Assembly: GCF_054482525.1 (NCBI RefSeq)
Contig: NZ_CM137006.1
Length of the DNA stretch: 64,000 nucleotides
Strand: one strand, 5' to 3'
In this document: positions 1-64,000 of the stretch, piece by piece
Numbering within the stretch: the first letter of the stretch is position 1
How the letters are laid out: every line of letters begins with the position of its first letter
Position numbers and translations under genes: made by a program
The notes under the pieces: generated by a model
Databases searched by the model: none
What the model was told of the DNA's origin: nothing
What the model saw: only the letters and a program-made list of their open reading frames with translations

Positions 1-1
1 C

Positions 2-202
2 ATGCTGGATGACGATTCCACGTTACAAAAAGCCCGTACGAAATTCCTTCAGGCTTACGAAGGCAACATGATGGTGCGTGGCGAAGGTGATGATGTCTGG
101 TATCAACGGCTCTGGCGGCAATTAACACCAGAGACAATGGAGGCCATCGTTGAACAGTCGCAACGTTTCCTGTTACCGCTGTTTCGCTTTAATCAGTCAT
201 GA
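2..202 (+). CDS. recC: RecBCD exonuclease V subunit RecC, C-terminal fragment (5' end outside window)
   Basis: ORF runs in from the window edge; followed by ptrA-recB-recD as in E. coli; C-terminal sequence recognised. Confidence 0.8.
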   Translation: MLDDDSTLQKARTKFLQAYEGNMMVRGEGDDVWYQRLWRQLTPETMEAIVEQSQRFLLPLFRFNQS

Positions 203-377
203 GTGCTGTATAAAAATTGCGCAATATATCTGCTTGCTTTATGATGCGCACCAGTCACGGACTGATGGATATATAGACATAGGCTGACTCGTGCAGCACA
301 AGATTAAATTCTGGCAGATGATTTGCGTTAACCTGTTGAATCTGGCCAGAAAATAAAGTTGATTATGAGGTCCGTGA

Positions 378-3266
378 ATGCCCCGCAGCACTTGGTTCAA
401 AGCATTATTGTTGTTTGTTGCCCTTTGGGCACCCTTAAGTCAGGCAGAAACGGGATGGCAGCCGATTCAGGAAACCATCCGTAAAAGTGATAAAGATAAC
501 CGCCAGTATCAGGCTATACGTCTGGATAACGGTATGGTGGTCTTGCTGGTTTCTGATCCGCAGGCGGTTAAATCGCTCTCGGCGCTGGTGGTGCCCGTTG
601 GGTCGCTGGAAGATCCTGAGGCGTACCAGGGGCTGGCACATTACCTTGAACATATGAGTCTGATGGGGTCGAAAAAGTACCCGCAGGCTGACAGTCTGGC
701 CGAATATCTCAAAATGCACGGCGGGAGTCACAATGCCAGCACGGCACCGTATCGCACGGCTTTCTATCTGGAAGTTGAGAACGACGCCTTGCCCGGTGCG
801 GTAGACCGCCTGGCGGACGCTATTGCAGAACCCTTGCTCGACAAGAAATACGCCGAACGTGAGCGTAATGCAGTGAATGCCGAATTAACCATGGCGCGTA
901 CGCGTGATGGGATGCGCATGGCACAGGTCAGTGCAGAAACCATTAACCCGGCACATCCCGGTTCAAAGTTTTCTGGTGGTAACCTCGAAACTTTAAGCGA
1001 CAAACCCGGAAATCCGGTGCAGCAGGCGCTGAAAGATTTTCACGAGAAATATTACTCTGCCAATCTGATGAAGGCGGTTATTTACAGCATTAAACCGTTG
1101 CCGGAGTTGGCAAAAATGGCGGCGGACACCTTTGGTCGCGTGCCGAACAAAGAGAGCAAAAAACCGGAAATCACCGTGCCGGTAGTCACCGACGCGCAAA
1201 AGGGCATTATCATTCATTACGTCCCGGCGCTGCCGCGTAAAGTTCTGCGCGTTGAGTTTCGCATCGATAACAATTCAGCGAAGTTCCGTAGTAAAACGGA
1301 TGAATTGATTACCTATCTGATCGGTAATCGCAGCCCAGGTACACTTTCTGACTGGCTGCAAAAGCAGGGATTAGTTGAGGGCATTAGCGCCAATTCCGAT
1401 CCTATCGTCAACGGCAACAGCGGCGTATTAGCGATCTCTGCGTCTTTAACCGATAAAGGTCTGGCGAATCGCGATCAGGTTGTGGCGGCCATTTTTAGCT
1501 ACCTCAATCTGTTACGCGAAAAAGGGATTGATAAACAATACTTCGATGAACTGGCGAATGTGCTGGATATCGACTTTCGTTATCCGTCAATCACCCGTGA
1601 TATGGATTACGTCGAATGGCTGGCAGATACCATGATTCGCGTTCCTGTTGAGCATACGCTGGATGCAGTCAATATTGCCGATCGGTACGACGCTAAAGCA
1701 GTAAAAGAACGCCTGGCGATGATGACGCCGCAGAATGCGCGTATCTGGTATATCAGCCCGAAAGAGCCGCACAACAAAACGGCTTACTTTGTCGATGCGC
1801 CGTATCAGGTCGATAAAATTAGCGCACAAACTTTCGCTGACTGGCAGAAAAAAGCCGCCGACATTGCGCTCTCTTTGCCAGAGCTTAACCCCTATATTCC
1901 TGACGATTTCTCGCTGATTAAGTCAGAGAAGAAATATGACCATCCAGAGCTTATTGTTGATGAGTCGAATCTGCGTGTGGTCTATGCGCCAAGCCGTTAT
2001 TTTTCCAGCGAACCCAAAGCTGATGTCAGCCTGATTTTGCGTAATCCGAAAGCCATGGATAGCGCCCGCAATCAGGTGATGTTTGCGCTCAATGATTATC
2101 TCGCAGGGCTGGCGCTTGATCAGTTAAGCAACCAGGCGTCGGTTGGTGGCATAAGTTTTTCCACCAACGCTAACAACGGCCTTATGGTTAATGCCAATGG
2201 TTACACCCAGCGCCTGCCGCAGCTGTTCCAGGCATTGCTCGAGGGGTACTTTAGCTATACCGCTACGGAAGATCAGCTTGAGCAGGCGAAGTCCTGGTAT
2301 AACCAGATGATGGATTCCGCAGAAAAGGGCAAAGCGTTCGAGCAGGCGATTATGCCCGCGCAGATGCTCTCGCAAGTGCCGTACTTCTCGCGAGATGAAC
2401 GGCGCAAAATTTTGCCTTCAATCACTTTGAAAGAGGTGCTGGCCTATCGCGACGCCTTAAAATCAGGGGCTCGACCAGAGTTTATGGTTATTGGCAACAT
2501 GACCGAAGCCCAGGCAACAACGCTGGCACGCGATGTGCAAAAACAGTTGGGCGCTGATGGTTCGGAGTGGTGTCGTAACAAAGATGTCGTGGTCGATAAA
2601 AAACAATCTGTCATCTTTGAAAAAGCCGGTAACAGCACCGACTCCGCACTGGCAGCGGTATTTGTACCGACTGGCTACGATGAATACACCAGCTCAGCCT
2701 ATAGCTCTCTGTTGGGGCAGATCGTACAGCCGTGGTTCTACAATCAGTTGCGTACCGAAGAACAGTTGGGCTATGCCGTGTTTGCGTTTCCAATGAGCGT
2801 GGGGCGTCAGTGGGGCATGGGCTTCCTGTTGCAAAGCAATGATAAACAGCCTTCATTCTTGTGGGAGCGTTACAAGGCGTTTTTCCCAACCGCAGAGGCA
2901 AAATTGCGGACGATGAAGCCAGAAGAGTTTGCGCAAATCCAGCAGGCGGTAATAACCCAGATGCTGCAGGCACCGCAAACGCTCGGCGAAGAAGCATCGA
3001 AGTTAAGTAAAGATTTCGATCGCGGCAATATGCGCTTCGATTCGCGTGATAAAATCGTGGCCCAGATAAAACTGCTGACGCCGCAAAAACTTGCTGATTT
3101 CTTCCATCAGGCGGTGGTCGAGCCGCAAGGCATGGCTATTCTGTCGCAGATTTCCGGCAGCCAGAACGGGAAAGCCGAATATGTGCATCCTGAAGGCTGG
3201 AAAGTGTGGGAGAACGTCAGCGCGTTGCAGCAAACAATGCCCCTGATGAGTGAAAAGAATGAGTGA
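378..3266 (+). CDS. ptrA: Protease III (pitrilysin), periplasmic zinc metalloprotease
   Basis: 962 aa ORF; N-terminal signal peptide; HxxEH inverted zinc motif (HYLEH); position between recC and recB. Confidence 0.95.
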   Translation: MPRSTWFKALLLFVALWAPLSQAETGWQPIQETIRKSDKDNRQYQAIRLDNGMVVLLVSDPQAVKSLSALVVPVGSLEDPEAYQGLAHYLEHMSLMGSKKYPQADSLAEYLKMHGGSHNASTAPYRTAFYLEVENDALPGAVDRLADAIAEPLLDKKYAERERNAVNAELTMARTRDGMRMAQVSAETINPAHPGSKFSGGNLETLSDKPGNPVQQALKDFHEKYYSANLMKAVIYSIKPLPELAKMAADTFGRVPNKESKKPEITVPVVTDAQKGIIIHYVPALPRKVLRVEFRIDNNSAKFRSKTDELITYLIGNRSPGTLSDWLQKQGLVEGISANSDPIVNGNSGVLAISASLTDKGLANRDQVVAAIFSYLNLLREKGIDKQYFDELANVLDIDFRYPSITRDMDYVEWLADTMIRVPVEHTLDAVNIADRYDAKAVKERLAMMTPQNARIWYISPKEPHNKTAYFVDAPYQVDKISAQTFADWQKKAADIALSLPELNPYIPDDFSLIKSEKKYDHPELIVDESNLRVVYAPSRYFSSEPKADVSLILRNPKAMDSARNQVMFALNDYLAGLALDQLSNQASVGGISFSTNANNGLMVNANGYTQRLPQLFQALLEGYFSYTATEDQLEQAKSWYNQMMDSAEKGKAFEQAIMPAQMLSQVPYFSRDERRKILPSITLKEVLAYRDALKSGARPEFMVIGNMTEAQATTLARDVQKQLGADGSEWCRNKDVVVDKKQSVIFEKAGNSTDSALAAVFVPTGYDEYTSSAYSSLLGQIVQPWFYNQLRTEEQLGYAVFAFPMSVGRQWGMGFLLQSNDKQPSFLWERYKAFFPTAEAKLRTMKPEEFAQIQQAVITQMLQAPQTLGEEASKLSKDFDRGNMRFDSRDKIVAQIKLLTPQKLADFFHQAVVEPQGMAILSQISGSQNGKAEYVHPEGWKVWENVSALQQTMPLMSEKNE

Positions 3267-6200
3267 TGTCGCCGAGACATTAGATCCTTTGCGCTTGCCC
3301 TTACAGGGCGAGCGCCTGATTGAAGCCTCTGCCGGCACAGGCAAAACCTTTACGATTGCGGCGCTCTATTTGCGCCTGTTACTTGGACTAGGCGGTTCTG
3401 CCGCCTTTCCCCGCCCGCTGACCGTTGAAGAACTGCTGGTGGTCACCTTTACCGAGGCTGCCACGGCAGAATTGCGCGGTCGTATCCGTAGCAATATCCA
3501 CGAGTTGCGCATCGCCTGTCTGCGTGAAACCACCGACAATCCACTGTACGAACGCCTACTGGAAGAGATCGACGATAAAGCGCAAGCCGCGCAGTGGTTG
3601 TTGTTAGCCGAACGGCAGATGGATGAAGCGGCAGTCTTTACTATTCACGGTTTTTGCCAGCGCATGCTCAACCTGAATGCCTTTGAATCCGGCATGCTGT
3701 TTGAGCAGCAGCTGATTGAAGATGAGTCTCTGCTACGCTACCAGGCCTGCGCCGATTTCTGGCGTCGCTACTGCTACCCGCTGCCGCGTGAAATTGCCCA
3801 GGTCGTCTTTGAAACCTGGAAAGGACCGCAGGCGTTGCTGCGCGATATTAATCGTTATCTGCAAGGCGAAGCGCCGGTTATCAAAGCGCCGCCGCCCGAT
3901 GATGAAACGCTGGCTTCCCGCCACGCGCAAATTGTGGCGCGTATTGATACGGTAAAACAGCAGTGGCGCGACGCGGTGGGTGAACTGGATGCGCTGATCG
4001 AATCTTCTGGTATTGATCGACGCAAGTTTAACCGTAGCAATCAGGCTAAATGGATCGAGAAGATCAGCGCCTGGGCAGAAGAAGAGACCAACAGTTATCA
4101 GTTGCCAGAGTCGCTGGAAAAATTCTCTCAGCGTTTCTTAGAAGATCGCACGAAAGCCGGGGGGGAAACCCCGCGACATCCACTGTTTGAGGCGATCGAT
4201 CAACTGCTTGCAGAACCATTGTCGATCCGCGATCTGGTGATCACCCGCGCATTGGCTGAGATCCGCGAAACAGTAGCGCGTGAAAAACGCCGCCGTGGCG
4301 AATTGGGTTTTGATGACATGTTAAGTCGGCTCGATTCCGCGCTGCGTAGCGAAAGCGGCGAGGTGTTGGCAGCGGCGATCCGTACGCGATTCCCGGTGGC
4401 AATGATCGATGAATTTCAGGATACCGACCCCCAGCAGTACCGAATTTTTCGCCGTATCTGGCACCATCAGCCGGAAACCGCATTGTTGCTGATTGGCGAC
4501 CCGAAACAGGCCATTTATGCATTCCGGGGTGCGGATATCTTCACTTATATGAAGGCGCGTAGCGAAGTTCACGCCCACTACACTTTAGACACCAACTGGC
4601 GTTCCGCACCAGGAATGGTGAATAGTGTGAACAAGCTTTTCAGTCAGACTGATGACGCGTTCATGTTTCGCGAAATTCCTTTTATTCCAGTGAAATCAGC
4701 CGGGAAAAATCAGGCGTTACGTTTTGTCTTTAAAGGTGAAACGCAGCCTGCGATGAAAATGTGGCTGATGGAAGGCGAAAGCTGCGGCGTTGGCGACTAT
4801 CAAAGTACCATGGCGCAGGTATGTGCTGCGCAAATCCGCGACTGGCTACAAGCCGGACAGCGGGGCGAAGCGTTGCTGATGAACGGCGACGACGCGCGTC
4901 CGGTGCGTGCTTCGGACATCAGTGTGCTGGTGCGCAGCCGCCAGGAGGCCGCCCAGGTGCGCGACGCCTTAACGTTGCTGGAAATCCCTTCCGTTTACCT
5001 TTCGAACCGCGACAGTGTTTTTGAAACTCTGGAAGCGCAGGAAATGCTTTGGTTGTTGCAGGCGGTGATGACGCCCGAACGTGAGAACACCCTGCGTAGT
5101 GCGCTGGCAACGTCAATGATGGGGCTGAACGCGCTGGATATCGAAACGCTGAACAATGACGAACATGCGTGGGATGCGGTAGTCGAAGAGTTCGATGGTT
5201 ATCGGCAAATCTGGCGCAAACGTGGCGTTATGCCGATGCTGCGGGCGCTGATGTCGGCGCGTAACATTGCTGAAAACTTGCTGGCAACGGCAGGCGGTGA
5301 GCGGCGTCTTACCGATATCTTGCATATCAGCGAACTGCTACAAGAAGCCGGAACGCAGCTGGAAAGTGAACATGCGCTGGTACGCTGGTTATCGCAACAT
5401 ATCCTCGAGCCAGACAGTAATGCCTCCAGCCAACAAATGCGCCTCGAAAGTGATAAACATCTGGTGCAGATTGTCACGATCCATAAATCAAAAGGGCTGG
5501 AATATCCGCTGGTCTGGTTGCCATTTATTACCAATTTCCGCGTCCAGGATCAGGCGTTCTATCACGATCGCCACTCGTTTGAGGCTGTTCTGGATCTTAA
5601 TGCTGCGCCAGAAAGTGTCGATCTCGCGGAGGCCGAACGTCTGGCGGAAGATCTGCGTTTGCTTTACGTGGCGCTGACACGTTCGGTTTGGCATTGCAGT
5701 CTCGGCGTTGCACCGCTGGTGCGCCGTCGTGGCGATAAAAAAGGTGACACCGACGTCCACCAAAGTGCGCTCGGGCGTTTGCTGCAAAAAGGGGAACCGC
5801 AAGATGCGGCAGGGCTTCGCACCTGTATTGAAGCGTTATGCGATGATGATATTGCCTGGCAAACGGCACAAACGGGTGATAACCAGCCCTGGCAGGTTAA
5901 TGATGCTTTAACTGCAGAACTGAATGCGAGGACGCTACAACGATTGCCCGGCGATAACTGGCGTGTCACCAGCTACTCCGGTTTGCAGCAGCGTGGTCAC
6001 GGTATCGCTCAGGATCTGATGCCACGGCTGGATGTTGATGCCGCAGGCGTGGTCAGCGTCGTTGAAGAACCGACGTTAACACCGCATCAGTTCCCGCGCG
6101 GTGCGTCACCAGGGACATTCTTGCACAGTTTGTTTGAAGACCTCGATTTTACCCAGCCGGTTGACCCGAACTGGGTACAGGAAAAACTGGAACTCGGCGG

Positions 6201-6801
6201 CTTTGAATCGCAGTGGGAACCGGTGTTGACCGAGTGGATCACGGCTGTCCTCCAGGCACCTCTCAATGAAACGGGTGTTAGCCTGAGTCAGCTTTCCGAC
6301 CGCGATAAACAGGTGGAGATGGAGTTTTACCTGCCGATTAGTGAACCGCTCATCGCCAGCCAGCTTGATGCACTAATTCGCCAGTTTGATCCGCTATCCG
6401 CTGGCTGCCCGCCGCTGGAGTTCATGCAGGTACGCGGCATGTTAAAAGGCTTTATCGACCTGGTATTCCGCCACGAAGGGCGTTATTACCTGCTCGACTA
6501 TAAATCCAACTGGCTGGGTGAAGACAGTTCGGCTTACACCCAACAGGCTATGGCAGCGGCGATGCAGGCACACCGCTATGATCTGCAATATCAGCTTTAT
6601 ACCCTGGCGCTGCATCGTTATCTGCGCCATCGCATTGCTGATTACGACTATGATCGTCACTTTGGCGGCGTTATCTATCTGTTCCTGCGTGGCGTTGATA
6701 AAGAACATCCGCAACAAGGGATTTACACAATCCGACCCAACGCCAGGTTGATTGACCTGATGGATGAGATGTTTGCCGGTATGACCCTGGAGGAGGCGTA
6801 A
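3259..6801 (+). CDS. recB: RecBCD helicase/nuclease subunit RecB
   Basis: 1180 aa from ATG at 3259 (ORF track extends 3 codons upstream from a GTG); Walker A AGTGKT; overlaps ptrA stop by 8 nt and recD start by 1 nt. Confidence 0.95.
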
Positions 6802-8627
6802 TGAAATTGCAAAAGCAATTACTGGAAGCTGTGGAGCACAAACAGCTACGCCCGCTGGATGTGCAATTTGCCCTGACCGTGGCGGGAGATGAACATCCTG
6901 CCGTCACCCTCGCGGCGGCACTGTTAAGTCATGATGCCGGAGAGGGACACGTCTGTTTGCCGCTTTCACGACTGGAAAATAATGAGGTGTCGCATCCGCT
7001 GTTGGCGACCTGTGTCAGTGAAATCGGTGAGCTACAAAATTGGGAAGAATGCTTGCTGGCTTCACAAGCGGTCAGCCGGGGAGATGAACCAACGCCGATG
7101 ATCCTCTGTGGCGATCGTCTTTATTTGAATCGCATGTGGTGTAACGAGCGCACAGTGGCACGCTTTTTCAACGAAGTGAATCATGCCATTGAGGTTGATG
7201 AAGCTCTACTGGCGCAAACCCTGGACAAACTTTTTCCAGTAAGCGATGAAATTAACTGGCAAAAAGTTGCGGCGGCAGTGGCGCTGACGCGGCGGATCTC
7301 GGTGATTTCCGGCGGCCCTGGCACCGGTAAAACGACCACCGTAGCGAAGTTGCTGGCAGCGTTAATTCAAATGGCAGACGGCGAACGCTGCCGTATCCGT
7401 CTGGCTGCACCAACGGGTAAAGCTGCCGCGCGCTTAACCGAATCTCTCGGCAAGGCTTTGCGACAGTTACCGCTGACCGATGAACAAAAGAAACGCATTC
7501 CGGAAGATGCCAGCACTTTGCACCGATTGCTGGGTGCGCAGCCGGGTAGCCAGCGTTTACGTCATCATGCCGGTAACCCGCTGCATCTTGATGTGCTGGT
7601 GGTAGATGAAGCGTCAATGATCGATCTGCCTATGATGTCGAGACTGATCGACGCCTTGCCCGATCATGCGCGAGTGATCTTTCTCGGCGATCGTGATCAA
7701 CTGGCTTCGGTTGAGGCTGGGGCAGTGCTGGGCGATATCTGCGCTTATGCCAATGCCGGCTTTACCGCCGAGCGTGCCGGGCAGTTGAGCCGCCTGACGG
7801 GAACTCACGTTCCGGCAGGAACTGGCACAGAAGCGGCATCTTTGCGCGACAGTCTCTGCCTGCTGCAAAAAAGCTATCGTTTCGGCAGCGATTCTGGCAT
7901 TGGTCAGTTAGCTGCGGCGATCAACCGTGGTGATAAAACGGCAGTGAAAACCGTTTTTCAGCAGGATTTTTCTGATATCGAAAAACGGCTTTTACAGAGC
8001 GGCGAAGATTATATTGCGATGCTTGAGGAAGCTCTTGCGGGTTACGGACGTTATCTGGATCTGCTGCAAGCGCGTGCCGAGCCGGATTTAATCATTCAGG
8101 CGTTTAATGAGTACCAGCTTTTGTGCGCCCTGCGGGAAGGGCCGTTTGGCGTGGCCGGACTGAATGAGCGAATTGAGCAGTTTATGCAACAGAAGCGCAA
8201 AATTCATCGTCATCCGCACTCTCGTTGGTACGAAGGCCGACCGGTGATGATTGCCCGTAATGACAGCGCGCTTGGGTTGTTTAATGGCGATATCGGTATT
8301 GCGCTGGATCGCGGGCAGGGGACGCGCGTTTGGTTTGCGATGCCGGACGGCAATATTAAGTCTGTGCAACCGAGCCGCCTGCCGGAGCACGAAACGACGT
8401 GGGCGATGACGGTACATAAATCGCAGGGATCGGAGTTCGACCATGCGGCGTTGATTTTACCGAGCCAACGCACGCCGGTAGTAACGCGAGAGCTGGTTTA
8501 CACCGCGGTGACCCGCGCGCGTCGCCGTCTGTCGCTGTATGCCGATGAGCGCATATTAAGTGCGGCAATCGCCACGCGCACTGAGCGGCGCAGTGGTCTG
8601 GCGGCATTGTTTAGTTCGCGGGAATAA
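6801..8627 (+). CDS. recD: RecBCD helicase subunit RecD
   Basis: 608 aa; Walker [10 protein letters not shown]; start overlaps recB stop (TAATG). Confidence 0.95.
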
Positions 8628-8635
8628 ACGTAATT

Positions 8636-8676
8636 GCCTGATGCGACGCACGAGTGTTACGCATGTCGCATCCGGC
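8636..8676. repeat. REP unit between convergent recD and argA
   Basis: GCCTGATGCGACGCACGAGTGTTACGCATGTCGCATCCGGC. Confidence 0.55.
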
Positions 8677-8688
8677 GATTTTCATCGC

Positions 8689-10020
8689 TTACCCCAAATC
8701 CGCCATCAGCACTTTGGATTTACGCTGGTAGTTGTACAACTGCTTTTTGCTCTCGGGCAGTAAATCAATATCCACTGGGGTAAATCCACGTTCCTGGAAC
8801 CAGTGAATACTGCGCGTGGTCAGCACAAACAATTTGCTTAAGCCGCTCTGCTTCGCCTGAGCGGCAATGCGTTCCAGCAGAACCTCGCCCCGTGATGAAC
8901 TGCGGTAATCCGGGTGAACTGCCACACAGGCCATTTCCCCAATCTTCTCTTCCGGGAACGGATAGAGCGCGGCGCAGGCAATAGTCGTGTTATCGCGCTG
9001 AATAATGGTGAATTTGTCGATTTCCATCTCCAGCTGCTCGCGAGAACGGCGTACCAGAATACCTTGCTGCTCCAGCGGGCGAATCAACTCCAGAATACCG
9101 CCAATATCGTTGATTGTTGCGCGACGAATCTGCTCGGCGCTTTCCATCACAATCTGCGTACCGATACCGTCGCGTGAGAACAACTCTTGCAACAGCGCGC
9201 CATCTTCCTGATAACTGATTAAATGACAGCGACGCACGCCGCTGCGGCAGGCTTTCACTGCGCCACGCAAAAAGCGCACCGTACCGGAGTTGTAATCACC
9301 TTTCTCTTCCTGGGCTTCTACCCGCGCTTGCGCTTCGTTAGGGAAAAGTTCGGAGACAATATCACCGTCGTCATTAGTGACGCCCTGGGAAGAGCAAAAA
9401 CCAATCATCTTTTCAGCTTTCAGTTTGATGGCCAGTTGAGTGGCAATCTCTTCCGAGGTCAGATTAAAGCTCTCGCCAGTGACTGAAACAGCGACCGGCC
9501 CCATTAGCACTATTGCACCGCTGTCCAGTTGACGATGGATCGCGTCTTCATCAATCCGCCGGATACGCCCGCTATGGCAGTAATCCACGCCGTCATCGAC
9601 GCCCAGCGGCTGGGCAATAATAAAATTGCCACTGACGACGTTGATATGTGCGCCCTGCAGCGGCGTGTTATTGAGACTCATCGACAGGCGAGCAGTAATA
9701 TCCAGTTGCAATGTTCCCGCAGCCTGCTTCACCAGTTCCAGTGTTTTGGCGTCGGTCACACGTATATTCTTGTGATACAGCGGTTCGTGGTGATGCGCAG
9801 CCAGATTTGCGTCGATCTGCGGACGTGCGCCATAGACCACCACCAGACGGATGCCGAGGCTGTGCAACAACCCGATATCATTAACGATACTGGAGAAATT
9901 CTCATGCTCAATGGCTTCACCGCCGAGCATGATGACAAACGTTTTTCCCCGGTGGGTATTGATATAGGGAACCGAATGGCGGAATCCCTCGACCAGCTCG
10001 GTTTTACGTTCCTTTACCAC
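8689..10020 (-). CDS. argA: N-acetylglutamate synthase (arginine biosynthesis)
   Basis: 443 aa counted from a GTG start ([11 protein letters not shown]...); ORF track shows a longer in-frame extension that is probably not translated; amino-acid kinase-like N-terminal region plus GNAT C-terminal region. Confidence 0.92.
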
Positions 10021-10030
10021 GGCACACCCC

Positions 10031-10066
10031 TTTGCATGATTATTCGAAATTATTGTATTTTTATTC
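10031..10066 (-). promoter_or_regulatory. Putative ArgR operator (two ARG-box-like TGNAT...ATTC palindromes) just upstream of argA
   Basis: AT-rich palindromic sequence TGCATGATTATTCGAAATTATTGTAT resembling the ARG box consensus; read by eye. Confidence 0.3.
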
Positions 10067-10251
10067 TGTTTTTTCGCGGGGTGCAAGTGTAAATTTTATG
10101 CGAGAGCGACTTTTTTATCAGTAATGCCGTGAATATAAAAAGAATGTTTACCGTTTATTAGATGACAGATTATGCGTCTTTCGCTAAAGTTTCCGGTCAA
10201 ATTAGTCGTTTACTTGTTACACAGCTTAGATTTCTTTTACTCGGGAGAGGC

Positions 10252-11505
10252 ATGTCAGGATCCAACACTGCAATCAGCCGTCGTCGTTTACTGCAAGGCG
10301 CGGGTGCCATGTGGCTATTGAGCGTAAGTCAGGTCAGTCTGGCTGCGGTCAGCCAGGTCGTGGCGGTGCGCGTCTGGCCTGCGTCCAGCTACACCCGCGT
10401 GACGGTGGAATCAAATCGTCAGCTGAAATATAAGCAGTTCGCGTTGAGTAACCCGGAACGCGTGGTGGTGGATATCGAAGATGTAAACCTGAACTCGGTA
10501 CTCAAGGGGATGGCGGCACAAATTCGTGCAGACGACCCGTTCATCAAGTCGGCGCGCGTCGGGCAATTTGACCCGCAGACCGTACGCATGGTTTTTGAAT
10601 TAAAGCAAAACGTAAAACCGCAGCTGTTTGCCCTTGCGCCGGTCGCTGGGTTTAAAGAGCGTCTGGTGATGGACCTCTATCCGGCCAATGCACAGGATAT
10701 GCAGGACCCGCTGCTGGCGCTGCTGGAGGATTACAACAAAGGCGACCTCGAAAAGCAGGTGCCGCCAGCACAAAGTGGTCCACAACCGGGTAAAGCAGGG
10801 CGCGATCGTCCTATTGTCATTATGCTTGACCCTGGCCACGGTGGCGAAGACTCCGGTGCGGTGGGGAAATACAAAACGCGCGAAAAAGACGTGGTATTAC
10901 AAATAGCTCGCCGTCTGCGCTCTCTGATCGAGAAAGAGGGCAATATGAAGGTGTACATGACGCGCAATGAAGACATCTTCATTCCGTTGCAAGTGCGCGT
11001 AGCAAAAGCCCAGAAACAGCGTGCCGACCTGTTTGTCTCTATCCATGCCGACGCCTTTACCAGTCGCCAGCCGAGCGGTTCCTCAGTGTTTGCGCTCTCA
11101 ACCAAAGGCGCAACCAGTACTGCGGCAAAATATCTGGCACAAACCCAGAACGCCTCGGACTTGATTGGTGGCGTGAGCAAAAGCGGTGACCGCTATGTCG
11201 ACCACACCATGTTCGATATGGTGCAGTCGCTGACCATTGCCGACAGCCTGAAGTTTGGTAAAGCGGTGCTGAATAAGCTCGGTAAAATCAACAAGCTGCA
11301 TAAAAATCAGGTTGAACAGGCCGGGTTTGCCGTACTAAAGGCACCAGATATTCCCTCCATTCTGGTCGAAACGGCGTTTATCAGTAACGTTGAGGAAGAA
11401 CGTAAACTGAAAACGGCGACTTTCCAGCAGGAAGTTGCGGAGTCTATTCTTGCGGGGATTAAAGCGTATTTTGCCGATGGGGCGACGCTGGCGAGAAGGG
11501 GATGA
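10252..11505 (+). CDS. amiC: N-acetylmuramoyl-L-alanine amidase AmiC
   Basis: 417 aa from ATG at 10252 with GGGAGAGG Shine-Dalgarno; twin-arginine signal peptide ([11 protein letters not shown]); amidase_3 C-terminal domain. Confidence 0.9.
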
Positions 11506-11508
11506 TAA

Positions 11509-11536
11509 AAAGGCGCTGAATGGCGCTTTTTTTATG
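11509..11536 (+). terminator. Putative amiC terminator (A-run, GCGC stem, T7 run)
   Basis: aaaaaGGCGCtgaatgGCGCttttttt directly after amiC stop; stem is short. Confidence 0.4.
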
Positions 11537-11548
11537 GGAGACCAGAAA

Positions 11549-11571
11549 CAAAAAAACACCCGTTAGGGTGT
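11549..11571 (-). terminator. Putative terminator of the tRNA-fMet operon
   Basis: On the minus strand ACACCC-taac-GGGTGT hairpin followed by U7 run, immediately downstream of the last tRNA copy. Confidence 0.6.
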
Positions 11572-11579
11572 TCAATAAT

Positions 11580-11656
<77 letters not shown>

Positions 11657-11688
11657 TCACCGTACTGCTTTATTTCATCAAATTTGAT

Positions 11689-11765
<77 letters not shown>

Positions 11766-11798
11766 TCACCGTACTGCTTTACTTCATCAAATTTTAAT

Positions 11799-11875
<77 letters not shown>

Positions 11876-12083
11876 TCCGTGGATGCGCACTATACTCCGC
11901 TCGCGTTTTCATGCAACCTTTTTTTTACCCCGATCACGGATTCGGCATGATTTTGAACAAAAACAAATCACTAAAGCCTATTTTTTGTGCAAAATTTGCG
12001 TCAGGGAGAGGCTGCTCATTTCATTAAACGCGGCGGTTTGTTATCTTCGTTGCGCCTTATTTTTTAACCTGAAGAAGAGAACA

Positions 12084-13181
12084 ATGAAAGGACGTTGGGT
12101 AAAGTACCTTCTTATGGGCACGGTTGTGGCAATGCTTGCCGCCTGCTCTTCCAAACCAACCGATCGCGGACAGCAATATAAAGACGGGAAATTTACCCAG
12201 CCTTTCTCTCTGGTGAACCAGCCAGATGCCGTTGGCGCGCCGATTAACGCCGGTGATTTTGCCGAGCAAATTAACCATATCCGTAATTCGTCACCGCGTC
12301 TGTATGGCAACCAGAGTAATGTTTATAACGCGGTGCAAGAGTGGCTGCGCGCAGGCGGTGATACCCGCAATATGCGCCAGTTCGGCATTGATGCCTGGCA
12401 GATGGAAGGTGCCGACAACTATGGTAACGTGCAGTTTACAGGCTATTACACGCCGGTAATTCAGGCGCGCCATACCCGCCAGGGCGAGTTCCAGTATCCT
12501 ATTTACCGTATGCCGCCAAAACGTGGTCGTCTGCCGTCTCGTGCGGAGATCTACGCGGGGGCATTGAGCGATAAATACATCCTCGCTTACAGCAACTCCC
12601 TGATGGATAACTTCATTATGGATGTGCAGGGTAGCGGGTATATTGACTTTGGTGATGGCAGTCCGCTTAACTTTTTCAGCTATGCAGGGAAAAACGGTCA
12701 TGCATATCGCAGCATTGGTAAGGTGCTGATCGACCGTGGCGAAGTGAAAAAAGAAGATATGTCGATGCAGGCGATTCGTCACTGGGGCGAAACACACAGT
12801 GAAGCCGAGGTTCGCGAGCTGCTGGAACAGAACCCGTCTTTCGTCTTCTTTAAACCGCAATCTTTTGCACCGGTGAAAGGGGCAAGTGCGGTGCCGCTGG
12901 TTGGCCGTGCTTCTGTTGCCTCCGATCGTTCAATTATTCCGCCAGGTACTACCTTGCTGGCAGAAGTGCCGCTGCTGGATAATAACGGCAAATTTAACGG
13001 TCAGTACGAATTGCGTCTGATGGTGGCGCTGGATGTCGGTGGCGCAATCAAAGGCCAACACTTCGATATCTATCAAGGGATCGGGCCGGAAGCCGGGCAC
13101 CGCGCAGGTTGGTACAACCACTATGGACGTGTCTGGGTGCTGAAAACGGCTCCGGGCGCAGGTAACGTCTTTAGCGGCTGA
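12084..13181 (+). CDS. mltA: Membrane-bound lytic murein transglycosylase A (lipoprotein)
   Basis: 365 aa from ATG at 12084; lipobox LAACSS; ORF track extension upstream overlaps the tRNA genes and is spurious. Confidence 0.92.
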   Translation: MKGRWVKYLLMGTVVAMLAACSSKPTDRGQQYKDGKFTQPFSLVNQPDAVGAPINAGDFAEQINHIRNSSPRLYGNQSNVYNAVQEWLRAGGDTRNMRQFGIDAWQMEGADNYGNVQFTGYYTPVIQARHTRQGEFQYPIYRMPPKRGRLPSRAEIYAGALSDKYILAYSNSLMDNFIMDVQGSGYIDFGDGSPLNFFSYAGKNGHAYRSIGKVLIDRGEVKKEDMSMQAIRHWGETHSEAEVRELLEQNPSFVFFKPQSFAPVKGASAVPLVGRASVASDRSIIPPGTTLLAEVPLLDNNGKFNGQYELRLMVALDVGGAIKGQHFDIYQGIGPEAGHRAGWYNHYGRVWVLKTAPGAGNVFSG

Positions 13182-13216
13182 TGTGATATTCTGTATGCCG
13201 TTTTTACGGATACGAC

Positions 13217-13245
13217 AGGGTGAGGGATAACCTCGCCCTTTTTAT
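13217..13245 (+). terminator. Putative mltA intrinsic terminator
   Basis: AGGGTGAGG-gataa-CCTCGCCCT hairpin followed by T-run. Confidence 0.55.
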
Positions 13246-13256
13246 TCTGAGGTGCT

Positions 13257-14063
13257 ATGTCTGTGGTAATTAGTGATGCATGGCGTCAGCGTTTTGGTGG
13301 CACAGCGCGTCTGTATGGTGAAAAAGCGTTGCAACTGTTTGCTGACGCGCATATTTGTGTGGTCGGTATTGGCGGTGTCGGTTCCTGGGCGGCGGAAGCG
13401 CTGGCGCGCACAGGGATTGGCGCAATCACGCTTATCGATATGGATGATGTGTGCGTCACCAATACCAATCGGCAAATTCATGCCCTGCGCGATAACGTTG
13501 GGCTGGCAAAAGCGGAAGTTATGGCGGAGCGTATTCGCCAGATTAACCCGGAGTGCCGTGTAACGGTGGTGGATGATTTCGTGACGCCGGATAACGTAGC
13601 GCAGTATATGAGCGTGGGTTATTCGTACGTGATTGATGCCATTGATAGTGTACGGCCCAAAGCGGCGCTGATTGCTTATTGTCGGCGCAATAAAATTCCA
13701 CTGGTCACAACCGGTGGCGCGGGTGGGCAGATTGACCCGACGCAGATTCAGGTTACCGATCTGGCGAAAACGATTCAGGACCCGCTGGCGGCGAAGTTGC
13801 GTGAGCGCCTGAAAAGCGATTTTGGCATAGTGAAAAACAGTAAAGGTAAGCTCGGCGTGGATTGCGTGTTCTCTACCGAAGCATTGGTGTACCCGCAGTC
13901 AGACGGTACGGTGTGTGCTATGAAAGCCACGGCGGAAGGGCCGAAGCGGATGGATTGTGCATCTGGATTTGGCGCGGCGACGATGGTGACCGCCACCTTT
14001 GGTTTTGTTGCGGTTTCTCATGCGCTGAAGAAGATGATGGCGAAAGCGGCCCGTCAGGGGTAA
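13257..14063 (+). CDS. tcdA: tRNA threonylcarbamoyladenosine dehydratase (ThiF/MoeB-like E1 fold)
   Basis: 268 aa; nucleotide-binding GxGxxG (VGIGGVGSW); adjacent to csdAE. Confidence 0.9.
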   Translation: MSVVISDAWRQRFGGTARLYGEKALQLFADAHICVVGIGGVGSWAAEALARTGIGAITLIDMDDVCVTNTNRQIHALRDNVGLAKAEVMAERIRQINPECRVTVVDDFVTPDNVAQYMSVGYSYVIDAIDSVRPKAALIAYCRRNKIPLVTTGGAGGQIDPTQIQVTDLAKTIQDPLAAKLRERLKSDFGIVKNSKGKLGVDCVFSTEALVYPQSDGTVCAMKATAEGPKRMDCASGFGAATMVTATFGFVAVSHALKKMMAKAARQG

Positions 14064-14068
14064 ACAAT

Positions 14069-14104
14069 CAGGTCGGATGCGACGCGAACGTCTTATCCGA
14101 CCTG
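14069..14104. repeat. REP (repetitive extragenic palindrome) unit between convergent tcdA and csdE
   Basis: CAGGTCGGATGCGACGCGAACGTCTTATCCGACCTG palindrome. Confidence 0.6.
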
Positions 14105-14113
14105 GTTCTGTGC

Positions 14114-14557
14114 TTAAACCTGCTTCGCCACAGCGATAATCGCCTCGCTTAACGCATTCAACCCTTGGCTGCGTGAGGCGCTAAGCTGCGCACGCAATCC
14201 CAGCTCATCAAACAATGCCAGCGGCGACTGTGCCTGCAATTCGGCGGCGGTTTTCCCCTCAACGGCAGTCAACAACACCGCCAGCAGGCCGCGCACAATG
14301 CGCCCTTCGCTGTCGCCAAAGAAGTGCATTTTACCGTTTTCAGCCACGGTATATCCCAGCCAGACGCGGTTTTCGCATCCGGCAATCTCTTTAGCCTGCG
14401 CTTTTAACTCGTCTGGCAAAGCCGGAAGCTGTTTCCCCAGCATGATCAACTGGCGATATTTATCTTCCCATTGCGTCAACGGTGCGAAGGTATTGCGTAA
14501 CGTTTCTGCGGTTACGGTTGTGCCGAACGGATGTCCGGCGAATTGCGGGTTCGTCAT
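14114..14557 (-). CDS. csdE: Sulfur acceptor protein CsdE (SufE-like)
   Basis: 147 aa; SufE-family sequence; start overlaps csdA stop by 1 nt. Confidence 0.9.
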
Positions 14558-15762
14558 TAATCCACCAATAATTCCAGCGCGCGGTCAACGGCATTCACCA
14601 GCGCATCCACATCACTCTTTGTATTATATGGCGCAAAAGAGGCGCGCAGTGTGCCGGTTACGCCTAATTCTGCCAGTAGCGGCTGAGCGCAATGCTGCCC
14701 GGCCCGCAGGGCAATACCGTACTCCGCCAGCAGCGTCACCATATCGCTGTGATGAACGCCAGCAAAATCAAAGGCCAGCAGGCTGGAATCCTGGCAGCGA
14801 AATGAGCGGAAGCCAGGACGTTTTGCCAGCGCATCTTCCGCCAGCGTTGCTAAGCTACGGCTCCAGCTTTCGGCCTGGTTGATATCGTAATCTGCCAGCC
14901 ATTCCAGCGCCGCGCTTAATCCTATGACACCAGCGACATTTGGCGTTCCGGCTTCCAGTTTCCACGGCGCAGATTGAGTCGTGAAGCCGTCAAAACTCAC
15001 TTCGTGAATCATTTTGCCGCCACCCAGCCAGGGTGACATCGCTTCCAGCAGTTCTGATTTGCCATACAGCACGCCGATACCCGTCGGGCCATACAGTTTG
15101 TGACCAGAGAAAGCATAGAAATCAATATCCAGTTGCTGAACATCCGCAGGGAAATGCACCGCCCCCTGAGCACCATCAACCATCACCACCATCCCGGCTG
15201 AATGAGCAAAGGTAATCGCTCGTGCCAGACCCGGGCAACCGCCAGTCACGTTCGACATCTGACCCAACGCCAGAATCCGACTACGAGGAGTAATCAGTTC
15301 CGGCAACAAATCGACATCTGGCAACCGCTGCGCATTAAGCGGCAATTTCACCACTTTGGCTCCCGTTTGTTGGGCGACCATCAGCCAGGGGACAAGGTTG
15401 GCGTGGTGTTCTGCCACGCTGACAATAATCTCATCGCCCGGTTGCAGACGCGGACGCGCATAGCATTGTGCCACCATGTTGATGGATTCAGTGGTGCCGC
15501 GCGTCCAGACGATAGTTTTATCATCCGGTGCATTCAGTAATTGCGCCACTTTCTCTCGTGCAGCTTCATAACGCGCGGTCAGGCGTTGGGCTTCGGCAAA
15601 CTGGCTGCGATGGACGTTTCCGGCGCTCAGGCTGTAAAACTGTCGAGTGGCTTCAACCACGGCTTCAGGTTTAAGCGCGGTCGCGGCGCTGTCGAGATAG
15701 ACGCCCGCATCCTGAAGTGCGGGAAACTGGGCGCGAAACTGCGCGGGATTAAAAACGTTCAT
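14557..15762 (-). CDS. csdA: Cysteine desulfurase CsdA (PLP-dependent)
   Basis: 401 aa from ATG at 15762 with GAGGAG Shine-Dalgarno (ORF track extends 12 codons further); class V aminotransferase motifs. Confidence 0.92.
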
Positions 15763-15950
15763 GGTACTCCTCGGCTTGATGAACCGATCGTGACGCAAAA
15801 TTCACTTTGATACAAGGAGAGTGCTAACCATCAGAATTATCTGGATATCCTGGCGAAGCCGCGTAAGTAACATATGCTGAATAGTGTTAGGCGTTAATTT
15901 TAGCCTGTTAATCAATACTATTAAGATTTATTAATCGCTTTAAGGAGAAG

Positions 15951-16181
15951 ATGATGAAAAAGACTGCCGCAATTATTTCTGCCTGTATGCTGACTTTTGC
16001 CCTGAGCGCCTGTTCCGGTTCGAACTATGTGATGCACACCAATGACGGACGTACCATCGTCTCTGACGGCAAACCACAGACTGATAACGATACCGGTATG
16101 ATTTCGTATAAAGACGCTAATGGCAACAAACAGCAGATCAACCGTACTGACGTGAAAGAGATGGTCGAACTGGATCAGTAA
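15951..16181 (+). CDS. ygdI: Small DUF903-family lipoprotein
   Basis: 75-76 aa; signal peptide with lipobox LSAC; start may be the second ATG (15954). Confidence 0.8.
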
Positions 16182-16197
16182 TTCGCGATCGCAAGGT

Positions 16198-16403
16198 AAA
16201 AAAAAGCACCGCAATTAGGCGGTGCTACATTAATCACTATGGACAGACAGGGTAAATGTACAGGAAGTGAAAAAAGGTAGCTTTGCTACCATGGTCTGAA
16301 TCGCAGACCAATTGCAAACACAACAACACAACATCACAACCGTAAGCCAAAAGTTCACCAGAACACGCATTCCGATAAAACTTTTCGTTCCGGCTCAGGA
16401 AGT
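16198..16403 (-). ncRNA. gcvB: GcvB small regulatory RNA (Hfq-dependent, represses amino-acid/peptide transporters)
   Basis: 206-nt sequence recognised (5' ACTTCCTGAGCCGGAACGAAAAGTTTTATCGG... 3' GCACCGCCTAATTGCGGTGCTTTTTTTT on minus strand); G/U-rich target-binding regions; intrinsic terminator; divergent from gcvA. Confidence 0.9.
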
Positions 16404-16531
16404 GCCGCCACTATAGGTATTTGCTGGTAGAAGCTCAACGGACAATTTATAATGGCTCAGATTAAAAAAACTAATAGGTTACACAGTGTGATCTAATTGT
16501 TAAATTCATTTAACATCAAAGTTTAAAAGCC

Positions 16532-17449
16532 ATGTCTAAACGATTACCACCGCTAAATGCCTTACGAGTTTTTGATGCCGCAGCACGCCATTTAAGTTTC
16601 ACTCGCGCAGCAGAAGAGCTTTTTGTGACCCAGGCCGCAGTAAGTCATCAAATCAAGTCTCTTGAGGATTTTTTGGGGCTAAAACTGTTCCGCCGCCGTA
16701 ATCGTTCACTCCTGCTGACCGAGGAAGGGCAAAGCTATTTCCTCGATATCAAAGAGATATTTTCGCAATTAACCGAAGCGACGCGTAAACTCCAGGCCCG
16801 TAGCGCCAAGGGGGCGTTGACGGTCAGTTTACTCCCCAGTTTCGCCATTCATTGGTTGGTTCCGCGACTTTCCAGCTTTAATTCAGCTTATCCGGGAATT
16901 GACGTTCGAATCCAGGCGGTTGATCGTCAGGAAGATAAGCTGGCGGATGATGTTGATGTGGCGATATTTTATGGTCGGGGCAACTGGCCGGGGCTACGGG
17001 TGGAAAAACTGTACGCCGAATATTTATTGCCGGTGTGTTCGCCGCTACTGCTGACTGGCGAAAAACCCTTGAAGACCCCGGAAGATCTGGCTAAACATAC
17101 GTTATTACATGATGCGTCGCGCCGTGACTGGCAGACATATACCCGACAGTTGGGGTTAAATCATATCAACGTTCAGCAAGGGCCAATTTTTAGCCATAGC
17201 GCCATGGTGCTGCAAGCGGCTATCCACGGGCAGGGAGTGGCGCTGGCAAATAACGTGATGGCGCAATCTGAAATTGAGGCTGGACGTCTTGTTTGCCCGT
17301 TTAATGATGTACTGGTCAGTAAAAACGCTTTTTATCTGGTTTGTCATGACAGCCAGGCAGAACTGGGTAAAATAGCCGCCTTTCGCCAATGGATCCTGGC
17401 GAAAGCCGCTGCTGAACAAGAAAAATTCCGCTTTCGTTATGAACAATAA
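16532..17449 (+). CDS. gcvA: LysR-type regulator of the glycine cleavage system
   Basis: 305 aa; N-terminal LysR helix-turn-helix; divergent from gcvB. Confidence 0.95.
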   Translation: MSKRLPPLNALRVFDAAARHLSFTRAAEELFVTQAAVSHQIKSLEDFLGLKLFRRRNRSLLLTEEGQSYFLDIKEIFSQLTEATRKLQARSAKGALTVSLLPSFAIHWLVPRLSSFNSAYPGIDVRIQAVDRQEDKLADDVDVAIFYGRGNWPGLRVEKLYAEYLLPVCSPLLLTGEKPLKTPEDLAKHTLLHDASRRDWQTYTRQLGLNHINVQQGPIFSHSAMVLQAAIHGQGVALANNVMAQSEIEAGRLVCPFNDVLVSKNAFYLVCHDSQAELGKIAAFRQWILAKAAAEQEKFRFRYEQ

Positions 17450-17467
17450 TTTACGTAGGGTACGACC

Positions 17468-17863
17468 ATGACCAGCCGTTTTATGCTGATTTTCGCCGCC
17501 ATTAGCGGCTTCATTTTTGTGGCTCTGGGCGCTTTTGGCGCGCATGTGTTAAGTAAAACCATGGGGGCCGTTGAGATGGGCTGGATCCAGACCGGTCTCG
17601 AATATCAGGCGTTCCATACGCTGGCGATCTTAGGTCTGGCGGTGGCAATGCAGCGTCGCATCAGTATCTGGTTTTACTGGAGTAGCGTTTTCCTCGCGTT
17701 AGGCACGGTGCTGTTCAGCGGCAGCCTTTATTGCCTGGCGCTGTCCCATCTGCGTTTGTGGGCATTTGTCACACCGGTTGGCGGCGTGAGCTTCCTCGCG
17801 GGCTGGGCGTTAATGTTAGTTGGTGCTATCCGTTTAAAGCGCAAGGGCGTAAGTCATGAATAA
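17468..17863 (+). CDS. ygdD: DUF423 inner membrane protein
   Basis: 131 aa, 4 predicted TM helices; overlaps rlmM start by 8 nt. Confidence 0.85.
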
Positions 17864-18956
17864 GGTTGTATTGCTGTGCCGTCCGGGCTTTGAAAAAGAG
17901 TGCGCCGCAGAAATTACCGATAAAGCCGGCCAGCGGGAAATTTTCGGTTTTGCCCGCGTGAAAGAGAATGCGGGTTATGTCATTTATGAATGTTATCAAC
18001 CTGATGATGGCGATAAGTTAATCCGTGAGCTGCCGTTCAGTTCATTAATTTTTGCCCGCCAGTGGTTTGTGGTGGGGGAACTCCTGCAGCATTTGCCGCC
18101 AGAAGATCGTATTACTCCCATTGTCGGCATGTTACAGGGCGTAGTAGAGAAGGGCGGTGAACTGCGTGTTGAAGTTGCCGATACCAACGAAAGCAAAGAG
18201 TTGCTGAAATTCTGCCGTAAATTCACCGTGCCGCTACGCGCTGCCTTGCGCGATGCGGGTGTGCTGGCGAACTATGAAACGCCGAAGCGTCCGGTTGTGC
18301 ATGTATTCTTTATTGCACCAGGCTGCTGCTATACCGGTTACTCATACAGCAACAATAATTCGCCGTTCTATATGGGCATTCCGCGCCTGAAATTTCCGGC
18401 AGATGCGCCGAGTCGTTCCACGCTCAAACTGGAAGAGGCATTTCATGTGTTTATTCCTGCGGATGAGTGGGATGAACGCCTGGCGAACGGGATGTGGGCG
18501 GTGGATTTAGGCGCTTGCCCAGGCGGCTGGACCTACCAACTGGTGAAGCGCAACATGTGGGTTTATTCCGTCGACAACGGCCCGATGGCGCAAAGTCTGA
18601 TGGATACCGGACAGGTGACTTGGCTGCGGGAAGACGGTTTCAAATTCCGTCCGACACGCAGCAATATCTCCTGGATGGTATGCGATATGGTTGAAAAACC
18701 GGCGAAAGTTGCGGCATTGATGGCGCAGTGGCTGGTTAATGGCTGGTGTCGTGAAACCATTTTCAACCTCAAACTGCCGATGAAAAAACGCTACGAAGAA
18801 GTGTCACACAATCTGGCGTATATTCAGGCACAGCTTGATGAACATGGCATAAATGCTCAGATCCAGGCGCGGCAGTTGTATCACGATCGCGAAGAAGTGA
18901 CGGTGCACGTCCGCCGTATCTGGGCTGCGGTGGGTGGTCGTCGCGACGAGCGATAA
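17856..18956 (+). CDS. rlmM: 23S rRNA 2'-O-ribose C2498 methyltransferase
   Basis: 366 aa; position and sequence match. Confidence 0.9.
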
Positions 18957-18962
18957 CAGGCA

Positions 18963-18986
18963 AGGCCGGGGCGTCGTCTCCGGCCT
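18963..18986. terminator. Putative bidirectional terminator between convergent rlmM and fucR
   Basis: AGGCCGG-loop-CCGGCCT GC-rich hairpin between the two stop codons. Confidence 0.45.
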
Positions 18987-18999
18987 GCTACCCTTTCCG

Positions 19000-19731
19000 T
19001 CAGGCTGTTACCAAAGAAGTTGCAACCTGGCGCTCATCAGAAATAATGTGCGTTACCTCATCCAGATGCCCGATGCGGGCTTCCCCTGAACGATTAAATT
19101 TACTTTTATCAATCAATAACAACGATTGCGCGGCGCGTTTTAATAGCATTGATTTGTAATCAGCGTTGATGGCATTGGAGTCCCACAGTGCGCCGCTGCT
19201 ATCGATCCCTTCACAAGAAAAAATAAACAGATCGATTTCCAGCGATTTAAGTTGGGAAATCAGCGAGGGATTGACGTAACAGCCATATTTGCGCTCAAGT
19301 GTGCCACCGGAACTGATCAGTTGAATGCGTTCGCGTTTACCGAGTTCATGGCAAATCGGATGGCTATTGGTGAAGACCTGAATGTTGATGTCAGGCAACT
19401 GGCGTGCCAGATACCAGCAAGTTGAACTGGCGTCTAAGGCTATCACCATCCCTTCTTCAATCCACGCGAGCGCCTCGCGCGCGATATCTGCTTTATGCGC
19501 ATAATGGCTTTTCAGCCGGATGTGAAAGGGATCGCCACTGTCTTGATTTTGACGGTGGATATATTTAGCGCGTCCATGATTGCGCAGAATTTTACCCTGC
19601 GTCTGTAATTCATTGAGATCGCGACGAATGGTTTCTTTACTGACCTTTAGCTGTTCAGAGAGAGCTTCCGTGGTCAGGCTGGTATGGTTCAGCAGCAGGT
19701 CGACTATCGCTTGCTGGCGTGCCGCTTTCAT
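19000..19731 (-). CDS. fucR: DeoR-family L-fucose operon activator
   Basis: 243 aa from ATG at 19731; N-terminal HTH (DeoR); last gene of fuc cluster. Confidence 0.9.
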   Translation of the reverse strand: MKAARQQAIVDLLLNHTSLTTEALSEQLKVSKETIRRDLNELQTQGKILRNHGRAKYIHRQNQDSGDPFHIRLKSHYAHKADIAREALAWIEEGMVIALDASSTCWYLARQLPDINIQVFTNSHPICHELGKRERIQLISSGGTLERKYGCYVNPSLISQLKSLEIDLFIFSCEGIDSSGALWDSNAINADYKSMLLKRAAQSLLLIDKSKFNRSGEARIGHLDEVTHIISDERQVATSLVTA

Positions 19732-19788
19732 AATTTTCACCCCATCATTCGATAACCGCCCGCGTCATGCGGGCGTACCGGTATGAGA

Positions 19789-20211
19789 TTACGGTGTTAC
19801 CCCTTTTTTTAAAAGAATATTCCCGTACTTCGCTCGTTCGCCTGTGATAACGATCGCAAAGGCTTTTTGCGCCCGTTCATAAAACGCAAAACGATTGATG
19901 CGGATGATGTCAGGACAGGGGGCTTGTAGTGAAAGCGCATTACGATAACGTCGTTCTACTTCAGGATCGAGAGTGTCACCTTCTACCGCCGCCATCATCA
20001 CCAGCGGCGGGGCATAACTGTCCAGTTCAAATAACGGGATTATTGCCTGGAGCAAGTCGCTCACCAACAGGCCATCAGCGCGGATCACCTGCGGTCCCAT
20101 CGAATGGGCGGGAAAGTGAGCATCGGAAAAAATAATTTCATCTCCATGTCCCATCTCTGCCAGCACTTTCAATAGTTCGGGAGAAATTAACGGCGAAATT
20201 GTTTTCAGCAT
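19789..20211 (-). CDS. fucU: L-fucose mutarotase
   Basis: 140 aa; RbsD/FucU family; between fucK and fucR. Confidence 0.92.
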
Positions 20212-20212
20212 T

Positions 20213-21631
20213 TCACACTTCCTCTATAAATTCAGGTTCAGTTTGCGGGTAGAAATAACGGTACTGATAATGAATCTGTGCGCGGGCTTCTTCCGGGCTG
20301 TTAAATTCCCCTACGCCATACCAACCGAACAGCGCAGCTCCTGCGACGGTCGTTTCGGCGTCGTCGAGAACTTTTACCGGAATATCAAGCATATTGGCTT
20401 TAATCTGATTCCACAATGTGTTGCGACTTCCTCCACCGACTAACAATAATTCAGAGGCTTTAAAGTGCCCGATTTTTTCCAGCATCTGTAGATTGCGCTG
20501 TAATTGCGCAGTTAACCCTTCCAGCGCCGCGCGATAGAAATGCCCCCGCGTGGTATTAAGCGTCACTCCTTGCCAGCCAGCGTTCTGACACGACAATAAA
20601 TCACACTGCATTTTTACGCCATCCGCGCCAGGCGCGATCAGACGAGCTTCTTCAATCAACATTTGCCAGGGTGTTTCAGCCGTCCAGAACAGTTTTCTCA
20701 CCCATTCCAGCACGCCGGATGCCAGCCATTGCATACCTGGGTTATACAACCCTGCCTGGCTATCCAGTTCGCAGGTGGAACCGGCGTACTGACTTAACAG
20801 CGAAGTATCAACCTGGGCGCTACGGACCATTAAAATTTCCCATGTACCGGAAGAGAGCACGGGTTCATTTTGTTCGGCACCAGCGCCAAAAAGGGCGAAC
20901 TGGGTATCGTGACCTGCGGAAATCACCGGTATGCCAACGGGTAAGCCGAGCATTCCTGCGGCGCTGTTCTGTAACGTACCAATCTGTTCACCCGCTTCCA
21001 CCAGACGAGGGAAGAGTCGGCGTGGAATACCGGTGGCTTGTAAAATTTGCGGACTGAAATCGCGTTGCTGGATATCCAGCATCTGGCTGGTTCCGGCCAT
21101 CGTGATATCAGTAGTGAATTCGCCGGTTAAACGGTGGTTAATCAGCGACGAAATAAAGAGCCAGGCGTGCGCGCGTTCCAGCAGTTGTGGATGATTTTCT
21201 TTCAACCACACCAACTTATATAACGTATTGAAACTAAAGGCTCCGACTCCAGAAATAGCCTGCAACTGCTGTGCGGAGATCAACCGTTCAATATTGTCCA
21301 TTACCGCTGCTGTTCGCGGACATTTCCAGCTAATGATCGGATAGAGCAGATTGCCTTGCTTATCTACCAGAGCGCCATCCACACCAAAGGTGGTGACGGC
21401 GATACCGCGGATGTGGCATTCAGTCAGTTCACTATTGATTTGCCGACAGCAATCAGCAAAGCGTTGCAAAATGGCGTCTAAAGACCACTGGTGCCAGGTG
21501 GTGTTTTCCATCGCGATATCGCTGGCATTAGGCGTTGAGGCGCGGGCAACAATTTTTCCCTGCCGATTAACCGCGATGGCCCTGACATTGGTCGCGCCAC
21601 AGTCGAGTACCAGGATAACTTCTTGTTTCAT
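20213..21631 (-). CDS. fucK: L-fuculokinase (FGGY family)
   Basis: 472 aa from ATG at 21631 with AGGAG Shine-Dalgarno; ORF track extension to 21661 starts at TTG and is probably not used. Confidence 0.92.
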
Positions 21632-21648
21632 AATCGCTCCTGCAATAT

Positions 21649-21674
21649 AGCCGGATAACATTGCTTATCCGGCT
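21649..21674. repeat. REP-like perfect hairpin in fucI-fucK intergenic region
   Basis: AGCCGGATAA-cattgc-TTATCCGGCT; a second GC hairpin GCCCGGT...ACCGGGC lies at about 21695-21718. Confidence 0.55.
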
Positions 21675-21739
21675 AACCACTCTTGCTTGTTCAGGCCCGG
21701 TAGCCGGAGCGACCGGGCATCACATCAGGGAGTAATGTA

Positions 21740-23515
21740 TTAACGCTTGTACAACGGGCCGTAGTTCTGGCAAGCGCGGTAATCCTGGCCTTCAATATCC
21801 ATGCCGTGCGCGGCCCAGGCAGAAGGACGATACACTTTGGTCTCTTCAACGTTGTGCATACATACCGGGATACGCAGCATGGAGGCAAGAGTGATAAAGT
21901 CTGCGCCAACGTGGCCGATGGTCAGAACCCCGTGGTTAGCGCCCCAGTTCGCCATTACCGAGTACACATCCGTAAACGGCCCTTTACCGGTGAGGCGCGG
22001 TGCAAACCAGGTGGTTGGCCAGGTTGAGTTGGTGCGTTTGTTGAGGATGTCATGCACATCCTTCGGCAATTCCACGCTCCAGCCTTCCGCGATTTGCAGT
22101 ACCGGTCCCAGGCCTTTGATGATGTTGACTCGAGTCATAGTGAACGGGACGCCGCCTTCGGTAAGGAAGCGAGAAGAGTAACCGCCGCCACGGAAGTATT
22201 CGTGGATCGCCGGGCACCATTCGGTAGCGGCGAGGCAAGCGTCAGCCTCTTGCTGAGAGATTTCCCAGTGCGGCTTCATCGTCGGGTTACCTTCGCTGTC
22301 GCGTTGTTTACAGGAACCGTCCAGCGCAGCAGAACCGGAGTTGATCAAATGGATGATGCCGTGTTCTGCCAGTCCGTCCAGTTTATGCCCCGTTACACGC
22401 TCAATTGCTTCTGGTGACCAGTAGGTACGCACATCGGCAAATACCTGAGCGGTGCCGGTGAGCTGGTGACCCATTAGCATTGCCACGCCGTTAAGACTGT
22501 CGTTTTCGGTCGCCACGACAAAGGGTTCGCGCACGCCATTCCAGTCAAATGAACTGTTAAGGATCGCTTCGGCGGTGTCGCCATTGGGATATTGATCGGT
22601 CCAGTGACGTTGTCCCTGGAAGCCCGCAGCGATGGCGTTGTAGCCAAGTGATTCTTCCACGCGACCAATATCGGCCAGTTTGCTGTTGCCTTGCATCATG
22701 TCGCGGATACACATCGCCATCAGTAAACTTTCGCGCAGAACTGCGCGGCTTTGCTCGGCATTGCGTTGATACTGTTTGTTATTTTCATCTTCGCCATAGC
22801 GGAAGTTTTTATCAGCCCAGGCCAGCGCCATTTCCAGTTCGGCTTCGTCGTAAATCTTCTGATCGATACGGCGACGCAGTTCGGTCATATCCACCGCCTG
22901 GACTTTCATTCCCAGCCAGGATTCAAAGAAGTTGTGATCAACAATGGAACCGGCGATACCCATCGAAACGCCGCCCAGCGACAGATAGCTTTTACCTTTC
23001 ATACTGGCGACCGCCAAACCGGCGCGGGCAAAGCGCAGCAGTTTTTCTTCAACATCAGCAGGAATCGATGTGTCATCGGCATCCTGAACGTCATGACCGT
23101 AAATGGAGAATGCCGGGATGCCTTTCTGGCTGTGAGCTGCCAGAGCCGCAGCCAGGTAAACAGCGCCGGGGCGTTCAGTGCCGTTAAAGCCCCAAATGGC
23201 TTTCGGGCGGGTTGGATCCATGTCGATAGTTTCACTGCCATAGCACCAGCAAGGCGTTACCGTAATGGTGAGGCCTACATTCTGACTGCTGAATTTTTCT
23301 TCGCAAGCAGCGGCTTCAGCCATACCCGCGATACAGGTATCGGAAATGACACACTCGACGGCAGCTCCGCAGGCATGGCGCAGTTTCTCGGTCAGCAGTG
23401 CAGCCGTGGCTTTCGCCATATTCATTGTTTGTTCTTCAAGCGACTCACGAACACCCATGCGACGACCGTCAATAACCGGGCGGATACCAATTTTCGGTAA
23501 GCTGATTTTTTTCAT
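21740..23515 (-). CDS. fucI: L-fucose isomerase
   Basis: 591 aa; sequence and position. Confidence 0.95.
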
Positions 23516-23547
23516 TACTGATTCCTCACTTTATTCGGAAAATATGT

Positions 23548-24864
23548 TCAGTTAGTTGCCGTTTGAGAACGGAAACGGGCAAAGATAAAGATGACTGCGA
23601 AGCAGAGTGCCGGGATCAGTTCGGCAGTGGGGATGTTGCCCGCTGCGTCACTGACAAACCCCATGACCGGAGTGACAATACCGCCGCCAATAATGGTCAT
23701 AACGATGAAGGACGAACCGTATTTGGTGTCCTGGCCGAGATTTTTAATGCCCAGCGAGAAGATTGTTGGGTACTGAATCGACATAAAGGCACTGCATAAA
23801 GTCAGGGCTATTAAGCCCACATGACCGCCAGCGAAGGCTGAGATCAGGCACAGTGCCATAGCGATTAATGCGTAGGCGGCCAGGACTTTGTGTGGTGCGA
23901 AGCGACTGATGAGCCAGGTACCGGTGAAACGACCAATAAAGAAGCACACCATGGTTCCGGTTAAATAGTTAGCGGCAAAGCCTGCAGTCATACCTGGAAT
24001 TTCTTCTACAGCGTAGCGAATCAAATAGCTCCAGCAGGCCGTTTGTGCGCCGACATAGCAGAATTGCGCTAATACCGCCCAGCGCCAGTGACGAATACGC
24101 GCCAGACGAGAAAGCGATGCGGAGAACGATCCTTGTTTGGCGTCACTGTGATTATCACTCTGCAATGCCGGGAATTTCGTCAGCATGATCAGCAGGGCGA
24201 CCAGTAACACGATAGCCACGATGATCATATAAGGTGTCTGTACCGATAATACCAGGCTGTGTTTATACGCACTCAATTGCTCTGGAGACATTTTATCGAG
24301 AACGTCTTGCGATTGATGTGGCACGTTAGACAAAATAAGACTTTGCCCAAAGACAACCGCGATAATTGCGCCAAATGAGTTAAATGTTTGCGCAAGATTT
24401 AAGCGGAAGTGACCACTGCTTTCCGGCCCTAATACCGTAACAAAAGGGTTTGCGGCAGTTTCCAGACAACCTAATCCAGCTGCAATAATAAATAGGCCAA
24501 CTAAAAATAAGGTGTAGTTCATTATTTCTGCAGCGGGCCAGAATAATGCAGCGCCCAAGGCATATAAAAATAATCCGGTAATAATCCCTGCTTTATAACT
24601 GAGTTTTTTCATCAATATCCCAGCAGGGATTGGGATAATGAAATAACCAAAGTAAAAGGCCGATTGGATCAGGCCAGCCTGGAAATTTGTCAGCGTAAAA
24701 GCCTGCTGGAATTGAGGTAATAAAATGTCGTTAAGGTTATTGGCTACCGCCCAAAGAAAAAACAGTGAGCACAGCAGCGCGAATGGAATAATGTAACTTC
24801 TGCTTTGCCCTGCATCTTTATCTACCGCACGGTAACTCTGCGTTTGTATTGATGTGTTTCCCAT
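23548..24864 (-). CDS. fucP: L-fucose:H+ symporter (MFS)
   Basis: 438 aa, 12 TM helices; first gene of fucPIKUR. Confidence 0.95.
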   Translation of the reverse strand: MGNTSIQTQSYRAVDKDAGQSRSYIIPFALLCSLFFLWAVANNLNDILLPQFQQAFTLTNFQAGLIQSAFYFGYFIIPIPAGILMKKLSYKAGIITGLFLYALGAALFWPAAEIMNYTLFLVGLFIIAAGLGCLETAANPFVTVLGPESSGHFRLNLAQTFNSFGAIIAVVFGQSLILSNVPHQSQDVLDKMSPEQLSAYKHSLVLSVQTPYMIIVAIVLLVALLIMLTKFPALQSDNHSDAKQGSFSASLSRLARIRHWRWAVLAQFCYVGAQTACWSYLIRYAVEEIPGMTAGFAANYLTGTMVCFFIGRFTGTWLISRFAPHKVLAAYALIAMALCLISAFAGGHVGLIALTLCSAFMSIQYPTIFSLGIKNLGQDTKYGSSFIVMTIIGGGIVTPVMGFVSDAAGNIPTAELIPALCFAVIFIFARFRSQTATN

Positions 24865-25052
24865 AGCATCCTCTTAGGTTCAGAAGCTTAAGCACGTAAT
24901 CGGTTATGTTTTCAAAAGTGCAAAACCAGCGAGTTCGGGCTTCATATCAGTGAATATTTGCCTGTCAGAAATGAACTCATGGATTCATTTTCAAATAAAA
25001 AACGCTCTGTAATATGACGGCGGTCACACTTATTAGCTGGGAGGTGACTTTA

Positions 25053-25068
25053 TGTGACTACCATCACT
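25053..25068. promoter_or_regulatory. CRP-like site in fucPIKUR/fucAO divergent control region
   Basis: TGTGActaccaTCACt (TGTGA-N6-TCAC). Confidence 0.4.
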
Positions 25069-25410
25069 TTAATAATCGAAATTTCATGCCCGTTTCAGAA
25101 AATAAATCATAAAAAACACAAACCCGATGACCGTATTAATTGTTTGTGCCGAAAACGGGCATTTCTGGCGAGGGGGAATGGAAAAATGACCGTTTTGATA
25201 AATATTTTTAAGAGCGGTCATTTTTAATAGGGTTATAAAAAGAGAACTTGCAGTTATTTACTGTGATTAGTTGAACCAGGTCACAAAATATAAGCTTGTG
25301 AATTTCTTTCTGGTTAATCAGGAAGAAGATGGTGGGTAATTAAACGGCTAATTCAATAGTGTGAAAGGAACAACATTATTGCCCTGTTTTGAATCAGAGA
25401 GAGGTAGCTA

Positions 25411-26058
25411 ATGGAACGAAATAAACTTGCTCGTCAGATTATTGACACTTGCCTGGAAATGACCCGCCTGGGACTGAACCAGGGGACAGCGGGTAACGTC
25501 AGTGTACGTTATCAGGATGGGATGCTGATTACGCCTACAGGTATTCCATATGAAAAACTGACGGAGTCGCATATTGTCTTTATTGATGGCAACGGTAAAC
25601 ATGAGGAAGGAAAGCTCCCCTCAAGCGAATGGCGTTTCCATATGGCGGCCTATCAAAGCAGACCGGATGCCAACGCGGTTGTTCACAATCATGCCGTTCA
25701 TTGCACAGCAGTTTCCATTCTTAACCGACCGATCCCCGCTATTCACTACATGATTGCGGCGGCTGGCGGTAATTCTATTCCTTGCGCGCCTTATGCGACC
25801 TTTGGAACACGCGAACTTTCTGAACATGTTGCGCTGGCTCTCAAAAATCGTAAGGCAACTTTGTTACAACATCATGGGCTTATCGCTTGTGAGGTGAATC
25901 TGGAAAAAGCGTTATGGCTGGCGCATGAAGTTGAAGTGCTGGCGCAACTTTACCTGACGACCCTGGCGATTACGGACCCGGTGCCAGTGCTGAGCGATGA
26001 AGAGATTGCCGTAGTGCTGGAGAAATTCAAAACCTACGGGTTACGGATTGAAGAGTAA
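25411..26058 (+). CDS. fucA: L-fuculose-1-phosphate aldolase (class II)
   Basis: 215 aa; sequence recognised. Confidence 0.95.
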   Translation: MERNKLARQIIDTCLEMTRLGLNQGTAGNVSVRYQDGMLITPTGIPYEKLTESHIVFIDGNGKHEEGKLPSSEWRFHMAAYQSRPDANAVVHNHAVHCTAVSILNRPIPAIHYMIAAAGGNSIPCAPYATFGTRELSEHVALALKNRKATLLQHHGLIACEVNLEKALWLAHEVEVLAQLYLTTLAITDPVPVLSDEEIAVVLEKFKTYGLRIEE

Positions 26059-26085
26059 TTTCGTAAAGCAACAAGGAGAAGGATG

Positions 26086-27234
26086 ATGGCTAACAGAATG
26101 ATTCTGAACGAAACGGCATGGTTTGGTCGGGGCGCTGTTGGGGCTTTAACCGATGAAGTGAAACGCCGTGGTTATCAGAAGGCGCTGATCGTCACCGATA
26201 AAACGCTGGTGCAATGCGGCGTGGTGGCGAAAGTGACCGATAAGATGGATGCTGCAGGGCTGGCATGGGCGATTTACGACGGCGTAGTGCCCAACCCAAC
26301 AATTACTGTCGTCAAAGAAGGGCTCGGTGTATTCCAGAATAGCGGCGCGGATTACCTGATCGCTATTGGTGGTGGTTCTCCACAGGATACTTGTAAAGCG
26401 ATTGGCATTATCAGCAACAACCCGGAGTTTGCCGATGTGCGTAGCCTGGAAGGGCTTTCCCCGACCAATAAACCCAGTGTACCGATTCTGGCAATCCCCA
26501 CCACAGCAGGCACTGCGGCAGAAGTGACCATTAACTACGTGATCACTGACGAAGAGAAACGGCGCAAGTTTGTTTGCGTTGATCCGCATGATATCCCGCA
26601 GGTGGCGTTTATTGACGCTGACATGATGGATGGTATGCCTCCAGCGCTGAAAGCTGCGACGGGTGTCGATGCGCTCACTCATGCTATTGAGGGGTATATT
26701 ACCCGTGGCGCGTGGGCGCTAACCGATGCACTGCACATTAAAGCGATTGAAATCATTGCTGGGGCGCTGCGAGGATCGGTTGCTGGTGATAAGGATGCCG
26801 GAGAAGAAATGGCGCTCGGGCAGTATGTTGCGGGTATGGGCTTCTCGAATGTTGGGTTAGGGTTGGTGCATGGTATGGCGCATCCACTGGGCGCGTTTTA
26901 TAACACTCCACACGGTGTTGCGAACGCCATCCTGTTACCGCATGTCATGCGCTATAACGCTGACTTTACCGGTGAGAAGTACCGCGATATCGCGCGCGTT
27001 ATGGGCGTGAAAGTGGAAGGTATGAGCCTGGAAGAGGCGCGTAATGCCGCTGTTGAAGCGGTGTTTGCTCTCAACCGTGATGTCGGTATTCCGCCACATT
27101 TGCGTGATGTTGGTGTACGCAAGGAAGACATTCCGGCACTGGCGCAGGCGGCACTGGATGATGTTTGTACCGGTGGCAACCCGCGTGAAGCAACGCTTGA
27201 GGATATTGTAGAGCTTTACCATACCGCCTGGTAA
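26086..27234 (+). CDS. fucO: L-1,2-propanediol oxidoreductase / lactaldehyde reductase (iron-containing ADH)
   Basis: 382 aa from second ATG; Fe-ADH motifs (GGGSPQD). Confidence 0.95.
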   Translation: MANRMILNETAWFGRGAVGALTDEVKRRGYQKALIVTDKTLVQCGVVAKVTDKMDAAGLAWAIYDGVVPNPTITVVKEGLGVFQNSGADYLIAIGGGSPQDTCKAIGIISNNPEFADVRSLEGLSPTNKPSVPILAIPTTAGTAAEVTINYVITDEEKRRKFVCVDPHDIPQVAFIDADMMDGMPPALKAATGVDALTHAIEGYITRGAWALTDALHIKAIEIIAGALRGSVAGDKDAGEEMALGQYVAGMGFSNVGLGLVHGMAHPLGAFYNTPHGVANAILLPHVMRYNADFTGEKYRDIARVMGVKVEGMSLEEARNAAVEAVFALNRDVGIPPHLRDVGVRKEDIPALAQAALDDVCTGGNPREATLEDIVELYHTAW

Positions 27235-27252
27235 ATGCGCTGATGTGATAAT

Positions 27253-27285
27253 GCCGGATGCGACGCTAGCCGCGTCTTATCCGGC
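27253..27285. repeat. REP unit (part of a BIME) between convergent fucO and xni
   Basis: GCCGGATGCGACGCTAGCCGCGTCTTATCCGGC; a partial second unit follows at about 27323-27335. Confidence 0.6.
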
Positions 27286-27338
27286 ATATAAGTGCATTAA
27301 ATTCAATGTGCTGATAATCGTTTGCATCCGGCACGTCG

Positions 27339-29572
<2,234 letters not shown>

Positions 29573-29629
29573 AGGAAATACATCGCGTTAAAACGGAGGA
29601 AGCGCCGCCCGAAAGCGGCGCGAAAGGAC

Positions 29630-30919
29630 TTAGCTGAACAGAGAGTAGAAGATTGCGGAGATTGCAATCAGACCCATCACGACAACGAATACGTTGCTGA
29701 TGTGACCGCTGTACTTACGCATTGCCGGTACTTTCTGAATTGCGTACATCGGCATCAGGAACAGGATCATCGCGATGATTGGGCCGCCCAGGGTTTCAAT
29801 CATACCCAGGATGCTCGGGTTCAGGGTGGCAACAATCCAGGTCGTTACCAGCATGAACAGCGCAGTGATACGGTTCAGCTTGTTGATTTCGATAGACTTA
29901 CCTTTACCACGCAGAGATTTAATCACCATACCGTTGAAGCCTTCACGTGCGCCCAGGTAGTGGCCGAGGAAGGATTTGGTGATAGCGATAATCGCGATAA
30001 TCGGAGCCATCCACGCGATAACCGGTGCGTTAAAGTGGTTAGCCAGGTAAGACAGAATCGAGATGTTCTGCTCTTTAGCCGCAGCCAGGTCTGCCGGAGT
30101 CAGGCTCAGTACGCAGCTGAAGACGAAGAACATTACGGTCAGCACCATCATGATGTGTGCGAATGCCAGGATCTTCGAGCATTTCTGTTCTGCCATATCG
30201 CCGTACTCTTCACGCTTCGCAACGGCGAAAGAAGAGATGATCGGAGAGTGGTTGAACGAGAACACCATTACCGGAATTGCCAGCCACAGGGTCATCCACA
30301 GACCGTTTCCGGTTGCAGATGCAGTGTCCAGAGACAGCGTTTCCAGTGCTGCGCCGTTCCACTGCGGGATCAGGTACAGAGCCAGCAGCATCAGTACGCC
30401 AACAAACGGGAATACCAGAATACTCATCGCTTTAACGATCATCTGCTCACCGAAGCGAACGATGGTCATCATACCCACGATCAGGATCAGCGACAGAATC
30501 GCACGCGGCGGTGGCGTCATACCCAGCTGGTGAGACATGAAGCTTTCAACTGTATTGGTGATTGCCACGCTATAAACCAGCAGGATCGGGTAGATAGCGA
30601 AGAAGTAGAGCAGGGTAATCAGTTTACCTGCGCCAATACCAAAGTGTTCTTCTACAACCTCGGTGATGTCTTCGCCCGGGTTTTTACCAGACAGTACGAA
30701 GCGAGTCAGGCCGCGGTGAGCAAAAAACGTCATCGGGAACGCAAGGATAGCCATGATGATCAGCGGGATCATACCGCCAACACCAGCGTTGATTGGCAGG
30801 AACAGCACGCCCGCGCCGATTGCCGTGCCGTAAAGGCCCAGCATCCACATGGTGTCTGTCTTGCGCCAGGCACTACGAGAGTCTTTCGACGCAATCGTGC
30901 TGGTTTGAGTCGTTTCCAT
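29630..30919 (-). CDS. sdaC: Serine:H+ symporter (HAAAP family)
   Basis: 429 aa; polytopic membrane protein upstream of sdaB. Confidence 0.95.
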
Positions 30920-31428
30920 CTATTTCTCCTGGAGGAATGCAAATAATTCAGCTTTTAGCCAGTTCAGCCCGGGAAGGTGCCTGACCGTAAAAATGAAATC
31001 TGTCTATCGGCGATGGCTTAATCATTTACCGCCGTAATAATTTGAGGGCGGAAAGATACACACAAGTTATGTATCTATCAGTGATCTTGATCCCAAATAC
31101 AATAATCTACTTGGAAGATAGATTATCCCAACGCTTTACTCTGTAAATCAAAAGTAAAAGAGAATTTAAGGGCAATATTTGCCCATTAAACGACATCTGA
31201 CTTCTTCCGGGGCGCGCAATATATGTAGGTTGAACTGAAAAAATCAATACTTTTAGTTAATCATGGCGATAATTTCTTTTTCATAGCGATAAAATGTGGT
31301 TTATGAAAATAGGTAAACGTTTGCGTTACAACATAAATTGTATGACATATTAACTGTAATGATATTTATCGCGTGAGGGTGGTAAGAAACATTCATATAA
31401 CAAATGAAATAAATTGATGGGTATGTGA

Positions 31429-31465
31429 CCAAAAACGAGAAAACCCGGCAACAAACGTCACCGGG
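31429..31465 (-). terminator. Putative ppnN terminator
   Basis: On minus strand CCCGG-loop-CCGGG followed by U-rich run; weak stem. Confidence 0.35.
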
Positions 31466-31474
31466 GGAGGGAGA

Positions 31475-32839
31475 TTACGTGCAGATTTCGTAGCAAGGGA
31501 TGTAGGCTGAGCCTGGCAACTTCATACGATGCTGGGCAACAAAACCCTGTAGCAGGTCATCCATACGACGCATAATCTCTTTATCGCCGTTGATTTTATA
31601 AGGACCAAACTCTTCAATAGCGCGAATACCGACTTCTTTTACGTTACCCGCCACAATACCGGAAAACGCACGGCGCAGGTCAGCAGCCAGCACTTCAACG
31701 GGTTGATCCGGGTAAAGCTTCAGATTTGCCATATTCTCGTGAGACGGCTCAAACGGCATTTGCAAATCTGGCGCAATGCGCATTGACCAGTTAAAGCTGT
31801 AGGCATCGCCTGTGTCGCGGCGATTTTCTTTCACCAGCGGCATCGATTTTTTCATCTGACGAGCGACTTCAGCGGCGTCATCAATGATGATGCGGTAATG
31901 GCGGCGCGCGTTTTCACCCAACGTATGCACGACAAACTCGTCCAGTACGCGGAAGTAGTCGGCGCTCTCTTTCGGGCCGGTGAGGATCAAAGGTAAAACC
32001 TGATCTTTGTTGGCCGGGTTCATTAAAATTCCCAGCAAATACAGCAACTCTTCTGCCGTACCCACACCGCCAGGGAAGATAATGATACCGTGAGCGATAC
32101 GGACAAACGCTTCCAGACGTTTTTCGATATCTGGCATGATGATCAATTCGTTGACCAGCGGGTTAGGCGGTTCAGCGGCGATAATCGACGGCTCTGTCAT
32201 ACCAATAAAACGACTGTCTTTGTAACGCTGCTGTGCGTGTCCGACCGCAGCGCCTTTCATCGGCGCTTCCATCGCTCCCGGACCACAGCCGGTGCAGATA
32301 TTCAGCTCACGCAGGCCCAGCTGATTCCCGACGCGACGGGCATACAAATACTCGTTTTCGTTAATTGAGTGCCCGCCCCAGCAGACCACCATATTTGGCG
32401 CTTCACCGACATGCAGTGCGCGAGCGTTACGCAAGATGGAAAAGACCAGGTTAGTGATGTGGACGGAGTTGTCGAGATTCAGGTTGGGAAAACGAACGGT
32501 GTTATGGATTTGCCCGTAAACGAAGAGAATGTCACGCAGAACCGCGAACAAGTTGGCCTGCAAAGCGCGAATAATTCGCCCATCGACAAAAGCCTCTTCC
32601 GGGGGATTAATCAGTTCCAGCTTTACGCCGCGTTCACGGCGCAGGACGTTAATATCGAAATTTTCAAAACGAGACAGCAATTCTTTGCTGTTATCGGTTA
32701 AACTACCGGAGTTCAGTACGGCAAGTGAACAGTTGCGAAACAGTTGATAGAGGTCGCTGCTGGCGGTGCGTTTAAGCATATCCACTTCCAGCTGCGACAA
32801 CATATCCATGGAGCCAAGCGGGCTAATATGTGTAATCAA
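31475..32839 (-). CDS. ppnN: Pyrimidine/purine nucleotide 5'-monophosphate nucleosidase (LOG family, ppGpp-regulated)
   Basis: 454 aa; LOG-family motifs (GGGxGxxE-like [10 protein letters not shown]). Confidence 0.9.
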
Positions 32840-32950
32840 GAAAAACTCCTTATGGGACGAATATCGTCATTCCCTTTGATTACAATAGCCCTGCCTGATG
32901 ACCTTTCACAACCTTCTGCGTGAATCCAGCACGCAAAATTGAGAAAAAAT

Positions 32951-33799
32951 TTATTGCCGAACCAGTCTTGTGGTCGATGGGACAAAATCGCTATTACTGC
33001 GCCACGGGTTAATGTCCAGACCGCCACGACGGGTATAACGTGCGTAAACGCTCAATTTCTCTGGCTGGCAGAAGCGTAACAGGTCATTAAAGATGCGTTC
33101 CACGCACTGTTCGTGGAACTCGTTGTGATGACGGAAAGAAACCAGGTAACGCAGCAGTTTTTCTCTGTCAATTTGGCGTCCACGATACTGAATTTGGATC
33201 GATCCCCAATCTGGTTGATGGGTGATCAGGCAGTTTGATTTCAGCAGGTGGCTGACGAGCGTCTCTTCTACTACTTTTTCGCCACTGGTGGCATTCTCCA
33301 GATAGTCAGTAGTGAATTCATAGTTATCGATAGTGATATCCTGGTCATCAATGCAAGTGCCATTGAAATGACCTATCGGTTGGCCTTCCAGTTCATCAAG
33401 ACGATATAACGCCACGCTAACCTTACCCTGGGCGCAAGTGCTTAAGTCGCGCTCCAGCGTCTGGCGCACCTCATCCCAGTTATTAAAACGCGTCTGGTTA
33501 AAACTGTTGAGATAGAGCTTAAAACTCTTCGACTCAATCAGATTTGCGCTGGTGTAATCAAGTTCAACATGACCGACGGCGACCTGCGGCAAACCTTTCG
33601 CATTCAGCCAGGAAAGTTCATACAGCGTCCAGATATCCGTACCGTGAAAAGGCAGGTTATCCGCTTTCAGACCCAGCGGATCGCGATTCAGACTACGCGG
33701 AACGCCTTGCAGTAGGCTGGCGTCATAGGTATCCCGGTAATCGGTTGATTTTCCAAGAGTCAGGCCCGCAAGTGCCTGATGGTTTGCATAAGAAGACAT
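32951..33799 (-). CDS. queF: NADPH-dependent 7-cyano-7-deazaguanine (preQ0) reductase
   Basis: 282 aa; two-domain YqcD-type QueF. Confidence 0.92.
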
Positions 33800-33866
33800 G
33801 TTTCACCGTCATAAACCAGATAAACTAAACGACAAGTGTATCTGGTTTAAGTGAAGAGAGAAATTA

Positions 33867-34412
33867 GTGGACGATTTGACCGCACAAGCCCTGAAAGATT
33901 TTACTGCACGCTACTGCGATGCGTGGCATGAAGAGCATAAAAGCTGGCCGTTAAGTGAGGAACTGTACGGCGTTCCTTCACCGTGCATTATTTCAACCAC
34001 CGAAGATGCCGTATACTGGCAACCCCAGCCGTTTACCGGGGAACAAAATGTAAACGCGGTTGAACGCGCTTTTGATATTGTGATACAACCCACAATTCAT
34101 ACCTTTTATACGACTCAGTTTGCCGGGGATATGCATGCGCAGTTTGGCGATATCAAACTGACATTGCTACAAACCTGGAGTGAAGACGACTTCCGTCGGG
34201 TGCAGGAAAATCTGATTGGTCATCTGGTGACTCAGAAAAGGCTAAAATTGCCGCCCACGCTATTTATCGCGACGCTGGAAGAAGAGTTAGAGGTCATCTC
34301 GGTGTGTAATCTCTCCGGTGAAGTGTGTAAAGAGACGCTGGGAACACGTAAACGGGCGCATTTAGCCTCAAATCTTGCGGAATTCCTTAATCAACTTAAG
34401 CCTCTTCTGTAA
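33867..34412 (+). CDS. syd: SecY-interacting protein Syd
   Basis: 181 aa; sequence and position. Confidence 0.9.
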
Positions 34413-34431
34413 TCCAAATACCCCATCTGGT

Positions 34432-34449
34432 TGTGAGAGATCTCTTACA
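34432..34449. promoter_or_regulatory. UvrY (GacA-family) binding palindrome upstream of csrB
   Basis: Perfect 18-bp inverted repeat TGTGAGAGATCTCTTACA about 180 bp upstream of the csrB 5' end. Confidence 0.7.
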
Positions 34450-34619
34450 GACTCTGTAGGAGATCGCCAGGAAATAAGCGAATACTTAAAAAGATAAGAA
34501 TCGTTATTTTCATTTAAAATCAATATATTGCTTGTTAATCCTTAACTTTCATATGAAATTTTCCTTAAGGCATTGTCTGTAAGCGCCTTGTAAGACTTCG
34601 CGAAAAAGACGATTCTATC

Positions 34620-34988
34620 TTCGTCGACAGGGAGTCAGACAACGAAGTGAACATCAGGATGATGACACTTCTGAAGGACACACCAGGATGGTGTTTCAGG
34701 GAAAGGCTTCTGGATGAAGCGAAGAGGATGACGCAGGACGCGTTAAAGGACACCTCCAGGATGGAGAATGAGAACCGGTCAGGATGATTCGGTGGGTCAG
34801 GAAGGCCAGGGACACTTCAGGATGAAGTATCACATCGGGGTGGTGTGAGCAGGAAGCAATAGTTCAGGATGAACGATTGGCCGCAAGGCCAGAGGAAAAG
34901 TTGTCAAGGATGAGCAGGGAGCAACAAAAGTAGCTGGAATGCTGCGAAACGAACCGGGAGCACTGTGAATACAGTGCTCCCTTTTTTT
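34620..34988 (+). ncRNA. csrB: CsrB small RNA (CsrA-sequestering sRNA)
   Basis: About 369 nt with roughly 20 GGA-containing motifs (CAGGAUG/AGGA) in predicted loops; ends in GGGAGCACTGTGAATACAGTGCTCCC hairpin plus T7 terminator; 5' end approximate. Confidence 0.9.
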
Positions 34989-35033
34989 ATTCCTGCTATC
35001 CTTCGCGGCAGTTTTTCTTATTGAGGTTGCTTT

Positions 35034-35363
35034 ATGACCACTCATGACCGCGTTCGTCTCCAGTTGCAGGCGCTTGAAGCGTTACTGCGTGAACATCAGC
35101 ACTGGCGAAACGATGAACCCCAGCCGCATCAATTTAACAGTACCCAACCGTTCTTTATGGACACCATGGAACCACTGGAGTGGTTGCAGTGGGTGCTTAT
35201 TCCGCGAATGCACGATTTGTTAGATAACAACCAGCCGTTACCGGGCGCTTTTGCCGTTGCTCCCTATTATGAAATGGCGCTGGCGACGGACCATCCGCAA
35301 CGCGCGCTTATTCTGGCTGAGCTGGAAAAACTGGATGCTCTTTTTGCGGATGATGCGAGCTAA
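35034..35363 (+). CDS. yqcC: DUF446 protein
   Basis: 109 aa; 1-nt overlap with truC start. Confidence 0.85.
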   Translation: MTTHDRVRLQLQALEALLREHQHWRNDEPQPHQFNSTQPFFMDTMEPLEWLQWVLIPRMHDLLDNNQPLPGAFAVAPYYEMALATDHPQRALILAELEKLDALFADDAS

Positions 35364-36145
35364 TGCTGGAAATACTCTATCAGGATGAATGGCTGGTTGC
35401 GGTAAATAAACCCTCCGGCTGGCTGGTTCACCGCAGCTGGCTGGATCGCGACGAGAAAGTAGTGGTCATGCAAACCGTGCGTGACCAGATAGGACAGCAT
35501 GTTTTTACTGCTCATCGTCTGGACCGACCCACTTCTGGTGTGTTGTTGATGGGATTATCCAGCGAGGCCGGACGGCTGCTGGCACAACAGTTTGAACAGC
35601 ACCAAATCCAGAAACGTTACCATGCGATTGTGCGCGGCTGGTTGATGGAAGAAGCGGTGCTGGATTATCCACTGGTGGAAGAACTGGACAAAATCGCTGA
35701 TAAATTTGCCCGCGAAGATAAAGGCCCGCAGCCAGCAGTGACGCATTACCGCGGTCTGGCGACCGTAGAAATGCCGGTAGCGACCGGACGTTACCCGACC
35801 ACGCGCTACGGCCTGGTGGAACTGGAGCCGAAAACCGGACGCAAACATCAGCTTCGCCGACATCTTGCCCATTTGCGCCACCCGATTATTGGCGATAGCA
35901 AACATGGCGATTTACGCCAGAATCGCAGCGGTGCTGAACATTTTGGTCTTCAGCGGTTAATGCTGCATGCCAGTCAGTTGTCATTGACGCATCCTTTTAC
36001 TGGCGAGCCGCTGACTATTCACGCGGGCCTGGACGACACCTGGATGCAGGCGTTATCACAATTTGGCTGGCGCGGTCTGCTTCCTGAAAATGAAAGGGTT
36101 GAGTTCAGTGCGCCATCGGGTCAGGATGGAGAGATAAGTTCCTAA
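35363..36145 (+). CDS. truC: tRNA pseudouridine(65) synthase
   Basis: 260 aa; RluA-family motif (HRLDRPTSG). Confidence 0.92.
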
Positions 36146-36162
36146 TCCAGGGAGAAAACGGT

Positions 36163-36612
36163 ATGGCGGAAATTGGTATTTTTGTCGGCACCATGTACGG
36201 AAATTCGCTGTTAGTGGCGGAAGAAGCAGAAGCAATTCTGACCGCACAGGGCCACAAAGCAACGGTATTTGAAGATCCTGAATTAAGCGACTGGCTGCCC
36301 TATCAGGATAAGTATGTTCTGGTGGTTACGTCCACGACCGGGCAGGGCGACCTTCCTGATAGCATTGTGCCGCTCTTTCAGGGAATCAAAGATAGTCTGG
36401 GCTTCCAGCCGAATCTGCGTTATGGCGTGATTGCGCTCGGCGACAGCAGTTATGTGAATTTCTGCAATGGCGGCAAACAGTTCGATGCCTTGTTGCAGGA
36501 ACAGAGCGCTCAGCGGGTTGGCGAAATGCTGTTGATTGACGCCAGTGAGAACCCGGAACCGGAAACGGAATCAAATCCGTGGGTCGAACATTGGGGCACG
36601 CTGTTGTCCTGA
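36163..36612 (+). CDS. yqcA: Flavodoxin-like protein
   Basis: 149 aa; flavodoxin fold signature (TSTTGQG). Confidence 0.88.
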
Positions 36613-36665
36613 TATGTTCAGCGAGCGGTAAATGCCGTTTTAGCGGTGCTGAATCGAATCTTTTC

Positions 36666-36720
36666 AGGCAAATGCCAGTAAAAACTGCTTCATAGCGCGG
36701 ATTTTTACTGGCGTTTGCCT
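36666..36720. repeat. Long inverted repeat (19-bp arms, 17-bp spacer) downstream of yqcA and upstream of gudP
   Basis: AGGCAAATGCCAGTAAAAA...TTTTTACTGGCGTTTGCCT; one G-U wobble if RNA. Confidence 0.6.
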
Positions 36721-37046
36721 GGAGTCAAGCGATCCATTTCATACTCTTCTTTATTTCTTCGTTTTAACCCTTCCTTTCTTGTTTTTGTTTTCATTTCCGT
36801 GAAGTGGATTCCACCGTCCAGGGCTAATGCCAAAATCGGGCCTCATTGAACGCATTAATGTTGTGTTGTTGCACGGTGAGCCGCTATGGCGCGCTTTTTA
36901 TACTGCTATTGCCAGATATAAACACGCGCCGTATTCGGCGAACGACCTATAAAAACGGCAAAAAACACCCTACGTCACCTCTGATTTCCTGGCGATGTCG
37001 CAGTCCAGAGTGAGCGTGGCTAACGCGAATTTTCAGGAGTGCAACA

Positions 37047-38399
37047 ATGAGTTCTTTAAGTCAGGCTGCGAGCAGTGTGGAAAAACGCACGAATGCTCGT
37101 TACTGGATAGTGGTGATGTTGTTTATCGTCACATCCTTCAACTACGGCGACCGCGCTACGCTCTCTATCGCCGGTTCGGAAATGGCCAAAGATATCGGCC
37201 TTGATCCTGTGGGAATGGGCTATGTGTTCTCTGCTTTCTCATGGGCTTATGTTATCGGGCAGATCCCTGGTGGCTGGTTGCTGGACCGTTTTGGTTCAAA
37301 ACGCGTCTACTTCTGGTCGATCTTTATCTGGTCGATGTTTACCTTGCTGCAAGGCTTCGTCGATATTTTTAGTGGATTCGGCATTATCGTTGCCCTGTTT
37401 ACGCTGCGCTTCCTGGTCGGGCTTGCTGAAGCGCCATCTTTCCCCGGTAACAGTCGCATTGTAGCGGCCTGGTTTCCGGCGCAGGAAAGGGGAACGGCGG
37501 TGTCGATTTTTAACTCCGCTCAATACTTCGCAACGGTGATCTTCGCGCCGATTATGGGCTGGCTGACGCATGAAGTGGGCTGGTCACACGTCTTTTTCTT
37601 TATGGGCGGTCTGGGCATTGTCATCAGCTTTATCTGGTTGAAAGTCATCCACGAGCCAAATCAACATCCGGGTGTAAATCAGAAAGAGCTGGAGTACATC
37701 GCTGCGGGTGGCGCGCTGATCAATATGGATCAGCAAAACACCAAAGTTAAAGTACCGTTCAGCGTGAAGTGGGGGCAGATCAAACAGCTGCTCGGGTCAC
37801 GGATGATGATCGGCGTTTATATCGGTCAGTACTGTATCAACGCCCTGACTTACTTCTTTATTACCTGGTTCCCGGTTTATCTGGTGCAGGCGCGCGGGAT
37901 GTCGATTCTTAAAGCGGGCTTTGTGGCTTCCGTTCCGGCGGTTTGCGGTTTTATCGGCGGTGTGCTGGGTGGGATTATTTCCGACTGGCTGATGCGCCGC
38001 ACGGGATCGCTGAACATTGCGCGTAAAACACCGATCGTAATGGGCATGTTGCTGTCGATGGTGATGGTGTTCTGCAACTACGTCAACGTTGAGTGGATGA
38101 TCATCGGCTTTATGGCGCTGGCCTTCTTCGGTAAGGGCATCGGGGCGCTGGGTTGGGCAGTAATGGCAGATACCGCGCCAAAAGAGATCAGCGGTCTTTC
38201 CGGTGGCCTGTTCAACATGTTCGGTAACATTTCTGGCATCGTCACGCCAATCGCAATTGGTTATATCGTTGGCACGACTGGCTCCTTTAATGGGGCGCTG
38301 ATTTATGTTGGTGTTCATGCCTTAATCGCGGTACTGAGCTACCTGGTGCTGGTGGGCGATATCAAGCGTATCGAGCTGAAACCTGTCGCGGGGCAATAA
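37047..38399 (+). CDS. gudP: Glucarate/galactarate transporter (MFS)
   Basis: 450 aa, 12 TM; first gene of gudPXD. Confidence 0.93.
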
Positions 38400-38400
38400 G

Positions 38401-39741
38401 ATGACGACACAATCCAGTCCTGTTATTACTGATATGAAAGTCATTCCGGTCGCCGGGCACGATAGCATGTTGCTTAATATTGGTGGGGCGCATAACGCAT
38501 ATTTCACTCGCAATATTGTGGTACTCACCGATAACGCCGGGCATACCGGCATTGGTGAAGCGCCAGGCGGAGAGGTGATTTATCAGACGCTTGTCGATGC
38601 TATTCCGATGGTTCTGGGCCAGGAAGTTGCGCGCCTGAATAAAGTGGTCCAGCAGGTGCATAAAGGTAATCAGGCCGCCGATTTTGATACCTTCGGTAAA
38701 GGGGCCTGGACCTTTGAATTACGCGTTAACGCCGTGGCGGCGCTGGAAGCCGCCTTGCTTGACCTGCTAGGTAAGGCGCTGAATGTTCCGGTCTGCGAAC
38801 TGTTAGGGCCAGGTAAGCAACGCGAGGCTATTACCGTCCTCGGTTATCTGTTTTATATCGGTGATCGGACCAAAACCGATCTTCCTTATCTGGAAAATAC
38901 GCTGGGCAACCATGAGTGGTATCAGTTGCGCCATCAGAAAGCGATGAACAGCGAAGCCGTTGTGCGTCTGGCGGAAGCCTCACAGGATCGCTACGGCTTT
39001 AAAGATTTCAAACTTAAGGGCGGCGTGTTACCTGGCGAGCAAGAAATCGACACTGTTCGTGCATTGAAGAAACGCTTCCCGGATGCGCGGATTACCGTTG
39101 ATCCCAACGGTGCATGGCTGCTTGATGAAGCCATTTCTTTGTGCAAAGGGCTGAATGATGTTCTTACCTATGCCGAAGATCCATGCGGCGCAGAACAGGG
39201 CTTCTCCGGACGTGAAGTGATGGCGGAGTTTCGGCGGGCGACCGGCTTGCCCGTCGCGACTAACATGATCGCCACCAACTGGCGCGAAATGGGCCATGCG
39301 GTAATGCTCAATGCGGTGGATATTCCACTTGCCGATCCGCATTTCTGGACGCTTTCCGGTGCAGTCCGCGTGGCGCAGCTTTGCGACGACTGGGGGCTGA
39401 CCTGGGGCTGCCATTCCAATAACCACTTTGATATCTCTCTGGCGATGTTTACCCATGTGGGCGCGGCGGCACCGGGTAATCCCACCGCTATCGATACCCA
39501 CTGGATTTGGCAGGAGGGCGATTGTCGCCTGACCCGAAATCCGCTGGAGATTAAAAACGGAAAAATTGCCGTTCCTGATGCGCCCGGTCTGGGCGTGGAA
39601 CTGGACTGGGAACAGGTACAAAAGGCACATGAGGCCTATAAACGTCTGCCTGGCGGTGCGCGTAACGACGCAGGCCCGATGCAGTACCTGATCCCCGGCT
39701 GGACCTTTGACCGTAAACGTCCCGTTTTCGGCCGTCATTGA
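38401..39741 (+). CDS. gudX: Glucarate dehydratase-related protein (enolase superfamily paralog)
   Basis: 446 aa; paralog of downstream gudD. Confidence 0.92.
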
Positions 39742-39761
39742 TTCTGAAAAAGGACATAAAT

Positions 39762-41102
39762 ATGAGTTCTCAATTTACGACGCCTGTTGTTACTGAAATG
39801 CAGGTCATCCCGGTGGCGGGCCATGACAGTATGCTGATGAATCTGAGTGGTGCACACGCACCGTTCTTCACGCGTAATATTGTGATTATCAAAGATAATT
39901 CTGGTCACACCGGGGTAGGGGAAATTCCCGGCGGCGAGAAAATCCGTAAAACGCTGGAAGATGCGATTCCGCTAGTGGTGGGTAAAACGCTGGGTGAATA
40001 CAAAAACGTTCTGACGCTGGTGCGTAATACATTTGCCGATCGTGATGCCGGCGGGCGCGGTTTGCAGACATTTGATTTGCGGACCACTATTCATGTGGTT
40101 ACCGGGATAGAAGCGGCAATGCTGGATCTGCTGGGGCAGCATCTGGGGGTTAACGTGGCATCCCTGCTGGGCGATGGTCAACAGCGTAGCGAAGTCGAAA
40201 TGCTCGGTTATCTGTTCTTCGTCGGTAATCGCAAAGCCACACCGCTGCCGTATCAAAGCCAGCCGGATGATAAATGTGACTGGTATCGCCTGCGTCACGA
40301 AGAAGCGATGACGCCGGATGCGGTGGTGCGCCTGGCGGAAGCGGCATATGAAAAATATGGCTTCAACGATTTCAAACTGAAGGGCGGTGTACTGGCCGGG
40401 GAAGAAGAAGCAGAATCTATTGTGGCACTGGCGCAACGCTTCCCACAGGCGCGTATTACCCTCGATCCTAACGGTGCCTGGTCGCTGAACGAAGCGATTA
40501 AAATTGGTAAATACCTGAAAGGTTCGCTGGCTTATGCAGAAGATCCGTGTGGTGCGGAGCAAGGTTTCTCCGGGCGTGAAGTGATGGCAGAGTTCCGTCG
40601 CGCAACTGGCCTGCCGACCGCAACCAATATGATCGCCACCGACTGGCGGCAGATGGGCCATACGCTCTCCCTGCAATCCGTTGATATCCCGCTGGCGGAT
40701 CCGCATTTCTGGACGATGCAAGGTTCGGTACGTGTGGCGCAAATGTGCCATGAATTTGGCCTGACCTGGGGTTCACACTCTAACAACCACTTCGATATTT
40801 CCCTGGCGATGTTTACCCATGTAGCCGCTGCTGCACCGGGTAAAATTACTGCTATTGATACGCACTGGATCTGGCAGGAAGGCAATCAGCGTCTGACCAA
40901 AGAACCGTTTGAGATCAAAGGCGGGCTGGTTCAGGTGCCGCAAAAACCAGGATTGGGCGTAGAAATCGATATGGATCAGGTGATGAAAGCCCACGAGCTG
41001 TATCAGAAACATGGGCTTGGCGCGCGTGACGATGCGATGGGAATGCAGTACCTGATTCCTGGCTGGACGTTCGATAACAAGCGTCCGTGCATGGTGCGTT
41101 AA
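39762..41102 (+). CDS. gudD: D-glucarate dehydratase (enolase superfamily)
   Basis: 446 aa from ATG at 39762 ([14 protein letters not shown]...); ORF track extension upstream overlaps gudX stop. Confidence 0.93.
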
Positions 41103-41115
41103 GACAGAAAACCAA

Positions 41116-41140
41116 AACCGGCTCTGTCAGGAGCCGGTTT
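41116..41140 (+). terminator. Putative gudD terminator
   Basis: AACCGGCTC-tgtcag-GAGCCGGTT 9-bp hairpin with short T-run. Confidence 0.5.
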
Positions 41141-41164
41141 GAGTCTGATGCCAAACGCAAAATT

Positions 41165-41192
41165 GCCTGTTGCGCTACGTATCAGGCCTACA
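41165..41192. repeat. REP unit
   Basis: GCCTGTTGCGCTACGTATCAGGCCTACA. Confidence 0.55.
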
Positions 41193-41228
41193 TTATTTTT
41201 TTAATTCATTGAATTTAATTGGTGTTTA

Positions 41229-41260
41229 TGCCGAATAAGGCGTTAACGCCGCATCCGGCA
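41229..41260. repeat. REP unit
   Basis: TGCCGAATAAGGCGTTAACGCCGCATCCGGCA. Confidence 0.55.
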
Positions 41261-41334
41261 TAAACACAGGCACCTTGTCACCAGTCTGAAACCAGCGTCA
41301 TAAAAAGCCGATTGCTACTCGGCAAGACGGTCCA

Positions 41335-44091
41335 TTACCCTAGAATTTTGCTGGCTTCGCGCGCTACATTATCCATCTCGTCCAACAGTTCCAGCAGCTC
41401 CGGCTCCAAATCTTCTTCTTTAGTACCGCTACGTAGCTGTTGTTCGATCAGTTGGCAGAGATTCTTCATACGCGGCACACCGCTATAGCCGCAACTGCCA
41501 TGCAGTTTATGAATCAAATCAACCAGGCCTTCCGGGTTTTCTCCAACCAGCTGTTCCTCAACTTTGTTGCGAACTTCAGGCAGGAAATCGAGTAACATTT
41601 GCAGCATATCGCGCGCTAAATCGGTTTTTCCTGCTGCCTGGCGTAGTGCCAGTTGCCAGTCGAGGGTCGCATTCGGGTTCACCACAATTTCGTTGACTTC
41701 GGGCGTCACGACGCGAGAGGAAATACCGCTGCCAGGCTTGTAGCGCAACAGCAAATTATGCAATCGCTCTTCTTCAATCGGTTTCGCCAGATAATCGCTC
41801 ATCCCTGCGCCAAGCAGCTTCTCTTTTTGCCCGGCCATTGCATGCGCCGTTACCGCGATAACTGGCGTTTGTTGCTGATGGGGGAGCTGGTGGATGAGTT
41901 CGCAGGCCCGAATGCCGTCCATGTCCGGCATTTGAATATCCATTAAGATCAAATCGAACGGCATCTGTTTCGCCCGTTCAACCGCCTGATGCCCGCTATC
42001 GCAAAGTTCCACATGTTGCACCATATCTTCCAGCAATGCGCCGATAAGTTTCAGGTTAGCGGGGTTGTCATCAACCGCCATGACTGTCATTGCCAGCTTA
42101 CTTTCATCGGTTACAGGCAAAAGCGTGTTTTGTTTGTGATGACAAAATTCCGTCAGGGCAGGTAACAGGCGCGTAGGTGTTAATGGTTTCAGCAGACACG
42201 CGCCGATACCATCTTGCTTAAGTTTTTCAGCATTGACTTGTGCATGGCAAGGAAGTGCCAGCATGAGAAAATCGGTCATCGATACCGCTTTCGCTAATCG
42301 CTCATGTTGCATTGTTAGCGGCTCGCGGAAGGTCACCGCAATGCCTAATAACATCATGTCGTAATGCGCGGGAGGCAGCGCGGAGAACGTTGGGCTATAA
42401 ACCACTTCCAGCGGCGTTTCACTTAAAATATCCAGCGTGCATTGCGCTGCTGCGGAGTTTGGTTCGACATAGGCCAGGCGCTTGCCGGCGAGGCACTGGG
42501 TGGATGGCCCTTCGATAATAATGTTCGGGTTCAGATCGAGATTAATGTGGAACCAGAAAGTTGAACCGCGATTCGGCTGGCTATGGAACGAAATATCGCC
42601 GCCCATTTCATTAACCAGTTTTTGTGTAATCACCAGCCCCAGCCCGGTGCCACCATGACGGCGGGAAATACTGGCATCAGCCTGTCGGAAGGCCTGGAAT
42701 AAGCGCGATTGATCGCGTTCAGGAATACCAATGCCGGTATCCCGAATCTGCACTTCAATCTGAACTTTGGTATTACTCAGCGCACGTTTTTCTACCAGAA
42801 TATCAATGTTGCCATTCTCGGTGAATTTAATTGCATTCCCTACCAGGTTAGTGATGATTTGCTGTAATCGCAGTGGGTCGCCAATTACGTTATCGGGCAC
42901 GTCGCTCTTAATATTGAGCGTCAGTTCCAGCCCTTTATCGTGAGAAGAATGTGCCAGCAGGGTAACTACTTCATCCAGCGTGCTGCGTAGTGGGAATGGA
43001 ATACTTTCCAGAATCAGCTTACCTGCTTCCAGTTTCGAGAAGTCGAGAACATCATTAATAATTGCCAGCAAATTATTTGCCGAACGTTCAATCGTATTCA
43101 GGTGATCGCGCTGCGTTGGTGTTAATTCTGTTTTCAGCGTCAGGCGGGTAAAGCCAATAACACCATTCAGTGGTGTACGCAGCTCGTGTGACATATTTGC
43201 CAAAAACTCGGATTTAATACGCGCCGCTTCCTGGGCGCGCTTTTTCGCCAGATCCAACTCAACGTTCTGAATTTCCATCTGCTCCAGCGTTTCACGCAGA
43301 TCGGACGTCGCCTGGTCGATATTGTGCTGCATCTCTTCGTGATAAGCAGCCAGCGACATTGCCATCGAGTTGATACCGTTTTTCAGCATATCCAGCTCGC
43401 CGAGCATAAATCCTTCCACCCGGCTGTCGAGTTGCCCGCGACGGATGCGGTCGACGGTATTCACCATATTGCGAATCGGACCGGTTACATCGCGCATTAA
43501 GCGCCAGCCAAAAATAAGCGCAATACCGATACAAAACAGCATCATCACGCTGGAAATAAAGATCTCTTTATATTGCTGCAAGCGAACCGATTTAAGATCC
43601 AGCTCAAGCGCAATATATCCCAACATATTTTGACTATTTTTGGCATCGCTACTGGGCGATTCGTCGGGGGAGTAACTCTCAGAAATAATCGGCGTGCGGA
43701 GGATCATAATATCGCCGTCACGAGTGACAGTGAGCTGGCGAGGAAACGGCACGTTGCTGCCGAGCTGCATTGATGAGGGATCAAGATGAAAATTGGAGGT
43801 GACAAAGAGTCGGTTATTTTCATCATAAACCGAAATCGCGCGAACAATATCGGAATGGCGACGATGCAGTACGCTTATTAACTGACCGATAGATTCGCGA
43901 TTTTGCAGGCTCATGCCATATTCAGTAGAAACTGCAAGCGGCTCAATAATGCTGGCACCGGCATCTTCCAGTTGACGCTGCAAGTCGTTATAGCGATGCA
44001 CAACGAAAAAGATACTCAGCAATAAACCAATAAGGACGGTCGGTGCCAGGATCAGAATCATCATGCGTGCGCGCAGGCTGTAGTTGGTCAT
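41335..44091 (-). CDS. barA: Hybrid sensor histidine kinase BarA (partner of UvrY)
   Basis: 918 aa; two N-terminal TM segments, HAMP, HisKA H-box (SHELRTPLN), HATPase, receiver and HPt domains. Confidence 0.95.
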
Positions 44092-44147
44092 GGAGTTCCG
44101 TTATGGGACAATTAAGGTCACACTGTTAAATTGAGAAAGTCTCGCCA

Positions 44148-45449
44148 ATGGCGCAATTCTACTCTGCAAAACGACGCACGACGACGCGTCAGATCATAAC
44201 TGTTTCAGTCAACGACCTCGACTCTTTTGGTCAGGGCGTGGCACGACATAACGGCAAAGCGTTATTTATTCCTGGATTACTGCCACAGGAAAACGCGGAA
44301 GTTACTGTTACTGAAGATAAAAAACAGTACGCCCGCGCTAAAGTCGTGCGCCGGTTAAGCGATAGCCCGGAACGCGAAACGCCACGCTGCCCTCATTTTG
44401 GCGTATGCGGTGGCTGTCAGCAACAACACGCCAGCGTGGATTTACAGCAGCGAAGCAAAAGTGCGGCACTCGCCCGATTAATGAAACACGAAGTCTCTGA
44501 AGTGATCGCCGATGTTCCCTGGGGCTATCGCCGTCGCGCGCGTTTAAGTCTGAACTACTTACCGAAAACACAGCAACTTCAGATGGGGTTTCGCAAAGCG
44601 GGCTCCAGTGACATTGTCGACGTTAAACAATGCCCCATTTTAGTGCCCCAACTTGAAGCATTGCTGCCCAAAGTCAGGGCATGCCTGGGCAGCTTACAAG
44701 CTATGCGCCATCTTGGTCATGTTGAACTGGTACAGGCAACCAGCGGCACGCTGATGATTTTGCGCCATACCGCACCGCTAAGTTCGGCAGATCGCGAAAA
44801 ACTGGAACGCTTTTCGCATTCTGAAGGCCTGGATCTGTATCTCGCCCCCGATAGTGAGATACTCGAAACCGTCTCTGGTGAGATGCCCTGGTATGACTCA
44901 AACGGGTTGCGCTTAACTTTTAGCCCGCGCGATTTTATTCAGGTCAATGCGGGTGTGAACCAAAAAATGGTAGCGCGTGCGTTGGAATGGCTGGATGTAC
45001 AACCTGAAGATCGCGTACTGGATCTGTTCTGCGGTATGGGCAACTTTACACTGCCATTGGCGACACAAGCTGCCAGTGTGGTGGGTGTAGAAGGCGTTCC
45101 GGCGCTGGTGGAAAAAGGCCAGCAGAATGCGCGTCTTAATGGCTTACACAATGTGACGTTTTATCACGAAAATCTTGAAGAAGATGTCACAAAGCAGCCG
45201 TGGGCGAAAAACGGCTTCGATAAAGTGTTGCTGGACCCGGCGCGAGCAGGTGCCGCAGGTGTTATGCAGCAAATTATAAAACTGGAACCTATTCGTATAG
45301 TTTATGTATCCTGTAACCCTGCAACGCTGGCTCGGGATAGCGAAGCGTTATTAAAAGCAGGATATACCATTGCGCGACTGGCGATGCTGGATATGTTCCC
45401 ACACACGGGACATCTGGAATCGATGGTACTTTTCTCGCGCGTTAAATAG
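44148..45449 (+). CDS. rlmD: 23S rRNA m5U1939 methyltransferase (Fe-S, TRAM domain)
   Basis: 433 aa; Cys cluster [11 protein letters not shown]; SAM-MTase C-terminus. Confidence 0.93.
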
Positions 45450-45496
45450 TTACGATTTGCCGATTTCGGCAGGTCTGGTCCCTAAAGGAGAGGACG

Positions 45497-47731
45497 ATGG
45501 TTGCGGTAAGAAGTGCACATATCAATAAGGCTGGTGAATTTGATCCGGAAAAATGGATCGCAAGTCTGGGTATTACCAGCCAGAAGTCGTGTGAGTGCTT
45601 AGCCGAAACCTGGGCGTATTGTCTGCAACAGACGCAGGGGCATCCGGATGCCAGTCTGTTATTGTGGCGTGGTGTTGAGATGGTGGAGATCCTCTCGACA
45701 TTAAGTATGGACATTGACACGCTGCGGGCGGCGCTGTTGTTCCCTCTGGCCGATGCCAACGTAGTCAGCGAAGATGTGCTGCGTGAGAGCGTCGGTAAGT
45801 CGGTCGTTAACCTTATTCACGGCGTGCGTGATATGGCGGCGATCCGCCAGCTGAAAGCGACGCATACCGATTCTGTTTCCTCCGAACAGGTCGATAACGT
45901 TCGCCGGATGTTATTGGCGATGGTCGATGATTTTCGCTGCGTGGTCATCAAACTGGCAGAGCGTATTGCTCATCTGCGCGAAGTAAAAGATGCGCCGGAA
46001 GATGAACGTGTACTGGCGGCAAAAGAGTGCACCAATATCTACGCGCCGTTGGCGAACCGTCTTGGGATTGGGCAACTGAAATGGGAGCTGGAAGATTACT
46101 GCTTCCGTTATCTCCACCCGACCGAATACAAACGCATCGCAAAACTGCTGCATGAACGCCGTCTCGACCGCGAACACTATATCGAAGAGTTTGTCGGCCA
46201 TCTGCGCGCTGAGATGAAAGCTGAAGGCGTTAAAGCTGAAGTGTATGGTCGACCGAAACACATCTACAGCATCTGGCGCAAAATGCAGAAAAAGAACCTC
46301 GCCTTCGATGAGCTGTTTGATGTGCGTGCGGTACGTATTGTCGCCGAGCGTTTACAGGATTGTTATGCCGCACTGGGGATAGTGCACACTCACTATCGCC
46401 ACCTGCCGGATGAGTTTGACGATTACGTCGCTAACCCGAAACCAAACGGTTATCAGTCTATTCATACCGTGGTTCTGGGACCGGGTGGAAAAACCGTTGA
46501 GATCCAAATCCGCACTAAACAGATGCATGAAGATGCAGAGTTGGGTGTTGCTGCGCACTGGAAATATAAAGAGGGCGCGGCAGCTGGCGGCGCACGTTCG
46601 GGACATGAAGACCGGATTGCCTGGCTGCGTAAACTGATTGCGTGGCAGGAAGAGATGGCTGATTCCGGCGAAATGCTCGACGAAGTACGTAGCCAGGTCT
46701 TTGACGACCGGGTGTACGTCTTTACGCCGAAAGGTGATGTCGTTGATTTGCCTGCGGGATCAACACCGCTGGACTTCGCTTACCACATCCACAGTGATGT
46801 CGGACACCGCTGCATCGGGGCAAAAATTGGCGGGCGCATTGTGCCGTTCACCTACCAGCTGCAGATGGGCGACCAGATTGAAATTATCACCCAGAAACAG
46901 CCGAACCCCAGCCGTGACTGGTTAAACCCAAACCTCGGTTACGTCACAACCAGCCGTGGGCGTTCGAAAATTCACGCCTGGTTCCGTAAACAGGACCGTG
47001 ACAAAAACGTTCTGGCTGGGCGGCAAATCCTTGACGACGAGCTGGAACATCTGGGGATCAGCCTGAAAGAAGCAGAAAAACATCTGCTGCCGCGTTACAA
47101 CTTCAATGATGTCGACGAGTTGCTGGCGGCGATTGGTGGCGGGGATATCCGTCTCAATCAGATGGTGAACTTCCTGCAATCGCAATTTAATAAGCCGAGT
47201 GCCGAAGAGCAGGACGCCGCCGCGCTGAAGCAACTTCAGCAAAAAAGCTACACGCCGCAAAACCGCAGTAAAGATAACGGTCGAGTGGTAGTAGAAGGTG
47301 TCGGTAACCTGATGCACCACATCGCGCGCTGCTGCCAGCCGATCCCTGGAGATGAGATTGTCGGCTTCATTACCCAGGGACGCGGTATTTCAGTACACCG
47401 CGCCGATTGCGAACAACTGGCGGAACTGCGCTCCCATGCGCCAGAACGTATTGTTGATGCGGTATGGGGCGAGAGCTACTCCGCCGGATATTCGCTGGTG
47501 GTCCGCGTGGTGGCTAATGATCGTAGTGGGTTGTTACGTGATATCACGACCATTCTCGCCAATGAGCAAGTGAACGTGCTTGGCGTTGCCAGCCGTAGCG
47601 ATACCAAACAGCAACTGGCGACCATCGACATGACCATTGAGATTTACAACCTGCAAGTGCTGGGCCGCGTGCTGGGTAAACTCAACCAGGTGCCGGATGT
47701 TATCGACGCGCGTCGGTTGCACGGGAGTTAG
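45497..47731 (+). CDS. relA: GTP pyrophosphokinase, (p)ppGpp synthetase I
   Basis: 744 aa; sequence recognised. Confidence 0.95.
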   Translation: MVAVRSAHINKAGEFDPEKWIASLGITSQKSCECLAETWAYCLQQTQGHPDASLLLWRGVEMVEILSTLSMDIDTLRAALLFPLADANVVSEDVLRESVGKSVVNLIHGVRDMAAIRQLKATHTDSVSSEQVDNVRRMLLAMVDDFRCVVIKLAERIAHLREVKDAPEDERVLAAKECTNIYAPLANRLGIGQLKWELEDYCFRYLHPTEYKRIAKLLHERRLDREHYIEEFVGHLRAEMKAEGVKAEVYGRPKHIYSIWRKMQKKNLAFDELFDVRAVRIVAERLQDCYAALGIVHTHYRHLPDEFDDYVANPKPNGYQSIHTVVLGPGGKTVEIQIRTKQMHEDAELGVAAHWKYKEGAAAGGARSGHEDRIAWLRKLIAWQEEMADSGEMLDEVRSQVFDDRVYVFTPKGDVVDLPAGSTPLDFAYHIHSDVGHRCIGAKIGGRIVPFTYQLQMGDQIEIITQKQPNPSRDWLNPNLGYVTTSRGRSKIHAWFRKQDRDKNVLAGRQILDDELEHLGISLKEAEKHLLPRYNFNDVDELLAAIGGGDIRLNQMVNFLQSQFNKPSAEEQDAAALKQLQQKSYTPQNRSKDNGRVVVEGVGNLMHHIARCCQPIPGDEIVGFITQGRGISVHRADCEQLAELRSHAPERIVDAVWGESYSAGYSLVVRVVANDRSGLLRDITTILANEQVNVLGVASRSDTKQQLATIDMTIEIYNLQVLGRVLGKLNQVPDVIDARRLHGS

Positions 47732-47740
47732 TCTTACATA

Positions 47741-47781
47741 GCTGGATATGGCGTCAGCCGTATCCAGCGATATCTTTTACT
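47741..47781 (+). terminator. Putative relA-distal hairpin / terminator
   Basis: GCTGGATA-12 nt loop-TATCCAGC followed by U-rich GATATCTTTT. Confidence 0.4.
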
Positions 47782-47826
47782 CGAAGGTATTACACCTGAC
47801 AGACCCGCAATTTTCAGGACAATTCA

Positions 47827-48618
47827 ATGAATCAAATCGACCGTTTGCTCACTATTATGCAGCGCCTGCGCGATCCGGAAAACGGCTGCCCGTGGGATAA
47901 AGAGCAGACATTTGCCACCATTGCGCCTTACACCCTTGAAGAAACCTACGAAGTGCTGGACGCCATTGCCCGTGAAGATTTTGACGATCTGCGCGGTGAA
48001 CTCGGCGATCTGCTGTTCCAGGTGGTGTTTTACGCACAAATGGCCCAGGAAGAAGGGCGCTTTGACTTTAATGATATTTGCGCCGCGATCAGCGATAAAT
48101 TAGAACGTCGCCATCCGCATGTTTTTGCTGACAGTTCTGCCGAAAACAGTAGTGAAGTGCTTGCCCGTTGGGAGCAAATCAAAACCGAAGAGCGCGCGCA
48201 GAAAGCGCAGCATTCGGTGCTGGACGATATTCCTCGTAGTTTACCGGCTTTAATGCGTGCGCAAAAAATCCAGAAACGTTGCGCCAACGTTGGTTTTGAC
48301 TGGACGACGCTTGGCCCGGTAGTCGATAAAGTCTACGAAGAGATCGATGAGGTGATGTACGAAGCGCGGCAGGCTGTTGTCGACCAGGCTAAACTGGAGG
48401 AGGAAATGGGTGACCTGCTGTTTGCCACAGTCAATCTGGCTCGTCATTTAGGGACAAAAGCGGAAATCGCATTGCAAAAAGCGAACGAAAAATTCGAGCG
48501 TCGTTTTCGCGAAGTGGAGCGTATTGTTGCCGCGCGTGGACTGGAAATGACAGGTGTTGACCCCGAAACAATGGAAGAAGTCTGGCAACAGGTAAAACGG
48601 CAGGAAATTGATCTCTAA
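47827..48618 (+). CDS. mazG: Nucleoside triphosphate pyrophosphohydrolase MazG
   Basis: 263 aa; tandem MazG domains; immediately follows relA with no mazEF between. Confidence 0.93.
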   Translation: MNQIDRLLTIMQRLRDPENGCPWDKEQTFATIAPYTLEETYEVLDAIAREDFDDLRGELGDLLFQVVFYAQMAQEEGRFDFNDICAAISDKLERRHPHVFADSSAENSSEVLARWEQIKTEERAQKAQHSVLDDIPRSLPALMRAQKIQKRCANVGFDWTTLGPVVDKVYEEIDEVMYEARQAVVDQAKLEEEMGDLLFATVNLARHLGTKAEIALQKANEKFERRFREVERIVAARGLEMTGVDPETMEEVWQQVKRQEIDL

Positions 48619-48630
48619 GGGAATTACGCG

Positions 48631-48674
48631 GTCAAGCGCCATTTGTGTCATTTTTTAAATGACAAGCGCTTGAT
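48631..48674. repeat. Compound inverted repeat 13 nt after mazG stop
   Basis: GTCAAGCGC..TGTCATT-ttttt-AATGACA..GCGCTTGAT; no following U-tract. Confidence 0.5.
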
Positions 48675-48830
48675 TTGCGTCAAAAACATTTACCCCAAAG
48701 GGGCTATTTTCTCACTCCTGATTTCAATAGTGCGCTGGCGAAGAGGAGGGATAATGAAAGTTTGTGGCACAGGTCATGTTCGGGTATACTGCTTTCCCGT
48801 CCTGGTTATTCCATCGTCTTTTCAACCTAA

Positions 48831-50483
<1,653 letters not shown>

Positions 50484-50554
50484 GAAAAAAGTTAGAACGG
50501 CAACGCGTACCCTGGGTACGCGTTGTTTGTCTGGAGTTTCAGTTTAACTAGTGA

Positions 50555-51868
<1,314 letters not shown>

Positions 51869-51887
51869 GTCTGACTTTATCTGATTT

Positions 51888-51918
51888 AAAAATGCCAGCC
51901 TTCGGGCTGGCATTTTTT
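51888..51918. terminator. Bidirectional intrinsic terminator between convergent eno and ygcG
   Basis: AAAAATGCCAGCC-ttcg-GGCTGGCATTTTTT: perfect stem flanked by A-run and T-run. Confidence 0.8.
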
Positions 51919-51927
51919 ATGGTTGAG

Positions 51928-52800
51928 TTACCAGCGACCGGACGCGCCGCCACCGCCAGAAGAACCGCCACCACCGCTAAATCCGCCGCCACTTGAGCCG
52001 CCACCGGAACCGCTGTTGTCTGAATGATAACTTCTACCAGATGCTTTTTTCTGAAGTACACATAAACAGGTAAAGACCATAATGGTGGTGAAAGTAAAAA
52101 AGAAGAAAAATACAGCAATGGAAAAAGTTTTATCGGAGAACAGGAATAAATCTAAAAGATAGATTGCTGAAATACAGACACTGCTTTTACATGCGCGACA
52201 AAAATTACTGCCTTGATGAAAAAACCAGAAAGGGAAGAACATCACTGCAAATACCCAAAAAATAGCAAAGTAGTAATGATCGCTGGAAGACGCTGATTCA
52301 CTTTCTGAAGGATTAGCCGAATATTGGTGTTGTGAAGTGAGTTGGTTATTCAAAGCGATTATAGCTAACTCTAATCCCTTAGCTAATTTTTGTTGTTTAA
52401 ATGCGGGTATCATGTTGCTACGGATGATATCTCCAGCCAGAGCATCGGTTACCTTTTCTTCCAGCCCATAACCTACCTGGATGCGGACAGTGCGATCCGA
52501 CCAGGCAACAATGATCAGTATCCCATCATTGCGTTTGGCATCTCCTAAACGCCAATTGTTAAAAACCCTTGTAGCATATTGTTCAATTGTCTCGTCTTTG
52601 GTTGTGGGAATAATTAATACAGCAATTTGTACTTGGGTATTATTGAAAATAGATTCTAACTTGTACGTCAGTTCTTTCTTTTCTTGTGAGTTTAAGCTAC
52701 TCGTAAGATCCGTAACTTGTTGCTGTAATTGTGGGACAATAGTTGGTTGGGCTGCAACAAAGGAACACACGAATGTGAATATTAGTATGAAATAGCGCAT
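51928..52800 (-). CDS. ygcG: TPM-domain membrane protein with Gly/Ser-rich C-terminal tail
   Basis: 290 aa from ATG at 52800; signal peptide, TPM domain, TM helix, [16 protein letters not shown] tail; ORF track extension upstream probably spurious. Confidence 0.8.
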
Positions 52801-53093
52801 TATAAATGTCTCATTAAATCTGGATAAATAAATTGACGGCGGCATCGGTAATTTGAGATTCGTTATAATTAAAAACGAACACAGAAAAAATAAGTATAAT
52901 TTTGGTGAATGTTTTTGACATGATTAAATCCCTTTACTTTATTTATTTCTGACATAATACGTTACCCCCTTTTATTATTAACGATCTGTTTCTCATTTTT
53001 CTTTAAACCTGCCTGTAACAGAATGTTAATAAGACATGATTGTTGTGGCAGGATCTGCAATAATTAACAATTATCCACTTCACAGAGAATGCT

Positions 53094-53765
53094 ATGCAGT
53101 ACCCGATTAACGAGATGTTCCAGACCCTGCAAGGTGAGGGTTACTTTACCGGCGTCCCCGCCATTTTTATTCGTTTACAGGGATGCCCGGTTGGCTGTGC
53201 CTGGTGCGACACCAAACACACCTGGGAAAAGCTTGAGGATCGGGAAGTTTCCCTTTTCAGCATTCTGGGTAAAACGAAAGAGAGTGATAAGTGGGGAGCA
53301 GCAAGCAGTGAAGACTTACTCGCAGTCATCGGTCGTCAGGGATACACCGCGCGTCACGTGGTGATTACGGGTGGTGAACCTTGTATTCATGATTTGCTGC
53401 CACTGACTGACCTGCTCGAAAAGAACGGTTTCAGTTGTCAGATAGAAACCAGCGGTACTCATGAAGTGCGTTGTACGCCGAATACCTGGGTCACCGTGTC
53501 GCCAAAGCTAAATATGCGTGGTGGTTATGAAGTATTGTCGCAAGCCCTGGAGCGAGCTAACGAAATTAAACACCCAGTTGGACGTGTACGTGATATCGAA
53601 GCACTGGATGAATTGCTTGCGACGCTGACCGATGATAAACCGCGAGTCATTGCACTGCAGCCGATTAGCCAAAAGGATGATGCCACACGTTTGTGCATTG
53701 AAACTTGCATTGCGCGTAACTGGCGTTTGTCGATGCAAACACATAAATATTTAAATATTGCCTGA
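53094..53765 (+). CDS. queE: 7-carboxy-7-deazaguanine synthase (radical SAM)
   Basis: 223 aa; CxxxCxxC-type cluster motif CPVGCAWC. Confidence 0.92.
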   Translation: MQYPINEMFQTLQGEGYFTGVPAIFIRLQGCPVGCAWCDTKHTWEKLEDREVSLFSILGKTKESDKWGAASSEDLLAVIGRQGYTARHVVITGGEPCIHDLLPLTDLLEKNGFSCQIETSGTHEVRCTPNTWVTVSPKLNMRGGYEVLSQALERANEIKHPVGRVRDIEALDELLATLTDDKPRVIALQPISQKDDATRLCIETCIARNWRLSMQTHKYLNIA

Positions 53766-54039
53766 TTACACATTTATATGCGTTATAAATGGGTGGAACC
53801 TGTAAAGACTTCCACTCATTTATATTTTTTGTCGCCTCTGAAAACTCATCCATTTTGCCCATTCCGGACTAATCATTGTCATTCTCTACAAATTCTGTGG
53901 CGTTAATTTTTCTCTGGGGTGAAAATTATTGCGGTAAAGTTTGGTAGATTTTAGTCGGTATAGGATTACTTTAAATATTTAGCTTTTCAATCAATGAATT
54001 AAGTGCTCTTTAACATAATGGATGTGTTGTTTGTGTGAT

Positions 54040-54104
54040 ACTGTAAAGTTGGTAGATTGTGACTGGCTTAAAAAATCATTAATTAATAATAGGTTATGTT
54101 TAGA
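54040..54104 (+). promoter_or_regulatory. AT-rich CRISPR leader
   Basis: TTAATTAATAATAGGTTATGTTTAGA immediately precedes the first repeat. Confidence 0.5.
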
Positions 54105-54255
54105 GAGTTCCCCGCGCGAGCGGGGATAAACCGAAAACCACGACCTGGCGATCGGCGTGCTGGATGAGTTTCCCGCGCGAGCGGGGATAAACCGGATAGG
54201 TGTTACACATATGACCAGGCACTGGCGAGTTCCCCGCGTCAGCGGGGATAACCAT
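54105..54255 (+). CRISPR. Minimal type I-E CRISPR array: 3 repeats (last degenerate), 2 spacers of 32 bp
   Basis: Repeats GAGTTCCCCGCGCGAGCGGGGATAAACCG (54105-54133), GAGTTTCCCGCGCGAGCGGGGATAAACCG (54166-54194), degenerate GAGTTCCCCGCGTCAGCGGGGATAACC.. (54227-54255); spacers 54134-54165 and 54195-54226. Confidence 0.85.
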
Positions 54256-54268
54256 TCAGGTATGTTCA

Positions 54269-54292
54269 GGCCGGGCAGTTTCCCGCCCGGCC
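54269..54292. terminator. GC-rich hairpin between CRISPR array and ygcE stop
   Basis: GGCCGGGC-agtttccc-GCCCGGCC; no clear U-tract on either strand. Confidence 0.35.
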
Positions 54293-54300
54293 TTCCTCAC

Positions 54301-55779
54301 TTACGCATTCGACCAGCTCTGGATCGAATCTTCATTCCCCAGCTCACCATGCATCACTTCATACGATTTTTTCAGGATCACATCAGTGTGCTTGGTTAGG
54401 TCTTTGAAAATGCCTTTATTCATCGCGTCGTAGCGTTTGGCATTGCTCTCAACAGGCATAAAGATATCTTTCACGCGAACCATTTTGTCGACAGCCGTTG
54501 CGTAATCCGGGTATAGCCCCAGACCTACCGCCGTATTAATCGCTGCCCCCAGACTTGCACAACCATTAATGGCGTTACGGCGTGCCGGAAGGTTGAACAC
54601 GTCGGCAAAAATCTGCATAAACAGATCGCTGTTCGAACCGCCGCCAGTAATGATCACATGCTTTGCAAAGTGATTCATTTCATTACACATATTGTCGTAA
54701 TTGTTCTTCAGCGTCAGCGCCACGCTTTCCAGTATCGAACGATATATCCATGCGTAATCCATGCTGGAATCAAAGCCGATCATAATCCCGCGTTTGTACG
54801 GTTCCCACGGATTGGTCAGCCAGTCCAGCACCGTCATCAGCCCATTACAGCCAGGTGGCACACTAGAGGCTTTCTTGTTGAGTAAATCTTCCGGTGAAAG
54901 ATCCTGCGCCCTGGCATCCTGAATTAACGACTCGCCTAACATGTCGCGTAGCCAGCTCACCGTCCACATGCCTTTGCGAATACCGTAACCTTCATACAGC
55001 AAGGTTTGCGGAATAGAAGACATAATCGGCCAGTACGCTACCGGATCTTTCGGCAGTGCTTTACCGTTCATCATCAGCGCGATGTAGGTGCCAAGAGAAA
55101 TCACCGCCGTTTCATCATCCAGTAATCCGGCTCCCAGAGCTTCTACCGGTTTATCACTGGTGGTACAAACAACCGGCAGCCCTGCTGGGAAATGTGTCGC
55201 CAGCGCGGCTTGAGGAGTGATATGCCCAAGAACAGTGCCCGGCATTTGCACATCAAACAGCATATGACGGGGGATATTAAACTTCTCCATGACTGCGGCA
55301 TCTTCACTCCATGCCCAGGTCTTATAATCCACCGGCCACTGACCAAAATAGTTGGCGATATTATCTTTAAACTCGCCGGTTAAGCGATGCGTCAGATAAC
55401 CTGAAAAAGAGGTGACATAGGCCACGTCAGGATTCGTATGTTCGTAAGGGCGTGTAACGCGTGCATCCTGCCAGCTGATCAACGGTGCAGCTGGCGTGCC
55501 ATCGGCTTTCAATAACGCACGGCAGCAACGGATGGATCCCAGACCAATACCGACAATATCGTCTTTATTCCCGGCAAACTGACTCATCAAATCGTGACCG
55601 GCAAAACATAATGATGCCCATAAATCGTCGTCAGGATGTTCTGCAGTATCGGCATCTGGCGTGTGCATCGGCTGTAATAAGCCTTTGCCTTCGCAAACCA
55701 CGTTACCTTCCAGATCGTACATCACCACTTTTGTGCTCTGACTTCCGCCATCAATCCCTATGATGTATTTTTTCGACAT
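54301..55779 (-). CDS. ygcE: FGGY-family carbohydrate kinase (glycerol kinase-like)
   Basis: 492 aa; FGGY N- and C-terminal domains; 26 nt after yqcE stop. Confidence 0.88.
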   Translation of the reverse strand: MSKKYIIGIDGGSQSTKVVMYDLEGNVVCEGKGLLQPMHTPDADTAEHPDDDLWASLCFAGHDLMSQFAGNKDDIVGIGLGSIRCCRALLKADGTPAAPLISWQDARVTRPYEHTNPDVAYVTSFSGYLTHRLTGEFKDNIANYFGQWPVDYKTWAWSEDAAVMEKFNIPRHMLFDVQMPGTVLGHITPQAALATHFPAGLPVVCTTSDKPVEALGAGLLDDETAVISLGTYIALMMNGKALPKDPVAYWPIMSSIPQTLLYEGYGIRKGMWTVSWLRDMLGESLIQDARAQDLSPEDLLNKKASSVPPGCNGLMTVLDWLTNPWEPYKRGIMIGFDSSMDYAWIYRSILESVALTLKNNYDNMCNEMNHFAKHVIITGGGSNSDLFMQIFADVFNLPARRNAINGCASLGAAINTAVGLGLYPDYATAVDKMVRVKDIFMPVESNAKRYDAMNKGIFKDLTKHTDVILKKSYEVMHGELGNEDSIQSWSNA

Positions 55780-55805
55780 GATTTTTCTCCTGTAATTTTC
55801 TGGAC

Positions 55806-57083
55806 TTACTTGCTGCTAGCCATAGCAGGGGCGCTATCAGCAGTACGAATTTTTTGGAACAGCAAAAAGGTAAAGACGATCACCATGGCAAGCGCCGCCA
55901 TGCCCATCAGCCACATATTGCGGTAGGCTTCTGCTGCGGGCAGGGTGTCTTGCCAGTGGCCGATAATTGGGTAAACGAAGACATCCGGCAGGAATCCAAT
56001 CACCGAACAAATACCTACCGTGGTGCCCATAATGTAAGACGGTGTTCTCGCTTCGCCAGGGCAGGCCCAGTACAGCCCGCGTGAGGCGTAACAGGTGAAT
56101 CCCAGAAGTAAAATCAGACCAATCCCCATCGCGACCGATTGCGGGTTAGAGTTCGTGATGAGCAGGGCAGTTAACGCCAGCAGGCCGAGTACGGAAAGGA
56201 TTTGGATCACGCGGGTAGGGGATTTCACTTTGCTGTAAGTGGTGATAATGCCGCCAAGCGGACCGCACAGTGCGCGGAAGATTTTGTTGATCACAATCCC
56301 CATGTAGCTCGCCGCCACCAGCGACATACCGTACATTTCGGTCAGATAGTTGGTGGAGTAACTCAGAATGGCGTAGATGGTGAAGACACCAAAAATCACC
56401 ATGCTGCAATACCAGGTGGTGCTGATGCGCAAAACGGCCAGGATGTCGCTAAGCTGGAATGACTGTTTTTCTTCGTTATTGGTATTGCGTAGGTTGTTGT
56501 TATCGCTAACAAAAAACCAACACAAAATGCCCAGCAGAATGTAAACCACACTGTAGATGATAATGACCGTTTTCAGGCTGGCGCTGTCATCCGGTGCAAA
56601 GCGAGAAAAGACCCACATGGTAAACACCGCCAGCGACATTACACCGACGCCGCGCAGCCCTTCCATCCAGCCCATAATTTTCCCTTGCTCGCTATGATCG
56701 CCCAGCAACGATGCGGCTTTAATCGACACCGACCACAGCATTAAAATCGTCGTTATCGCAAAGGCGACCTGAATACAGAGCATTACCCACAGCGGTGGAT
56801 ATGTTGCCATTAACAGACCCAGTAATCCGGTAATGATCATCGCGGAAGTAATCATTTTGCGGTGTGAAAATTTATCGGCAATAACGCCGCTGGGGGCATA
56901 AAGAATAATAGCCGCAATACCAAAGGTACTCATTATTAAACCTATCTCGGTATTGCTGAATCCCATAAATTTTGCCATGGGAATTTGATAAATATAACGT
57001 AAATAAGCCAGGTCGAAACTAACGCCGCCGCTAAAACTAATTATCGCGAGGGTTATCCAACGGCGATATGAGTTGTGTTGCAT
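55806..57083 (-). CDS. yqcE: MFS transporter
   Basis: 425 aa; 12 TM; first gene of yqcE-ygcE. Confidence 0.88.
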   Translation of the reverse strand: MQHNSYRRWITLAIISFSGGVSFDLAYLRYIYQIPMAKFMGFSNTEIGLIMSTFGIAAIILYAPSGVIADKFSHRKMITSAMIITGLLGLLMATYPPLWVMLCIQVAFAITTILMLWSVSIKAASLLGDHSEQGKIMGWMEGLRGVGVMSLAVFTMWVFSRFAPDDSASLKTVIIIYSVVYILLGILCWFFVSDNNNLRNTNNEEKQSFQLSDILAVLRISTTWYCSMVIFGVFTIYAILSYSTNYLTEMYGMSLVAASYMGIVINKIFRALCGPLGGIITTYSKVKSPTRVIQILSVLGLLALTALLITNSNPQSVAMGIGLILLLGFTCYASRGLYWACPGEARTPSYIMGTTVGICSVIGFLPDVFVYPIIGHWQDTLPAAEAYRNMWLMGMAALAMVIVFTFLLFQKIRTADSAPAMASSK

Positions 57084-57107
57084 ATCGTATTCCCATTTGT
57101 AATAGAC

Positions 57108-57155
57108 AAAAAAAAGAGAAAAGTAAGCCGCCCTTTCAGGTGGATTACTTTTCTC
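57108..57155 (-). terminator. Leader intrinsic terminator about 25 nt upstream of yqcE start (putative attenuator)
   Basis: On minus strand GAGAAAAGTAA-18 nt loop-TTACTTTTCTC (perfect 11 bp) followed by T8 run. Confidence 0.6.
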
Positions 57156-57204
57156 AGGTCTCTAGTAATTGCAATAAGAAATAACATGGAAAGCAGAGGT
57201 GTTG

Positions 57205-57220
57205 TGTGAGAGTAATCACG
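57205..57220. promoter_or_regulatory. CRP-like site, yqcE-proximal
   Basis: TGTGAgagtaaTCACg. Confidence 0.5.
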
Positions 57221-57261
57221 CTTCTGCTTTTTAAAATTATTTGACAATTCGAATATCACAC

Positions 57262-57277
57262 TGTGATTACGATCACA
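57262..57277. promoter_or_regulatory. CRP consensus site, ygcW-proximal
   Basis: TGTGAttacgaTCACA: both half-sites perfect with 6-bp spacer. Confidence 0.6.
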
Positions 57278-57331
57278 TTAGCGATTATGCCCTTATGATA
57301 AAAATTATCTCCAGTTACCAGAGATAATGAG

Positions 57332-57377
57332 AAAGGTAACTTCCCTCTCGCGGGGGAAGTTACCTTTCTTTTTTTTT
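57332..57377 (+). terminator. Leader intrinsic terminator about 25 nt upstream of ygcW start (putative attenuator)
   Basis: AAAGGTAACTTCCC-tctcgcgg-GGGAAGTTACCTTT (perfect 14 bp) followed by CTTTTTTTTT; upstream AGTTACC (57313-57319) can pair with GGTAACT (57335-57341) as an alternative antiterminator. Confidence 0.6.
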
Positions 57378-57401
57378 GCCTTACGGAAATTGGAGCTAAC
57401 T

Positions 57402-58187
57402 ATGTCAATCGAATCTCTCAATGCGTTCTCAATGGATTTTTTCTCCCTGAAAGGTAAAACCGCAATTGTTACCGGCGGGAATAGCGGTTTAGGCCAGGCA
57501 TTTGCCATGGCGCTGGCCAAAGCAGGCGCAAATATCTTTATTCCAAGCTTCGTTAAAGATAACGGCGAAACAAAGGGAATGATTGAAAAACAGGGTGTTG
57601 AAGTTGATTTTATGCAGGTGGATATCACCGCAAAAGGCGCGCCGCAGAAGATAATCGCCGCCTGTTGCGAACGTTTCGGTACCGTCGATATTCTGGTTAA
57701 CAATGCCGGTATTTGTAAGCTGAATAAGGTGCTGGACTTCGGTCGTGCCGACTGGGATCCAATGATTGATGTGAACCTGACCGCCGCATTCGAGTTAAGC
57801 TATGAAGCTGCAAAAATTATGATCCCGCAGAAAAGCGGTAAAATCATTAATATCTGTTCATTGTTCTCTTACTTAGGTGGACAATGGTCACCTGCTTATT
57901 CTGCCACTAAACATGCTCTTGCCGTATTCACCAAAGCCTATTGCGATGAATTAGGTCAATATAATATTCAGGTGAATGGTATTGCTCCGGGATATTACGC
58001 TACCGATATCACTCTGGCGACCCGTAGTAATCCAGAAACTAACCAGCGCGTTCTTGATCATATTCCGGCAAACCGTTGGGGCGATACTCAGGATTTAATG
58101 GGCGCAGCCGTATTCCTCGCAAGTCCGGCATCGAATTATGTCAACGGACATTTATTAGTGGTTGATGGCGGTTATTTAGTGCGCTAA
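57402..58187 (+). CDS. ygcW: Short-chain dehydrogenase/reductase (SDR)
   Basis: 261 aa from ATG at 57402; TGGNSGLG Rossmann motif and YxxxK catalytic pair; ORF track extension upstream spans the leader terminator and is spurious. Confidence 0.88.
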   Translation: MSIESLNAFSMDFFSLKGKTAIVTGGNSGLGQAFAMALAKAGANIFIPSFVKDNGETKGMIEKQGVEVDFMQVDITAKGAPQKIIAACCERFGTVDILVNNAGICKLNKVLDFGRADWDPMIDVNLTAAFELSYEAAKIMIPQKSGKIINICSLFSYLGGQWSPAYSATKHALAVFTKAYCDELGQYNIQVNGIAPGYYATDITLATRSNPETNQRVLDHIPANRWGDTQDLMGAAVFLASPASNYVNGHLLVVDGGYLVR

Positions 58188-58256
58188 TCCATAACGGTGG
58201 TTTCTGTTTTCTCTTATTAATGATTATTCCATTTTTATTATCAGGAAGGAATTACT

Positions 58257-59711
58257 ATGTCTTTATCTCGCGCAGCGATTGTCGACCAGCTAAAGGAAAT
58301 TGTTGGTGCAGATCGCGTAATTACCGATGAAACAGTATTAAAGAAAAACAGTATTGACCGTTTTCGTAAATTTCCGGATATTCATGGTATTTATACTTTG
58401 CCGATTCCGGCAGCGGTCGTAAAACTCGGTTCCACAGAACAAGTCTCCCGTGTGCTGAATTTTATGAATGCGCACAAAATTAACGGTGTGCCGCGTACCG
58501 GCGCTTCCGCCACTGAAGGTGGGCTGGAAACCGTTGTGGAAAACTCGGTGGTGCTCGACGGCTCCGCCATGAATCAAATCATTAATATTGATATTGAGAA
58601 TATGCAGGCCACGGCGCAATGTGGCGTTCCGCTGGAAGTGCTGGAAAACGCGTTGCGTGAAAAAGGTTACACCACGGGGCATTCTCCGCAGTCAAAGCCG
58701 CTGGCGCAGATGGGCGGCCTGGTAGCAACCCGCAGTATCGGGCAGTTCTCCACACTCTACGGCGCAATCGAAGATATGGTCGTTGGTCTGGAAGCAGTAT
58801 TGGCTGATGGCACCGTGACACGCATTAAAAACGTGCCACGTCGCGCGGCTGGCCCGGACATTCGTCACATCATCATCGGCAACGAAGGTGCATTGTGCTA
58901 TATCACTGAAGTAACAGTGAAAATCTTTAAATTCACCCCAGAAAACAACCTCTTCTACGGCTATATCCTGGAAGACATGAAAACCGGCTTCAACATCCTG
59001 CGTGAAATCATGGTGGAAGGGTATCGTCCGTCGATCGCTCGTTTGTATGACGCTGAAGATGGCACCCAACACTTCACCCATTTTGCCGATGGTAAATGTG
59101 TGCTGATCTTTATGGCTGAAGGTAACCCTCGCATTGCGAAGGCGACAGGCGAAGGGATTGCTGAAATCGTGGCACGTTACCCGCAATGCCAGCGAGTGGA
59201 CAGCAAGCTGATCGAAACCTGGTTTAATCACCTGAACTGGGGGCCGGATAAAGTGGCCGCTGAACGTGTGCAGATCCTCAAAACCGGCAACATGGGCTTT
59301 ACCACCGAAGTGTCCGGCTGCTGGAGCTGCATCCACGAAATCTACGAAAGCGTTATTAACCGTATTCGTACCGAGTTCCCGCACGCCGACGACATCACCA
59401 TGCTGGGCGGTCACTCCTCTCACAGCTACCAGAACGGCACCAACATGTACTTCGTTTACGACTACAACGTTGTTGACTGTAAGCCGGAAGAGGAAATCGA
59501 CAAGTACCACAATCCGCTCAACAAAATCATCTGCGAAGAAACCATTCGCCTCGGCGGTTCGATGGTGCACCACCACGGTATTGGTAAACATCGCGTTCAC
59601 TGGAGCAAACTGGAACACGGCAGCGCGTGGACGTTGCTGGAAGGTCTGAAAAAACAGTTCGATCCTAACGGCATTATGAATACGGGTACTATCTATCCGA
59701 TTGAAAAATAA
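58257..59711 (+). CDS. ygcU: FAD-linked oxidase (GlcD / alkyl-DHAP-synthase-like)
   Basis: 484 aa; FAD-binding PCMH-type domain. Confidence 0.88.
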   Translation: MSLSRAAIVDQLKEIVGADRVITDETVLKKNSIDRFRKFPDIHGIYTLPIPAAVVKLGSTEQVSRVLNFMNAHKINGVPRTGASATEGGLETVVENSVVLDGSAMNQIINIDIENMQATAQCGVPLEVLENALREKGYTTGHSPQSKPLAQMGGLVATRSIGQFSTLYGAIEDMVVGLEAVLADGTVTRIKNVPRRAAGPDIRHIIIGNEGALCYITEVTVKIFKFTPENNLFYGYILEDMKTGFNILREIMVEGYRPSIARLYDAEDGTQHFTHFADGKCVLIFMAEGNPRIAKATGEGIAEIVARYPQCQRVDSKLIETWFNHLNWGPDKVAAERVQILKTGNMGFTTEVSGCWSCIHEIYESVINRIRTEFPHADDITMLGGHSSHSYQNGTNMYFVYDYNVVDCKPEEEIDKYHNPLNKIICEETIRLGGSMVHHHGIGKHRVHWSKLEHGSAWTLLEGLKKQFDPNGIMNTGTIYPIEK

Positions 59712-59751
59712 TATGTCAGGCAGCGTTCCGCTATGAGGGGCGTTGCCTTTT

Positions 59752-59781
59752 CGGCTTCTCAGGCGAGAAGCCGTTCTTATT
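59752..59781 (+). terminator. Hairpin with weak U-tract between ygcU and ygcS
   Basis: CGGCTTCTC-aggc-GAGAAGCCG followed by TTCTTATT; a second imperfect hairpin lies at 59719-59747. Confidence 0.4.
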
Positions 59782-59803
59782 ACCGGACAATGAAGGGGTA
59801 AAA

Positions 59804-61141
59804 ATGAACACTTCACCGGTGCGAATGGATGATTTACCGCTTAACCGTTTTCACTGCCGCATTGCTGCGCTCACTTTCGGCGCGCACCTGACCGACGGTT
59901 ATGTTCTCGGCGTCATTGGTTACGCCATTATTCAGCTTACACCCGCCATGCAACTGACGCCGTTTATGGCGGGAATGATTGGCGGCTCGGCGCTACTTGG
60001 CCTGTTTATCGGTAGCCTGGTTTTGGGGTGGATCTCCGACCATATTGGTCGGCAAAAAATCTTCACCTTCAGCTTTTTGCTGATTACGCTCGCTTCGTTC
60101 TTACAATTTTTTGCCACCACGCCAGAGCATCTTATTGGACTGCGCATTTTGATCGGCATTGGTCTGGGAGGCGATTACTCAGTAGGTCACACTTTGCTGG
60201 CTGAATTTTCTCCGCGCCGCCATCGCGGTATTTTGCTGGGCGCATTCAGCGTGGTGTGGACCGTAGGCTATGTGCTGGCAAGTATTGCCGGACATCACTT
60301 TATTAGCGAAAGCCCGGAGGCCTGGCGCTGGCTGCTGGCATCGGCAGCTCTGCCCGCATTGTTGATTACGTTATTACGCTGGGGAACGCCAGAATCGCCA
60401 CGCTGGCTACTGCGCCAGGGGCGTTTTGCAGAAGCTCACGCTATCGTGCATCGCTATTTTGGTCCCCATGTTTTACTGGGCGATGAAGTGGCAACGGCGA
60501 CCCATAAACACATCAAAACCTTGTTCTCTTCGCGCTACTGGCGGCGCACAGCGTTTAACAGCGTCTTCTTTGTCTGCCTCGTAATCCCATGGTTTGTGAT
60601 TTATACCTGGCTGCCAACTATCGCCCAAACTATTGGTCTGGAAGATGCGCTGACCGCTAGCCTGATGCTTAATGCGTTGTTAATTGTGGGCGCGCTGCTG
60701 GGATTAGTTCTGACGCACCTGCTGGCACATCGCAAGTTTTTGCTGGGAAGTTTTTTGCTGCTGGCGGCAACGCTGGTAGTAATGGCCTGTTTGCCTTCCG
60801 GCAGTTCATTAACGCTGCTGCTTTTTGTTCTCTTCAGCACCACCATTTCGGCAGTCAGTAATCTGGTGGGCATTTTGCCTGCGGAAAGTTTTCCTACTGA
60901 CATTCGCTCGCTGGGCGTCGGTTTTGCCACCGCCATGAGTCGGTTGGGCGCGGCAGTAAGTACGGGCCTGCTGCCGTGGGTGCTGGCGCAGTGGGGAATG
61001 CAAGTCACCTTATTGCTCCTGGCGGCAGTGTTGTTGGTTGGTTTTGTCGTGACCTGGCTATGGGCACCAGAAACCAAAGCACTCCCGCTGGTGGCGGCGG
61101 GAAATGTTGGAGGTGCGAATGAACATTCTGTTAGCGTTTAA
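59804..61141 (+). CDS. ygcS: MFS transporter
   Basis: 445 aa; 12 TM; overlaps ygcR start by 23 nt. Confidence 0.88.
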   Translation: MNTSPVRMDDLPLNRFHCRIAALTFGAHLTDGYVLGVIGYAIIQLTPAMQLTPFMAGMIGGSALLGLFIGSLVLGWISDHIGRQKIFTFSFLLITLASFLQFFATTPEHLIGLRILIGIGLGGDYSVGHTLLAEFSPRRHRGILLGAFSVVWTVGYVLASIAGHHFISESPEAWRWLLASAALPALLITLLRWGTPESPRWLLRQGRFAEAHAIVHRYFGPHVLLGDEVATATHKHIKTLFSSRYWRRTAFNSVFFVCLVIPWFVIYTWLPTIAQTIGLEDALTASLMLNALLIVGALLGLVLTHLLAHRKFLLGSFLLLAATLVVMACLPSGSSLTLLLFVLFSTTISAVSNLVGILPAESFPTDIRSLGVGFATAMSRLGAAVSTGLLPWVLAQWGMQVTLLLLAAVLLVGFVVTWLWAPETKALPLVAAGNVGGANEHSVSV

Positions 61142-61898
61142 AGCCGAACCGGATGCCGGAATGCTGGCGGAAAAAGAGTGGCAGGCGGCGGCTCAGGGTA
61201 ATAGCGGACCGGATGTTTCGCTTCTGCGAAGTTTACTCGGTGCTGATGAACAGGCTGCCGCCGCGCTGCTGTTGACGCAGAGAAAAAACGGTACGTCGAT
61301 GTCTTTAACCGCGTTGAGCATGGGGGATGAACGGGCGTTGCACTGGCTGCGCTATCTCATGGCTCTTGGGTTTGAGGAAGCTGTATTACTGGAGACGGCG
61401 GCAGATCTGCGCTTTGCGCCGGAATTTGTCGCTCGCCATATTGCCGAATGGCAGCGTCAGAATCCGCTGGATCTGATAATTACCGGCTGCCAAAGCAGCG
61501 AAGGGCAGAATGGGCAAACGCCATTTTTGCTGGCGGAAATGCTGGGCTGGCCCTGCTTCACCCAGGTGGAGCGTTTTACTCTCGAAGCGCCGTTTATCAC
61601 CCTCGAACAGCGTACTGAAAACGGGCTGCGCTGTTGCCGGGTTCGCTTGCCTGCGGTGATTGCCGTGCGTCAGTGCGGTGAAGTGGCCTTGCCAGTACCG
61701 GGAATGCGCCAGCGAATGGCGGCGGGGAAAGCAGAAATTATCCGTAAAACTGTTGCTGCCGAATTGCCAGCGATGCTGTGTCTGCAACTGGCAAGAGCAG
61801 AGCAACAACGCGGAGCGACGCTGATTGATGGGCAAACGGTAGCAGAAAAAGCGCAAAAGCTATGGCAGGACTATTTACGTCAAAGGATGCAGCCATGA
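61119..61898 (+). CDS. ygcR: Electron transfer flavoprotein beta-subunit-like (FixA-like)
   Basis: 259 aa from ATG at 61119 with GGAGGTG Shine-Dalgarno; ETF-beta family. Confidence 0.85.
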   Translation: MNILLAFKAEPDAGMLAEKEWQAAAQGNSGPDVSLLRSLLGADEQAAAALLLTQRKNGTSMSLTALSMGDERALHWLRYLMALGFEEAVLLETAADLRFAPEFVARHIAEWQRQNPLDLIITGCQSSEGQNGQTPFLLAEMLGWPCFTQVERFTLEAPFITLEQRTENGLRCCRVRLPAVIAVRQCGEVALPVPGMRQRMAAGKAEIIRKTVAAELPAMLCLQLARAEQQRGATLIDGQTVAEKAQKLWQDYLRQRMQP

Positions 61899-62755
61899 AT
61901 ATCGCAATTGTGACAATAAATCAGGAGAATGCCGCAATAGCGAGCTGGCAGGCGGCGCAGGATTTCAGCGGTTGTACCCTGGCGCACTGGAAGATTGAAC
62001 CTCAGCCCGCTGTGGCGGAACAGGTGCTGGATGCGCTGGTGGAACAGTGGCAGCGAACGCCTGCGGACGTTGTTCTCTTTCCGCCGGGAACGTTTGGCGA
62101 TGAACTGTCGACCCGGCTGGCCTGGCGTTTACATGGTGCAAGCATCTGCCAGGTGACTTCGTTAGATATTTCAACCGTAAGCGTGCGCAAATCCCACTGG
62201 GGAAATGCGCTAACGGCGACGCTGCAAACAGAAAAACGCCCGCTATGCCTTTCCCTTGCCCGCCAGGCGGGAGCAGTGAAAAACGCCACGTTGCCCTCTG
62301 GTATGCAGCAACTGAACATTGTCCCAGGTGCGCTTCCCGACTGGCTGGTTAGCATAGAAAACCTGAAAAATGTTACCCGCGACTCATTAGCTGAAGCCAG
62401 ACGGGTGCTGGTGGTGGGGCAGGGCGGAGAGGCAGATAACCAGGAAATCGCTATGCTGGCAGAAAAGCTGGGAGCCGAAGTGGGCTACAGTCGGGCGCGA
62501 GTAATGAACGGTGGTGTTGATGCCGAAAAAGTGATTGGTATTTCCGGACATTTGCTGGCACCTGAGGTGTGTATTGTTGTTGGCGCTTCCGGCGCAGCAG
62601 CATTAATGGCGGGCGTACGCAATAGCAAGTTTGTGGTGGCGATTAATCATGACGCCAGCGCGGCGGTATTTTCACAGGCAGATGTTGGCGTGGTTGATGA
62701 CTGGAAAGCGGTGCTGGAGGCACTGGTGACAACCATTCACGCAGATTGCCAATAA
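61895..62755 (+). CDS. ygcQ: Electron transfer flavoprotein alpha-subunit-like (FixB-like)
   Basis: 286 aa from ATG at 61895 (ATGA overlap with ygcR stop); ETF-alpha FAD-binding C-terminal domain. Confidence 0.85.
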   Translation: MNIAIVTINQENAAIASWQAAQDFSGCTLAHWKIEPQPAVAEQVLDALVEQWQRTPADVVLFPPGTFGDELSTRLAWRLHGASICQVTSLDISTVSVRKSHWGNALTATLQTEKRPLCLSLARQAGAVKNATLPSGMQQLNIVPGALPDWLVSIENLKNVTRDSLAEARRVLVVGQGGEADNQEIAMLAEKLGAEVGYSRARVMNGGVDAEKVIGISGHLLAPEVCIVVGASGAAALMAGVRNSKFVVAINHDASAAVFSQADVGVVDDWKAVLEALVTTIHADCQ

Positions 62756-62803
62756 CTTGCTGCCGGATGATCCTGCCTACGGTTCTGGCCTGGGGACTTG
62801 TAA

Positions 62804-62836
62804 GCCTGATAAGACGCGTCAAGCGTCGCATCAGGC
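62804..62836. repeat. REP unit within a BIME between convergent ygcQ and ygcP
   Basis: GCCTGATAAGACGCGTCAAGCGTCGCATCAGGC; flanking partial units at about 62761-62782 and 62845-62871. Confidence 0.6.
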
Positions 62837-62901
62837 GCTGAATGTCGGATGTGGCGTGCAGCCTACAAATCACACAAATTCAATTCGTTACGATTATCCC
62901 G

Positions 62902-63477
62902 TCAAAGCAATTTTTTCGCTAGCGTCCAGACCCCGGTATTTGTGGTGGAAAGCGCCACGACACCTGCGTTAATCGCATTACGCGCATCTTCTTCATCGCA
63001 CACCAGCCCGCCGGCAATCAGCGGTTGGCGGATTTTCTCCGTCACCCAGCCCAGCACTTTAGGCATACAGCCTGGCAGGATCTCAATACAATCCGGATTC
63101 GATTGCGCAACTTGCTTATCAATGTTGTGAAACGAAATCGAATCAACAATAAACAGGCGATGAATACAGAAAAAACCTTCCGCTCTTGCCGCTTTCAACA
63201 TTGAGGCTTTGGTACTGATAATGCCGTCCGCCTCAGTCACCAGTTTCAAAAACTGAATCACCACTTCTTTATTTGACGCGCCTTCCAGCAAATCAACATG
63301 AATAAAAGCATATTTTCCGGCATTTTTAATCTTTTTAACGATTTGACTAATGGTGCAGATATTGCCGTACAACACGGAAATAAACTGGCATTCAGAGTCG
63401 ATTGCCAGTTGCAGGCTGGCATTATCTTTAACGGCAGCAATCACCGGATTCTGGCGGAGCAGGTGTAAGAGGGGCAT
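62902..63477 (-). CDS. ygcP: GlpP-family (glycerol-3-phosphate-responsive-type) transcription antiterminator
   Basis: 191 aa; shares GlpP signature blocks (DLLEG, DGIISTK, DCIEILPG, IAGGL, GVVALSTT) with B. subtilis GlpP as recalled. Confidence 0.85.
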   Translation of the reverse strand: MPLLHLLRQNPVIAAVKDNASLQLAIDSECQFISVLYGNICTISQIVKKIKNAGKYAFIHVDLLEGASNKEVVIQFLKLVTEADGIISTKASMLKAARAEGFFCIHRLFIVDSISFHNIDKQVAQSNPDCIEILPGCMPKVLGWVTEKIRQPLIAGGLVCDEEDARNAINAGVVALSTTNTGVWTLAKKLL

Positions 63478-63493
63478 AAATTATCCTTATTAT

Positions 63494-63754
63494 TTATCCA
63501 AAGCGGTAGGTGATGCCGAATCCGGAAGGCGGATAGTGCCACTGTTGTAGCGTTTTTTCATCGCACAGCAAACGGCAGGTGCCGCACTCCAGACAATTAC
63601 GATAATCAACGTGAAAATCACCTTCCGGTGTGAGCGAAAAAAGACCAGCCGGACAAGCGTTAATCAACTGTTGTGCCGTCTGGCGCTCAACGGAGTCAGC
63701 CGGAACAATGTGCGGCGCATCGGCAACGCGCCAGAGATTACGGGCTACAGACAT
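63494..63754 (-). CDS. ygcO: Ferredoxin-like protein (FixX-like)
   Basis: 86 aa from ATG at 63752-63754; Cys motif CLECGTCRLLC; ORF track extension upstream overlaps ygcN 3' end. Confidence 0.8.
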   Translation of the reverse strand: MSVARNLWRVADAPHIVPADSVERQTAQQLINACPAGLFSLTPEGDFHVDYRNCLECGTCRLLCDEKTLQQWHYPPSGFGITYRFG

Positions 63755-64000
63755 CGCAGACTCCTGATAACATCGCCCGCCAGATGCCACAGGCCGTGAC
63801 GACGTAAATGACGCCAGAATAACTGGCGCAGCGGTGGAACAGGTTTATCACCCTGATCCCATAAATCGCGGGAAATATCCTGCATTAACGCAGGCCACGC
63901 ACGGTACCATCCAGGGCGTTGCAAAAGCGCCGGAACATGCTGATAACGTTGTAGAACATCCCATAGCAGGCTGCGCTCGACGTTGTGATGATAAAGCGCA
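63745..64000 (-). CDS. ygcN: FAD-dependent oxidoreductase (FixC / ETF-QO-like), C-terminal fragment; 5' end outside window
   Basis: Open frame on minus strand from window edge to TAG at 63745-63747 (...LWDQGDKPVPPLRQLFWRHLRRHGLWHLAGDVIRSLRCL); not in ORF track because no start codon lies in the window; overlaps ygcO start by 10 nt. Confidence 0.6.
   Translation of the reverse strand, partial: ALYHHNVERSLLWDVLQRYQHVPALLQRPGWYRAWPALMQDISRDLWDQGDKPVPPLRQLFWRHLRRHGLWHLAGDVIRSLRCL

Follow-up and report, generated by a model that had tools for sequence, protein, structure and literature searches.

The gudX-gudD gene pair of Escherichia coli raises the question of what GudX, the product of its first gene, does beside the D-glucarate dehydratase GudD. 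In the gudPXD pathway GudP imports D-glucarate, GudD dehydrates it to 5-dehydro-4-deoxy-D-glucarate, and GarL, GarR and GarK act thereafter; GudD accepts either D-glucarate or L-idarate as the substrate from which this product is made. We analyzed the pair within a window of 64,000 nucleotides, the whole stretch of DNA considered here, from an E. coli chromosome (RefSeq assembly GCF_054482525.1, contig NZ_CM137006.1). We are nearly certain that the feature corresponds to gudX and gudD of the gudPXD glucarate operon of E. coli and that these genes are ancient paralogues. This is known biology: the pair itself, the weak activity of GudX, and crystal structures of GudX both on its own and in complex with GudD have been public for years.

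The locus comprises three co-directional open reading frames on the plus strand. The first gene of the operon, gudP (37047-38399), is an open reading frame for 450 residues and encodes an MFS glucarate/galactarate/glycerate transporter, which scores 539 bits against TIGR00893. A single nucleotide lies between its stop codon and the ATG of gudX (also ygcY or GlucDRP; 38401-39741), which encodes a GlucD-family paralogue of 446 residues. It is followed by a spacer of 20 nt (39742-39761, plus strand) that carries a Shine-Dalgarno-like AAAGGA 5' of the gudD ATG, and then by gudD itself (39762-41102), whose 446-residue product is D-glucarate dehydratase with the sequence of PDB 1ec7. The true start of gudD is the ATG at 39762, with AAAGGA ahead of it; the mechanical list of reading frames extends the gene to a TTG at 39738. 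At the same coordinates RefSeq annotates gudP, gudX ('enolase C-terminal domain-like protein'), gudD ('glucarate dehydratase') and also barA. E. coli chromosomes match this 4.4-kb stretch with 100% identity, and 5408 of the 5426 complete genomes of the species carry it. The window represents an E. coli strain other than K-12 (five genomes match it at 99% or above, most at 95-99%), with no substantive difference between the two. Between the convergent gudD and barA genes, 13 nt past the gudD stop, a GC-rich hairpin with a stem of 10 pairs (41115-41140) is likely the operon terminator, a call made from its position because terminator-like sites in this region are no more numerous than the shuffled expectation. 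The promoter and terminator scan gave counts not above that expectation and found no consensus sigma-70 site upstream of gudP, and the sole match in an Rfam scan of positions 36000-42000 was a REP-like naRNA4 below threshold.

Both proteins belong to the glucarate dehydratase family, in the mandelate-racemase subgroup of the enolase superfamily. BLASTP aligns them with 283 identities over 448 positions (63%, with 78% positives, 590 bits and E = 0), and in a global alignment 283 of 443 positions (63.9%) are identical, which is far beyond chance and clear of the 40% that the earlier note had named as the lower limit for its claim of two adjacent 446-residue paralogues. The long identical blocks quoted in support of that claim are present in both proteins. 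The first spans 28 residues (39169-39252 in gudX, residues 257-284; 40533-40616 in gudD, residues 258-285; both on the plus strand), sits between metal-ligand strands two and three and contains Glu259 and Glu265 of GudX, equivalent to Glu260 and Glu266 of GudD, while the second spans 11 residues. The genes share 64.9% of their nucleotides, with 71%, 82% and 42% identity at the first, second and third codon positions respectively, and Nei-Gojobori estimates give a pS of 0.70, a saturated dS of about 1.97 and a dN of 0.30. Synonymous differences are frequent between the two copies of the 28-residue block, the fraction of identical residues encoded by the same codon is 0.37-0.40 in windows over the block versus 0.47 gene-wide, and the longest perfect nucleotide run between the genes is 20 nt. 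Gene conversion or a recent duplication as the source of the block was rejected on these grounds: it has no excess of shared codons, and so it is conserved at the protein level only. The eroded third positions, the saturated dS and the lack of a conversion signal, together with the separate clade that GudX forms, bear out the proposal that the duplication is ancient.

The earlier note had also described the duplication as mirrored in near-identical spurious antisense reading frames. This holds for one pair on the minus strand, 39168-39485 within gudX (105 residues) and 40532-40885 within gudD (117 residues), whose translations are 78.6% identical over 103 residues; the other long minus-strand pair, 39028-39738 and 39972-40751, reaches only 45%. 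Since the third codon base of the antisense frame is also the third base of the sense codon, synonymous changes in the sense strand are mostly synonymous in the antisense one too. Over the whole ungapped segment this wobble-coincident frame shows 61.7% identity versus 67.3% for the sense frame and 32-41% for the other frames, and its translated identity tracks that of the sense frame along the whole gene, with 8-9 stop codons inside. The antisense frames were rejected as genes because their identity follows the sense frame and because of these stops; they are a reading-frame artefact, a by-product of sense-strand conservation.

The distribution of the pair was assessed in a comparative scan of 100,044 species genomes, which returned 80 loci. 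The order gudP-gudX-gudD holds in Enterobacterales, Orbaceae and Pasteurellaceae, with GudX orthologues 71-98% identical to the GudX of the window and GudD orthologues 76-99% identical to its GudD; one Pasteurellaceae locus (L034) carries the gudX-gudD tandem. Overall, about 26 of the roughly 29 loci with a GudX gene have gudD directly after gudX. The two genes have been passed down together as neighbours, and GudX forms a distinct and strongly conserved subfamily whose gene has stood beside gudD at least since the ancestor shared by Enterobacterales, Pasteurellaceae and Orbaceae. The GlucD-related protein of Actinobacillus succinogenes (PDB 3N6H, 3N6J and 3PFR), from a different order, is a GudX orthologue that, at 71-74% identity, matches GudX better than E. 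coli GudD does, which places the GudX subfamily in Pasteurellaceae. A single GlucD was found in Pseudomonas, Acinetobacter, Bradyrhizobium, Burkholderiales, Bacillus, Paenibacillus, Saccharopolyspora and a Verrucomicrobia MAG; these single-copy proteins are 69-77% identical to E. coli GudD and only 63-66% to GudX, so that the closer counterpart of E. coli GudD is GlucD from other phyla and not its own neighbour. Lucifera butyrica (locus L059) has, as in E. coli, two adjacent GlucD-family genes after a gene for a GudP-like transporter (gudP-glucD'-glucD); its upstream copy falls outside the GudX clade and therefore represents a separate, independent duplication. A natural GudX-GudD chimera was observed in Pantoea stewartii, in which residues 1-260 are of GudX type and residues 261-445 of GudD type.

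In a neighbour-joining tree of 72 sequences, GudX forms a clade with 100/100 bootstrap support that is separate from all canonical GlucD, and the branching of its subtree mirrors that of the partner GudD sequences. When 19 more distant family members were added, the GudX clade retained bootstrap values of 96 (Kimura) or 91 (gamma) and branched outside the canonical GlucD group, a deep placement obtained by neighbour-joining from saturated distances in trees where the monophyly of canonical GlucD has a bootstrap of 22 or 2 with the divergent sequences included. In the gene tree, the split between GudX and GudD would then sit below the radiation of canonical GlucD across phyla, deeper than the earlier note implied. 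Tajima relative-rate tests with 15 distant outgroups gave 12-31 sites unique to GudX versus 19-28 unique to GudD, all non-significant (chi-square below 3.84), and with canonical GlucD of other phyla as reference the counts were 62-79 for GudX and 31-37 for GudD. The description of GudX as a fast-evolving recent duplicate is unsupported, given the balanced rates over the 15 outgroups and matched-species distances only about 1.2 times those of GudD (1.36 times for GudP).

Purifying selection acts on the two paralogues to a similar degree. In comparisons of E. coli with nine taxa, ranging from another strain of the species as far as Budvicia, dN/dS was 0.023-0.090 for gudX, 0.010-0.107 for gudD and 0.009-0.105 for gudP, and over 26 matched species 207 of 443 columns are invariant in GudX and 218 of 443 in GudD. 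By these measures GudX is constrained as tightly as GudD and more than GudP, and it is not a decaying copy. In a mirror-tree analysis the correlation between GudX and GudD distances was 0.92, with a partial correlation of 0.65 given GudP; this is suggestive of co-evolution between the two proteins and short of decisive, because paralogues share constraints.

With regard to family assignment, the NCBIfam equivalog model TIGR03247 has a curated cut-off of 828.7 bits for the whole-protein score, and GudD passes it with 899.3 bits whereas GudX falls below it with 749.2 bits. GudX should thus be classed as a paralogue within the GlucD family and not as a glucarate dehydratase, in agreement with its designation in the PDB as 'GlucD-related protein' and with the starting view that only GudD is known to be efficient and that the role of GudX is not settled. 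GudX is 99% identical to PDB 4il0 and to chains C and D of 4gyp; the E. coli K-12 protein in these entries (GudX, YgcY or GlucDRP) is the same protein, with 99% identity over 446 residues, and its gene also lies between gudP and gudD. Entry 4GYP holds both proteins, as the GudD sequence is also contained in it, and its title as given by Foldseek is 'heterotetrameric complex of GlucD and GlucDRP from E. coli K-12 MG1655'. The gudD gene of the window encodes the E. coli enzyme of PDB entries 1EC7-1ECQ, 1JCT and 1JDF. An AF2 model of GudX (pLDDT 90.2, pTM 0.91) has the two-domain fold of the superfamily, a capping domain and a modified TIM barrel, and Foldseek matches it to 4gyp, 4il0 and 1ec7 with TM values of 0.93-0.97. 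The only disordered internal segment of the model, residues 95-106 (pLDDT below 50), would be a mobile flap, as this low confidence is taken to indicate. GudX is like the GudD structures in fold (TM 0.95-0.96, rmsd 1.5-1.6 Å), in length and in all catalytic and ligand residues, and unlike GudD in 36% of its sequence, in its TIGR03247 score and in 13 fixed differences that include the lid, the 20s loop and S338C.

The active sites of the two proteins were compared using the site numbering of E. coli GlucD after Gulick et al. (2000/2001) and UniProt, namely H32, T103, Y150, F152, K205, K207, D235, N237, E260, E266, N289, D313, H339, S340, N341, D366, H368 and R422. The residue types at these 18 positions were checked and agree. 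The acid/base catalysts of GudD are Lys207 and the His339-Asp313 pair, with Asp235, Glu260 and Asn289 as Mg2+ ligands. All 18 positions are kept in GudX, and they are invariant in 28 of 28 GudX-clade sequences. The KxK motif (K205/K207 of GudD) reads FKLKGG in both proteins and is invariant in the 28 GudX-clade and in 43 of 43 GlucD sequences, and the His-Asp dyad (H339/D313), N341, D366 and the three Mg2+ ligands are likewise invariant in both clades. Glu266 is invariant as well, so any doubt over the numbering of the metal ligands is immaterial.

The differences between the clades lie around this conserved core. Thirteen positions separate the 28 GudX-clade from the 43 GlucD sequences with at least 90% conservation on each side, namely, from GudD to GudX, L28I, S29G, an inserted residue 89 (part of a two-residue insertion at 89-90), Q102W, D105E, a two-residue deletion after R108, H111N, T114A, Q140K, D294N, S322A, S338C and G418P; at 16 positions the residue sets of the two clades are fully disjoint. 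The clade-splitting positions are grouped around Thr103 in the lid, by His32 in the 20s loop, beside the catalytic His339 and near Arg422. In gudX the lid-loop codons occupy 38683-38730 on the plus strand (residues 95-110) and place W103, E106, the two-residue deletion and N110 around the substrate-binding Thr104. Sequence entropy in the lid is 0.04-0.20 within GudX versus 0.11-0.23 within GudD. Expressed in GudX numbering, the signature of the clade consists of I27, G28, the insertion 89-90, W103, E106, the deletion after R108, N110, N293, A321 and C337, and the GudX of the window has every one of these features, a partly circular result as this protein belongs to the set (28 GudX-clade versus 43 GlucD sequences) that defines them. 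The 20s loop of GudX is changed by L28I, S29G and P34A. Two PDB entries, 3PWG (S29G/P34A) and 3PWI (P34A), contain mutants of E. coli GlucD; the substitutions are swaps from GudD to GudX at positions that we found independently, which means that earlier workers already suspected the 20s loop.

Considering these results, GudX could be a partner subunit of GudD, intact in its catalytic residues and changed in its lid, a role to which we assign slightly less than an even chance; the explanation as a whole, in which the identity and paralogy of the pair are blended with this role, we regard as moderately probable. The co-transcribed GudX and GudD would assemble into mixed GudX2-GudD2 tetramers, by analogy with the complex crystallized in 4GYP, and within them GudX would bind substrate and be competent in catalysis, and its altered lid may confer kinetics or a stereo-preference unlike those of GudD. 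Both the heteromer as the physiological form and the contribution that GudX makes to it are inferred, since a co-crystal is no proof that the complex occurs or is of importance in the cell.

An active site and a GudX-specific lid that are both strictly invariant would be expected of an enzyme with a substrate of its own no less than of a partner subunit. GudX could accordingly be read as an independent acid-sugar dehydratase or epimerase, acting for example on another hexarate stereoisomer and feeding its product into the same downstream pathway, with the heterotetramer being incidental; we consider this unlikely, though it is the main rival. Capping-domain loops set specificity in the enolase superfamily. 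The dN/dS of gudX equals that of gudD, and GudX outscores GudD on several other acid-sugar dehydratase models, among them TalGalacDh (63 versus 36 bits) and ManD (53 versus 26 bits). In addition, a GudX-clade gene occurs without gudD within 4 kb in Halomonas eurihalina, beside kdgD and the genes of a TctCBA transporter (kdgD-gudX-tctCBA), and in Paludibacterium yongneupense (garK-gudP-gudX); these GudX-only clusters suggest that GudX can work alone. An independent role is harder to reconcile with the direct adjacency of gudX and gudD in nearly all GudX-bearing loci and with the co-crystallization of the two proteins as a heterotetramer. No substrate is on record for GudX, its PDB entries continue to bear the name 'related protein', and Hubbard et al. 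(1998, Biochemistry 37:14369) reportedly found only a weak, strongly impaired GlucD-type activity for GlucDRP.

Returning to GudX as the partner of GudD, a more specific proposal is that gudPXD encodes a dehydratase complex with two specificities, in which the GudD sites would handle D-glucarate and the GudX sites would serve another hexarate stereoisomer or regulation. Here the GudX sites would share the chemistry of GudD and differ in their invariant lid, with W103, E106 and the shortened loop. We put this forward as a speculative and rather improbable version. If true, it would explain the adjacency of the pair and the equal purifying selection on its members across three orders, and would give a function to a paralogue that has been an orphan for 25 years.

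Two further readings fit the conservation pattern poorly. GudX might be a redundant, weak back-up glucarate dehydratase kept by hitch-hiking in the operon, as its GudD-like fold and catalytic residues and its high, albeit sub-cut-off, TIGR03247 score would allow; such hitch-hiking leaves unexplained a dN/dS of 0.02-0.09 across orders, a number of invariant columns close to that of GudD and a frozen GudX-specific lid, and we judge it very unlikely. A pseudoenzyme role, in which GudX has no catalysis of its own and serves GudD purely as a scaffold or regulator, would be compatible with the heterotetramer structure and with the reportedly impaired GlucD activity; it is scarcely credible, as pseudoenzymes as a rule lose catalytic residues and here all 18 active-site positions persist in 28 of 28 orthologues.

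Our literature search returned nothing on GlucDRP and almost nothing specific on gudX. A Tn-seq study of Dickeya solani (PMC10202176) lists gudP, gudX, gudD and garL as needed on galactarate. The genes of this organism are arranged gudP-gudX-gudD-garL-garR-garK in one direction, and garD is also present. Because gudX lies upstream of gudD-garL-garR-garK in a single transcriptional direction, polarity explains the galactarate result, and with gudX insertions likely polar and garD present we set this study aside as evidence for the function of GudX.

The use of glucarate and galactarate supports the growth of enterobacteria in the gut and in plant lesions, and in this respect the role of GudX matters modestly. 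For the family, GudX is a clean case of a paralogue with a perfect active site and no known efficient substrate, and the Pantoea stewartii chimera offers a ready-made domain swap between GudX and GudD. The question of what GudX does is now narrowed to a selected, ancient subfamily whose differences from GudD concentrate in the lid and beside the catalytic residues, and for which GudX-only operons exist.

A single gene of the GlucD family, encoding 445 residues, follows gudP in Pantoea stewartii subsp. stewartii CCUG 26359 (locus L032, 4001-5338, + strand; NZ_VZPF01000011.1; here and below, locus coordinates are those of the locus itself). Using the paralogues from Pantoea sp. IMH as references, we determined identity by residue range and found this gene to be a natural GudX/GudD chimera. 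Residues 1 to ~260 are GudX-like, with 70-97% identity to GudX against 33-80% to GudD, and residues ~261-445 are GudD-like, with 93-100% identity to GudD up to ~380 and 72-82% thereafter, against 45-88% to GudX. The crossover lies within or adjoining the 28-residue block common to both paralogues. The chimera probably originated as a deletion, through recombination between tandem gudX and gudD copies.

In locus L028, titled Escherichia coli strain SCPM-O-B-8794, the products of gudP, gudX and gudD share 98-99% protein identity with those of the window, and dS is ~0.34-0.41 across the three genes, which is large for a core locus within one species. This record may come from an Escherichia lineage that is divergent or cryptic; alternatively, it may contain a recombinant locus.

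The noncoding flanks of gudPXD in the window were also inspected. The 434-bp region between yqcA and gudP (36613-37046) contains a long T-rich tract, and a promoter scan of its + strand found no consensus sigma-70 promoter, in agreement with what would be expected of an activator-dependent promoter; CdaR is presumably the activator of gudPXD. On the other side, between the convergent gudD and barA genes, a 27-nt imperfect palindrome resembling a REP element (41222-41267) displayed a weak Rfam match to the REP-derived naRNA4, its 29.9 bits being below the gathering score of 59.5. Two long, stop-free antisense ORFs lie on the - strand, one of 236 aa opposite gudX (39028-39738) and the other of 259 aa opposite gudD (39972-40751). 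Both are in the frame exactly codon-complementary to the gene they oppose, with 45% identity between the two; they showed no sign of being protein-coding and are shadow ORFs of the kind typical of highly biased coding sequence.

GudX-clade genes with no gudD inside 4 kb, a distance assessed at the locus only, were found in Halomonas eurihalina (L041, 2866-8522), where the gene is flanked by a KdgD-like (DapA-family) gene on one side and tctC/tctB/tctA-like transporter genes on the other, and in Paludibacterium yongneupense (L030, 1344-5335), where the order is glycerate kinase, gudP and the GudX-clade gene. In the Proteobacteria MAG ZJ4.bin29 (L039, 3917-6704) a deep-branching GudX-clade gene (69% identical) and a GlucD gene stand in tandem; this GlucD clusters with those of Pseudomonas and Paraburkholderia, not with enterobacterial GudD, and thus X-D adjacency occurs beyond the group of Enterobacterales, Pasteurellaceae and Orbaceae. 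A second tandem, independent of gudX-gudD, is that of Lucifera butyrica (Negativicutes; L059, 1058-5323), in which a gudP-like gene is followed by two GlucD-family genes whose products show 69% and 76% identity to E. coli GudD. Given that the trees place the upstream copy of this separate pair outside the GudX clade, tandem GlucD pairs arose more than once.

Follow-up and report, generated by a model that had tools for sequence, protein, structure and literature searches.

The relA-mazG interval of the window holds no mazEF

In Escherichia coli K-12, the mazE and mazF genes lie between relA and mazG, which raises the question of what occupies this interval in a strain that lacks them, and whether their absence reflects loss, engineering or a state in which they were never present. 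The stretch of DNA that we analyzed, 64 kb long and hereafter called the window, poses this question because relA appeared to be followed directly by mazG. The original prediction, made from the sequence, offered three readings of this arrangement: that the lineage is naturally mazEF-negative, that the state is ancestral, or that mazEF was deleted by engineering. Its coordinates for the relA stop, the mazG start and the 95-bp gap between them were all reproduced from the sequence and the list of ORFs. The locus comprises the following features:

45497-47731, + strand: relA (GTP diphosphokinase), 744 aa, stop codon TAG at 47729-47731; from the ORF list and NCBIfam NF008124
47732-47826, + strand: relA-mazG spacer, mazEF-empty allele, 95 bp; from the sequence and the junction query
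47732-47792, + strand: allele-specific segment, 61 bp; from the alignment with K-12
47741-47768, + strand: hairpin, apparently REP-derived, with a 12-bp stem and a GUCA loop, followed by GATATCTTTT
47769-47791, + strand: second, weaker predicted stem-loop adjoining the first hairpin, 9 pairs, A/U-rich, seen in the minimum-free-energy structure only
47793-47826, + strand: mazG-proximal leader common to both alleles, 34 bp, 100% identical to positions 2530-2563 of the K-12 locus (L001)
47827-48618, + strand: mazG (nucleoside triphosphate pyrophosphohydrolase), 263 aa; from the ORF list, TIGR00444 and NF007113

The identifications of relA and mazG are secure. The relA product matches the NCBIfam equivalog NF008124 over its full length with 1675 bits, and relA is also annotated in the matching genomes; the mazG product scores 415 bits against TIGR00444 and 369 bits against NF007113, well over the cut-offs. 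The gene order, with rlmD upstream of relA and pyrG downstream of mazG, is the same as in K-12, and the prediction that the flanking genes have K-12 lengths held for rlmD (433 aa), relA (744 aa), mazG (263 aa), pyrG (545 aa) and eno (432 aa).

Within the 95-bp gap, the sole ORF of at least 30 aa is one of 50 aa (47748-47900) that is out of frame and extends into mazG, and neither the ORF list nor tblastn revealed a mazEF-like ORF hidden in the spacer. When K-12 MazF was used as a tblastn query, the best match in the 64-kb window had an E value of 0.37, with no suitable ORF in 47732-47826, and for K-12 MazE the best E value in the window was 3.3. The claim that mazEF is absent between relA and mazG is thus borne out by the size of the gap, by its coding content and by the blank tblastn searches. 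The promoter/operator palindrome of mazEF is likewise missing from the spacer, as a blastn-short search against K-12 L001 1801-2600 gave no match in 1833-1909. At a permissive threshold, no Rfam family was found in 47500-48000, and the one promoter-like match, at 47796-47823, is weak and of a type no more frequent than in shuffled sequence. The 34-bp leader carries a Shine-Dalgarno AGGA at 47816-47819, 7 nt upstream of the mazG ATG, and TTTCAGGA, the mazG ribosome-binding site, is intact in the window and conserved across genera.

The two alleles differ by replacement

In K-12 AG100, relA is followed by 77 bp, mazE, mazF, 70 bp and mazG, so that the K-12 gene order given in the original prediction was right and the relA-mazG interval there measures 731 bp, not 95. 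The relA and mazG genes of the two strains are orthologous, with ~97% DNA identity. Homology to K-12 stops directly after the relA stop and restarts at CACCTGACAG, from which the last 34 bp up to the mazG ATG, ribosome-binding site included, are identical. In the alignment, 61 bp of the window (47732-47792), bearing the hairpin, stand in place of a 697-bp K-12 cassette that consists of the mazEF promoter/operator region with its palindromic operator, mazE, mazF and 36 bp 3′ of mazF. A blastn-short comparison of the 61-bp segment with the K-12 cassette, at word size 7, gave no significant match and no remnant, and neither direct repeats nor target duplications were seen where the replacement begins and ends. 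A similarity of ~60% between 47770-47792 and the 36 bp 3′ of K-12 mazF was considered and discarded as weak; since blastn-short gave it no support, we took 47792/47793 as the right breakpoint. The difference between the alleles is thus an exchange of 61 bp for 697 bp and not a simple indel or a clean deletion.

The mazEF-free junction is a common natural polymorphism

We searched 5426 complete E. coli genomes with a 751-bp query spanning the junction, which matched in 5425, either as a single stretch where the annotation shows relA and mazG alone or as two stretches around mazE and mazF. A shorter query of 66 bp (47730-47795) was found in 1000 of the 5426 genomes, with an identity of 99% or more in 985, and the K-12 mazEF segment in 4419; these two sets add up to 5419 of the 5425 genomes in which the locus is present. 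The mazEF-free junction is therefore a common natural polymorphism, seen in roughly a fifth of sequenced E. coli, and this share (18%) describes the database and not a population frequency, the collection being a non-random sample of the species. The suggestion of a natural mazEF-negative lineage is supported by the occurrence of a spacer of the same type in these 1000 genomes.

The strains with the mazEF-free junction include CFT073, ATCC 25922 and PCN033, with 100% identity over the junction segment in CFT073. Among mazEF-free E. coli, UTI89, CFT073 and ATCC 25922 share the relA-mazG order with the window, and a 95-bp spacer was shown for CFT073 and ATCC 25922, the latter with two differences from the 95 bp of the window and with TAA as the relA stop codon instead of TAG. 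Unlike the mazEF-free strains of B2 type, the window comes from a phylogroup D lineage and has a rare haplotype at the relA 3′ end and mazG. About six genomes have neither an intact mazEF nor the empty allele. In one strain, SW07163 (NZ_CM129852.1, about 1018132-1018879; H40/H110), the match to mazEF is split in two, as if something had been inserted within the cassette.

We give practically no probability to an origin of this junction by engineered deletion of mazEF in the laboratory or by faulty assembly. Laboratory deletions of mazEF do exist, in derivatives of MC4100 (bioRxiv 10.1101/048728), but the flanks of the window are 96.8% identical to K-12 and not 100%, its sequence contains no resistance cassette and no FRT-type scar, and the junction recurs at 99% identity or more in about 985 independent natural isolates. 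Moreover, three wild genomes, each assembled separately, have the same neighbourhood: over 18 kb (38000-56000), SCU-102, PCN033 and 19KM1776 match the window at ~100% identity, and no other genome exceeds 98.6%. The strain belongs to this PCN033/SCU-102 group, PCN033 being a porcine extraintestinal pathogen of phylogroup D (PMC4578781). We thus discard the engineered deletion among the readings first proposed, because the flanks are not those of K-12 and the spacer is identical to that of hundreds of wild isolates.

A probable decayed REP follows relA

The hairpin announced at 47741-47768 is present, with a stem of 12 pairs and a 4-nt loop, and starts 9 nt past the relA stop. The 95-nt spacer folds with −33.2 kcal/mol, compared with −15.8 ± 2.9 kcal/mol in dinucleotide shuffles (z = −6.1), and the 60 nt downstream of the relA stop reach −28.4 kcal/mol, which describes a stable imperfect palindrome in an intergenic position. 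The second predicted stem-loop recurs with 8 pairs in a divergent Escherichia (L004, described below). A scan for terminator-like sequences returned one hit, against 0.7 expected from shuffles, in which a short interrupted T-run places 5 T within 8 nt after GATA.

The hairpin can be aligned both to canonical REPs from other parts of the window and to the REPs found after relA in Citrobacter, Klebsiella and Enterobacter. The alignment has 9 invariant columns and sets GCTGGATA and CCAGC of the window against GCCGGATA and CCGGC of the consensus; a regular expression for the REP consensus, allowing up to two substitutions, did not match the hairpin. The GTAG tetranucleotide beside a REP palindrome is the site of recognition and cleavage by RAYT. 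This tetranucleotide precedes the canonical REPs and is found in the divergent Escherichia L004 and in the outgroups, whereas the window reads ATAG. Because ATAG stands in place of GTAG, the hairpin appears, judging from its sequence, to be a decayed REP that is probably no longer mobile. It shares with the REP elements of Enterobacteriaceae the form of a ~30-nt imperfect palindrome in an intergenic 3′ UTR, alignable to canonical copies, and it differs from them in being degenerate (GCTGGATA for GCCGGATA/G), single and outside any BIME.

Outgroups point to an empty site that never held the cassette

As outgroups, we used 80 Enterobacterales loci from species-representative genomes, a set that does not include E. 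fergusonii or the named cryptic clades. Both relA and mazG were found in 79 of the 80 loci, mazG following relA in every one; the spacer is no longer than 150 bp in 60 of these 79, with a median of 106 bp. No MazE or MazF homologue was detected within 2.5 kb of mazG in any of the 80 species representatives. Citrobacter, Klebsiella and Enterobacter carry a REP palindrome, GTAGGCCGGATAAGGCG...CCGCCATCCGGC, 6-16 nt after the relA stop and in the same orientation as in the window. Closer to the window, a divergent Escherichia (L004, labelled E. coli) differs from it by ~9% in the relA 3′ end and mazG; its spacer is also 95 bp long, is proportionately diverged and carries a more canonical REP, in which all 12 stem pairs are kept despite 5 substitutions, one T-A pair having become C-G by a double change.

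E. albertii NBRC 107761 illustrates what loss of the cassette in place looks like. Its relA-mazG spacer (L006 2240-2500) measures 261 bp, has no intact mazE or mazF and has received two inserted REPs where these genes would have stood. Three pieces of the cassette are recovered from it by blastn-short: from the mazEF promoter palindrome 30 bp (90% identity), from the 3′ coding sequence of mazF 15 bp (100%) and from the spacer between mazF and mazG 58 bp (94.8%). Read in this way, the sequence represents a decayed mazEF, that is, a true secondary loss, and mazEF would once have stood at this locus in the E. albertii lineage. The window resembles E. albertii in having no intact mazE or mazF between relA and mazG, but the ends of the cassette are retained in E. 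albertii, while the spacer of the window keeps none of it and has no local similarity to it beyond the shared 34 bp.

These comparisons bear on whether mazEF was lost from the window by in-place deletion of a K-12-type cassette. Decay of mazEF at this locus does occur, as E. albertii NBRC 107761 demonstrates, but the 61 bp of the window are wholly absent from K-12, which implies a replacement, they contain no remnant of the cassette at word size 7, and they are homologous to the spacers of the outgroups. In-place deletion is effectively refuted by these three observations, and we regard it as very improbable. The allele of the window is instead, in all likelihood, a natural allele of ancestral, "empty-site" type. 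Since it lacks the remnants that in-place loss left behind in E. albertii, we are also highly confident that it derives from a state that never held the cassette. The ancestral state named in the original prediction is accordingly supported by the adjacency of relA and mazG in the outgroups, by a REP hairpin at the corresponding position and by the absence of remnants from the spacer. Two considerations weigh against the ancestral reading: E. albertii has a decayed mazEF at this very locus, polarity within E. coli being unreadable from one outgroup, and, REPs being mobile, their presence at a matching position in several genera could be convergent.

The age of the insertion may be gauged from the E. 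albertii scar. Because this scar has diverged by about as much as is typical of the split between E. coli and E. albertii, the insertion of mazEF would be old, having taken place at or before that split or having been transferred soon after it, and both alleles would be long-lived.

Flanking sequences are mosaic

Compared with four other E. coli, the window has 0-6 SNPs per 300 bp, rising to mostly 5-20 across 47148-48647, a region centred on the junction with a SNP density several-fold above that of the surrounding 6 kb. The haplotype of 47400-48150 was found at 99% identity or more in only 3 of the 5426 genomes, and some positions in 47148-48647 are unlike every Escherichia and Citrobacter sequence compared. 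Variable sites in the flanks form mosaic blocks common to mazEF-positive strains, mazEF-free strains and divergent Escherichia. Of the two nearest non-identical relatives inspected at the locus, E300010 has mazEF and O169:H41 does not, and the same variation exists within phylogroup B2, where NRG857c has relA-linked mazEF and CFT073 lacks it (PMC7232551). Evidently, the relA-mazG locus has been exchanged by homologous recombination.

It is possible, though we consider it unlikely, that the ancestors of this strain had mazEF and lost it by allelic replacement, receiving the spacer of a mazEF-free donor together with flanking DNA. The local rise in SNP density centred on the junction would fit such an event, as would the mosaic blocks, which are distributed irrespective of the mazEF status of the strains, and the differences in mazEF status between the close relatives E300010 and O169:H41 and within B2. 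No donor haplotype was found, however, the three genomes just mentioned being the only ones at this level of identity over 47400-48150, and the mosaic could equally represent imports that left mazEF status unchanged. Allelic replacement would describe only the path by which the lineage came to its spacer; the allele could be ancestral all the same.

Other insertions at relA-mazG and neighbouring loci

Several outgroup spacers contain other genes. In Superficieibacter sp. 1612_C1 (L019, about 1674-2286), a parDE toxin-antitoxin pair lies in a 935-bp relA-mazG spacer, its ParD matching TIGR02606 with 86.5 bits and its ParE matching PF05016 with E = 1.5e-11 and no NCBIfam model. The 1788-bp spacer of Buttiauxella agrestis ATCC 33320 (L043, about 841-2428) holds a gene for Hcp/TssD (TIGR03344, 189.7 bits) together with an ORF of 261 aa and a hydrophobic ORF of 109 aa, neither of which has an NCBIfam match; this content looks like an orphan T6SS islet of hcp, effector and immunity genes. 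A hydrophobic ORF of 112 aa, similar to that of B. agrestis, is found in the 950-bp spacer of Superficieibacter electus (L017, about 2066-2404). With mazEF in Escherichia, parDE in Superficieibacter and the hcp islet in Buttiauxella, there is a hint, too slight among 80 species to establish the point, that small selfish or defence cassettes might insert repeatedly between relA and mazG, where the resident REP palindrome could serve as a target or recombination substrate. In Pectobacterium, Brenneria and Samsonia (L063-L065, L068, L070, L073), the spacers measure 336-418 bp without a convincing ORF and could contain repeat elements or a small RNA.

Two further regions of the window were noted. 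Between queE and ygcE (54105-54255), a repeat search found a small CRISPR remnant of type I-E style, with three 29-nt repeats (GAGTTCCCCGCGCGAGCGGGGATAAACCG) at 61-nt spacing and hence two spacers; the arrays annotated at the corresponding place in relatives are longer (273 and 578 bp). Tandem Repeats Finder returned nothing in 51800-57000. On the 3′ side of eno (51928-53094), the window has a single ygcG, where relatives annotate an extra frameshifted fragment, and at the ygcG position of ATCC 25922 and strain 51489 (L086 and L087, 13997-17553) there are three genes of the YgcG/TPM family and one of the LemA family.

Discussion

The mazEF-free relA-mazG locus is already known from the literature, and the present finding is real but ordinary. 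In many strains lacking mazEF, for example UTI89, relA-mazG has been described as an "undisturbed bicistronic operon" (Fraikin, Goormaghtigh & Van Melderen 2020, PMC7167474), CFT073 has been reported to lack relA-linked mazF (PMC7232551), and mazEF is regarded as a horizontally acquired module between core genes, inserted into an existing operon (PMC5120126). Our analysis contributes the exact positions of the breakpoints, the recognition of an apparently decayed REP within the empty site, a comparison with the scar of E. albertii and the observation that the flanks are mosaic.

We propose the following history. In Enterobacterales, mazG would by default come next after relA, separated from it by a short spacer in which a REP palindrome is often present. 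In part of Escherichia, a cassette of ~700 bp comprising a promoter, mazE and mazF would have been inserted, displacing the REP-bearing 61 bp. Both alleles would then have segregated in E. coli, moving between lineages via homologous recombination in the flanks.

This history would have consequences for expression. From the sequence and the K-12 literature, relA and mazG of the window would form a two-gene operon, most likely the bicistronic relA-mazG operon of Fraikin et al. In such an operon, transcripts started at the relA promoters would read through the REP hairpin into mazG, whose translation would use its own AGGA ribosome-binding site, and the hairpin might act as a 3′ stabiliser or a partial terminator of the relA message. 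In K-12, the mazEF promoters co-transcribe mazG, according to Gross et al. (2006) as cited in PMC5120126; these autoregulated promoters, which would feed mazG in K-12, are absent from the window. Translation of relA could also be affected. According to Liang et al. (2015, as cited in PMC12306157), a REP located less than 16 nt from a stop codon makes terminating ribosomes stall, and the upstream gene is then translated less. Since the 9-nt distance of the hairpin from the relA stop is within this 15-nt stalling range, the hairpin could possibly lower RelA translation. Combining these points, one may picture the spacer as a recurrent landing pad for cassettes, at which a swap of alleles alters the expression of relA, a stringent-response gene; we consider this joint reading a long shot. 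If true, mazEF-positive and mazEF-free E. coli would differ in the dosage of RelA and MazG, beyond the presence of MazF.

Much of the mazEF literature, on programmed cell death, persistence and the stress response, is based on K-12, while about a fifth of sequenced E. coli, major extraintestinal pathogens included, have no mazEF at relA-mazG and show what is in all likelihood the ancestral order. For genome annotation, the absence of mazEF from this locus is neither an error nor an engineered deletion. Taken together, these results support the view of mazEF as an accessory insert that is not integral to the stringent-response operon.

Follow-up and report, generated by a model that had tools for sequence, protein, structure and literature searches.

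A minimal type I-E CRISPR array between queE and ygcE in an Escherichia coli lineage whose closest relatives lack cas-E genes

Does a CRISPR array of only two spacers, situated between queE and ygcE and with no cas genes in the surrounding DNA, belong to a working type I-E system, or is it what remains of one? The question is raised by a 64,000-nt stretch of DNA (GCF_054482525.1, NZ_CM137006.1), here called the window, in which a sequence-only reading had noticed three 29-bp repeats ending in a degenerate copy and preceded by an AT-rich leader, and had proposed either a decayed or inactive CRISPR-Cas system or a recent loss of spacers. The analysis described here suggests that the locus is very probably a silent relic, a CRISPR-II array of the CRISPR2.2-3 form in a lineage which resembles PCN033 and has lost its cas-E genes.

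A repeat search of the window found three copies of a 29-nt unit on the plus strand: repeat 1, which adjoins the leader (54105-54133, GAGTTCCCCGCGCGAGCGGGGATAAACCG), repeat 2 (54166-54194, GAGTTTCCCGCGCGAGCGGGGATAAACCG) and a degenerate terminal repeat (54227-54255, GAGTTCCCCGCGTCAGCGGGGATAACCAT). The start-to-start distances are 61 and 61 nt, and the copies are 100%, 97% and 83% identical to the first one. The core GTTCCCCGCGNNAGCGGGGATAA, with at most one mismatch allowed, occurs three times in the 64-kb window, always within the array, and had no match in any of 100 dinucleotide-preserving shuffles of the window. Between the repeats lie two 32-nt spacers on the same strand, S1 (54134-54165, AAAACCACGACCTGGCGATCGGCGTGCTGGAT) and S2 (54195-54226, GATAGGTGTTACACATATGACCAGGCACTGGC), the latter being the most leader-distal; the two are unrelated to each other in sequence, and both are as quoted in the sequence-only reading. 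Relative to the CRISPR2 consensus GWGTTCCCCGCGCCAGCGGGGATAAACCG the three repeats have 1, 2 and 4 substitutions, respectively. The terminal copy diverges at its 3' end (...ATAACCAT) and has a GTCA loop. Tandem Repeats Finder reported nothing at the array site, which is expected and does not speak against the periodicity, because a 61-nt period containing 32 nt of unique spacer falls below the similarity threshold of the program. An Rfam scan of the array region, at gathering and E-value thresholds, returned no CRISPR repeat family and only chance microRNA-like matches with E > 1. The PGAP annotation is without an array in all three genomes that carry the same one (PCN033, SCU-102 and 19KM1776). 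Taken together, this is a type I-E (CRISPR2) array and corresponds to the CRISPR-II locus of E. coli, in the form with one array only that is known as CRISPR2.2-3.

On the leader side the array is flanked by queE (ygcF; 53094-53765, plus strand), a 223-aa ORF annotated as queE by RefSeq in the identical sequence of PCN033, and on the trailer side by ygcE (54301-55779, minus strand), a 492-aa ORF annotated as an FGGY-family kinase and convergent with the array. The repeat search and the ORFs thus agree with the position between queE and ygcE that had been assigned to the three repeats. The complete intergenic sequence between queE and repeat 1 (53766-54104, plus strand) is a leader of the CRISPR2.3 type, of which the last ~60-110 nt (53995-54104) are relevant for spacer uptake. 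Its AT-rich character was borne out by an A+T content of 71% in the last 100 nt, compared with 49% in the whole window. Over 339 nt this leader is 93.2% identical to the K-12 CRISPR-II leader, and towards the repeat the identity rises to 99/100 (last 100 nt) and 60/60 (last 60 nt); 60 bp is the minimum leader length for spacer uptake (PMC3384332). The last 110 nt are identical (110/110) to those of the cas-positive strain MEI003. Within the last 100 nt the leader departs from K-12 at one position only, 54043, where the A of K-12 is replaced by G (TACTAT to TACTGT), in the hexamer at -66 to -61 which, according to Yosef et al., is the -10 box of the array promoter (PMC3384332). MEI003 has the same G, and since this strain is cas-positive, the substitution is probably tolerated. 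A consensus promoter and terminator scan found no more sites than in shuffled sequence, and none on the array strand.

Just past the ygcE stop codon there is a G+C-rich trailer hairpin (54268-54293, strand not assigned) with a 9-bp stem (-20.6 kcal/mol, z = -4.3), which is also conserved in K-12. As a T-tract is absent from both strands, a terminator role of this hairpin is only a guess. More informative for the origin of the array is the terminal repeat. From position 3 onward this repeat, together with the trailer, is identical to the K-12 CRISPR2.2 terminal repeat and what follows it (ATGTTCCCCGCGTCAGCGGGGATAACCAT tcaggtatg...), whereas its 5' end reads GAG, as is typical of CRISPR2.3, versus ATG in the last K-12 CRISPR2.2 repeat. 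Such a hybrid repeat points to an inter-repeat crossover, which would have removed the 0.5-kb segment that lies between the two arrays of K-12.

Some features on the queE side of the locus deserve mention in their own right. The nucleotide identity of queE is only 91.5% to K-12 and 91.1% to MEI003, the values for ygcE, yqcE and ygcG being 96-98.6%; this unusual divergence beside a CRISPR leader may be due to ancient recombination in this tract or to a separate class of alleles. A 16-nt string in queE (GACCGATGATAAACCG, 53627-53642), located 491 nt upstream of repeat 1 and resembling the 3' half of the repeat in 13/16 positions, was considered as a remnant of CRISPR2.2 and rejected: it is coding (TDDKP), the true remnant is on the trailer side, and the resemblance is most likely due to chance. 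The gene yqcG (~52814-52955, minus strand), encoding in K-12 a cell envelope stress response protein, is annotated in PCN033, strain 1190 and MEI003, at the corresponding site, as a pseudogene with a frameshift.

The single position at which the repeat had been said to differ from the type I-E consensus proved to be C14->G (GCGCGAG), and the additional C to T change noticed in repeat 2 is at position 6. G14 is located in the tetraloop of the predicted repeat hairpin. All three repeats (3/3) are predicted to fold into a 7-bp stem with a 4-nt loop, the same shape as that of the consensus, with energies of -15.1, -12.2 and -15.1 kcal/mol for repeats 1, 2 and 3 (consensus, -15.1 kcal/mol). A 7-bp stem with a tetraloop is the substrate shape of Cas6e. 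In repeat 2 the C6->T substitution converts a C-G pair into a U-G wobble beside the closing U-A pair at the stem base, and the hairpin is kept. Because the equivalent repeat of strain 1190 has C6, the change is private to the PCN033 group; the weakening of the stem would be compatible with neutral drift.

Repeats with G14 are rare, being present in 40/5426 complete E. coli genomes. MEI003, which has an intact cas3-to-cas2e operon, carries a CRISPR-II array with 17 G14 repeats and 18 spacers; behind the G14 repeats stand one older C14 repeat and then the same terminal repeat as in the window. New repeats are templated on the leader-proximal repeat (PMC3384332). The pattern in MEI003 and this mode of copying, considered together, indicate that a mutation in the first repeat was spread by active spacer uptake. 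Since it occurs in 17 copies in a strain possessing all cas genes, G14 is to be regarded as a lineage marker and not as a sign of decay. Its natural copying in MEI003 also provides a small confirmation that the I-E uptake machinery tolerates the change at loop position 14.

The sequence-only reading had suggested that the spacers may have phage or plasmid protospacers; the phage part of this suggestion held, the plasmid part did not. S1 has a 31/32 match, with ATG directly before it, in the IMG/VR contig UViG_2529293142_000021 (487-518 of the retrieved segment), inside a lambda-family portal gene (PF05136, E 3.9e-90). ATG is an accepted type I-E PAM (AWG motif). The prophage fragment bearing this protospacer has 57% G+C and gave no match in a megablast search against cultured phages, and the portal protein targeted by S1 is less than 60% identical to that of any cultured phage, the best being Citrobacter phage Chris1 and Hafnia phage yong2. 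The portal gene of Fels-1, which was also considered as the source of S1, matches in 26/32 positions and lacks a PAM; this candidate was superseded by the IMG/VR match. With position 23 left free, S1 had no match in 100,044 species-representative genomes.

Phage phiSTEC1575-Stx2k has a 29/32 match to S2 in its side tail fibre gene (PF08400; assigned to PHROG tail fibre families), and the same 29/32 match is present in 8 IMG/VR contigs and in ~40 E. coli prophages. All three mismatches (3/3) are synonymous (CGG/AGG, ACG/ACA and GCG/GCA). None of the protospacers found for S2 was exact, and the one exact match to S2 in metagenome contigs was to the same four-spacer E. coli array, not to a protospacer. 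As to an AAG-type PAM, which had been considered for these hits, S1 has ATG (see above), and all S2 protospacer alleles found are preceded by AAA; AAG, the synonymous Lys codon and canonical PAM, was not observed among them. Searches for plasmid protospacers yielded only partial matches (19-32 nt, 84-100% identical, E at least 0.4) in unrelated high-GC taxa, and these were rejected. When S1 and S2 were compared by word-11 blastn with 5426 E. coli genomes, most of which have cas-E, the matches were to CRISPR arrays and prophage tail genes only, with no cas gene among them. A second site for S1 or S2 was not found in their own genome, and with the phage matches the spacers are not limited to the host chromosome at this locus. 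Both spacers are of phage origin. Among the complete E. coli genomes S1 occurs in 3/5426 and S2 in 35/5426, and S2 was the last spacer in all arrays read (strain 1190, 19KM1831 and one metagenome contig). Being furthest from the leader, S2 is the oldest spacer if the usual order of addition applies.

Over 1.3 kb around the array the window is identical (100%) to E. coli strains PCN033, SCU-102 and 19KM1776. The window as a whole is collinear with ~3,019,029-3,082,912 of PCN033 and 99.98% identical to it over 64 kb, from which it differs by 9 substitutions and an additional tRNA-Met copy; its source is therefore very closely related to PCN033 but is not this particular assembly. The annotation of this span of PCN033 contains no cas gene, in keeping with the earlier statement that the window contains none. 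Taken alone this says little, because the window stops in ygcN, ~5-6 kb short of the iap-cysH interval. In surveyed E. coli strains cas-E genes have been described at iap-cysH only (PMC3903273). In the three genomes with the identical array (PCN033, SCU-102 and 19KM1776) cas-E genes are absent from iap-cysH, where only hok/gef is found, and strain 1190, which has S2 in common with them, shows the same arrangement. The check in PCN033 covered the two canonical cas loci (iap-cysH and clpA-infA); cas-F genes are absent from its clpA-infA interval, which holds only a two-repeat I-F mini-array. These genomes extend the orphan status of the array beyond the window, and they lend direct support to a decayed or absent CRISPR-Cas system, the first of the two options proposed for this array. 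Judged by its three closest relatives, the genome from which the window derives probably also lacks cas genes.

A 501-nt probe spanning the iap-hok junction was contiguous in 1124/5426 complete E. coli genomes (about one in five), so that the cas-E-less state appears to be common. It has been described for cas-E-less E. coli that hok/sok is located in the CRISPR-I region and that the CRISPR2.3 leader is still conserved (Almendros et al. 2014, PMC3903273), and that the number of repeats is reduced (Garcia-Gutierrez et al. 2015, PMC4489801).

Spacer loss, the second option, can be seen in the same lineage. The array of 19KM1831 equals that of strain 1190 minus the third spacer and one repeat (three versus four spacers), and both strains are cas-less. 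By this comparison the two arrays differ by a clean inter-repeat deletion, an event for which Cas proteins are not needed.

Several other features of the window were recorded during the comparison with PCN033. The largest difference between the two is the tRNA copy number at 11583-11875 (minus strand), where the window has three tandem tRNA genes ~110 nt apart (Rfam tRNA, 61.4 bits each) and PCN033 has two annotated tRNA-Met genes. relA (45497-47731) and mazG (47827-48618) are separated by only 95 nt (47732-47826) with mazEF absent, and PCN033 is annotated likewise; in K-12 the two genes flank the mazEF toxin-antitoxin pair. The RNA genes CsrB (34632-34991, plus strand, 382.9 bits) and GcvB (16198-16403, minus strand, 199 bits) are full length and ordinary for E. 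coli. In the clpA-infA interval of PCN033, outside the window, the orphan I-F mini-array (3691-3778 of the retrieved segment) consists of two repeats and one spacer, GCCAACCGAAAGAAAAACTCGATTTTTATACC. Hundreds of E. coli genomes contain this spacer. Its match to csy3 of I-F-positive strains (~29-30/32 positions) reproduces the phenomenon of anti-cas orphan CRISPR4 arrays, as far as it is described in PMC8616872.

The order of events that we infer from these observations is the following. An ancestor with a working I-E system would have gained spacers at the leader-proximal repeat. At some point C14->G would have arisen in the first repeat and then been copied into each new repeat. S2 would have been acquired first, from the side tail fibre gene of a temperate phage, and S1 later, from a lambda-family portal gene, likewise of a temperate phage. 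Through recombination between repeats the array would then have become shorter and have been linked to the terminal repeat of the former CRISPR2.2. CRISPR2.1 and the operon from cas3 to cas2 would have gone missing from the lineage, leaving only hok/sok between iap and cysH. With Cas6e, Cascade, Cas3 and Cas1-Cas2 missing, a leader-driven transcript would not be cut into crRNAs, there would be no interference, and the array would not grow. For the same reason the array would be a silent relic, changing only by point mutation, such as C6->T in repeat 2, and by deletion. At present the array is most likely inactive.

Inactivity of this kind would not imply damage to the array itself. To judge from their sequence, none of the cis elements is damaged: there is a leader of 60-110 nt, a first repeat predicted to form a hairpin, and spacers of 32 nt. 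In E. coli B (BL21-AI) a cas-less array grows when a plasmid supplies Cas1 and Cas2 (Yosef et al. 2012, PMC3384332), and a 60-bp leader with one repeat is enough for Cas1-Cas2-dependent acquisition (PMC3384332). By analogy with these observations, the array would probably be re-usable if cas-E were supplied in trans or regained.

A variant of this history is that orphan CRISPR-II arrays are still updated after the loss of cas, either by Cas1-Cas2 provided transiently in trans by a mobile element or by homologous replacement from cas-positive donors. The cas-less relatives sharing S2 do differ on the leader side, the PCN033 group having S1 and the group of strain 1190 three other spacers. Continued updating is nevertheless a less parsimonious explanation than differential deletion or recombination with cas-positive strains, and we consider it improbable. 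If it were true, the array with its intact leader would have to be seen as a memory that is maintained for reuse, rather than as a fossil in decay.

Another explanation would be that the array is active, with Cas-E encoded elsewhere in the genome, whether plasmid-borne or at a chromosomal site that is not canonical, and with S1 and S2 being processed and used. The intact leader, repeat hairpins and spacer lengths would fit such a state, as would the near-perfect S1 protospacer with its usable ATG PAM. To see whether plasmids carry such genes, the results of a tblastn search with Cas6e against 72,556 plasmid records can be considered: four records labelled E. coli have a near-identical (at least 95%) copy. 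Three of these four are chromosome-sized (4.8-4.9 Mb), which weighs against a plasmid location, and one, of 293 kb, does have cas-E genes. The small size of the array and the private mutation in repeat 2 also argue against activity, and so does the iap-cysH interval, the only site at which cas-E has been described in surveyed E. coli (PMC3903273), which is empty of these genes in 4/4 related genomes. On balance an active array is very unlikely. With regard to the plasmid records themselves, several "plasmid" entries of PLSDB are 4.1-4.9 Mb long, carry chromosomal cas-E genes and are evidently chromosomes, and the 293-kb E. coli record (NZ_LC542972.1), with cas6e, cas5e and cas1e, may represent either a true plasmid-borne copy or a hybrid of plasmid and chromosome.

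A role independent of Cas proteins, either as an antisense or regulatory RNA directed towards the convergent ygcE or through repeats serving as recombination or protein-binding sites, could explain the persistence of the array. It would agree with the perfect conservation of the last 60-110 nt of the leader even in cas-less strains (see also PMC3903273) and with the arrangement of the array and ygcE, which converge with only the T-tract-less hairpin between them. The conservation of the leader is, however, equally well explained by recent cas-positive ancestry and recombination with cas-positive strains, no RNA family in Rfam matched the region, and the variation in spacer content among the cas-less relatives would not be expected of a sequence-specific regulator. 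We therefore assign very little probability to this possibility.

That the orphan array could serve as an anti-cas device blocking the re-entry of type I-E genes, in the manner of CRISPR4, is brought to mind by the PCN033 background, in which the orphan I-F mini-array has a spacer matching csy3 (for the phenomenon, see the description in PMC8616872). The same comparison decides against it: GCCAACCGAAAGAAAAACTCGATTTTTATACC of PCN033, the positive control, does match csy3, whereas S1 and S2 match no cas gene across the 5426 E. coli genomes and both map to phage structural genes. An anti-cas function was rejected as extremely improbable. That the repeats arose by chance or form a tandem feature other than CRISPR, as the empty Tandem Repeats Finder and Rfam results at the site might suggest, can be practically dismissed in view of three copies versus none in 100 shuffles, the exact 61-nt spacing, repeats that are 1, 2 and 4 substitutions from the K-12 I-E consensus, and a leader homologous to that of K-12.

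The preferred explanation thus remains a silent CRISPR2.2-3 relic. An orphan array of this form in cas-E-less E. coli is an already published configuration, and RefSeq already contains this sequence; particular to this array are the spacer pair, the rare loop variant, the hybrid terminal repeat and the missing PGAP annotation. Its significance beyond annotation is small: it belongs to a PCN033-like lineage in which the closest relatives are without both cas sets. The combination of S1 and S2 and the G14 repeat can serve as a lineage marker for CRISPR typing. Provided that the cis elements are as intact as they appear to be, studies in which cas-E is reintroduced would find a ready acceptor in this strain, a principle already shown in E. 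coli B.

Comparison with known systems places the array as follows. The orphan I-F CRISPR4 arrays (Almendros et al. 2016, as summarised in PMC8616872) are similar in being tiny remnants left after loss of the cognate cas genes. According to that summary they differ in repeat family and locus and have spacers that target cas-F, whereas S1 and S2 target phage structural genes. The CRISPR-II array of MEI003 shares with the window the identical 110-nt leader, the G14 repeat and the terminal repeat, and is unlike it in having 18 spacers, none in common, and the full cas3-to-cas2e operon. BL21-AI and the window are alike in possessing an orphan I-E array with an intact leader while the interference genes are missing. 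In BL21, however, the responsive array is CRISPR I, and array II, which is without a conserved leader, does not expand, whereas in the window it is the CRISPR-II leader that is intact.

The K-12 CRISPR-II locus (CRISPR2.3 and CRISPR2.2, from ygcE to ygcF/queE) has the same site and orientation as the array in the window, and the two are alike in the last 60 nt of the leader, the family of 29-nt repeats, the 32-nt spacers, the 61-nt period, the terminal repeat and the trailer hairpin. As stated in the sequence-only reading, the K-12 array is longer: the order there is leader, CRISPR2.3 with six spacers, ~0.5 kb of AT-rich DNA, the CRISPR2.2 remnant, the G+C-rich hairpin and ygcE. In place of these two arrays the window has a single fused one, and neither of its 2 spacers is found in the K-12 arrays; its repeats carry G14 in the loop and begin with GAG, those of K-12 with GTG. 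In K-12 the cas-E operon is 24 kb from the array, whereas the closest genomes of the window are without cas-E. The closest counterparts are the CRISPR2.2-3 arrays of cas-E-less strains (PMC3903273, PMC4489801), to which the array corresponds point by point: a single array, leader 2.3 kept in the absence of cas-E, few repeats, and hok/sok in the iap-cysH interval. Nothing in it is different in kind from these arrays, and the features that are particular to the lineage are only its spacer pair (S1 in 3/5426 genomes) and its G14 repeat (40/5426).

Follow-up and report, generated by a model that had tools for sequence, protein, structure and literature searches.

The window, a 64,000-nucleotide stretch of E. 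coli DNA (RefSeq contig NZ_CM137006.1), carries in its last part the ten genes of the ygc cluster and, between two divergent operons, two leader attenuators and a CRP site. Gene coordinates were taken from ORFs and the RefSeq annotation. Nine genes are complete in the window; the 3'-terminal 256 nt of ygcN (63745-64000) lie within it, and the remainder, past the window end, was read from locus L001. The features are as follows.

54301-55779, minus strand: ygcE, FGGY-family kinase, 492 aa; second gene of the yqcE-ygcE operon
55806-57083, minus strand: yqcE, MFS transporter, 425 aa; first gene of this leftward operon
57108-57182, minus strand: yqcE leader attenuator, from covariance model R1 and fold
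57262-57277, no strand assigned: CRP site TGTGATTACGATCACA, between the divergent promoters and leaders
57301-57377, plus strand: ygcW leader attenuator, from terminator scan, fold, R1, and covariation
57402-58187, plus strand: ygcW, SDR oxidoreductase of the KduD/gluconate-5-dehydrogenase type, 261 aa
58257-59711, plus strand: ygcU, AGPS-like FAD enzyme, 484 aa
59804-61141, plus strand: ygcS, MFS transporter of the sugar-porter/aromatic-acid/NiaP-like type, 445 aa
61119-61898, plus strand: ygcR, divergent ETF beta subunit, 259 aa
61895-62755, plus strand: ygcQ, divergent ETF alpha subunit, 286 aa
62902-63477, minus strand: ygcP, GlpP-family (PF04309) antiterminator-like protein, 191 aa
63494-63754, minus strand: ygcO, FixX-like 4Fe-4S ferredoxin, 86 aa
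63745-65016 (RefSeq coordinates), minus strand: ygcN, FixC/ETF-quinone-oxidoreductase-like FAD protein, 423 aa

Gene content of the cluster

The gaps within yqcE-ygcE (26 nt) and ygcO-ygcP (16 nt) are small, and overlaps occur between ygcS and ygcR (23 nt), ygcR and ygcQ (4 nt), and ygcN and ygcO (10 nt). Together with strand, these features are consistent with the three transcription units of the original prediction. No promoter was identified for ygcN, and a terminator is absent from the queD-ygcN interval. The window matches E. coli PCN033 at 100% identity, and at least 80% of the region was found in 5,060 of 5,426 complete E. coli genomes. All ten reading frames are intact both in this strain and in K-12, where all ten genes are labeled "putative." The accessible literature on ygcU and E. 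coli gives no function for ygcU and reports no phenotype for the cluster. The ygc cluster is thus genuine and intact and has no assigned substrate, and its earlier description as coherent and catabolic in character holds.

Pfam searches (FGGY_N/C, MFS_1, adh_short, FAD_binding_4 with FAD-oxidase_C, Sugar_tr/MFS, ETF, ETF_alpha, G3P_antiterm, and a FixC-like FAD protein) support the family labels proposed originally, and the cluster encodes the predicted uptake, kinase, SDR, flavoenzyme, ETF beta and alpha, FixC- and FixX-like, and GlpP-like regulator proteins. However, every cluster protein scored below the curated cutoff of its matched NCBIfam model, which indicates that none is an equivalog of a named enzyme, and the label of YgcU had to be corrected to AGPS-like. 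YgcW scored 345 bits against the KduD model (cutoff, 369), and its nearest solved relatives are KduD-type enzymes and gluconate 5-dehydrogenases. YgcE (FGGY_N and FGGY_C) best matched xylulokinase and AI-2 kinase, at about 140 bits and far below the cutoffs; its nearest solved relatives are the AI-2 kinase LsrK (E value, 1e-29) and then glycerol kinases. YqcE (MFS_1) weakly matched the D-galactonate and organophosphate (PgtP/GlpT-type) transporter subfamilies, and its homologs also lie downstream of the leader in Photobacterium and Saccharopolyspora. The NCBIfam subfamily matches of YgcS are below the cutoffs, and ygcS is confined to Enterobacterales versions of the cluster. An engineering study found that ygcS overexpression gave higher nicotinamide-to-NMN conversion.

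Leader RNAs and their probable regulators

Both divergent operons open with a conserved 77-nt leader, the pair flanking a conserved CRP site, and each leader combines a terminator with a covarying, mutually exclusive antiterminator hairpin. In the ygcW leader, the antiterminator stem (57313-57319 pairing with 57335-57341) surrounds a purine-rich loop (AGAGAUAAUGAGAAA), and the 19-bp intrinsic terminator occupies 57329-57370, with a U-tract extending to 57377. This terminator was recovered by the terminator scan and has a fold z score of -6.8; the leader scored 77.3 bits (E value, 1.5e-12) against R1. In the yqcE leader, 57165-57170 pairs with 57144-57149 in the antiterminator, and the intrinsic terminator (57116-57155) is followed by a U8 tract (57108-57115), the fold being a hairpin and then a U-run; it scored 73.6 bits (E value, 9e-12) and lies at the equivalent position in 39 Enterobacterales loci. 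The 3' end of each leader is 24 nt upstream of the ATG of ygcW or yqcE. These are the only two R1 matches in the 64-kb window, each directly 5' of an operon.

The antiterminator hairpins have a 5- to 7-bp stem and a 13- to 15-nt purine-rich loop (AGAGA...GAGAAA), with the terminator's 5' arm serving as their 3' arm, and in isolation they are weak (-1.4 to -6.7 kcal/mol). In the leader alignment, 82% of cells in the antiterminator helix can pair, and shifting the partner columns leaves no more than 56% paired; compensatory changes occur in six of the seven pairs, and none of 500 shuffles reached the observed covariation score. The terminator helix, 84% paired, also shows covariation, and column 39 has a covariation signal with each of the two partners open to it. 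Both leaders also occur in K-12, and the leader was found in 5,064 of 5,426 E. coli genomes, with a median of two places per genome. No feature is annotated under it in the RefSeq E. coli genomes, including K-12, and an Rfam search with it gave no match. The leader is a previously unannotated RNA element, present in two copies in the cluster.

The CRP site TGTGATTACGATCACA exactly matches the site reported between ygcW and yqcE in a CRP ChIP-seq study and was also predicted by PhyloScan; a transcriptome study lists yqcE-ygcE among Crp-activated genes. In each of the 43 Enterobacterales loci tested, the interval separating the two leaders contains CRP-like sites, defined by agreement at 9 or more of the 10 half-site positions, with varying spacer sequence. 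Matches to a simple promoter consensus in this region were not above chance (7 found and 12 expected). The regulatory mechanism follows from the two attenuators and the CRP site, all of which were missed in the original prediction.

YgcP (Pfam G3P_antiterm) matched the structure of Listeria GlpP (3KTS) over its full length (E value, 8.5e-28) and is 31% identical, without gaps, to Priestia GlpP, the gene of which adjoins glpFKD. All 35 YgcP-positive sources searched carry the leader at an E value of <0.01, 33 of them at 43 bits or more; among 20 YgcP-negative loci, 17 lack it, and the three that have it include two short contigs (<10 kb). Family membership and co-occurrence suggest that YgcP most likely controls the leader RNAs. 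PF04309 proteins have a TIM-barrel-like, enzyme-resembling fold, so that YgcP could instead be an enzyme and the leader, with its conserved and covarying alternative helices, a protein-independent riboswitch that binds the inducer directly. We consider this very improbable, since the stem and loop are too small for known aptamers, the leader and YgcP co-occur almost perfectly, and the layout is that of experimentally established GlpP targets.

Conserved core and accessory genes

When 80 species from at least six phyla are compared, the conserved unit consists of YgcP, YgcW, YgcE, and YgcU, and this linkage is kept in Enterobacterales, Vibrionaceae, Clostridia, Bacilli, Negativicutes, Actinomycetes, and Desulfobacterota. 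Many lineages lack the ETF/FixCX genes. Across phyla, YgcU identity is 65 to 99% and YgcW identity is 64 to 96%; ygcW always adjoins ygcU, and ygcE accompanies ygcU in 70 of 81 loci. Recurrent neighbors of the core encode an alcohol dehydrogenase or aldo-keto reductase, a BADH/SSADH-like aldehyde dehydrogenase, and an aspartase-like lyase.

The nearest solved relative of YgcU by sequence is the ether-lipid enzyme alkyl-DHAP synthase (AGPS; E value, 5e-40), compared with 1e-25 for the best GlcD/D-LDH type. YgcU Arg262, Tyr398, and His438-440 align with the catalytic Arg419, Tyr578, and His615-617 (HHH loop) of AGPS, and an alignment across several phyla shows no variation at these positions. 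The AGPS N-terminal region (~150 residues) is missing. A Foldseek search with the AlphaFold model, which is of low confidence (mean pLDDT, 62), returned AGPS chains for all of the top 30 matches. YgcU, originally labeled a GlcD-like oxidase, is not a 2-hydroxyacid oxidase of that type, as the EHGxG motif is absent (YgcU has HHHGIG where GlcD-type enzymes carry EHGVG) and the AGPS residues are present; judged by its sequence, YgcU is AGPS-like, not GlcD-like. Oxidation of a hydroxy or sugar acid by a GlcD/LctD-like D-2-hydroxyacid dehydrogenase that passes electrons to ETF, on the model of the lactate dehydrogenase-ETF complex, is accordingly improbable in our view. YgcU does belong to the FAD_binding_4 superfamily, the solved relatives found for YgcU, YgcQ, and YgcR include LctD and LctC/LctB, and YgcW resembles sugar-acid dehydrogenases. 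However, the GlcD score of YgcU (144 bits) is far below the 568-bit NCBIfam cutoff, a true GlcD-type paralog (with NHLHVN and EHGVGK) adjoins ETF in 17 anaerobe loci and is absent from E. coli, and such a pathway has no evident need of an FGGY kinase or a GlpP-type regulator.

The electron-transfer proteins are divergent. YgcR (Pfam ETF; solved relatives, Paracoccus and human EtfB at 1e-12) has a best NCBIfam score of 44 bits, and YgcQ (ETF_alpha) aligns in its C-terminal FAD-binding segment with LctC and human EtfA. YgcO, with a CxxCxxCxxxC motif, matched FixX in NCBIfam only (76 bits; cutoff, 166), and full-length YgcN scored 386 bits on PRK10015 and 368 bits on FixC, both below the cutoff. 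The dN/dS values of ygcR (0.12 to 0.30), ygcQ (0.15 to 0.23), and ygcO (0.12 to 0.23) compare with 0.01 to 0.06 for the core genes, which is as low as in neighboring housekeeping genes; the ETF/FixCX genes evolve 5 to 10 times faster than the core. Roughly one in four of the 80 species loci lacks ETF, and FixC/FixX are confined to Enterobacterales. On this comparative evidence, the ETF/FixCX genes are accessory and not the conserved heart of the system, contrary to the dedicated FixABCX chain first envisaged.

Fast evolution and very low family scores of ygcR, ygcQ, and ygcO would also fit a cryptic, partly decaying remnant in E. coli, seldom or never used, whose ETF/FixCX half has lost its original dehydrogenase partner. 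The GlcD-type partner of anaerobes is indeed absent, 362 of 5,426 E. coli genomes lack the leader, and the accessible literature records no phenotype. We give this reading little credence, as all ten frames are intact, the core is constrained like housekeeping genes, the leaders and CRP site are kept across Enterobacterales, and dN/dS of even the fast-evolving genes is well below 1.

Candidate pathway and comparison with known systems

Outside Enterobacterales, the transporters are of the BCCT or Opu betaine type. The leader lies upstream of BCCT genes six times and of an MttB-Opu operon once, its regulon thus including a non-Pyl MttB-family methyltransferase operon, and a minimal operon in Halobacillus comprises the leader, an SDR, a kinase, YgcU, and a BCCT transporter. 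This context is suggestive of a quaternary-ammonium or zwitterionic glyceryl compound, so that the polyol or hydroxy-acid first proposed is too generic.

The form closest to the original idea follows GlpK/GlpD-like logic: YgcE would phosphorylate a polyol, YgcU would dehydrogenate the polyol phosphate with electrons passing via YgcRQ and YgcNO to quinone, YgcW would carry out a second, NAD-linked oxidation, and YgcP would sense the polyol phosphate. B. subtilis has a parallel gene set in glpP-glpFK-glpD, FixC-like and FixX-like proteins are encoded, ETF genes directly follow ygcU in most anaerobes and in Enterobacteriaceae, and AGPS-type sites bind a DHAP moiety, the product expected if a polyol 1-phosphate were oxidized at C2. 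AGPS itself carries out an exchange without net redox change, whereas in anaerobes YgcU is tightly linked to ETF; this counts against the cleavage reading given below, since YgcU may be a true dehydrogenase. However, aerobic Bacilli, Saccharopolyspora, SAR324, and Erwinia/Pantoea-type clusters keep YgcW, YgcE, and YgcU without ETF, the transporters that the leader controls in other phyla are of the BCCT or Opu betaine type and not polyol carriers, an MttB-family operon belongs to the regulon, and the retention of the AGPS-specific Tyr and HHH loop is left unexplained. We therefore regard this scheme as rather unlikely.

The reading that we tentatively prefer, with confidence a little short of even, is a pathway under CRP and YgcP antitermination control that converts a C3-substituted, probably zwitterionic glycerol to a substituted DHAP, which YgcU cleaves. 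Sequence and comparative evidence show most of its regulatory part. CRP binds the single site between the two divergent promoters. Each transcript starts with a 77-nt leader, which by default folds into a strong intrinsic terminator immediately 5' of ygcW or yqcE. YgcP, made from the separate ygcNOP unit and loaded with a phosphorylated pathway intermediate, would bind and stabilize the antiterminator hairpin, allowing transcription to read through. We infer the chemical steps from family resemblance and gene context. The substrate would be a glycerol-like 1,2-diol with a substituent X on C3. YgcW, a KduD/IdnO-type SDR, would oxidize the secondary alcohol adjoining the terminal CH2OH, and YgcE would phosphorylate the primary alcohol, giving X-CH2-CO-CH2-OPO3, an acyl-/alkyl-DHAP analog. 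YgcU would then break the C1-X bond by AGPS-type flavin chemistry, releasing DHAP or a close derivative and X. YgcR/YgcQ and the FixCX-like YgcN/YgcO may form an accessory branch that carries electrons from, or re-oxidizes, the YgcU flavin to quinone without O2. For other phyla, the most likely X is a zwitterionic head group attached through an ether or onium linkage, candidate compounds being a deacylated betaine lipid or a glycerophosphocholine-like compound. Unlike those of other phyla, the E. coli version has MFS transporters instead of BCCT and lacks the downstream head-group genes, and its substrate may therefore differ.

Canonical GlpP targets, the Priestia glpF and glpD leaders, scored a nonsignificant 9 to 17 bits against R1, which indicates that their link with the ygc leaders is one of architecture, not of sequence. 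That architecture is the same in both, and published GlpP biology describes a 5' untranslated region with a promoter, a GlpP site, and an inherent terminator.

Gene content and setting of the ygc cluster

The ygc cluster at 54301-64000 shows 100% identity to the chromosome of Escherichia coli PCN033, and at least 80% of the interval was found in 5,060 of 5,426 complete E. coli genomes. The same ten genes occur intact in K-12, where each is annotated as "putative," and the queuosine genes queE (53094-53765) and queD (16794-17159 of L001, the fetched locus containing this cluster) flank the cluster both here and in K-12. No ygc gene has been assigned a function in the accessible literature, which reports a weak, 1.69-fold induction of ygcU by D-serine, with a mutant lacking a phenotype, and an effect of YgcS overexpression on NMN production. 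The arrangement obtained from ORF listing and RefSeq annotation is as follows.

ygcE and yqcE, minus strand: FGGY kinase and MFS transporter
ygcW, ygcU, ygcS, ygcR, and ygcQ, plus strand: SDR dehydrogenase, flavoenzyme, MFS transporter, and two ETF subunits
ygcP and ygcO, minus strand: G3P_antiterm protein and FixX-like protein
ygcN, final 256 nt inside the window and the remainder past its end (read from L001): FixC-like FAD protein

The domain labels of the original prediction agree with precomputed Pfam matches (FGGY_N/C, MFS_1, adh_short, FAD_binding_4 plus FAD-oxidase_C, Sugar_tr, ETF, ETF_alpha, G3P_antiterm, and a FixC-like FAD protein for YgcN), to which NCBIfam added a FixX match for YgcO. 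All of the NCBIfam matches fell under the curated cut-offs, so that none of the cluster's proteins can be called an equivalog of any named enzyme. YgcW came nearest to a cut-off (345 bits versus 369 for the KduD model), and its relatives in both family models and solved structures are KduD and IdnO. YgcE carries both FGGY_N and FGGY_C and so qualifies as an FGGY kinase; it reaches no specific kinase equivalog threshold in NCBIfam (best, 143 bits versus a cut-off of 380), and among solved structures LsrK and glycerol kinases are nearest to it. YgcN scored 386 bits with PRK10015 and 368 bits with FixC, and YgcO scored 76 bits with FixX, all under the curated cut-offs, so that membership in FixCX holds at the subfamily level only.

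A GC-rich hairpin with a weak T-tail (CGGCTTCTCAGGCGAGAAGCCG, 59752-59773) lies between ygcU and ygcS, and in other strains ygcS is called from a start upstream of it, giving 469 to 476 aa versus 445. The 146-nt gap of the convergent ygcQ and ygcP contains a REP-type palindrome (GCCTGATAAGACGCGTCAAGCGTCGCATCAGGC, 62803-62836) with a partial match to the REP-derived Rfam family naRNA4 (29 bits, under the gathering score). The start of ygcN is 77 nt past the queD stop codon with no terminator between them, and therefore queD and ygcNOP may be cotranscribed; the search upstream of ygcN found neither a leader nor a clear promoter. The queE-ygcE spacer (53766-54300) is 535 bp long here, 1,372 bp in K-12, and about 1,067 bp in three further E. 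coli loci, the extra DNA having a G+C content of 34%, no long ORF, and short repeats of ~23 nt at its edges. In this strain, the small gene yqcG (about 52814-52955; L001 4514-4655) is annotated as a pseudogene with a frameshift; the K-12 annotation names its product "cell envelope stress response protein YqcG."

Leader attenuators and the candidate antiterminator YgcP

The 318-bp spacer between yqcE and ygcW contains a CRP site and two mirror-image leaders.

57262-57277: CRP site TGTGATTACGATCACA, identified by ChIP-seq
57329-57377, plus strand: 19-bp hairpin and U-run, ending 24 nt upstream of the ygcW ATG
57108-57155, minus strand: related hairpin and U8, ending 24 nt before the yqcE start codon

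The same CRP site was predicted by PhyloScan, and yqcE-ygcE has been reported to be activated by Crp. CRP half-sites with at least 9 of 10 bases matching are kept in 43 of 43 Enterobacterales loci, and the spacer sequence varies. A CRP-like site with two mismatches to this one (TGTGATAACGATCGCA) lies elsewhere in the window at 19843-19858. Matches in a sigma-70 consensus scan were not above chance, and thus the transcription start sites are only estimated.

The ygcW hairpin was recovered by a terminator scan, and the fold of its leader has a z score of -6.8. The possibility that the two hairpins are 3' terminators of neighboring genes was rejected, as they are located at the 5' ends of both operons. 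The leader consensus reads RTTACYAGAGA-N3-5-GAGAAARGTAAC...GTTRCYTTTCTC-U8, and in a 50-sequence alignment the upstream GTTAC pairs with a GTAAC located within the 5' arm of the terminator. This antiterminator helix (columns 15 to 21 and 39 to 45) was paired in 82% of cells, versus at most 56% when the partner columns were slid; compensatory changes were found in six of its seven pairs, and none of 500 shuffles matched its covariation score. The terminator helix was paired in 84% of cells, and column 39 covaries with both alternative partners, which is a signature of mutually exclusive structures. The presence of a CRP site and two attenuators with alternative helices is strongly supported.

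A covariance model of the 77-nt leader (R1) had exactly two strong matches in the 64-kb window (77.3 and 73.6 bits), at 57301-57377 on the plus strand and 57108-57182 on the minus strand, and the same two in K-12. BLAST located the leader in 5,064 of 5,426 E. coli genomes, each having a median of two copies, with no annotated feature beneath. Rfam, searched over 51800-64000 at an E value of ≤1, holds no family for the leaders, the sole overlap being a chance-level rliE match (26 bits versus a gathering score of 90). The leader recurs 5' of ygcW-type, yqcE-type, BCCT, ygcU-ETF, and MttB-Opu genes in Enterobacterales, Vibrionaceae, Clostridia, Bacilli, Negativicutes, and Actinomycetes. In Clostridia, a second, intra-operon leader lies just 5' of ygcU and the ETF genes (L067 9840-9911, L069 9821-9912, and L073 8705-8797, three loci from other genomes), so that the kinase/SDR part and the flavoenzyme/ETF part are attenuated separately.

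The distribution of the leader follows that of YgcP. All 35 of the YgcP-positive sources searched carry the leader at an E value of <0.01, 33 of them at 43 bits or more. The leader is absent from 17 of 20 YgcP-negative loci, which have GntR, sigma-54, or LysR regulators instead, and two of the three exceptions are contigs under 10 kb. The association between leader and YgcP is strongly supported, and the R1 search placed no leader ahead of ygcP itself.

PF04309 (G3P_antiterm) covers the full length of YgcP, which matches Listeria GlpP (PDB 3KTS) over residues 11 to 184 with an E value of 8.5e-28 and which shares 31% identity, in an ungapped alignment, with the GlpP of Priestia, whose gene adjoins glpF-glpK-glpD. 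The Listeria GlpP locus has no glp genes nearby and no R1 match; the Priestia glpPFKD locus was used as the canonical GlpP comparison. As described in the literature, GlpP targets combine a promoter with a GlpP site and an inherent terminator in the 5' untranslated region, and the ligand of GlpP is glycerol-3-phosphate. The Priestia glpF and glpD leaders contain a weak 5-bp hairpin, its loop bearing GGAGAAUNGGAGA and its 3' arm forming part of the terminator. What they have in common with the ygc leaders is the GAGA-repeat architecture only, as R1 scored 17.1 bits for glpD and 9.3 bits for glpF, neither of which is significant. The antiterminator hairpins alone have energies of -1.4 to -6.7 kcal/mol versus about -28 kcal/mol for the terminator, which indicates that termination is the default state and that read-through probably needs a protein. 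By analogy, the ygc genes appear to be controlled by GlpP-type antitermination of a catabolic operon.

YgcU and the composite structure of the cluster

The original prediction regarded YgcU as GlcD-like, which the searches do not uphold. Among all PDB sequences, the best matches of YgcU are the mammalian and Dictyostelium alkyl-DHAP synthases (AGPS; E values of 5e-40 to 2e-38), and the glycolate oxidase/D-LDH, LctD, and D2HGDH types rank lower (1e-25 to 3e-16). The AGPS catalytic positions were fixed from the wild-type, R419H (4BC7), and Y578F (4BCA) entries. In a residue-level alignment, Arg262, Tyr398, and His438-His440 (VHHHGIGK) of YgcU align with Arg419, Tyr578, and His615-617 of AGPS, and these residues are invariant in A1, an alignment of YgcU homologs from Enterobacterales, Vibrionaceae, Negativicutes, Bacilli, and Desulfobacterota. 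The EHG(I/V)G and H-x-H-V-N motifs of the GlcD/D-lactate dehydrogenase type are missing from YgcU, which reads HHHGIG where GlcD-type enzymes have EHGVG, and the GlcD model scored 144 bits against a cut-off of 568. A true GlcD-type paralog adjoining ETF genes in anaerobes retains NHLHVN and EHGVGK. YgcU (484 aa) has only part of the AGPS architecture, since its residue 60 aligns with AGPS residue 215 and the N-terminal ~150 residues of AGPS are without a counterpart. The top 30 Foldseek matches of an AlphaFold model built from a 10-sequence alignment were all AGPS chains; this ranking is only weakly independent evidence because the model has a low mean pLDDT of 62. Overall, these sequence comparisons strongly support an AGPS-type active site in YgcU. 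The protein is also unusually conserved, with identities of at least 65 to 73% in Sporomusa, Alkalihalobacillus, Photobacterium, Desulfobacula, and other genera.

Four loci fetched via their encoding contigs and 80 species loci from one genome scan were compared, with gene content scored by tblastn and ORF clustering.

Gene occurrence in 81 loci (lower bounds, because several contigs are incomplete)
YgcU: 81/81
YgcW: at least 76/81
YgcE: at least 70/81
YgcP: at least 56/81
ETF alpha: at least 59/81
ETF beta: at least 53/81

YgcN and YgcO are confined to Enterobacterales among the loci compared, and no ETF was found in the Halobacillus, Thalassobacillus, Virgibacillus, Alkalihalobacillus, Saccharopolyspora, and SAR324 loci or in Erwinia/Pantoea/Izhakiella/Serratia proteamaculans-type clusters. 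The minimal operon, in Halobacillus, has the leader followed by genes for the SDR, the kinase, YgcU, and a BCCT transporter, and ygcP is transcribed divergently from it. In strict anaerobes there is an additional flavoenzyme of the GlcD type and, in some cases, another ETF pair that includes a ferredoxin domain.

The ETF subunits YgcR (44 bits) and YgcQ (80 bits) are extremely divergent by NCBIfam. ETF and ETF_alpha domains are present in Pfam, and the FAD-binding segment of YgcQ, from SRARV to the C terminus, aligns with human EtfA and LctC, to which YgcQ is about equally close; the nearest relatives of YgcR are nonbifurcating EtfB proteins. Codon-level dN/dS values were obtained for E. coli against E. 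albertii, Citrobacter amalonaticus, and Klebsiella spallanzanii. They were 0.01 to 0.06 for ygcW, ygcU, ygcP, ygcE, yqcE, and ygcS, similar for the neighboring housekeeping genes queD, queE, and cysJ, 0.06 to 0.14 for ygcN, and 0.12 to 0.30 for ygcR, ygcQ, and ygcO. Purifying selection on the redox module persists and is far weaker than that on the core. The ETF/FixCX genes, described in the original prediction as a dedicated FixABCX-type chain, form instead an accessory branch that is absent from many loci and fast evolving, and the division into a core (YgcP, YgcW, YgcE, and YgcU) and accessory genes is strongly supported. The branch could accept electrons from YgcU, should this enzyme be a true dehydrogenase, or it could keep the YgcU flavin oxidized without O2.

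Proposed pathway, substrate, and known systems

The transporters of the cluster are the MFS proteins YqcE and YgcS in Enterobacterales and, outside this order, BCCT transporters (14 loci) and ProV/ProW/OpuAC-type betaine ABC systems. Recurring neighbors include non-Pyl MttB-family methyltransferases with corrinoid and pterin proteins, an aspartase-like lyase, BADH/SSADH-like aldehyde dehydrogenases, class III ADH or L-GAP/methylglyoxal-reductase-like aldo-keto reductases, and GcvA/choline-sulfate-type LysR regulators. Erythritol, threitol, or a generic polyol was rejected as the favored substrate class, because BCCT, Opu, and MttB genes also fall under the same riboregulator.

In the pathway proposed here, YgcP loaded with a phosphorylated intermediate would stabilize the antiterminator, YgcW, like its KduD/IdnO relatives, would oxidize the secondary alcohol adjoining a terminal CH2OH, and YgcE would phosphorylate the primary alcohol. 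The resulting X-CH2-CO-CH2-OPO3 would be cut at C1 by YgcU via AGPS-like chemistry, yielding DHAP and X. Betaine-type transporters and the MttB operon lie under the leader, and ADH/AKR, BADH/SSADH-like ALDH, and aspartase-like genes are found nearby; taken together, these genes hint at a quaternary-ammonium head group as X in other phyla. All of these substrate hints agree with deacylated betaine lipids, e.g., DGTS, which carry an ether-linked trimethylhomoserine, and glycerophosphocholine-like compounds are an alternative. An aspartate-ammonia-lyase-like gene, under its family cut-off, lies beside the core in a pair of lineages that are not related to each other, namely, in Alkalihalobacillus (L006 1932-5984), accompanied by a BADH-like ALDH and a class III ADH, and in Desulfopila (L055 16412-20197), accompanied by AKR and MttB-like genes; its product is a candidate for the degradation of a released amino-acid betaine.

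The ygc-type module may be the first case in which bacteria use AGPS-type flavin chemistry for catabolism, a proposal that is tentative and, taken as a whole, rather doubtful. An imported glyceryl compound bearing at C3 a nonhydrolyzable, ether- or onium-linked zwitterionic head group, e.g., glyceryl-trimethylhomoserine from DGTS and related betaine lipids, would undergo oxidation and phosphorylation to a substituted DHAP, from which YgcU would produce DHAP and the head group. In other phyla, the head group would be degraded by ADH/AKR, BADH/SSADH-like ALDH, an aspartase-like trimethylamine lyase, or MttB-family demethylases, with the whole regulon under a new GlpP-family antiterminator RNA class spanning Gram-negative and Gram-positive phyla.

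As y-genes, the ygc genes were known before. What appears to be new is the class of leader, the placement of YgcU in the AGPS type with its catalytic residues, the separation of core from accessory genes, and the proposed zwitterionic substrate, and no paper in the accessible literature joins the defining terms of the proposed pathway. For ten near-core E. coli genes (b2766 to b2776) still without a function, an "unknown redox cluster" gives way to specific experiments. A 77-nt RNA element that about 93% of E. coli genomes carry twice and that also occurs in many phyla is defined, with YgcP as its candidate partner; AGPS-type chemistry on a substituted DHAP is predicted; and the substrate class is narrowed to zwitterionic glyceryl compounds. 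If this chemistry is true, gut enterics, marine sulfate reducers, and halophiles would be among the bacteria that harvest the glycerol moiety from ether-linked or otherwise nonhydrolyzable lipid head groups. In addition, GlpP-type riboregulation would extend to Proteobacteria, and the leader and YgcP may serve as a portable inducible switch, as GlpP and PglpD have been used before.

Compared with the Bacillus subtilis GlpP system (glpD, glpFK, and glpTQ), YgcP has the same PF04309 domain and equal length, and the leader likewise begins at the promoter, bears an intrinsic terminator, and has a weak hairpin whose loop carries two GAGA-type purine repeats and which overlaps the 5' arm of the terminator. 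In both systems, a transporter gene is regulated along with genes for an FGGY kinase and a flavin dehydrogenase. However, the ygc leaders form a distinct class (R1 scores of 44 to 83 bits versus 9 to 17 for glp leaders), the enzymes are an SDR and an AGPS-like flavoenzyme rather than GlpD, the transporters are MFS, BCCT, or Opu rather than GlpF or GlpT, and the ygc system is found in Gram-negative enterics, together with CRP.

The cluster resembles LctBCD and the ETF-using D-2-hydroxyacid dehydrogenases in that the gene for a FAD_binding_4 enzyme adjoins those for EtfB and EtfA, and LctC is among the best solved relatives of YgcQ. It differs in the AGPS-type rather than GlcD-type active-site motif of YgcU, in an E. 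coli ETF alpha without a ferredoxin domain, and in YgcR being closest to nonbifurcating EtfB. Likeness to FixABCX and YdiQRST of E. coli lies in YgcN (368 to 386 bits on FixC/YdiS-type models), the FixX match of YgcO, and the presence of ETF genes. Nevertheless, all four ygc proteins score under the curated cut-offs, YgcR and YgcQ extremely so (35 to 80 bits), and the redox genes are divided over two convergent operons, have no acyl-CoA dehydrogenase partner, evolve rapidly, and are dispensable in many homologous clusters.

The closest counterpart of YgcU remains AGPS (EC 2.5.1.26; PDB 4BBY and 2UUU), also called ADPS, which is its best match by both sequence and fold and with which it shares the FAD_binding_4 plus FAD-oxidase_C fold and the catalytic residues. 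E. coli is not known to make ether lipids. Unlike AGPS, YgcU lacks the ~150-residue N-terminal region, and its gene is found among kinase, SDR, small-molecule transporter, and often ETF genes, a catabolic context in the loci compared, and not among lipid-synthesis genes. The substituent handled by YgcU is probably small and polar instead of a fatty chain, and, unlike AGPS, YgcU may have a net redox role.

Follow-up and report, generated by a model that had tools for sequence, protein, structure and literature searches.

Here we identify each of the leaders of the divergent yqcE-ygcE and ygcW-ygcU-ygcS-ygcR-ygcQ operons as a copy of one conserved RNA motif, a comparative result that is new here. 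The two operons are probably driven by two back-to-back copies of a single module, a CRP promoter followed by a leader switch that is putatively gated by YgcP. CRP-dependent initiation combined with YgcP-dependent antitermination is well supported computationally, and we infer both YgcP as the binding factor and the identity of its ligand. Both leader terminators and their short RNAs are established, as are CRP binding and the conservation and covariation of both helices. BglG is the classic antitermination system of an E. coli catabolic operon; the ygc switch, if it operates as proposed, would be a second class of protein-mediated catabolic antitermination in E. coli, with a GlpP-type mode of control that is well known in Bacillus and undescribed for E. 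coli.

The intergenic region and its two promoters

The operons and promoter elements in the window, which is the whole 64,000-nucleotide stretch of DNA that was analyzed, are as follows.

57084-57401: yqcE/ygcW intergenic region, between the divergent operons
54301-57083, minus strand: yqcE-ygcE operon (MFS transporter, FGGY kinase)
57083, minus strand: yqcE ATG
57402-62755, plus strand: ygcW-ygcU-ygcS-ygcR-ygcQ operon (SDR, FAD-linked oxidase, MFS transporter, ETF beta and alpha subunits)
57402, plus strand: ygcW ATG
57205-57220: CRP site of the yqcE promoter, by sequence (TGTGAGAGTAATCACG); centre at 57212.5, or -41.5 for a TSS at 57171
57178-57186, minus strand: extended -10 of the yqcE promoter, TG-t-TATTTC; predicted TSS ~57171
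57262-57277: CRP site of the ygcW promoter, by sequence (TGTGATTACGATCACA); centre at 57269.5, or -41.5 for a TSS at 57311
57296-57304, plus strand: extended -10 of the ygcW promoter, TG-a-TAAAAA; predicted TSS ~57311

Gene identities agree with the K-12 annotation, the SDR being KduD-like and the FAD oxidase GlcD-like. All of the features that the original prediction had placed in the intergenic region were found, none displaced by more than a few bases from the position it gave. The interval 56800-57700 holds 8 terminator-like sites against 0.9 expected, and the U tracts of the two leader terminators end 23 and 24 nt from the ATGs.

A CRP-type site had been proposed for each operon, and both sequences are present. 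The two sites were described as tandem; instead, each is the class II site of its own promoter. Both promoters are class II CRP-dependent, with a site near -41.5 in each and binding data for the ygcW-proximal one. This ygcW-proximal site is bound by CRP in ChIP from ETEC (PMC4287617) and by in vitro Footprint-seq, with an estimated Kd of 1.7 nM (PMC12871828), and is also a PhyloScan prediction. CRP likely binds the yqcE-proximal site as well, and yqcE-ygcE appears in a list of Crp-activated operons (PMC8085971). In the two window leaders, 43.5 and 44.5 nt separate the site centres from the motif downstream. A CRP-to-motif distance of about 44 nt is kept in 100 of the 100 leaders examined, and all yqcE-type leaders have a CRP-like site 42.5-45.5 nt upstream of the motif. 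This conserved class II distance, together with the published binding, supports the earlier claim of CRP-dependent initiation. Each copy of the motif also follows an extended -10: TGnTA is kept ahead of every ygcW leader and at the yqcE promoter, whose position fits the 5' end of ecr2775 as well. The TSS positions are approximate and come from RNA-seq boundaries.

A conserved RNA motif in both leaders

Each leader contains two mutually exclusive structures, an intrinsic terminator and an upstream hairpin that takes up part of the terminator 5' arm.

57311-57378, plus strand: ygcW leader RNA, TSS to terminator; the short RNA ecr2774 (73 nt)
57313-57341, plus strand: ygcW antiterminator hairpin, AGUUACC (57313-57319) pairing with GGUAACU (57335-57341)
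57320-57334, plus strand: conserved loop AGAGAUAAUGAGAAA, proposed here as the putative YgcP binding site
57329-57378, plus strand: ygcW intrinsic terminator, a perfect 19-bp stem (57329-57370) with a 4-nt loop, then U9
57108-57171, minus strand: yqcE leader RNA, TSS to terminator; the short RNA ecr2775 (63 nt)
57144-57169, minus strand: yqcE antiterminator hairpin, AUUACU (57169-57164) pairing with AGUAAU (57149-57144); conserved loop AGAGACCUGAGAAA
57108-57155, minus strand: yqcE intrinsic terminator, an 11-bp outer stem plus an inner stem (57155-57116), then U8 (57115-57108)

The two leaders are alike in sequence as well as in shape. Each has one copy of the motif GUUACY-N-GAGA-N3-4-GAGAAARGUAAC-[variable stem]-terminator-U8, in which the upstream GUUACY pairs with RGUAAC of the terminator 5' arm to form a weak hairpin with a conserved GAGA…GAGA loop. 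The R1 covariance model matches the ygcW leader at 57312-57377 (80.5 bits, E 2e-14) and the yqcE leader at 57109-57171 on the minus strand (69.1 bits, E 6e-12). Its reverse-strand matches are weak palindrome echoes. The ygcW leader (102 nt) folds at -42.4 kcal/mol with z = -6.8, and 0 of 200 shuffles were as good; the yqcE leader folds at -27.3 kcal/mol with z = -4.2. Strong hairpins had been predicted before both genes and are found there, but their stems were understated: the ygcW stem has 19 bp rather than 14, and the yqcE terminator has an inner stem in addition to its 11-bp outer stem. The T run of the ygcW terminator spans 57370-57378. We also considered a bidirectional terminator and rejected it because the reverse strands of the hairpins have no U tracts.

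In the ygcW leader, AGTTACC is complementary to GGTAACT in the terminator 5' arm, giving the mutually exclusive antiterminator that had been proposed. The equivalent yqcE pair was overlooked at that stage, and only the ygcW pair was given. Folding returned both structures in both leaders: the antiterminator is the minimum free energy (MFE) structure of the nascent RNA for ygcW (-6.1 kcal/mol, terminator -34 kcal/mol) and for yqcE (-1.4 kcal/mol, terminator -21 kcal/mol). Across 17 diverse leaders, nascent RNA adopts this hairpin as its MFE structure in 15, and terminator hairpins of -20 to -36 kcal/mol occur in 92 of 92 unique leaders. Since the antiterminators are far weaker than the terminators, antitermination would depend on a protein that traps the hairpin kinetically.

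The covariation sought in the stems was found by alignment in both helices. The antiterminator helix is 98.7% paired across 64 distinct leaders, compared with 17-62% in slid-register controls. Compensatory changes occur at 3 of its 6 pairs (GC<->AU, 11; UA<->CG, 13; AU<->GC, 1), which within the Enterobacterales represent only about 3 events. Helix variants from other phyla, aligned by model or by eye, add compensatory events; variants include GUUGCU/AGCGAC in Listeria, GUUUC/GAAAC in Faecalibacterium, and GGUC/GACC in the B. subtilis glpD leader. The helix sequences also differ between the two leaders of one genome (AGUUACC/GGUAACU and AUUACU/AGUAAU). The terminator stem is paired in 95.8% of cells, with compensatory changes at 7 of its 16 pairs.

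Premature termination and the proposed switch

Public data already show premature termination in both leaders, where short terminated transcripts had been predicted. Term-seq places Rho-independent 3' ends at -38 in the ygcW 5' UTR and at -36 in the yqcE 5' UTR, with intrinsic-terminator scores of 15.8 and 11.4, respectively (PMC7815308 supplement 3). These ends map 6 and 3 nt inside the stem bases, outside the U tracts, which we attribute to putative 3' trimming. RNA-seq had identified the short RNAs ecr2774 and ecr2775 (Romero et al. 2014, PMC4681348 Table S5), and a Northern blot detected ecr2775, whose abundance depends on the medium (PMC4681348 Fig. 7). They are the two leader RNAs, with lengths and spacing that fit TSS to U tract. 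Their 5' ends are 139 nt apart and the predicted TSSs 140 nt apart, a comparison made by offset-independent spacings only, as the published coordinates refer to U00096.2. Both were catalogued as sRNAs with a "simple, single extended stem-loop, perhaps REP-like", and no cis-regulatory reading, antiterminator or YgcP link was proposed for them (PMC4681348). The claim of novelty for E. coli thus stands for the mechanism, which we found undescribed, but not for the short leader RNAs, already catalogued as candidate sRNAs; these two "sRNAs" can be reinterpreted as attenuated leaders. Our literature survey of the ygc genes, yqcE, ecr2774/ecr2775 and PF04309/GlpP RNA motifs found no mechanism or substrate described. 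One mention of "YgcW", in a PdhR paper, is apparently a typo for YbcW.

In the proposed module, a class II CRP-dependent promoter with an extended -10 would produce a leader whose 5' end lies 2-3 nt ahead of the motif and which runs into an intrinsic terminator. In the default state, this RNA would fold as it emerges into the very stable terminator, RNA polymerase would stop ~23 nt before the start codon, and a 60-70-nt RNA would be released. Alternatively, the first ~30 nt of the leader would form the weak hairpin, with GUUACY paired to RGUAAC of the terminator 5' arm and the conserved GAGA-N3-4-GAGAAA presented in its loop. Inducer-loaded YgcP would bind and lock this hairpin, the inducer probably being the phosphorylated product of the YgcE kinase. 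Once it is locked, only the inner GC stem could form, ~11 unpaired nt from the U tract, and therefore termination would fail and the operons would be read through.

An improbable reading is that the leaders are constitutive attenuators, or independent genes for trans-acting sRNAs of 60-70 nt (ecr2774, ecr2775), without regulated antitermination. The short RNAs are indeed abundant in LB, with one visible on the Northern blot, Hfq-binding sRNAs typically end in a terminator hairpin followed by U8-9, and regulated read-through of these leaders is not reported in the literature. This reading leaves unexplained, however, why a covarying upstream strand competes for the terminator 5' arm and why one and the same module is found, in distant phyla, ahead of different genes from a single pathway. 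A terminator without a bypass 23 nt before the first start codon would also silence operons that are themselves conserved.

Slightly less probable still is a riboswitch, in which the 5' hairpin binds a metabolite directly, leaving YgcP as an enzyme or as a regulator unrelated to the switch. Extreme sequence conservation from E. coli to Streptomyces would suit a riboswitch, as would the mutually exclusive antiterminator/terminator design, and the PF04309 fold is TIM-barrel-like with weak FMN-dehydrogenase-like matches. The conserved element, however, is just a 6-bp helix with a loop of ~15 nt, without the second helix or pseudoknot that a pocket would call for, and no Rfam family was matched. 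The motif is always found beside a PF04309 gene (in loci that were collected by a YgcP search), and the B. subtilis glpD leader requires GlpP, with induction lost upon glpP deletion (PMC9604022).

We also considered whether the GTTAC...GTAAC inverted repeat could be a DNA operator for a dimeric repressor just past the TSS, with the hairpins incidental. Repeats at +3 to +31 would suit a repressor roadblock, but this is very unlikely and we rejected it based on the pattern of substitutions. G·U is tolerated in 15 of 384 cells of the antiterminator helix; these T-opposite-G departures would be mismatches in a DNA palindrome, so RNA pairing is favoured. The half-sites differ between the two operators of one genome, each still self-complementary, and conservation extends to the asymmetric GAGA...GAGAAA spacer and to the strand on which the repeat is read relative to the gene. 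The cluster has no conserved DNA-binding regulator. Least credible is translation-coupled attenuation through a leader peptide from ATG 57327, since although the ygcW ORF extends in frame to this ATG, inside the hairpin, the codon is not conserved (no yqcE leader has it and many ygcW leaders lack it, such as CCTGAGAAA, GAAGAGAAA and CAGGAGAAA), has no Shine-Dalgarno before it, and lies upstream of the annotated 261-aa YgcW, which starts at 57402.

YgcP and the distribution of the motif

The candidate trans-acting factor for the antitermination switch is encoded 5.5 kb from the leaders.

62902-63477, minus strand: ygcP, PF04309 (GlpP-family), proposed trans-acting antiterminator

YgcP was correctly assigned to the GlpP family from the outset: it is a full-length PF04309 G3P_antiterm protein in Pfam (E 1.6e-62), with matches to PDB entries 3kts (E 8.5e-28) and 1vkf (E 8e-15). 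It is ~33% identical to Bacillus GlpP-type proteins, and its best 120 homologues are all ygc-type and at least 54% identical. We link YgcP to the leaders because of this family membership, because the motif lies beside PF04309 genes, and because the B. subtilis glpD leader appears to have the same design.

GlpP antitermination in B. subtilis was reportedly described by Holmberg and Rutberg in 1992 and by Glatz and colleagues in 1996 and 1998. There, GlpP mediates glycerol-3-phosphate-dependent antitermination at the leader terminators of glpD, glpFK and glpTQ (cited in PMC9604022, PMC10573289), and the glpD 5' UTR alone confers GlpP- and glycerol-dependent control (PMC9604022). The glpD leader, whose sequence was taken from a paper's supplement, contains GGUCCU-GAGA-UGAG-GAGA-GACC overlapping the terminator, a likeness that was judged by eye and by folding. 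The layout looks the same, with an upstream GGUC that pairs with GACC at the base of the terminator 5' arm and encloses GAGA-UGAG-GAGA. Both systems have a PF04309 regulator, an intrinsic terminator in the 5' UTR, a regulon kinase as the plausible source of the phosphorylated inducer (GlpK there, YgcE here), and an added layer of catabolite control (CcpA there, CRP here). In contrast to the glp genes of B. subtilis, the regulon here comprises an SDR, FAD-oxidase, ETF, FGGY kinase and MFS transporters, the two targets are a divergent pair, the inducer is probably not glycerol-3-phosphate, and RNA binding by YgcP is a prediction. The host is also Gram-negative, with its glp genes under the GlpR repressor. 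The controlled genes are not glpFK, glpD or glpT, and this is not a glp regulon, which lowers the claim of a "glp system" but not the claim that the switch works like GlpP.

The proposed logic is also that of the BglG/SacY/LicT proteins, in which RAT-terminator overlaps control the E. coli bgl and the B. subtilis sac and lic operons. There too, a weak 5' hairpin (the RAT) overlaps the 5' arm of a strong terminator and is stabilized by an RNA-binding protein under ligand or signal control. BglG-type proteins, however, combine CAT and PRD domains and respond to PTS phosphorylation, whereas YgcP has an unrelated fold with PF04309 as its single domain, and the RNAs differ in sequence and structure. 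No CAT or PRD domain was found in YgcP or among the cluster proteins, which places the system outside the BglG/SacY family. The GAGA repeats are also reminiscent of HutP, TRAP and PyrR of Bacillus, which when ligand-loaded bind short purine-rich triplet repeats or loops (UAG or GAG) in a leader and choose between terminator and antiterminator. These belong to other protein families, and TRAP and PyrR promote termination whereas YgcP would relieve it; the ygc leader has just two GAGA repeats, located in a hairpin loop.

A search of 1.22 Mb of related loci gave 99 motif matches at E <= 1e-7, two per Enterobacterales locus (49 of the 49 with the intergenic region) plus Thalassobacillus. No further copies were found in those loci or in the 64-kb window, including upstream of ygcN and ygcS. 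The motif adjoins G3P_antiterm (PF04309) genes in Vibrio, Clostridium, Sporomusa and Fodinisporobacter, and also in Listeria, Bacillus and Enterococcus. In the high-GC genome of Streptomyces clavuligerus it likewise lies beside a PF04309 gene, scoring 60 bits. This association holds in five phylum- or class-level lineages and in every lineage examined, though it is partly built in, as the loci were collected by a search with YgcP. In two Clostridia, the motif falls between glpP and G3P-dehydrogenase-like genes, where the ygc-leader model gives E 0.003-0.006; on the B. thuringiensis glpP-ugp leader the covariance model gave no significant match, and the likeness was judged by eye.

The motif is widely conserved across phyla and has no Rfam entry. 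A permissive E-value scan of the window region returned no Rfam family at threshold, with a best score of 26 bits against a 90-bit cut-off, and Firmicute loci at gathering thresholds yielded tRNAs only. The sub-threshold matches (rliE, SurA, miRNAs) are chance matches, and the motif paper of Weinberg 2017 proved unrelated. We know of no RNA target defined at the motif level for the PF04309 family. We tentatively suggest, as a possibility that falls a little short of an even chance, that the GAGA-N3-4-GAGA-loop hairpin is a general PF04309 recognition element and that YgcP represents a second, widely transferred branch of the family. This branch would sense the phosphorylated YgcE product and gate a cryptic SDR/FAD-oxidase/ETF pathway for a polyol or sugar, common to E. 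coli, Vibrio, Listeria, Clostridia and Streptomyces.

A compact cross-phylum motif of this kind is usable for mapping GlpP-family regulons, and it gives the orphan regulator YgcP concrete putative RNA targets. As the switch would report its inducer, leader-reporter fusions would be a direct screen for the substrate of the ygc cluster. GlpP/terminator pairs already serve as portable expression tools in Bacillus, and a second, orthogonal pair answering to another ligand would find similar use. The ygc cluster is present in >93% of complete E. coli genomes, with a median of 2 motif places per genome.

Promoters and leader terminators of the divergent ygcW/yqcE region

The window is E. coli DNA. 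Its 318-bp intergenic region shares 100% identity with strain N3 and 98.1% with K-12, and the K-12 annotation bears out the gene order pyrG-eno-ygcG-queE-ygcE-yqcE / ygcW-ygcU-ygcS-ygcR-ygcQ / ygcP-ygcO-ygcN. The two controlled operons code for an SDR resembling KduD, an FAD oxidase resembling GlcD together with its ETF, a kinase of the FGGY family, and MFS transporters. All features originally predicted for 57084-57401 are present in the sequence. Main elements of the region:

57262-57277, strong CRP site of the ygcW promoter, TGTGATTACGATCACA
57299-57304, plus strand, -10 hexamer of the ygcW promoter, TAAAAA
57329-57370, plus strand, ygcW leader hairpin with a perfect 19-bp stem; a T run follows, up to 57378
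57183-57178, minus strand, -10 hexamer of the yqcE promoter, TATTTC
57155-57116, minus strand, yqcE leader hairpin with an 11-bp outer stem and an inner stem, followed by U8

The site at 57262-57277 was predicted earlier by PhyloScan and is bound in CRP ChIP in ETEC (PMC4287617); Footprint-seq puts its Kd at an estimated 1.7 nM (PMC12871828). The yqcE-ygcE operon is among listed Crp-activated operons (PMC8085971). Every one of the 100 leaders studied has a CRP-like site (two mismatches or fewer) whose centre lies 42.5-45.5 nt upstream of where the GUUAC element begins, with a conserved TGnTA extended -10 between the two. Here the CRP centres, 57212.5 and 57269.5, lie at -41.5 from predicted transcription start sites (TSSs) at 57171 and 57311. 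Each CRP site is accordingly class II for its own promoter, and each leader RNA is predicted to start 2-3 nt ahead of the antiterminator strand. The region thus consists of the same complete module twice, in inverted orientation, which accounts for the mirror symmetry that had been remarked on.

Six positions of the intergenic region differ from K-12, none inside either leader motif or the CRP cores. Two (57172 and 57178) fall between the predicted -10 and the yqcE leader motif, immediately upstream of the latter; a third (57298) adjoins the ygcW -10, which reads TGaTAAAAA here and TGcTAAAAA in K-12. Of 5063 E. coli genomes, 4870 have a 68-nt ygcW leader that is at least 99% identical, exceeding the conservation of the ygcP coding sequence.

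A 286-aa ORF at 57327-58187, in frame with ygcW and with its ATG within the terminator hairpin, was rejected as a mechanical artefact; the ATG is not conserved. Separately, a minimal CRISPR array of type I-E (54107-54254, minus strand) sits between queE and ygcE. It consists of two spacers and three repeats, the latter with 1-3 mismatches to GGTTTATCCCCGCTGGCGCGGGGAAC; the array annotated at this position in K-12 is longer (locus L001, 5185-5578).

Premature termination in both leaders

The original prediction correctly placed a terminator before ygcW but understated it, giving a 14-bp stem where the real one is stronger. Folding energies relative to shuffled controls gave z = -6.8 for the ygcW leader and -4.2 for the yqcE leader, and a simple scan found 8 terminator-like sites against 0.9 expected; an Rfam scan returned no matching family. 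All 92 unique leaders fold into terminator hairpins of -20 to -36 kcal/mol. The terminator helix is paired in 95.8% of cells, compared with 61-70% in slid registers, and compensatory changes are seen at 7 of its 16 pairs, for the most part within the variable inner stem.

Published data show the termination that was predicted. Romero et al. 2014 catalogued two short RNAs here, the 73-nt ecr2774 on the ygcW strand and the 63-nt ecr2775 on the yqcE strand, the latter detected by Northern blot with an abundance that varies by medium, and classed both as "simple single extended stem-loops" (PMC4681348). The 5' ends of the two RNAs are separated by 139 nt, compared with 140 nt for the predicted TSSs, and their 3' ends by 275 nt, compared with 270 nt for the U-tract ends. 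In the Term-seq data of Adams et al. 2021 (LB, OD 0.4), 3' ends fall at -38 for ygcW (40,640 reads) and -36 for yqcE (1,557 reads), neither in a Rho-dependent region nor with an annotated regulatory element, and with intrinsic-terminator scores of 15.8 and 11.4, where values of at least 3 indicate intrinsic termination (PMC7815308). Premature termination is therefore the observed default in both leaders, and its absence, which would have refuted the original prediction, is not what these data show. The dominant Term-seq ends, at 57364 and 57119, lie 6 and 3 nt inside the A/U-rich stem bases and outside the U tracts, whereas the Romero 2014 RNA-seq boundaries reach the U tracts; 3' exonucleolytic trimming may be responsible.

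The antiterminator helix and its probable regulator

The antiterminator proposed for ygcW holds in both leaders, with upstream GUUACY pairing with RGUAAC of the terminator 5' arm. This helix is paired in 98.7% of cells, compared with 17-62% when slid, and three of its six pairs show compensatory double changes (GC to or from AU in 11 cells, UA to or from CG in 13, AU to or from GC in 1). G·U wobbles are tolerated in 15 cells, the two leaders of one genome form different, self-consistent helices (AGUUACC/GGUAACU and AUUACU/AGUAAU), and the spacer is asymmetric and strand-specific, all of which argue for RNA pairing over a DNA operator. The loop within the helix (N-GAGA-N3-4-GAGAAA) is nearly invariant, as would be expected of a protein-recognition site and not of a passive spacer.

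The antiterminator hairpins are weak (-6.1 and -1.4 kcal/mol). Each is nonetheless the minimum free energy (MFE) structure of the nascent transcript until the 3' arm emerges, as in 15 of 17 diverse leaders, while the full leader favours the terminator by 14-18 kcal/mol. This combination is the signature of a default-off switch that needs a trans-acting stabiliser.

The candidate stabiliser is YgcP, a full-length PF04309 protein whose solved homologues are annotated as glycerol-uptake antiterminators. A comparable leader is that of B. subtilis glpD (...CGGUCCU-GAGA-UGAG-GAGA-GACCACAGC...GGUCUC-U5), where an upstream GGUC pairs with the GACC at the base of the terminator 5' arm, and the hairpin, which is the MFE of the nascent RNA, encloses two GAGA repeats. 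The glpD 5' UTR suffices to place foreign promoters under GlpP- and glycerol-dependent control (PMC9604022). A B. thuringiensis glpP-ugp leader reads GGGU-A-GAGA-ACAUUU-GAGAAC-ACCC by eye, with an R1 score (R1 being our covariance model of the leader motif) that is not significant. The ygc system is thus predicted to be functionally GlpP-type antitermination: it has a regulator of the PF04309 family, a terminator in the leader and an alternative structure that overlaps it, and its RNA design looks similar by eye and by folding, but its controlled genes are not those of the glycerol-3-phosphate-responsive glp regulon. BglG/RAT follows a parallel logic with an unrelated protein family. A literature search found no description of YgcP targets, the leader RNA motif or the cluster's substrate.

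CRP-cAMP activation combined with default leader termination and YgcP-dependent antitermination is the best explanation of these data and probably correct. CRP-cAMP would activate both promoters, and by default the leader transcripts would terminate, giving the observed short RNAs. Inducer-loaded YgcP would bind the GAGA...GAGA loop and clamp the 5' hairpin, so that the terminator base could not form and only the inner stem could. With the inner stem about 11 nt from the U tract, intrinsic termination should fail, given the established geometry of terminators.

The rival explanations are weaker. Constitutive attenuators or trans-acting sRNAs are an unlikely alternative to YgcP-dependent control, as they leave the covarying competitor strand unexplained, though the abundant terminated RNAs could conceivably have a secondary role in trans. 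A protein-free riboswitch is less likely still, given the minimal RNA architecture and the requirement for GlpP in the analogous glpD leader. A DNA operator is highly improbable and a leader peptide even more so, both being contradicted by the sequence data.

Distribution of the leader motif

Scanning one genome per species with YgcP as query gave 65 loci, which range from Escherichia to Serratia, Pantoea and Erwinia and also include Listeria, Thalassobacillus, one Bacillus and three genomes of the class Clostridia. Homologues of ygcW, ygcU, yqcE and ygcE accompany ygcP in nearly all of them, and both leaders are kept in every Enterobacterales locus that has the divergent region. The common pattern is (C)AGTTACY-N-GAGA-N3-4-GAGAAARGTAAC-[variable GC stem-loop]-GYTTRCYTTTCTC-T8; as a regular expression it occurs exactly twice per locus in 49 loci and the window, always once before ygcW and once before yqcE. 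R1, built from 64 distinct leaders, all enterobacterial, gave 99 matches at E <= 1e-7 in 1.22 Mb of loci: two in each of 49 loci, one in Thalassobacillus and zero elsewhere. In the 64-kb window it found nothing beyond the two known copies. Of 5426 complete E. coli genomes, 5063 contain the leader, at a median of two places, and 5115 contain ygcP.

R1 matches also occur next to PF04309 genes in many lineages outside the enterobacteria. In Listeria it directly follows a TTGACT-17-TATACT promoter ahead of ygcU-ygcP-yqcE-ygcW-ygcE, with the antiterminator helix GUUGCU/AGCGAC. A Bacillus has two copies, and Enterococcus gilvus has the motif beside its PF04309 gene. Matches in Vibrio hannami, Clostridium sediminicola, Sporomusa and Fodinisporobacter (E 6e-13 to 2e-5) precede SDR, FAD-oxidase or FGGY genes, and the Streptomyces clavuligerus match (60 bits) has a GC content of 44% within a high-GC genome. 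Weaker matches in two Clostridia-class genomes (E 0.003-0.006) lie between glpP and glycerol-3-phosphate-dehydrogenase-like genes, a canonical glycerol context. The hairpin is possibly a general PF04309 recognition element with YgcP sensing a new phosphorylated polyol or sugar, a reading we put forward tentatively.

The YgcP-YgcW-YgcU-YgcE module is common to Gammaproteobacteria, Bacilli, Clostridia, Negativicutes and Streptomyces (collected loci L056-L059 and L063, all Listeria, and L060, L061, L067-L070, L072 and L073). Protein identity is unusually high, with YgcW 76-78% identical between E. coli and Listeria, which suggests that the whole pathway was transferred horizontally together with the RNA switch.

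Several loci carry variants. In E. gilvus (L072, 8556-8630), a second, degenerate copy (GAGGAGAGAGAAAAGCGGACACC...GGTGTCCGCTTTTTT) lies right after the glpP-like stop codon and before the SDR gene, though its upstream complementary strand is hard to make out; its target may be transcripts that read through from the regulator gene. An ERIC-like repeat (...CGAATCCCGATGAGCTTACTGTAGTAAGTGATTCGGGTGAGTGAACGCAGCCAACGC...) separates the yqcE leader terminator from the yqcE start codon in Citrobacter youngae (L010, ~16320-16470) and Klebsiella spallanzanii (L012, ~12665-12816), leaving the leader motif intact. The ygcW-yqcE spacer of Limnobaculum eriocheiris (L032) is only ~130 bp and lacks both antiterminator strands and both promoters. 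It contains a single palindromic hairpin (13890-13947), set between A9 and T9, that on either strand matches the motif's terminator portion (model positions 13-66); a deletion joining the two leaders appears to have produced this arrangement.

Follow-up and report, generated by a model that had tools for sequence, protein, structure and literature searches.

A structurally conserved stem-loop behind ygcU, a possible leaky terminator and mRNA stabiliser within the ygcWUSRQ array of Enterobacterales

Introduction

Hairpins that stabilise mRNA from within an operon are known from the REP elements of malE-malF, from Rhodobacter puf and from the papBA type of intercistronic element. Hairpins in the same position may also end transcription, and operon spacers are well known to hold partial terminators by which expression ratios are set (PMC4824070). 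Conditional terminators form a further group, among which the known targets of the antiterminator GlpP are 5'-UTR terminators with an adjoining binding site (PMC9604022).

Here we analysed the junction between ygcU and ygcS in an E. coli ygcWUSRQ array whose locus also encodes a GlpP-family protein, YgcP; in the literature searched, no discussion of this junction was found. Two consecutive hairpins, H1 and H2, occupy the spacer. Intercistronic terminator-like hairpins are common, and the element as such will not surprise a specialist. We propose, with a probability only somewhat better than even (about 0.55), that H1 and H2 constitute a constitutive, leaky intrinsic terminator and 3' stabiliser, giving more ygcWU than ygcSRQ expression.

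Results and discussion

Genomic context of the ygcU-ygcS junction

A 501-nt query around the junction was a 100% match to E. coli PCN033, and gene coordinates in the window (the whole 64-kb stretch of DNA that was analysed) were taken from the annotation of the PCN033 record. On the plus strand, ygcW (57402-58187; SDR dehydrogenase), ygcU (58257-59711; FAD-linked oxidase) and ygcS (59804-61141; MFS transporter) are followed by ygcR and ygcQ (ETF beta and alpha), which lie 3' of ygcS. The ygcN-O-P genes, with ygcP on the minus strand, converge on this ygcWUSRQ array, and yqcE-ygcE diverge from ygcW. As an earlier sequence-only reading of this DNA had supposed, the cluster contains a GlpP-like antiterminator: YgcP is a full-length protein of the GlpP antiterminator family (PF04309, E = 1.4e-62). 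The convergent ygcQ/ygcP spacer carries a REP-like palindrome, GCCTGATAAGACGCGTCAAGCGTCGCATCAGGC, at 62803-62835, and no canonical terminator was found in it.

The gap between ygcU and ygcS, which are the second and third genes in the same-strand array, measures 92 nt (59712-59803). Its 3' part is taken up by the ygcS translation-initiation block ACCGGACAATGAAGGGGTAAAAATG (plus strand, 59782-59806), which comprises the Shine-Dalgarno sequence GAAGGGG (59792-59798) and the ATG start codon (59804-59806) and is nearly invariant in Escherichia, Citrobacter, Klebsiella and Raoultella.

Structure of H1 and H2

When the RNA of positions 59700-59815, i.e. the spacer with about a dozen flanking bases on each side, was folded, exactly H1 and H2 were obtained, with a minimum free energy of -42.3 kcal/mol; shuffled versions of the same segment averaged -27.3 kcal/mol (sd 3.1), which places the native fold at z = -4.88, and none of 200 folded as well. 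H1 (plus strand, 59718-59748, closed by A59718-T59748) starts 6-7 nt downstream of the ygcU stop codon (TAA, plus strand, 59709-59711) and is an imperfect stem-loop of 12 bp, including three G-U pairs, with a 7-nt loop (GCUAUGA, 59730-59736). Its fold has a predicted energy of -20.0 kcal/mol, and the 11-bp core at 59719-59747 one of -18.4 kcal/mol. A short U-run (TTTT, plus strand, 59748-59751) follows H1 and abuts H2, the next base after UUUU being the C with which H2 begins.

H2 (plus strand, 59752-59773) is a perfect 9-bp stem-loop, CGGCTTCTC-AGGC-GAGAAGCCG, with six G-C pairs, a 4-nt loop and a predicted energy of -14.9 kcal/mol, and it was recovered as terminator-like in a terminator pattern scan. 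The RNA tail directly 3' of H2 reads UUCUUAUU, and the interrupted U-tract TTCTTATT (plus strand, 59774-59781; six of eight positions T) ends 22 nt before the ygcS ATG. H1 and H2 are both GC-rich, short-loop stems 3' of a stop codon, as expected of intrinsic terminators. The earlier description of a 92-bp gap with two hairpins, the second a perfect 9-bp stem with an AGGC loop and a U-rich stretch reaching to 59781, is borne out, including by the folding energies that it had proposed as a check; only the extent of H1 grows, as the hairpin had been noted as the 11-bp core.

An Rfam scan of positions 56500-61000 at E values up to 10 yielded noise only and no match in the spacer. A pairing between the 3' arm of H1 and the 5' arm of H2 was considered as a conserved antiterminator and rejected: it is weak (-12.1 kcal/mol, against -14.9 kcal/mol for H2), H2 forms even with the H1 5' arm blocked, and H1 is confined to Escherichia.

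Conservation of H2 across Enterobacterales

A scan for YgcU, limited to one genome per species, yielded 63 loci, and the gene order ygcW-ygcU-ygcS-ygcR is kept in most Enterobacterales. In nearly all insertion-free Enterobacterales loci examined, a stable hairpin of -14 to -24 kcal/mol starts 5-12 nt past the ygcU stop codon. The H2 sequence itself (CGGCTTCYC-loop-GRGAAGCCG) is recognisable in Escherichia, Citrobacter, Klebsiella, Raoultella, Pluralibacter, Yokenella and others, and a hairpin unrelated in sequence occupies the H2 position in Cedecea, Buttiauxella, Serratia, Rahnella, Limnobaculum, Budvicia, Erwinia and Ewingella. Across an alignment of 34 sequences, 86.8% of the cells of the H2 helix were paired and 7 of the 11 pairs had changed on both sides, a level reached by none of 500 shuffles; slid controls were 39-59% paired. 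RNAalifold with default settings recovered only four pairs from the MAFFT alignment, because the Cedecea and Buttiauxella rows were out of register. As the loop sequences are not conserved, the element is defined by its structure.

The best hairpin within 60 nt after ygcU had a median energy of -19.7 kcal/mol in 56 loci, compared with -12.0 kcal/mol for shuffled sequences and -4.4 kcal/mol for the 60 nt after ygcW in the same comparison, the ygcW-ygcU junction being without a hairpin. The hairpin is therefore a property of the ygcU 3' junction and not of operon spacers in this array generally. Furthermore, it is still present in genera that have no ygcS behind ygcU, and no hairpin was found in Firmicutes and delta-proteobacterial loci, in which etfB follows ygcU at a distance of 45 nt or less. 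H2 is ancestral, and the hairpin is most aptly regarded as the 3' end of the ygcW-ygcU module.

H1, insertions at the junction and the ygcS start

All eight Escherichia alleles that were seen carry H1, with stem-preserving changes, and no other genus has it. The combined H1 and H2 sequence occurs in 5092 of 5426 complete E. coli genomes, and in these 5092 a 70-nt query spanning both hairpins matched a median of one place per genome; membership of the REP/BIME/ERIC or MITE repeat families is ruled out by this single copy. The H1 allele of the window, with a loop one base shorter, is rare, and the K-12 type is common.

This single-base difference changes the reading frame through the hairpins. 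In K-12-type alleles (L066, 420-491), an ATG in the H1 loop (window position 59733) is in frame with ygcS, and in many E. coli genomes the RefSeq/PGAP annotation gives ygcS a 24-codon N-terminal extension that crosses both hairpins. This extension looks like an annotation artefact, since it runs straight through H1 and H2; in NC_000913.3, ygcS starts at the conserved ATG with the GAAGGGG Shine-Dalgarno sequence. In the shorter allele of the window, the ATG at 59733 opens a 22-codon frame that ends at TAA 59799-59801. A coding role for the small ORF from this ATG was rejected, as its frame varies between alleles and no Shine-Dalgarno sequence lies upstream.

In four other species, imperfect palindromes of 50-200 nt lie between the ygcU stop codon and H2, the position held by H1 in Escherichia: Klebsiella spallanzanii (L006, 5456-5640), Enterobacter sp. 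10-1 (L010, 5456-5708), Raoultella terrigena (L056, 5456-5628) and Citrobacter koseri (L008, 3689-3799). Judging by the ERIC primer sequences, these palindromes may be ERIC-like. The alignment of H1 with the right end of these insertions is ambiguous. The site between the ygcU stop codon and H2 is an insertion hot spot.

Two further kinds of insertion were seen in the spacer. In E. coli CFSAN018748, IS200C is inserted exactly after position 59781, between the tail TTCTTATT and ACCGGACAATG, and this copy (L065, 585-1293, corresponding to window 59781/59782) adds its own left-end hairpin between ygcU and ygcS. In Serratia spp. (L041, 5456-5680; L055, 5456-5696), the ygcU-ygcS spacer is enlarged to 225-241 nt and contains a long near-perfect inverted repeat, CCAACCCTCTC...GAGAGGGTTGG, with a folding energy of -100 to -112 kcal/mol, which looks like a miniature mobile element.

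Terminator strength, RNA 3' ends and RNA stability

Terminator strength was expressed as the d'Aubenton-Carafa score d, of which positive values are terminator-like. H1 (11-bp core followed by TTTT) and H2 scored 3.9 and 2.0, respectively, values that are positive but marginal, just above zero. Two attenuators in the divergent leaders of the locus, one before ygcW (plus strand, 57311-57377) and one before yqcE (minus strand, 57108-57172), each with a long terminator hairpin and a run of 8-9 T, reached 41.7 and 31.7. Across genera, the stem behind ygcU is followed by very different tails: the T-run is of textbook quality in Citrobacter sedlakii (d = 44.5), Limnobaculum (38.2) and Pluralibacter (34.3), and a stable hairpin without a usable T-run is found in Citrobacter amalonaticus (-44.1), Rahnella (-37.4) and Klebsiella (-33). 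The U-tract is thus far less conserved than the stem. As the stem is always present and the tail varies, the selected feature is the stem-loop, with efficient termination a lineage-dependent extra, and in some lineages termination itself may not be what is selected.

The same observations bear on the strongest competing explanation, in which no polymerase stops at the junction: the mRNA would be cleaved in the downstream AU-rich stretch, the stems would block 3'-to-5' exonucleases, and the ygcWU segment would outlive the ygcSRQ segment, a behaviour known from the malE-malF REP hairpins. A role in mRNA stability or processing had also been the fallback of the sequence-only reading, and the poor conservation of the U-tract relative to the stem keeps it a live alternative. 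The genera with a stable hairpin and no usable T-run, the unconserved loops and the marginal d values in E. coli all agree with such an element. However, a textbook T-run immediately follows the stem in many genera, and the element, unlike REP, is present in a single copy. Stabilisation and leaky termination can, moreover, coexist, and we consider a pure stability or processing element, one that excludes any stop of the polymerase, unlikely.

In K-12, Adams et al. (2021, PMC7815308) mapped RNA 3' ends at both leaders, one at 2900311(-), 38 nt upstream of ygcW, and one at 2900556(+), upstream of yqcE, and a second K-12 data set (TRS data, PMC10687069) agrees on these ends. Neither of the two published E. 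coli 3'-end maps lists an end within K-12 positions 2897800-2897999, a region that includes the ygcU-ygcS spacer (2897871-2897963). In both maps the 3' ends at the ygcW leader are strong. As transcription was stopped at that leader under the conditions used, little of it reaches the junction, and the missing 3' ends there say little and are not evidence against termination.

Distance to the ygcU stop codon and ribosome coupling

In vivo, the terminator tR2 is almost fully repressed when placed 8-9 bp from a stop codon and reaches an efficiency of approximately 0.9 beyond 30 bp (PMC4824070). This distance effect, together with a stem only 5-12 nt from the ygcU stop codon in almost all insertion-free genera, and 6-7 nt for H1 in Escherichia, suggests a terminator gated by translation: a ribosome finishing ygcU would block folding, and transcription would end only when translation falls behind or fails, as is known from the pyrBI and pyrE attenuators, whose hairpin characteristically lies no more than about 10 nt from the stop codon. 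In E. coli, however, H2 begins 40 nt from the stop codon, outside the repressed range, and still forms when the H1 5' arm is occluded. Close spacing of terminator and stop codon is also common at ordinary gene ends, and we found no evidence for a regulated pause. A translation-gated terminator therefore appears quite improbable.

An evolutionary version of the same idea is equally doubtful: in most enteric genera the hairpin would sit in the 'shadow' of the ribosome that translates ygcU, and the insertion of H1 in Escherichia, or of an ERIC-like element in Klebsiella, Raoultella and Enterobacter, would have pushed H2 out of it. Were it true, ygcSRQ would be transcribed only when ygcU translation keeps step with transcription, and operon polarity would have been rewired in the Escherichia, Klebsiella, Raoultella and Enterobacter lineages.

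Source of ygcSRQ transcripts

A consensus scan found no sigma-70-like promoter near ygcS, and the only RNA polymerase sites listed by genomic SELEX are those in the ygcW/yqcE spacer. The distance from the H2 tail to the ygcS ATG is 22-30 nt. Within ygcU, a promoter for ygcS was considered and rejected: there was no consensus match, and synonymous sites in the last 100 nt of the gene are as variable as in the rest, with no excess conservation. Given the lack of a promoter site, the lack of constraint and the 22-30 nt available, ygcSRQ RNA is most simply explained by read-through from the ygcW promoter, on which we infer it to depend. A perfect CRP-type palindrome, TGTGATTACGATCACA, lies at 57263-57278 between the divergent yqcE and ygcW leaders, and both yqcE and ygcW appear in papers that predict CRP sites or deal with regulation by CRP.

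These data weigh on a further explanation, that the hairpins are an efficient operon-end terminator, with ygcWU and ygcSRQ as separate units and ygcS served by its own, unrecognised promoter. Tandem hairpins are typical of operon ends, and the persistence of the hairpin where ygcS is absent implies that it can act as a true end. Yet the 22-30 nt between tail and ATG leave no room for a promoter 3' of the hairpins, one situated 5' of them would have to read through them, and neither a sigma-70-like site nearby, nor synonymous constraint at the end of ygcU, nor a SELEX polymerase site outside the ygcW/yqcE spacer speaks for either, so that two separate units are highly unlikely.

The leader attenuators and YgcP

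An invariant motif is common to the leaders of ygcW and yqcE: TTAC-AGAG is followed after 4-5 nt by GAGAAA-GTAA, a variable hairpin top, TT-C-TTTCTC and the run of 8-9 T. In these leaders, an upstream AGTTAC can pair with the GTAACT in the 5' arm of the terminator. The motif pattern occurs twice in the 64-kb window, at the two leaders (expectation 0), and a covariance model of it (R1) scored 79.9 and 76.8 bits there. With filters off, the model found no match on the plus strand of 59712-59803, and across 62 related loci all 132 of its matches lay upstream of ygcU and none after it. Across Enterobacterales the model detected two copies per locus, and it also detected copies in Firmicutes loci (L054, L062 and L063). 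The Rfam scan of 56500-61000 returned no family for the leader attenuator, in which we see the probable RNA target of YgcP, the GlpP-family protein.

As the motif is absent from the spacer and the position is intercistronic, H1 and H2 fail the tests of motif and position for a GlpP-type attenuator, and their d is far lower (2-4 versus 32-42). The least credible explanation, a second conditional terminator that YgcP would open and that would divide the dehydrogenases from the transporter and ETF genes, can point to the full-length PF04309 domain of YgcP, to the 3' ends at the ygcW and yqcE leaders, where terminators do act as switches, and to the CTTCCC...GGGAAG of H2 stems in many genera, as at the top of the ygcW leader hairpin, but this likeness is not kept in Cedecea, Buttiauxella, Serratia or the yqcE leader, the motif is missing from the spacer by pattern search, by covariance model and across the 62 loci, known GlpP targets sit in 5' UTRs (PMC9604022), and H1 and H2 offer no convincing alternative pairing that could serve as an antiterminator. 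The sequence-only reading had offered the junction as an operon polarity point and, in particular, as a second termination point under YgcP control; the former agrees with the covarying, junction-specific hairpin after ygcU, and the latter finds no support.

Proposed role and comparison with known systems

In the leaky-terminator and stabiliser reading that we prefer, H1 and H2 together would be the 3'-end structure of the ygcW-ygcU module, with H2 as the ancestral stem-loop of the intrinsic-terminator type directly behind ygcU and H1 as a second one that was presumably added in the Escherichia lineage. RNA polymerases that start at a CRP-dependent ygcW promoter and pass the strong leader terminator would reach the junction, where some would stop at H1/H2, and the stem-loops would protect ygcWU mRNA against 3' exonucleases. 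Those polymerases that do not stop would read through and provide the only recognisable transcription of ygcS-ygcR-ygcQ. Expression is thereby predicted to drop by a fixed step between the two dehydrogenase genes and the genes for the transporter and the ETF, with no switch operated by a ligand or by YgcP; both the partial termination and the stabilising role are predictions from sequence and structure.

This reading would give a transcript architecture to a poorly understood catabolic cluster, consisting of a CRP-dependent promoter, a strong gated terminator in the leader and a conserved weak stop or stabiliser between ygcWU and ygcSRQ. For studies of YgcP, it indicates that the regulated sites are the two leaders and not the ygcU-ygcS junction.

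Among described systems, the element resembles the partial intrinsic terminators of operon spacers (PMC4824070) in its GC-rich stem-loop and U-rich tail directly behind an ORF, in the promoterless same-strand genes 20-30 nt downstream and in its weak predicted strength; it differs in that its U-tract, interrupted in E. coli, is lacking altogether from some genera, and in that termination here is a prediction. The second comparison concerns RNA stability. Like the malE-malF REP, puf and papBA hairpins, the element is a stem-loop behind the upstream genes of an operon, with a stem more conserved than its tail and an expected excess of upstream over downstream product, whereas the ygcU element is present once per genome and not repeated. 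With the ribosome-coupled attenuators of pyrBI and rph-pyrE it shares a hairpin within reach of the ribosome (H1 in Escherichia, H2 elsewhere), but it shows no sign of nucleotide-sensitive pausing, and the better-conserved H2 of E. coli lies well beyond the stop codon. Finally, its likeness to the GlpP-dependent terminators, i.e. the glpD, glpFK and glpTQ leaders of B. subtilis and what appear to be their counterparts before ygcW and yqcE, consists in a terminator-like hairpin in a GlpP-family locus; in contrast to those leaders, H1 and H2 are intercistronic rather than part of a 5' UTR, lack the leader motif and the antiterminator pairing, and are much weaker.
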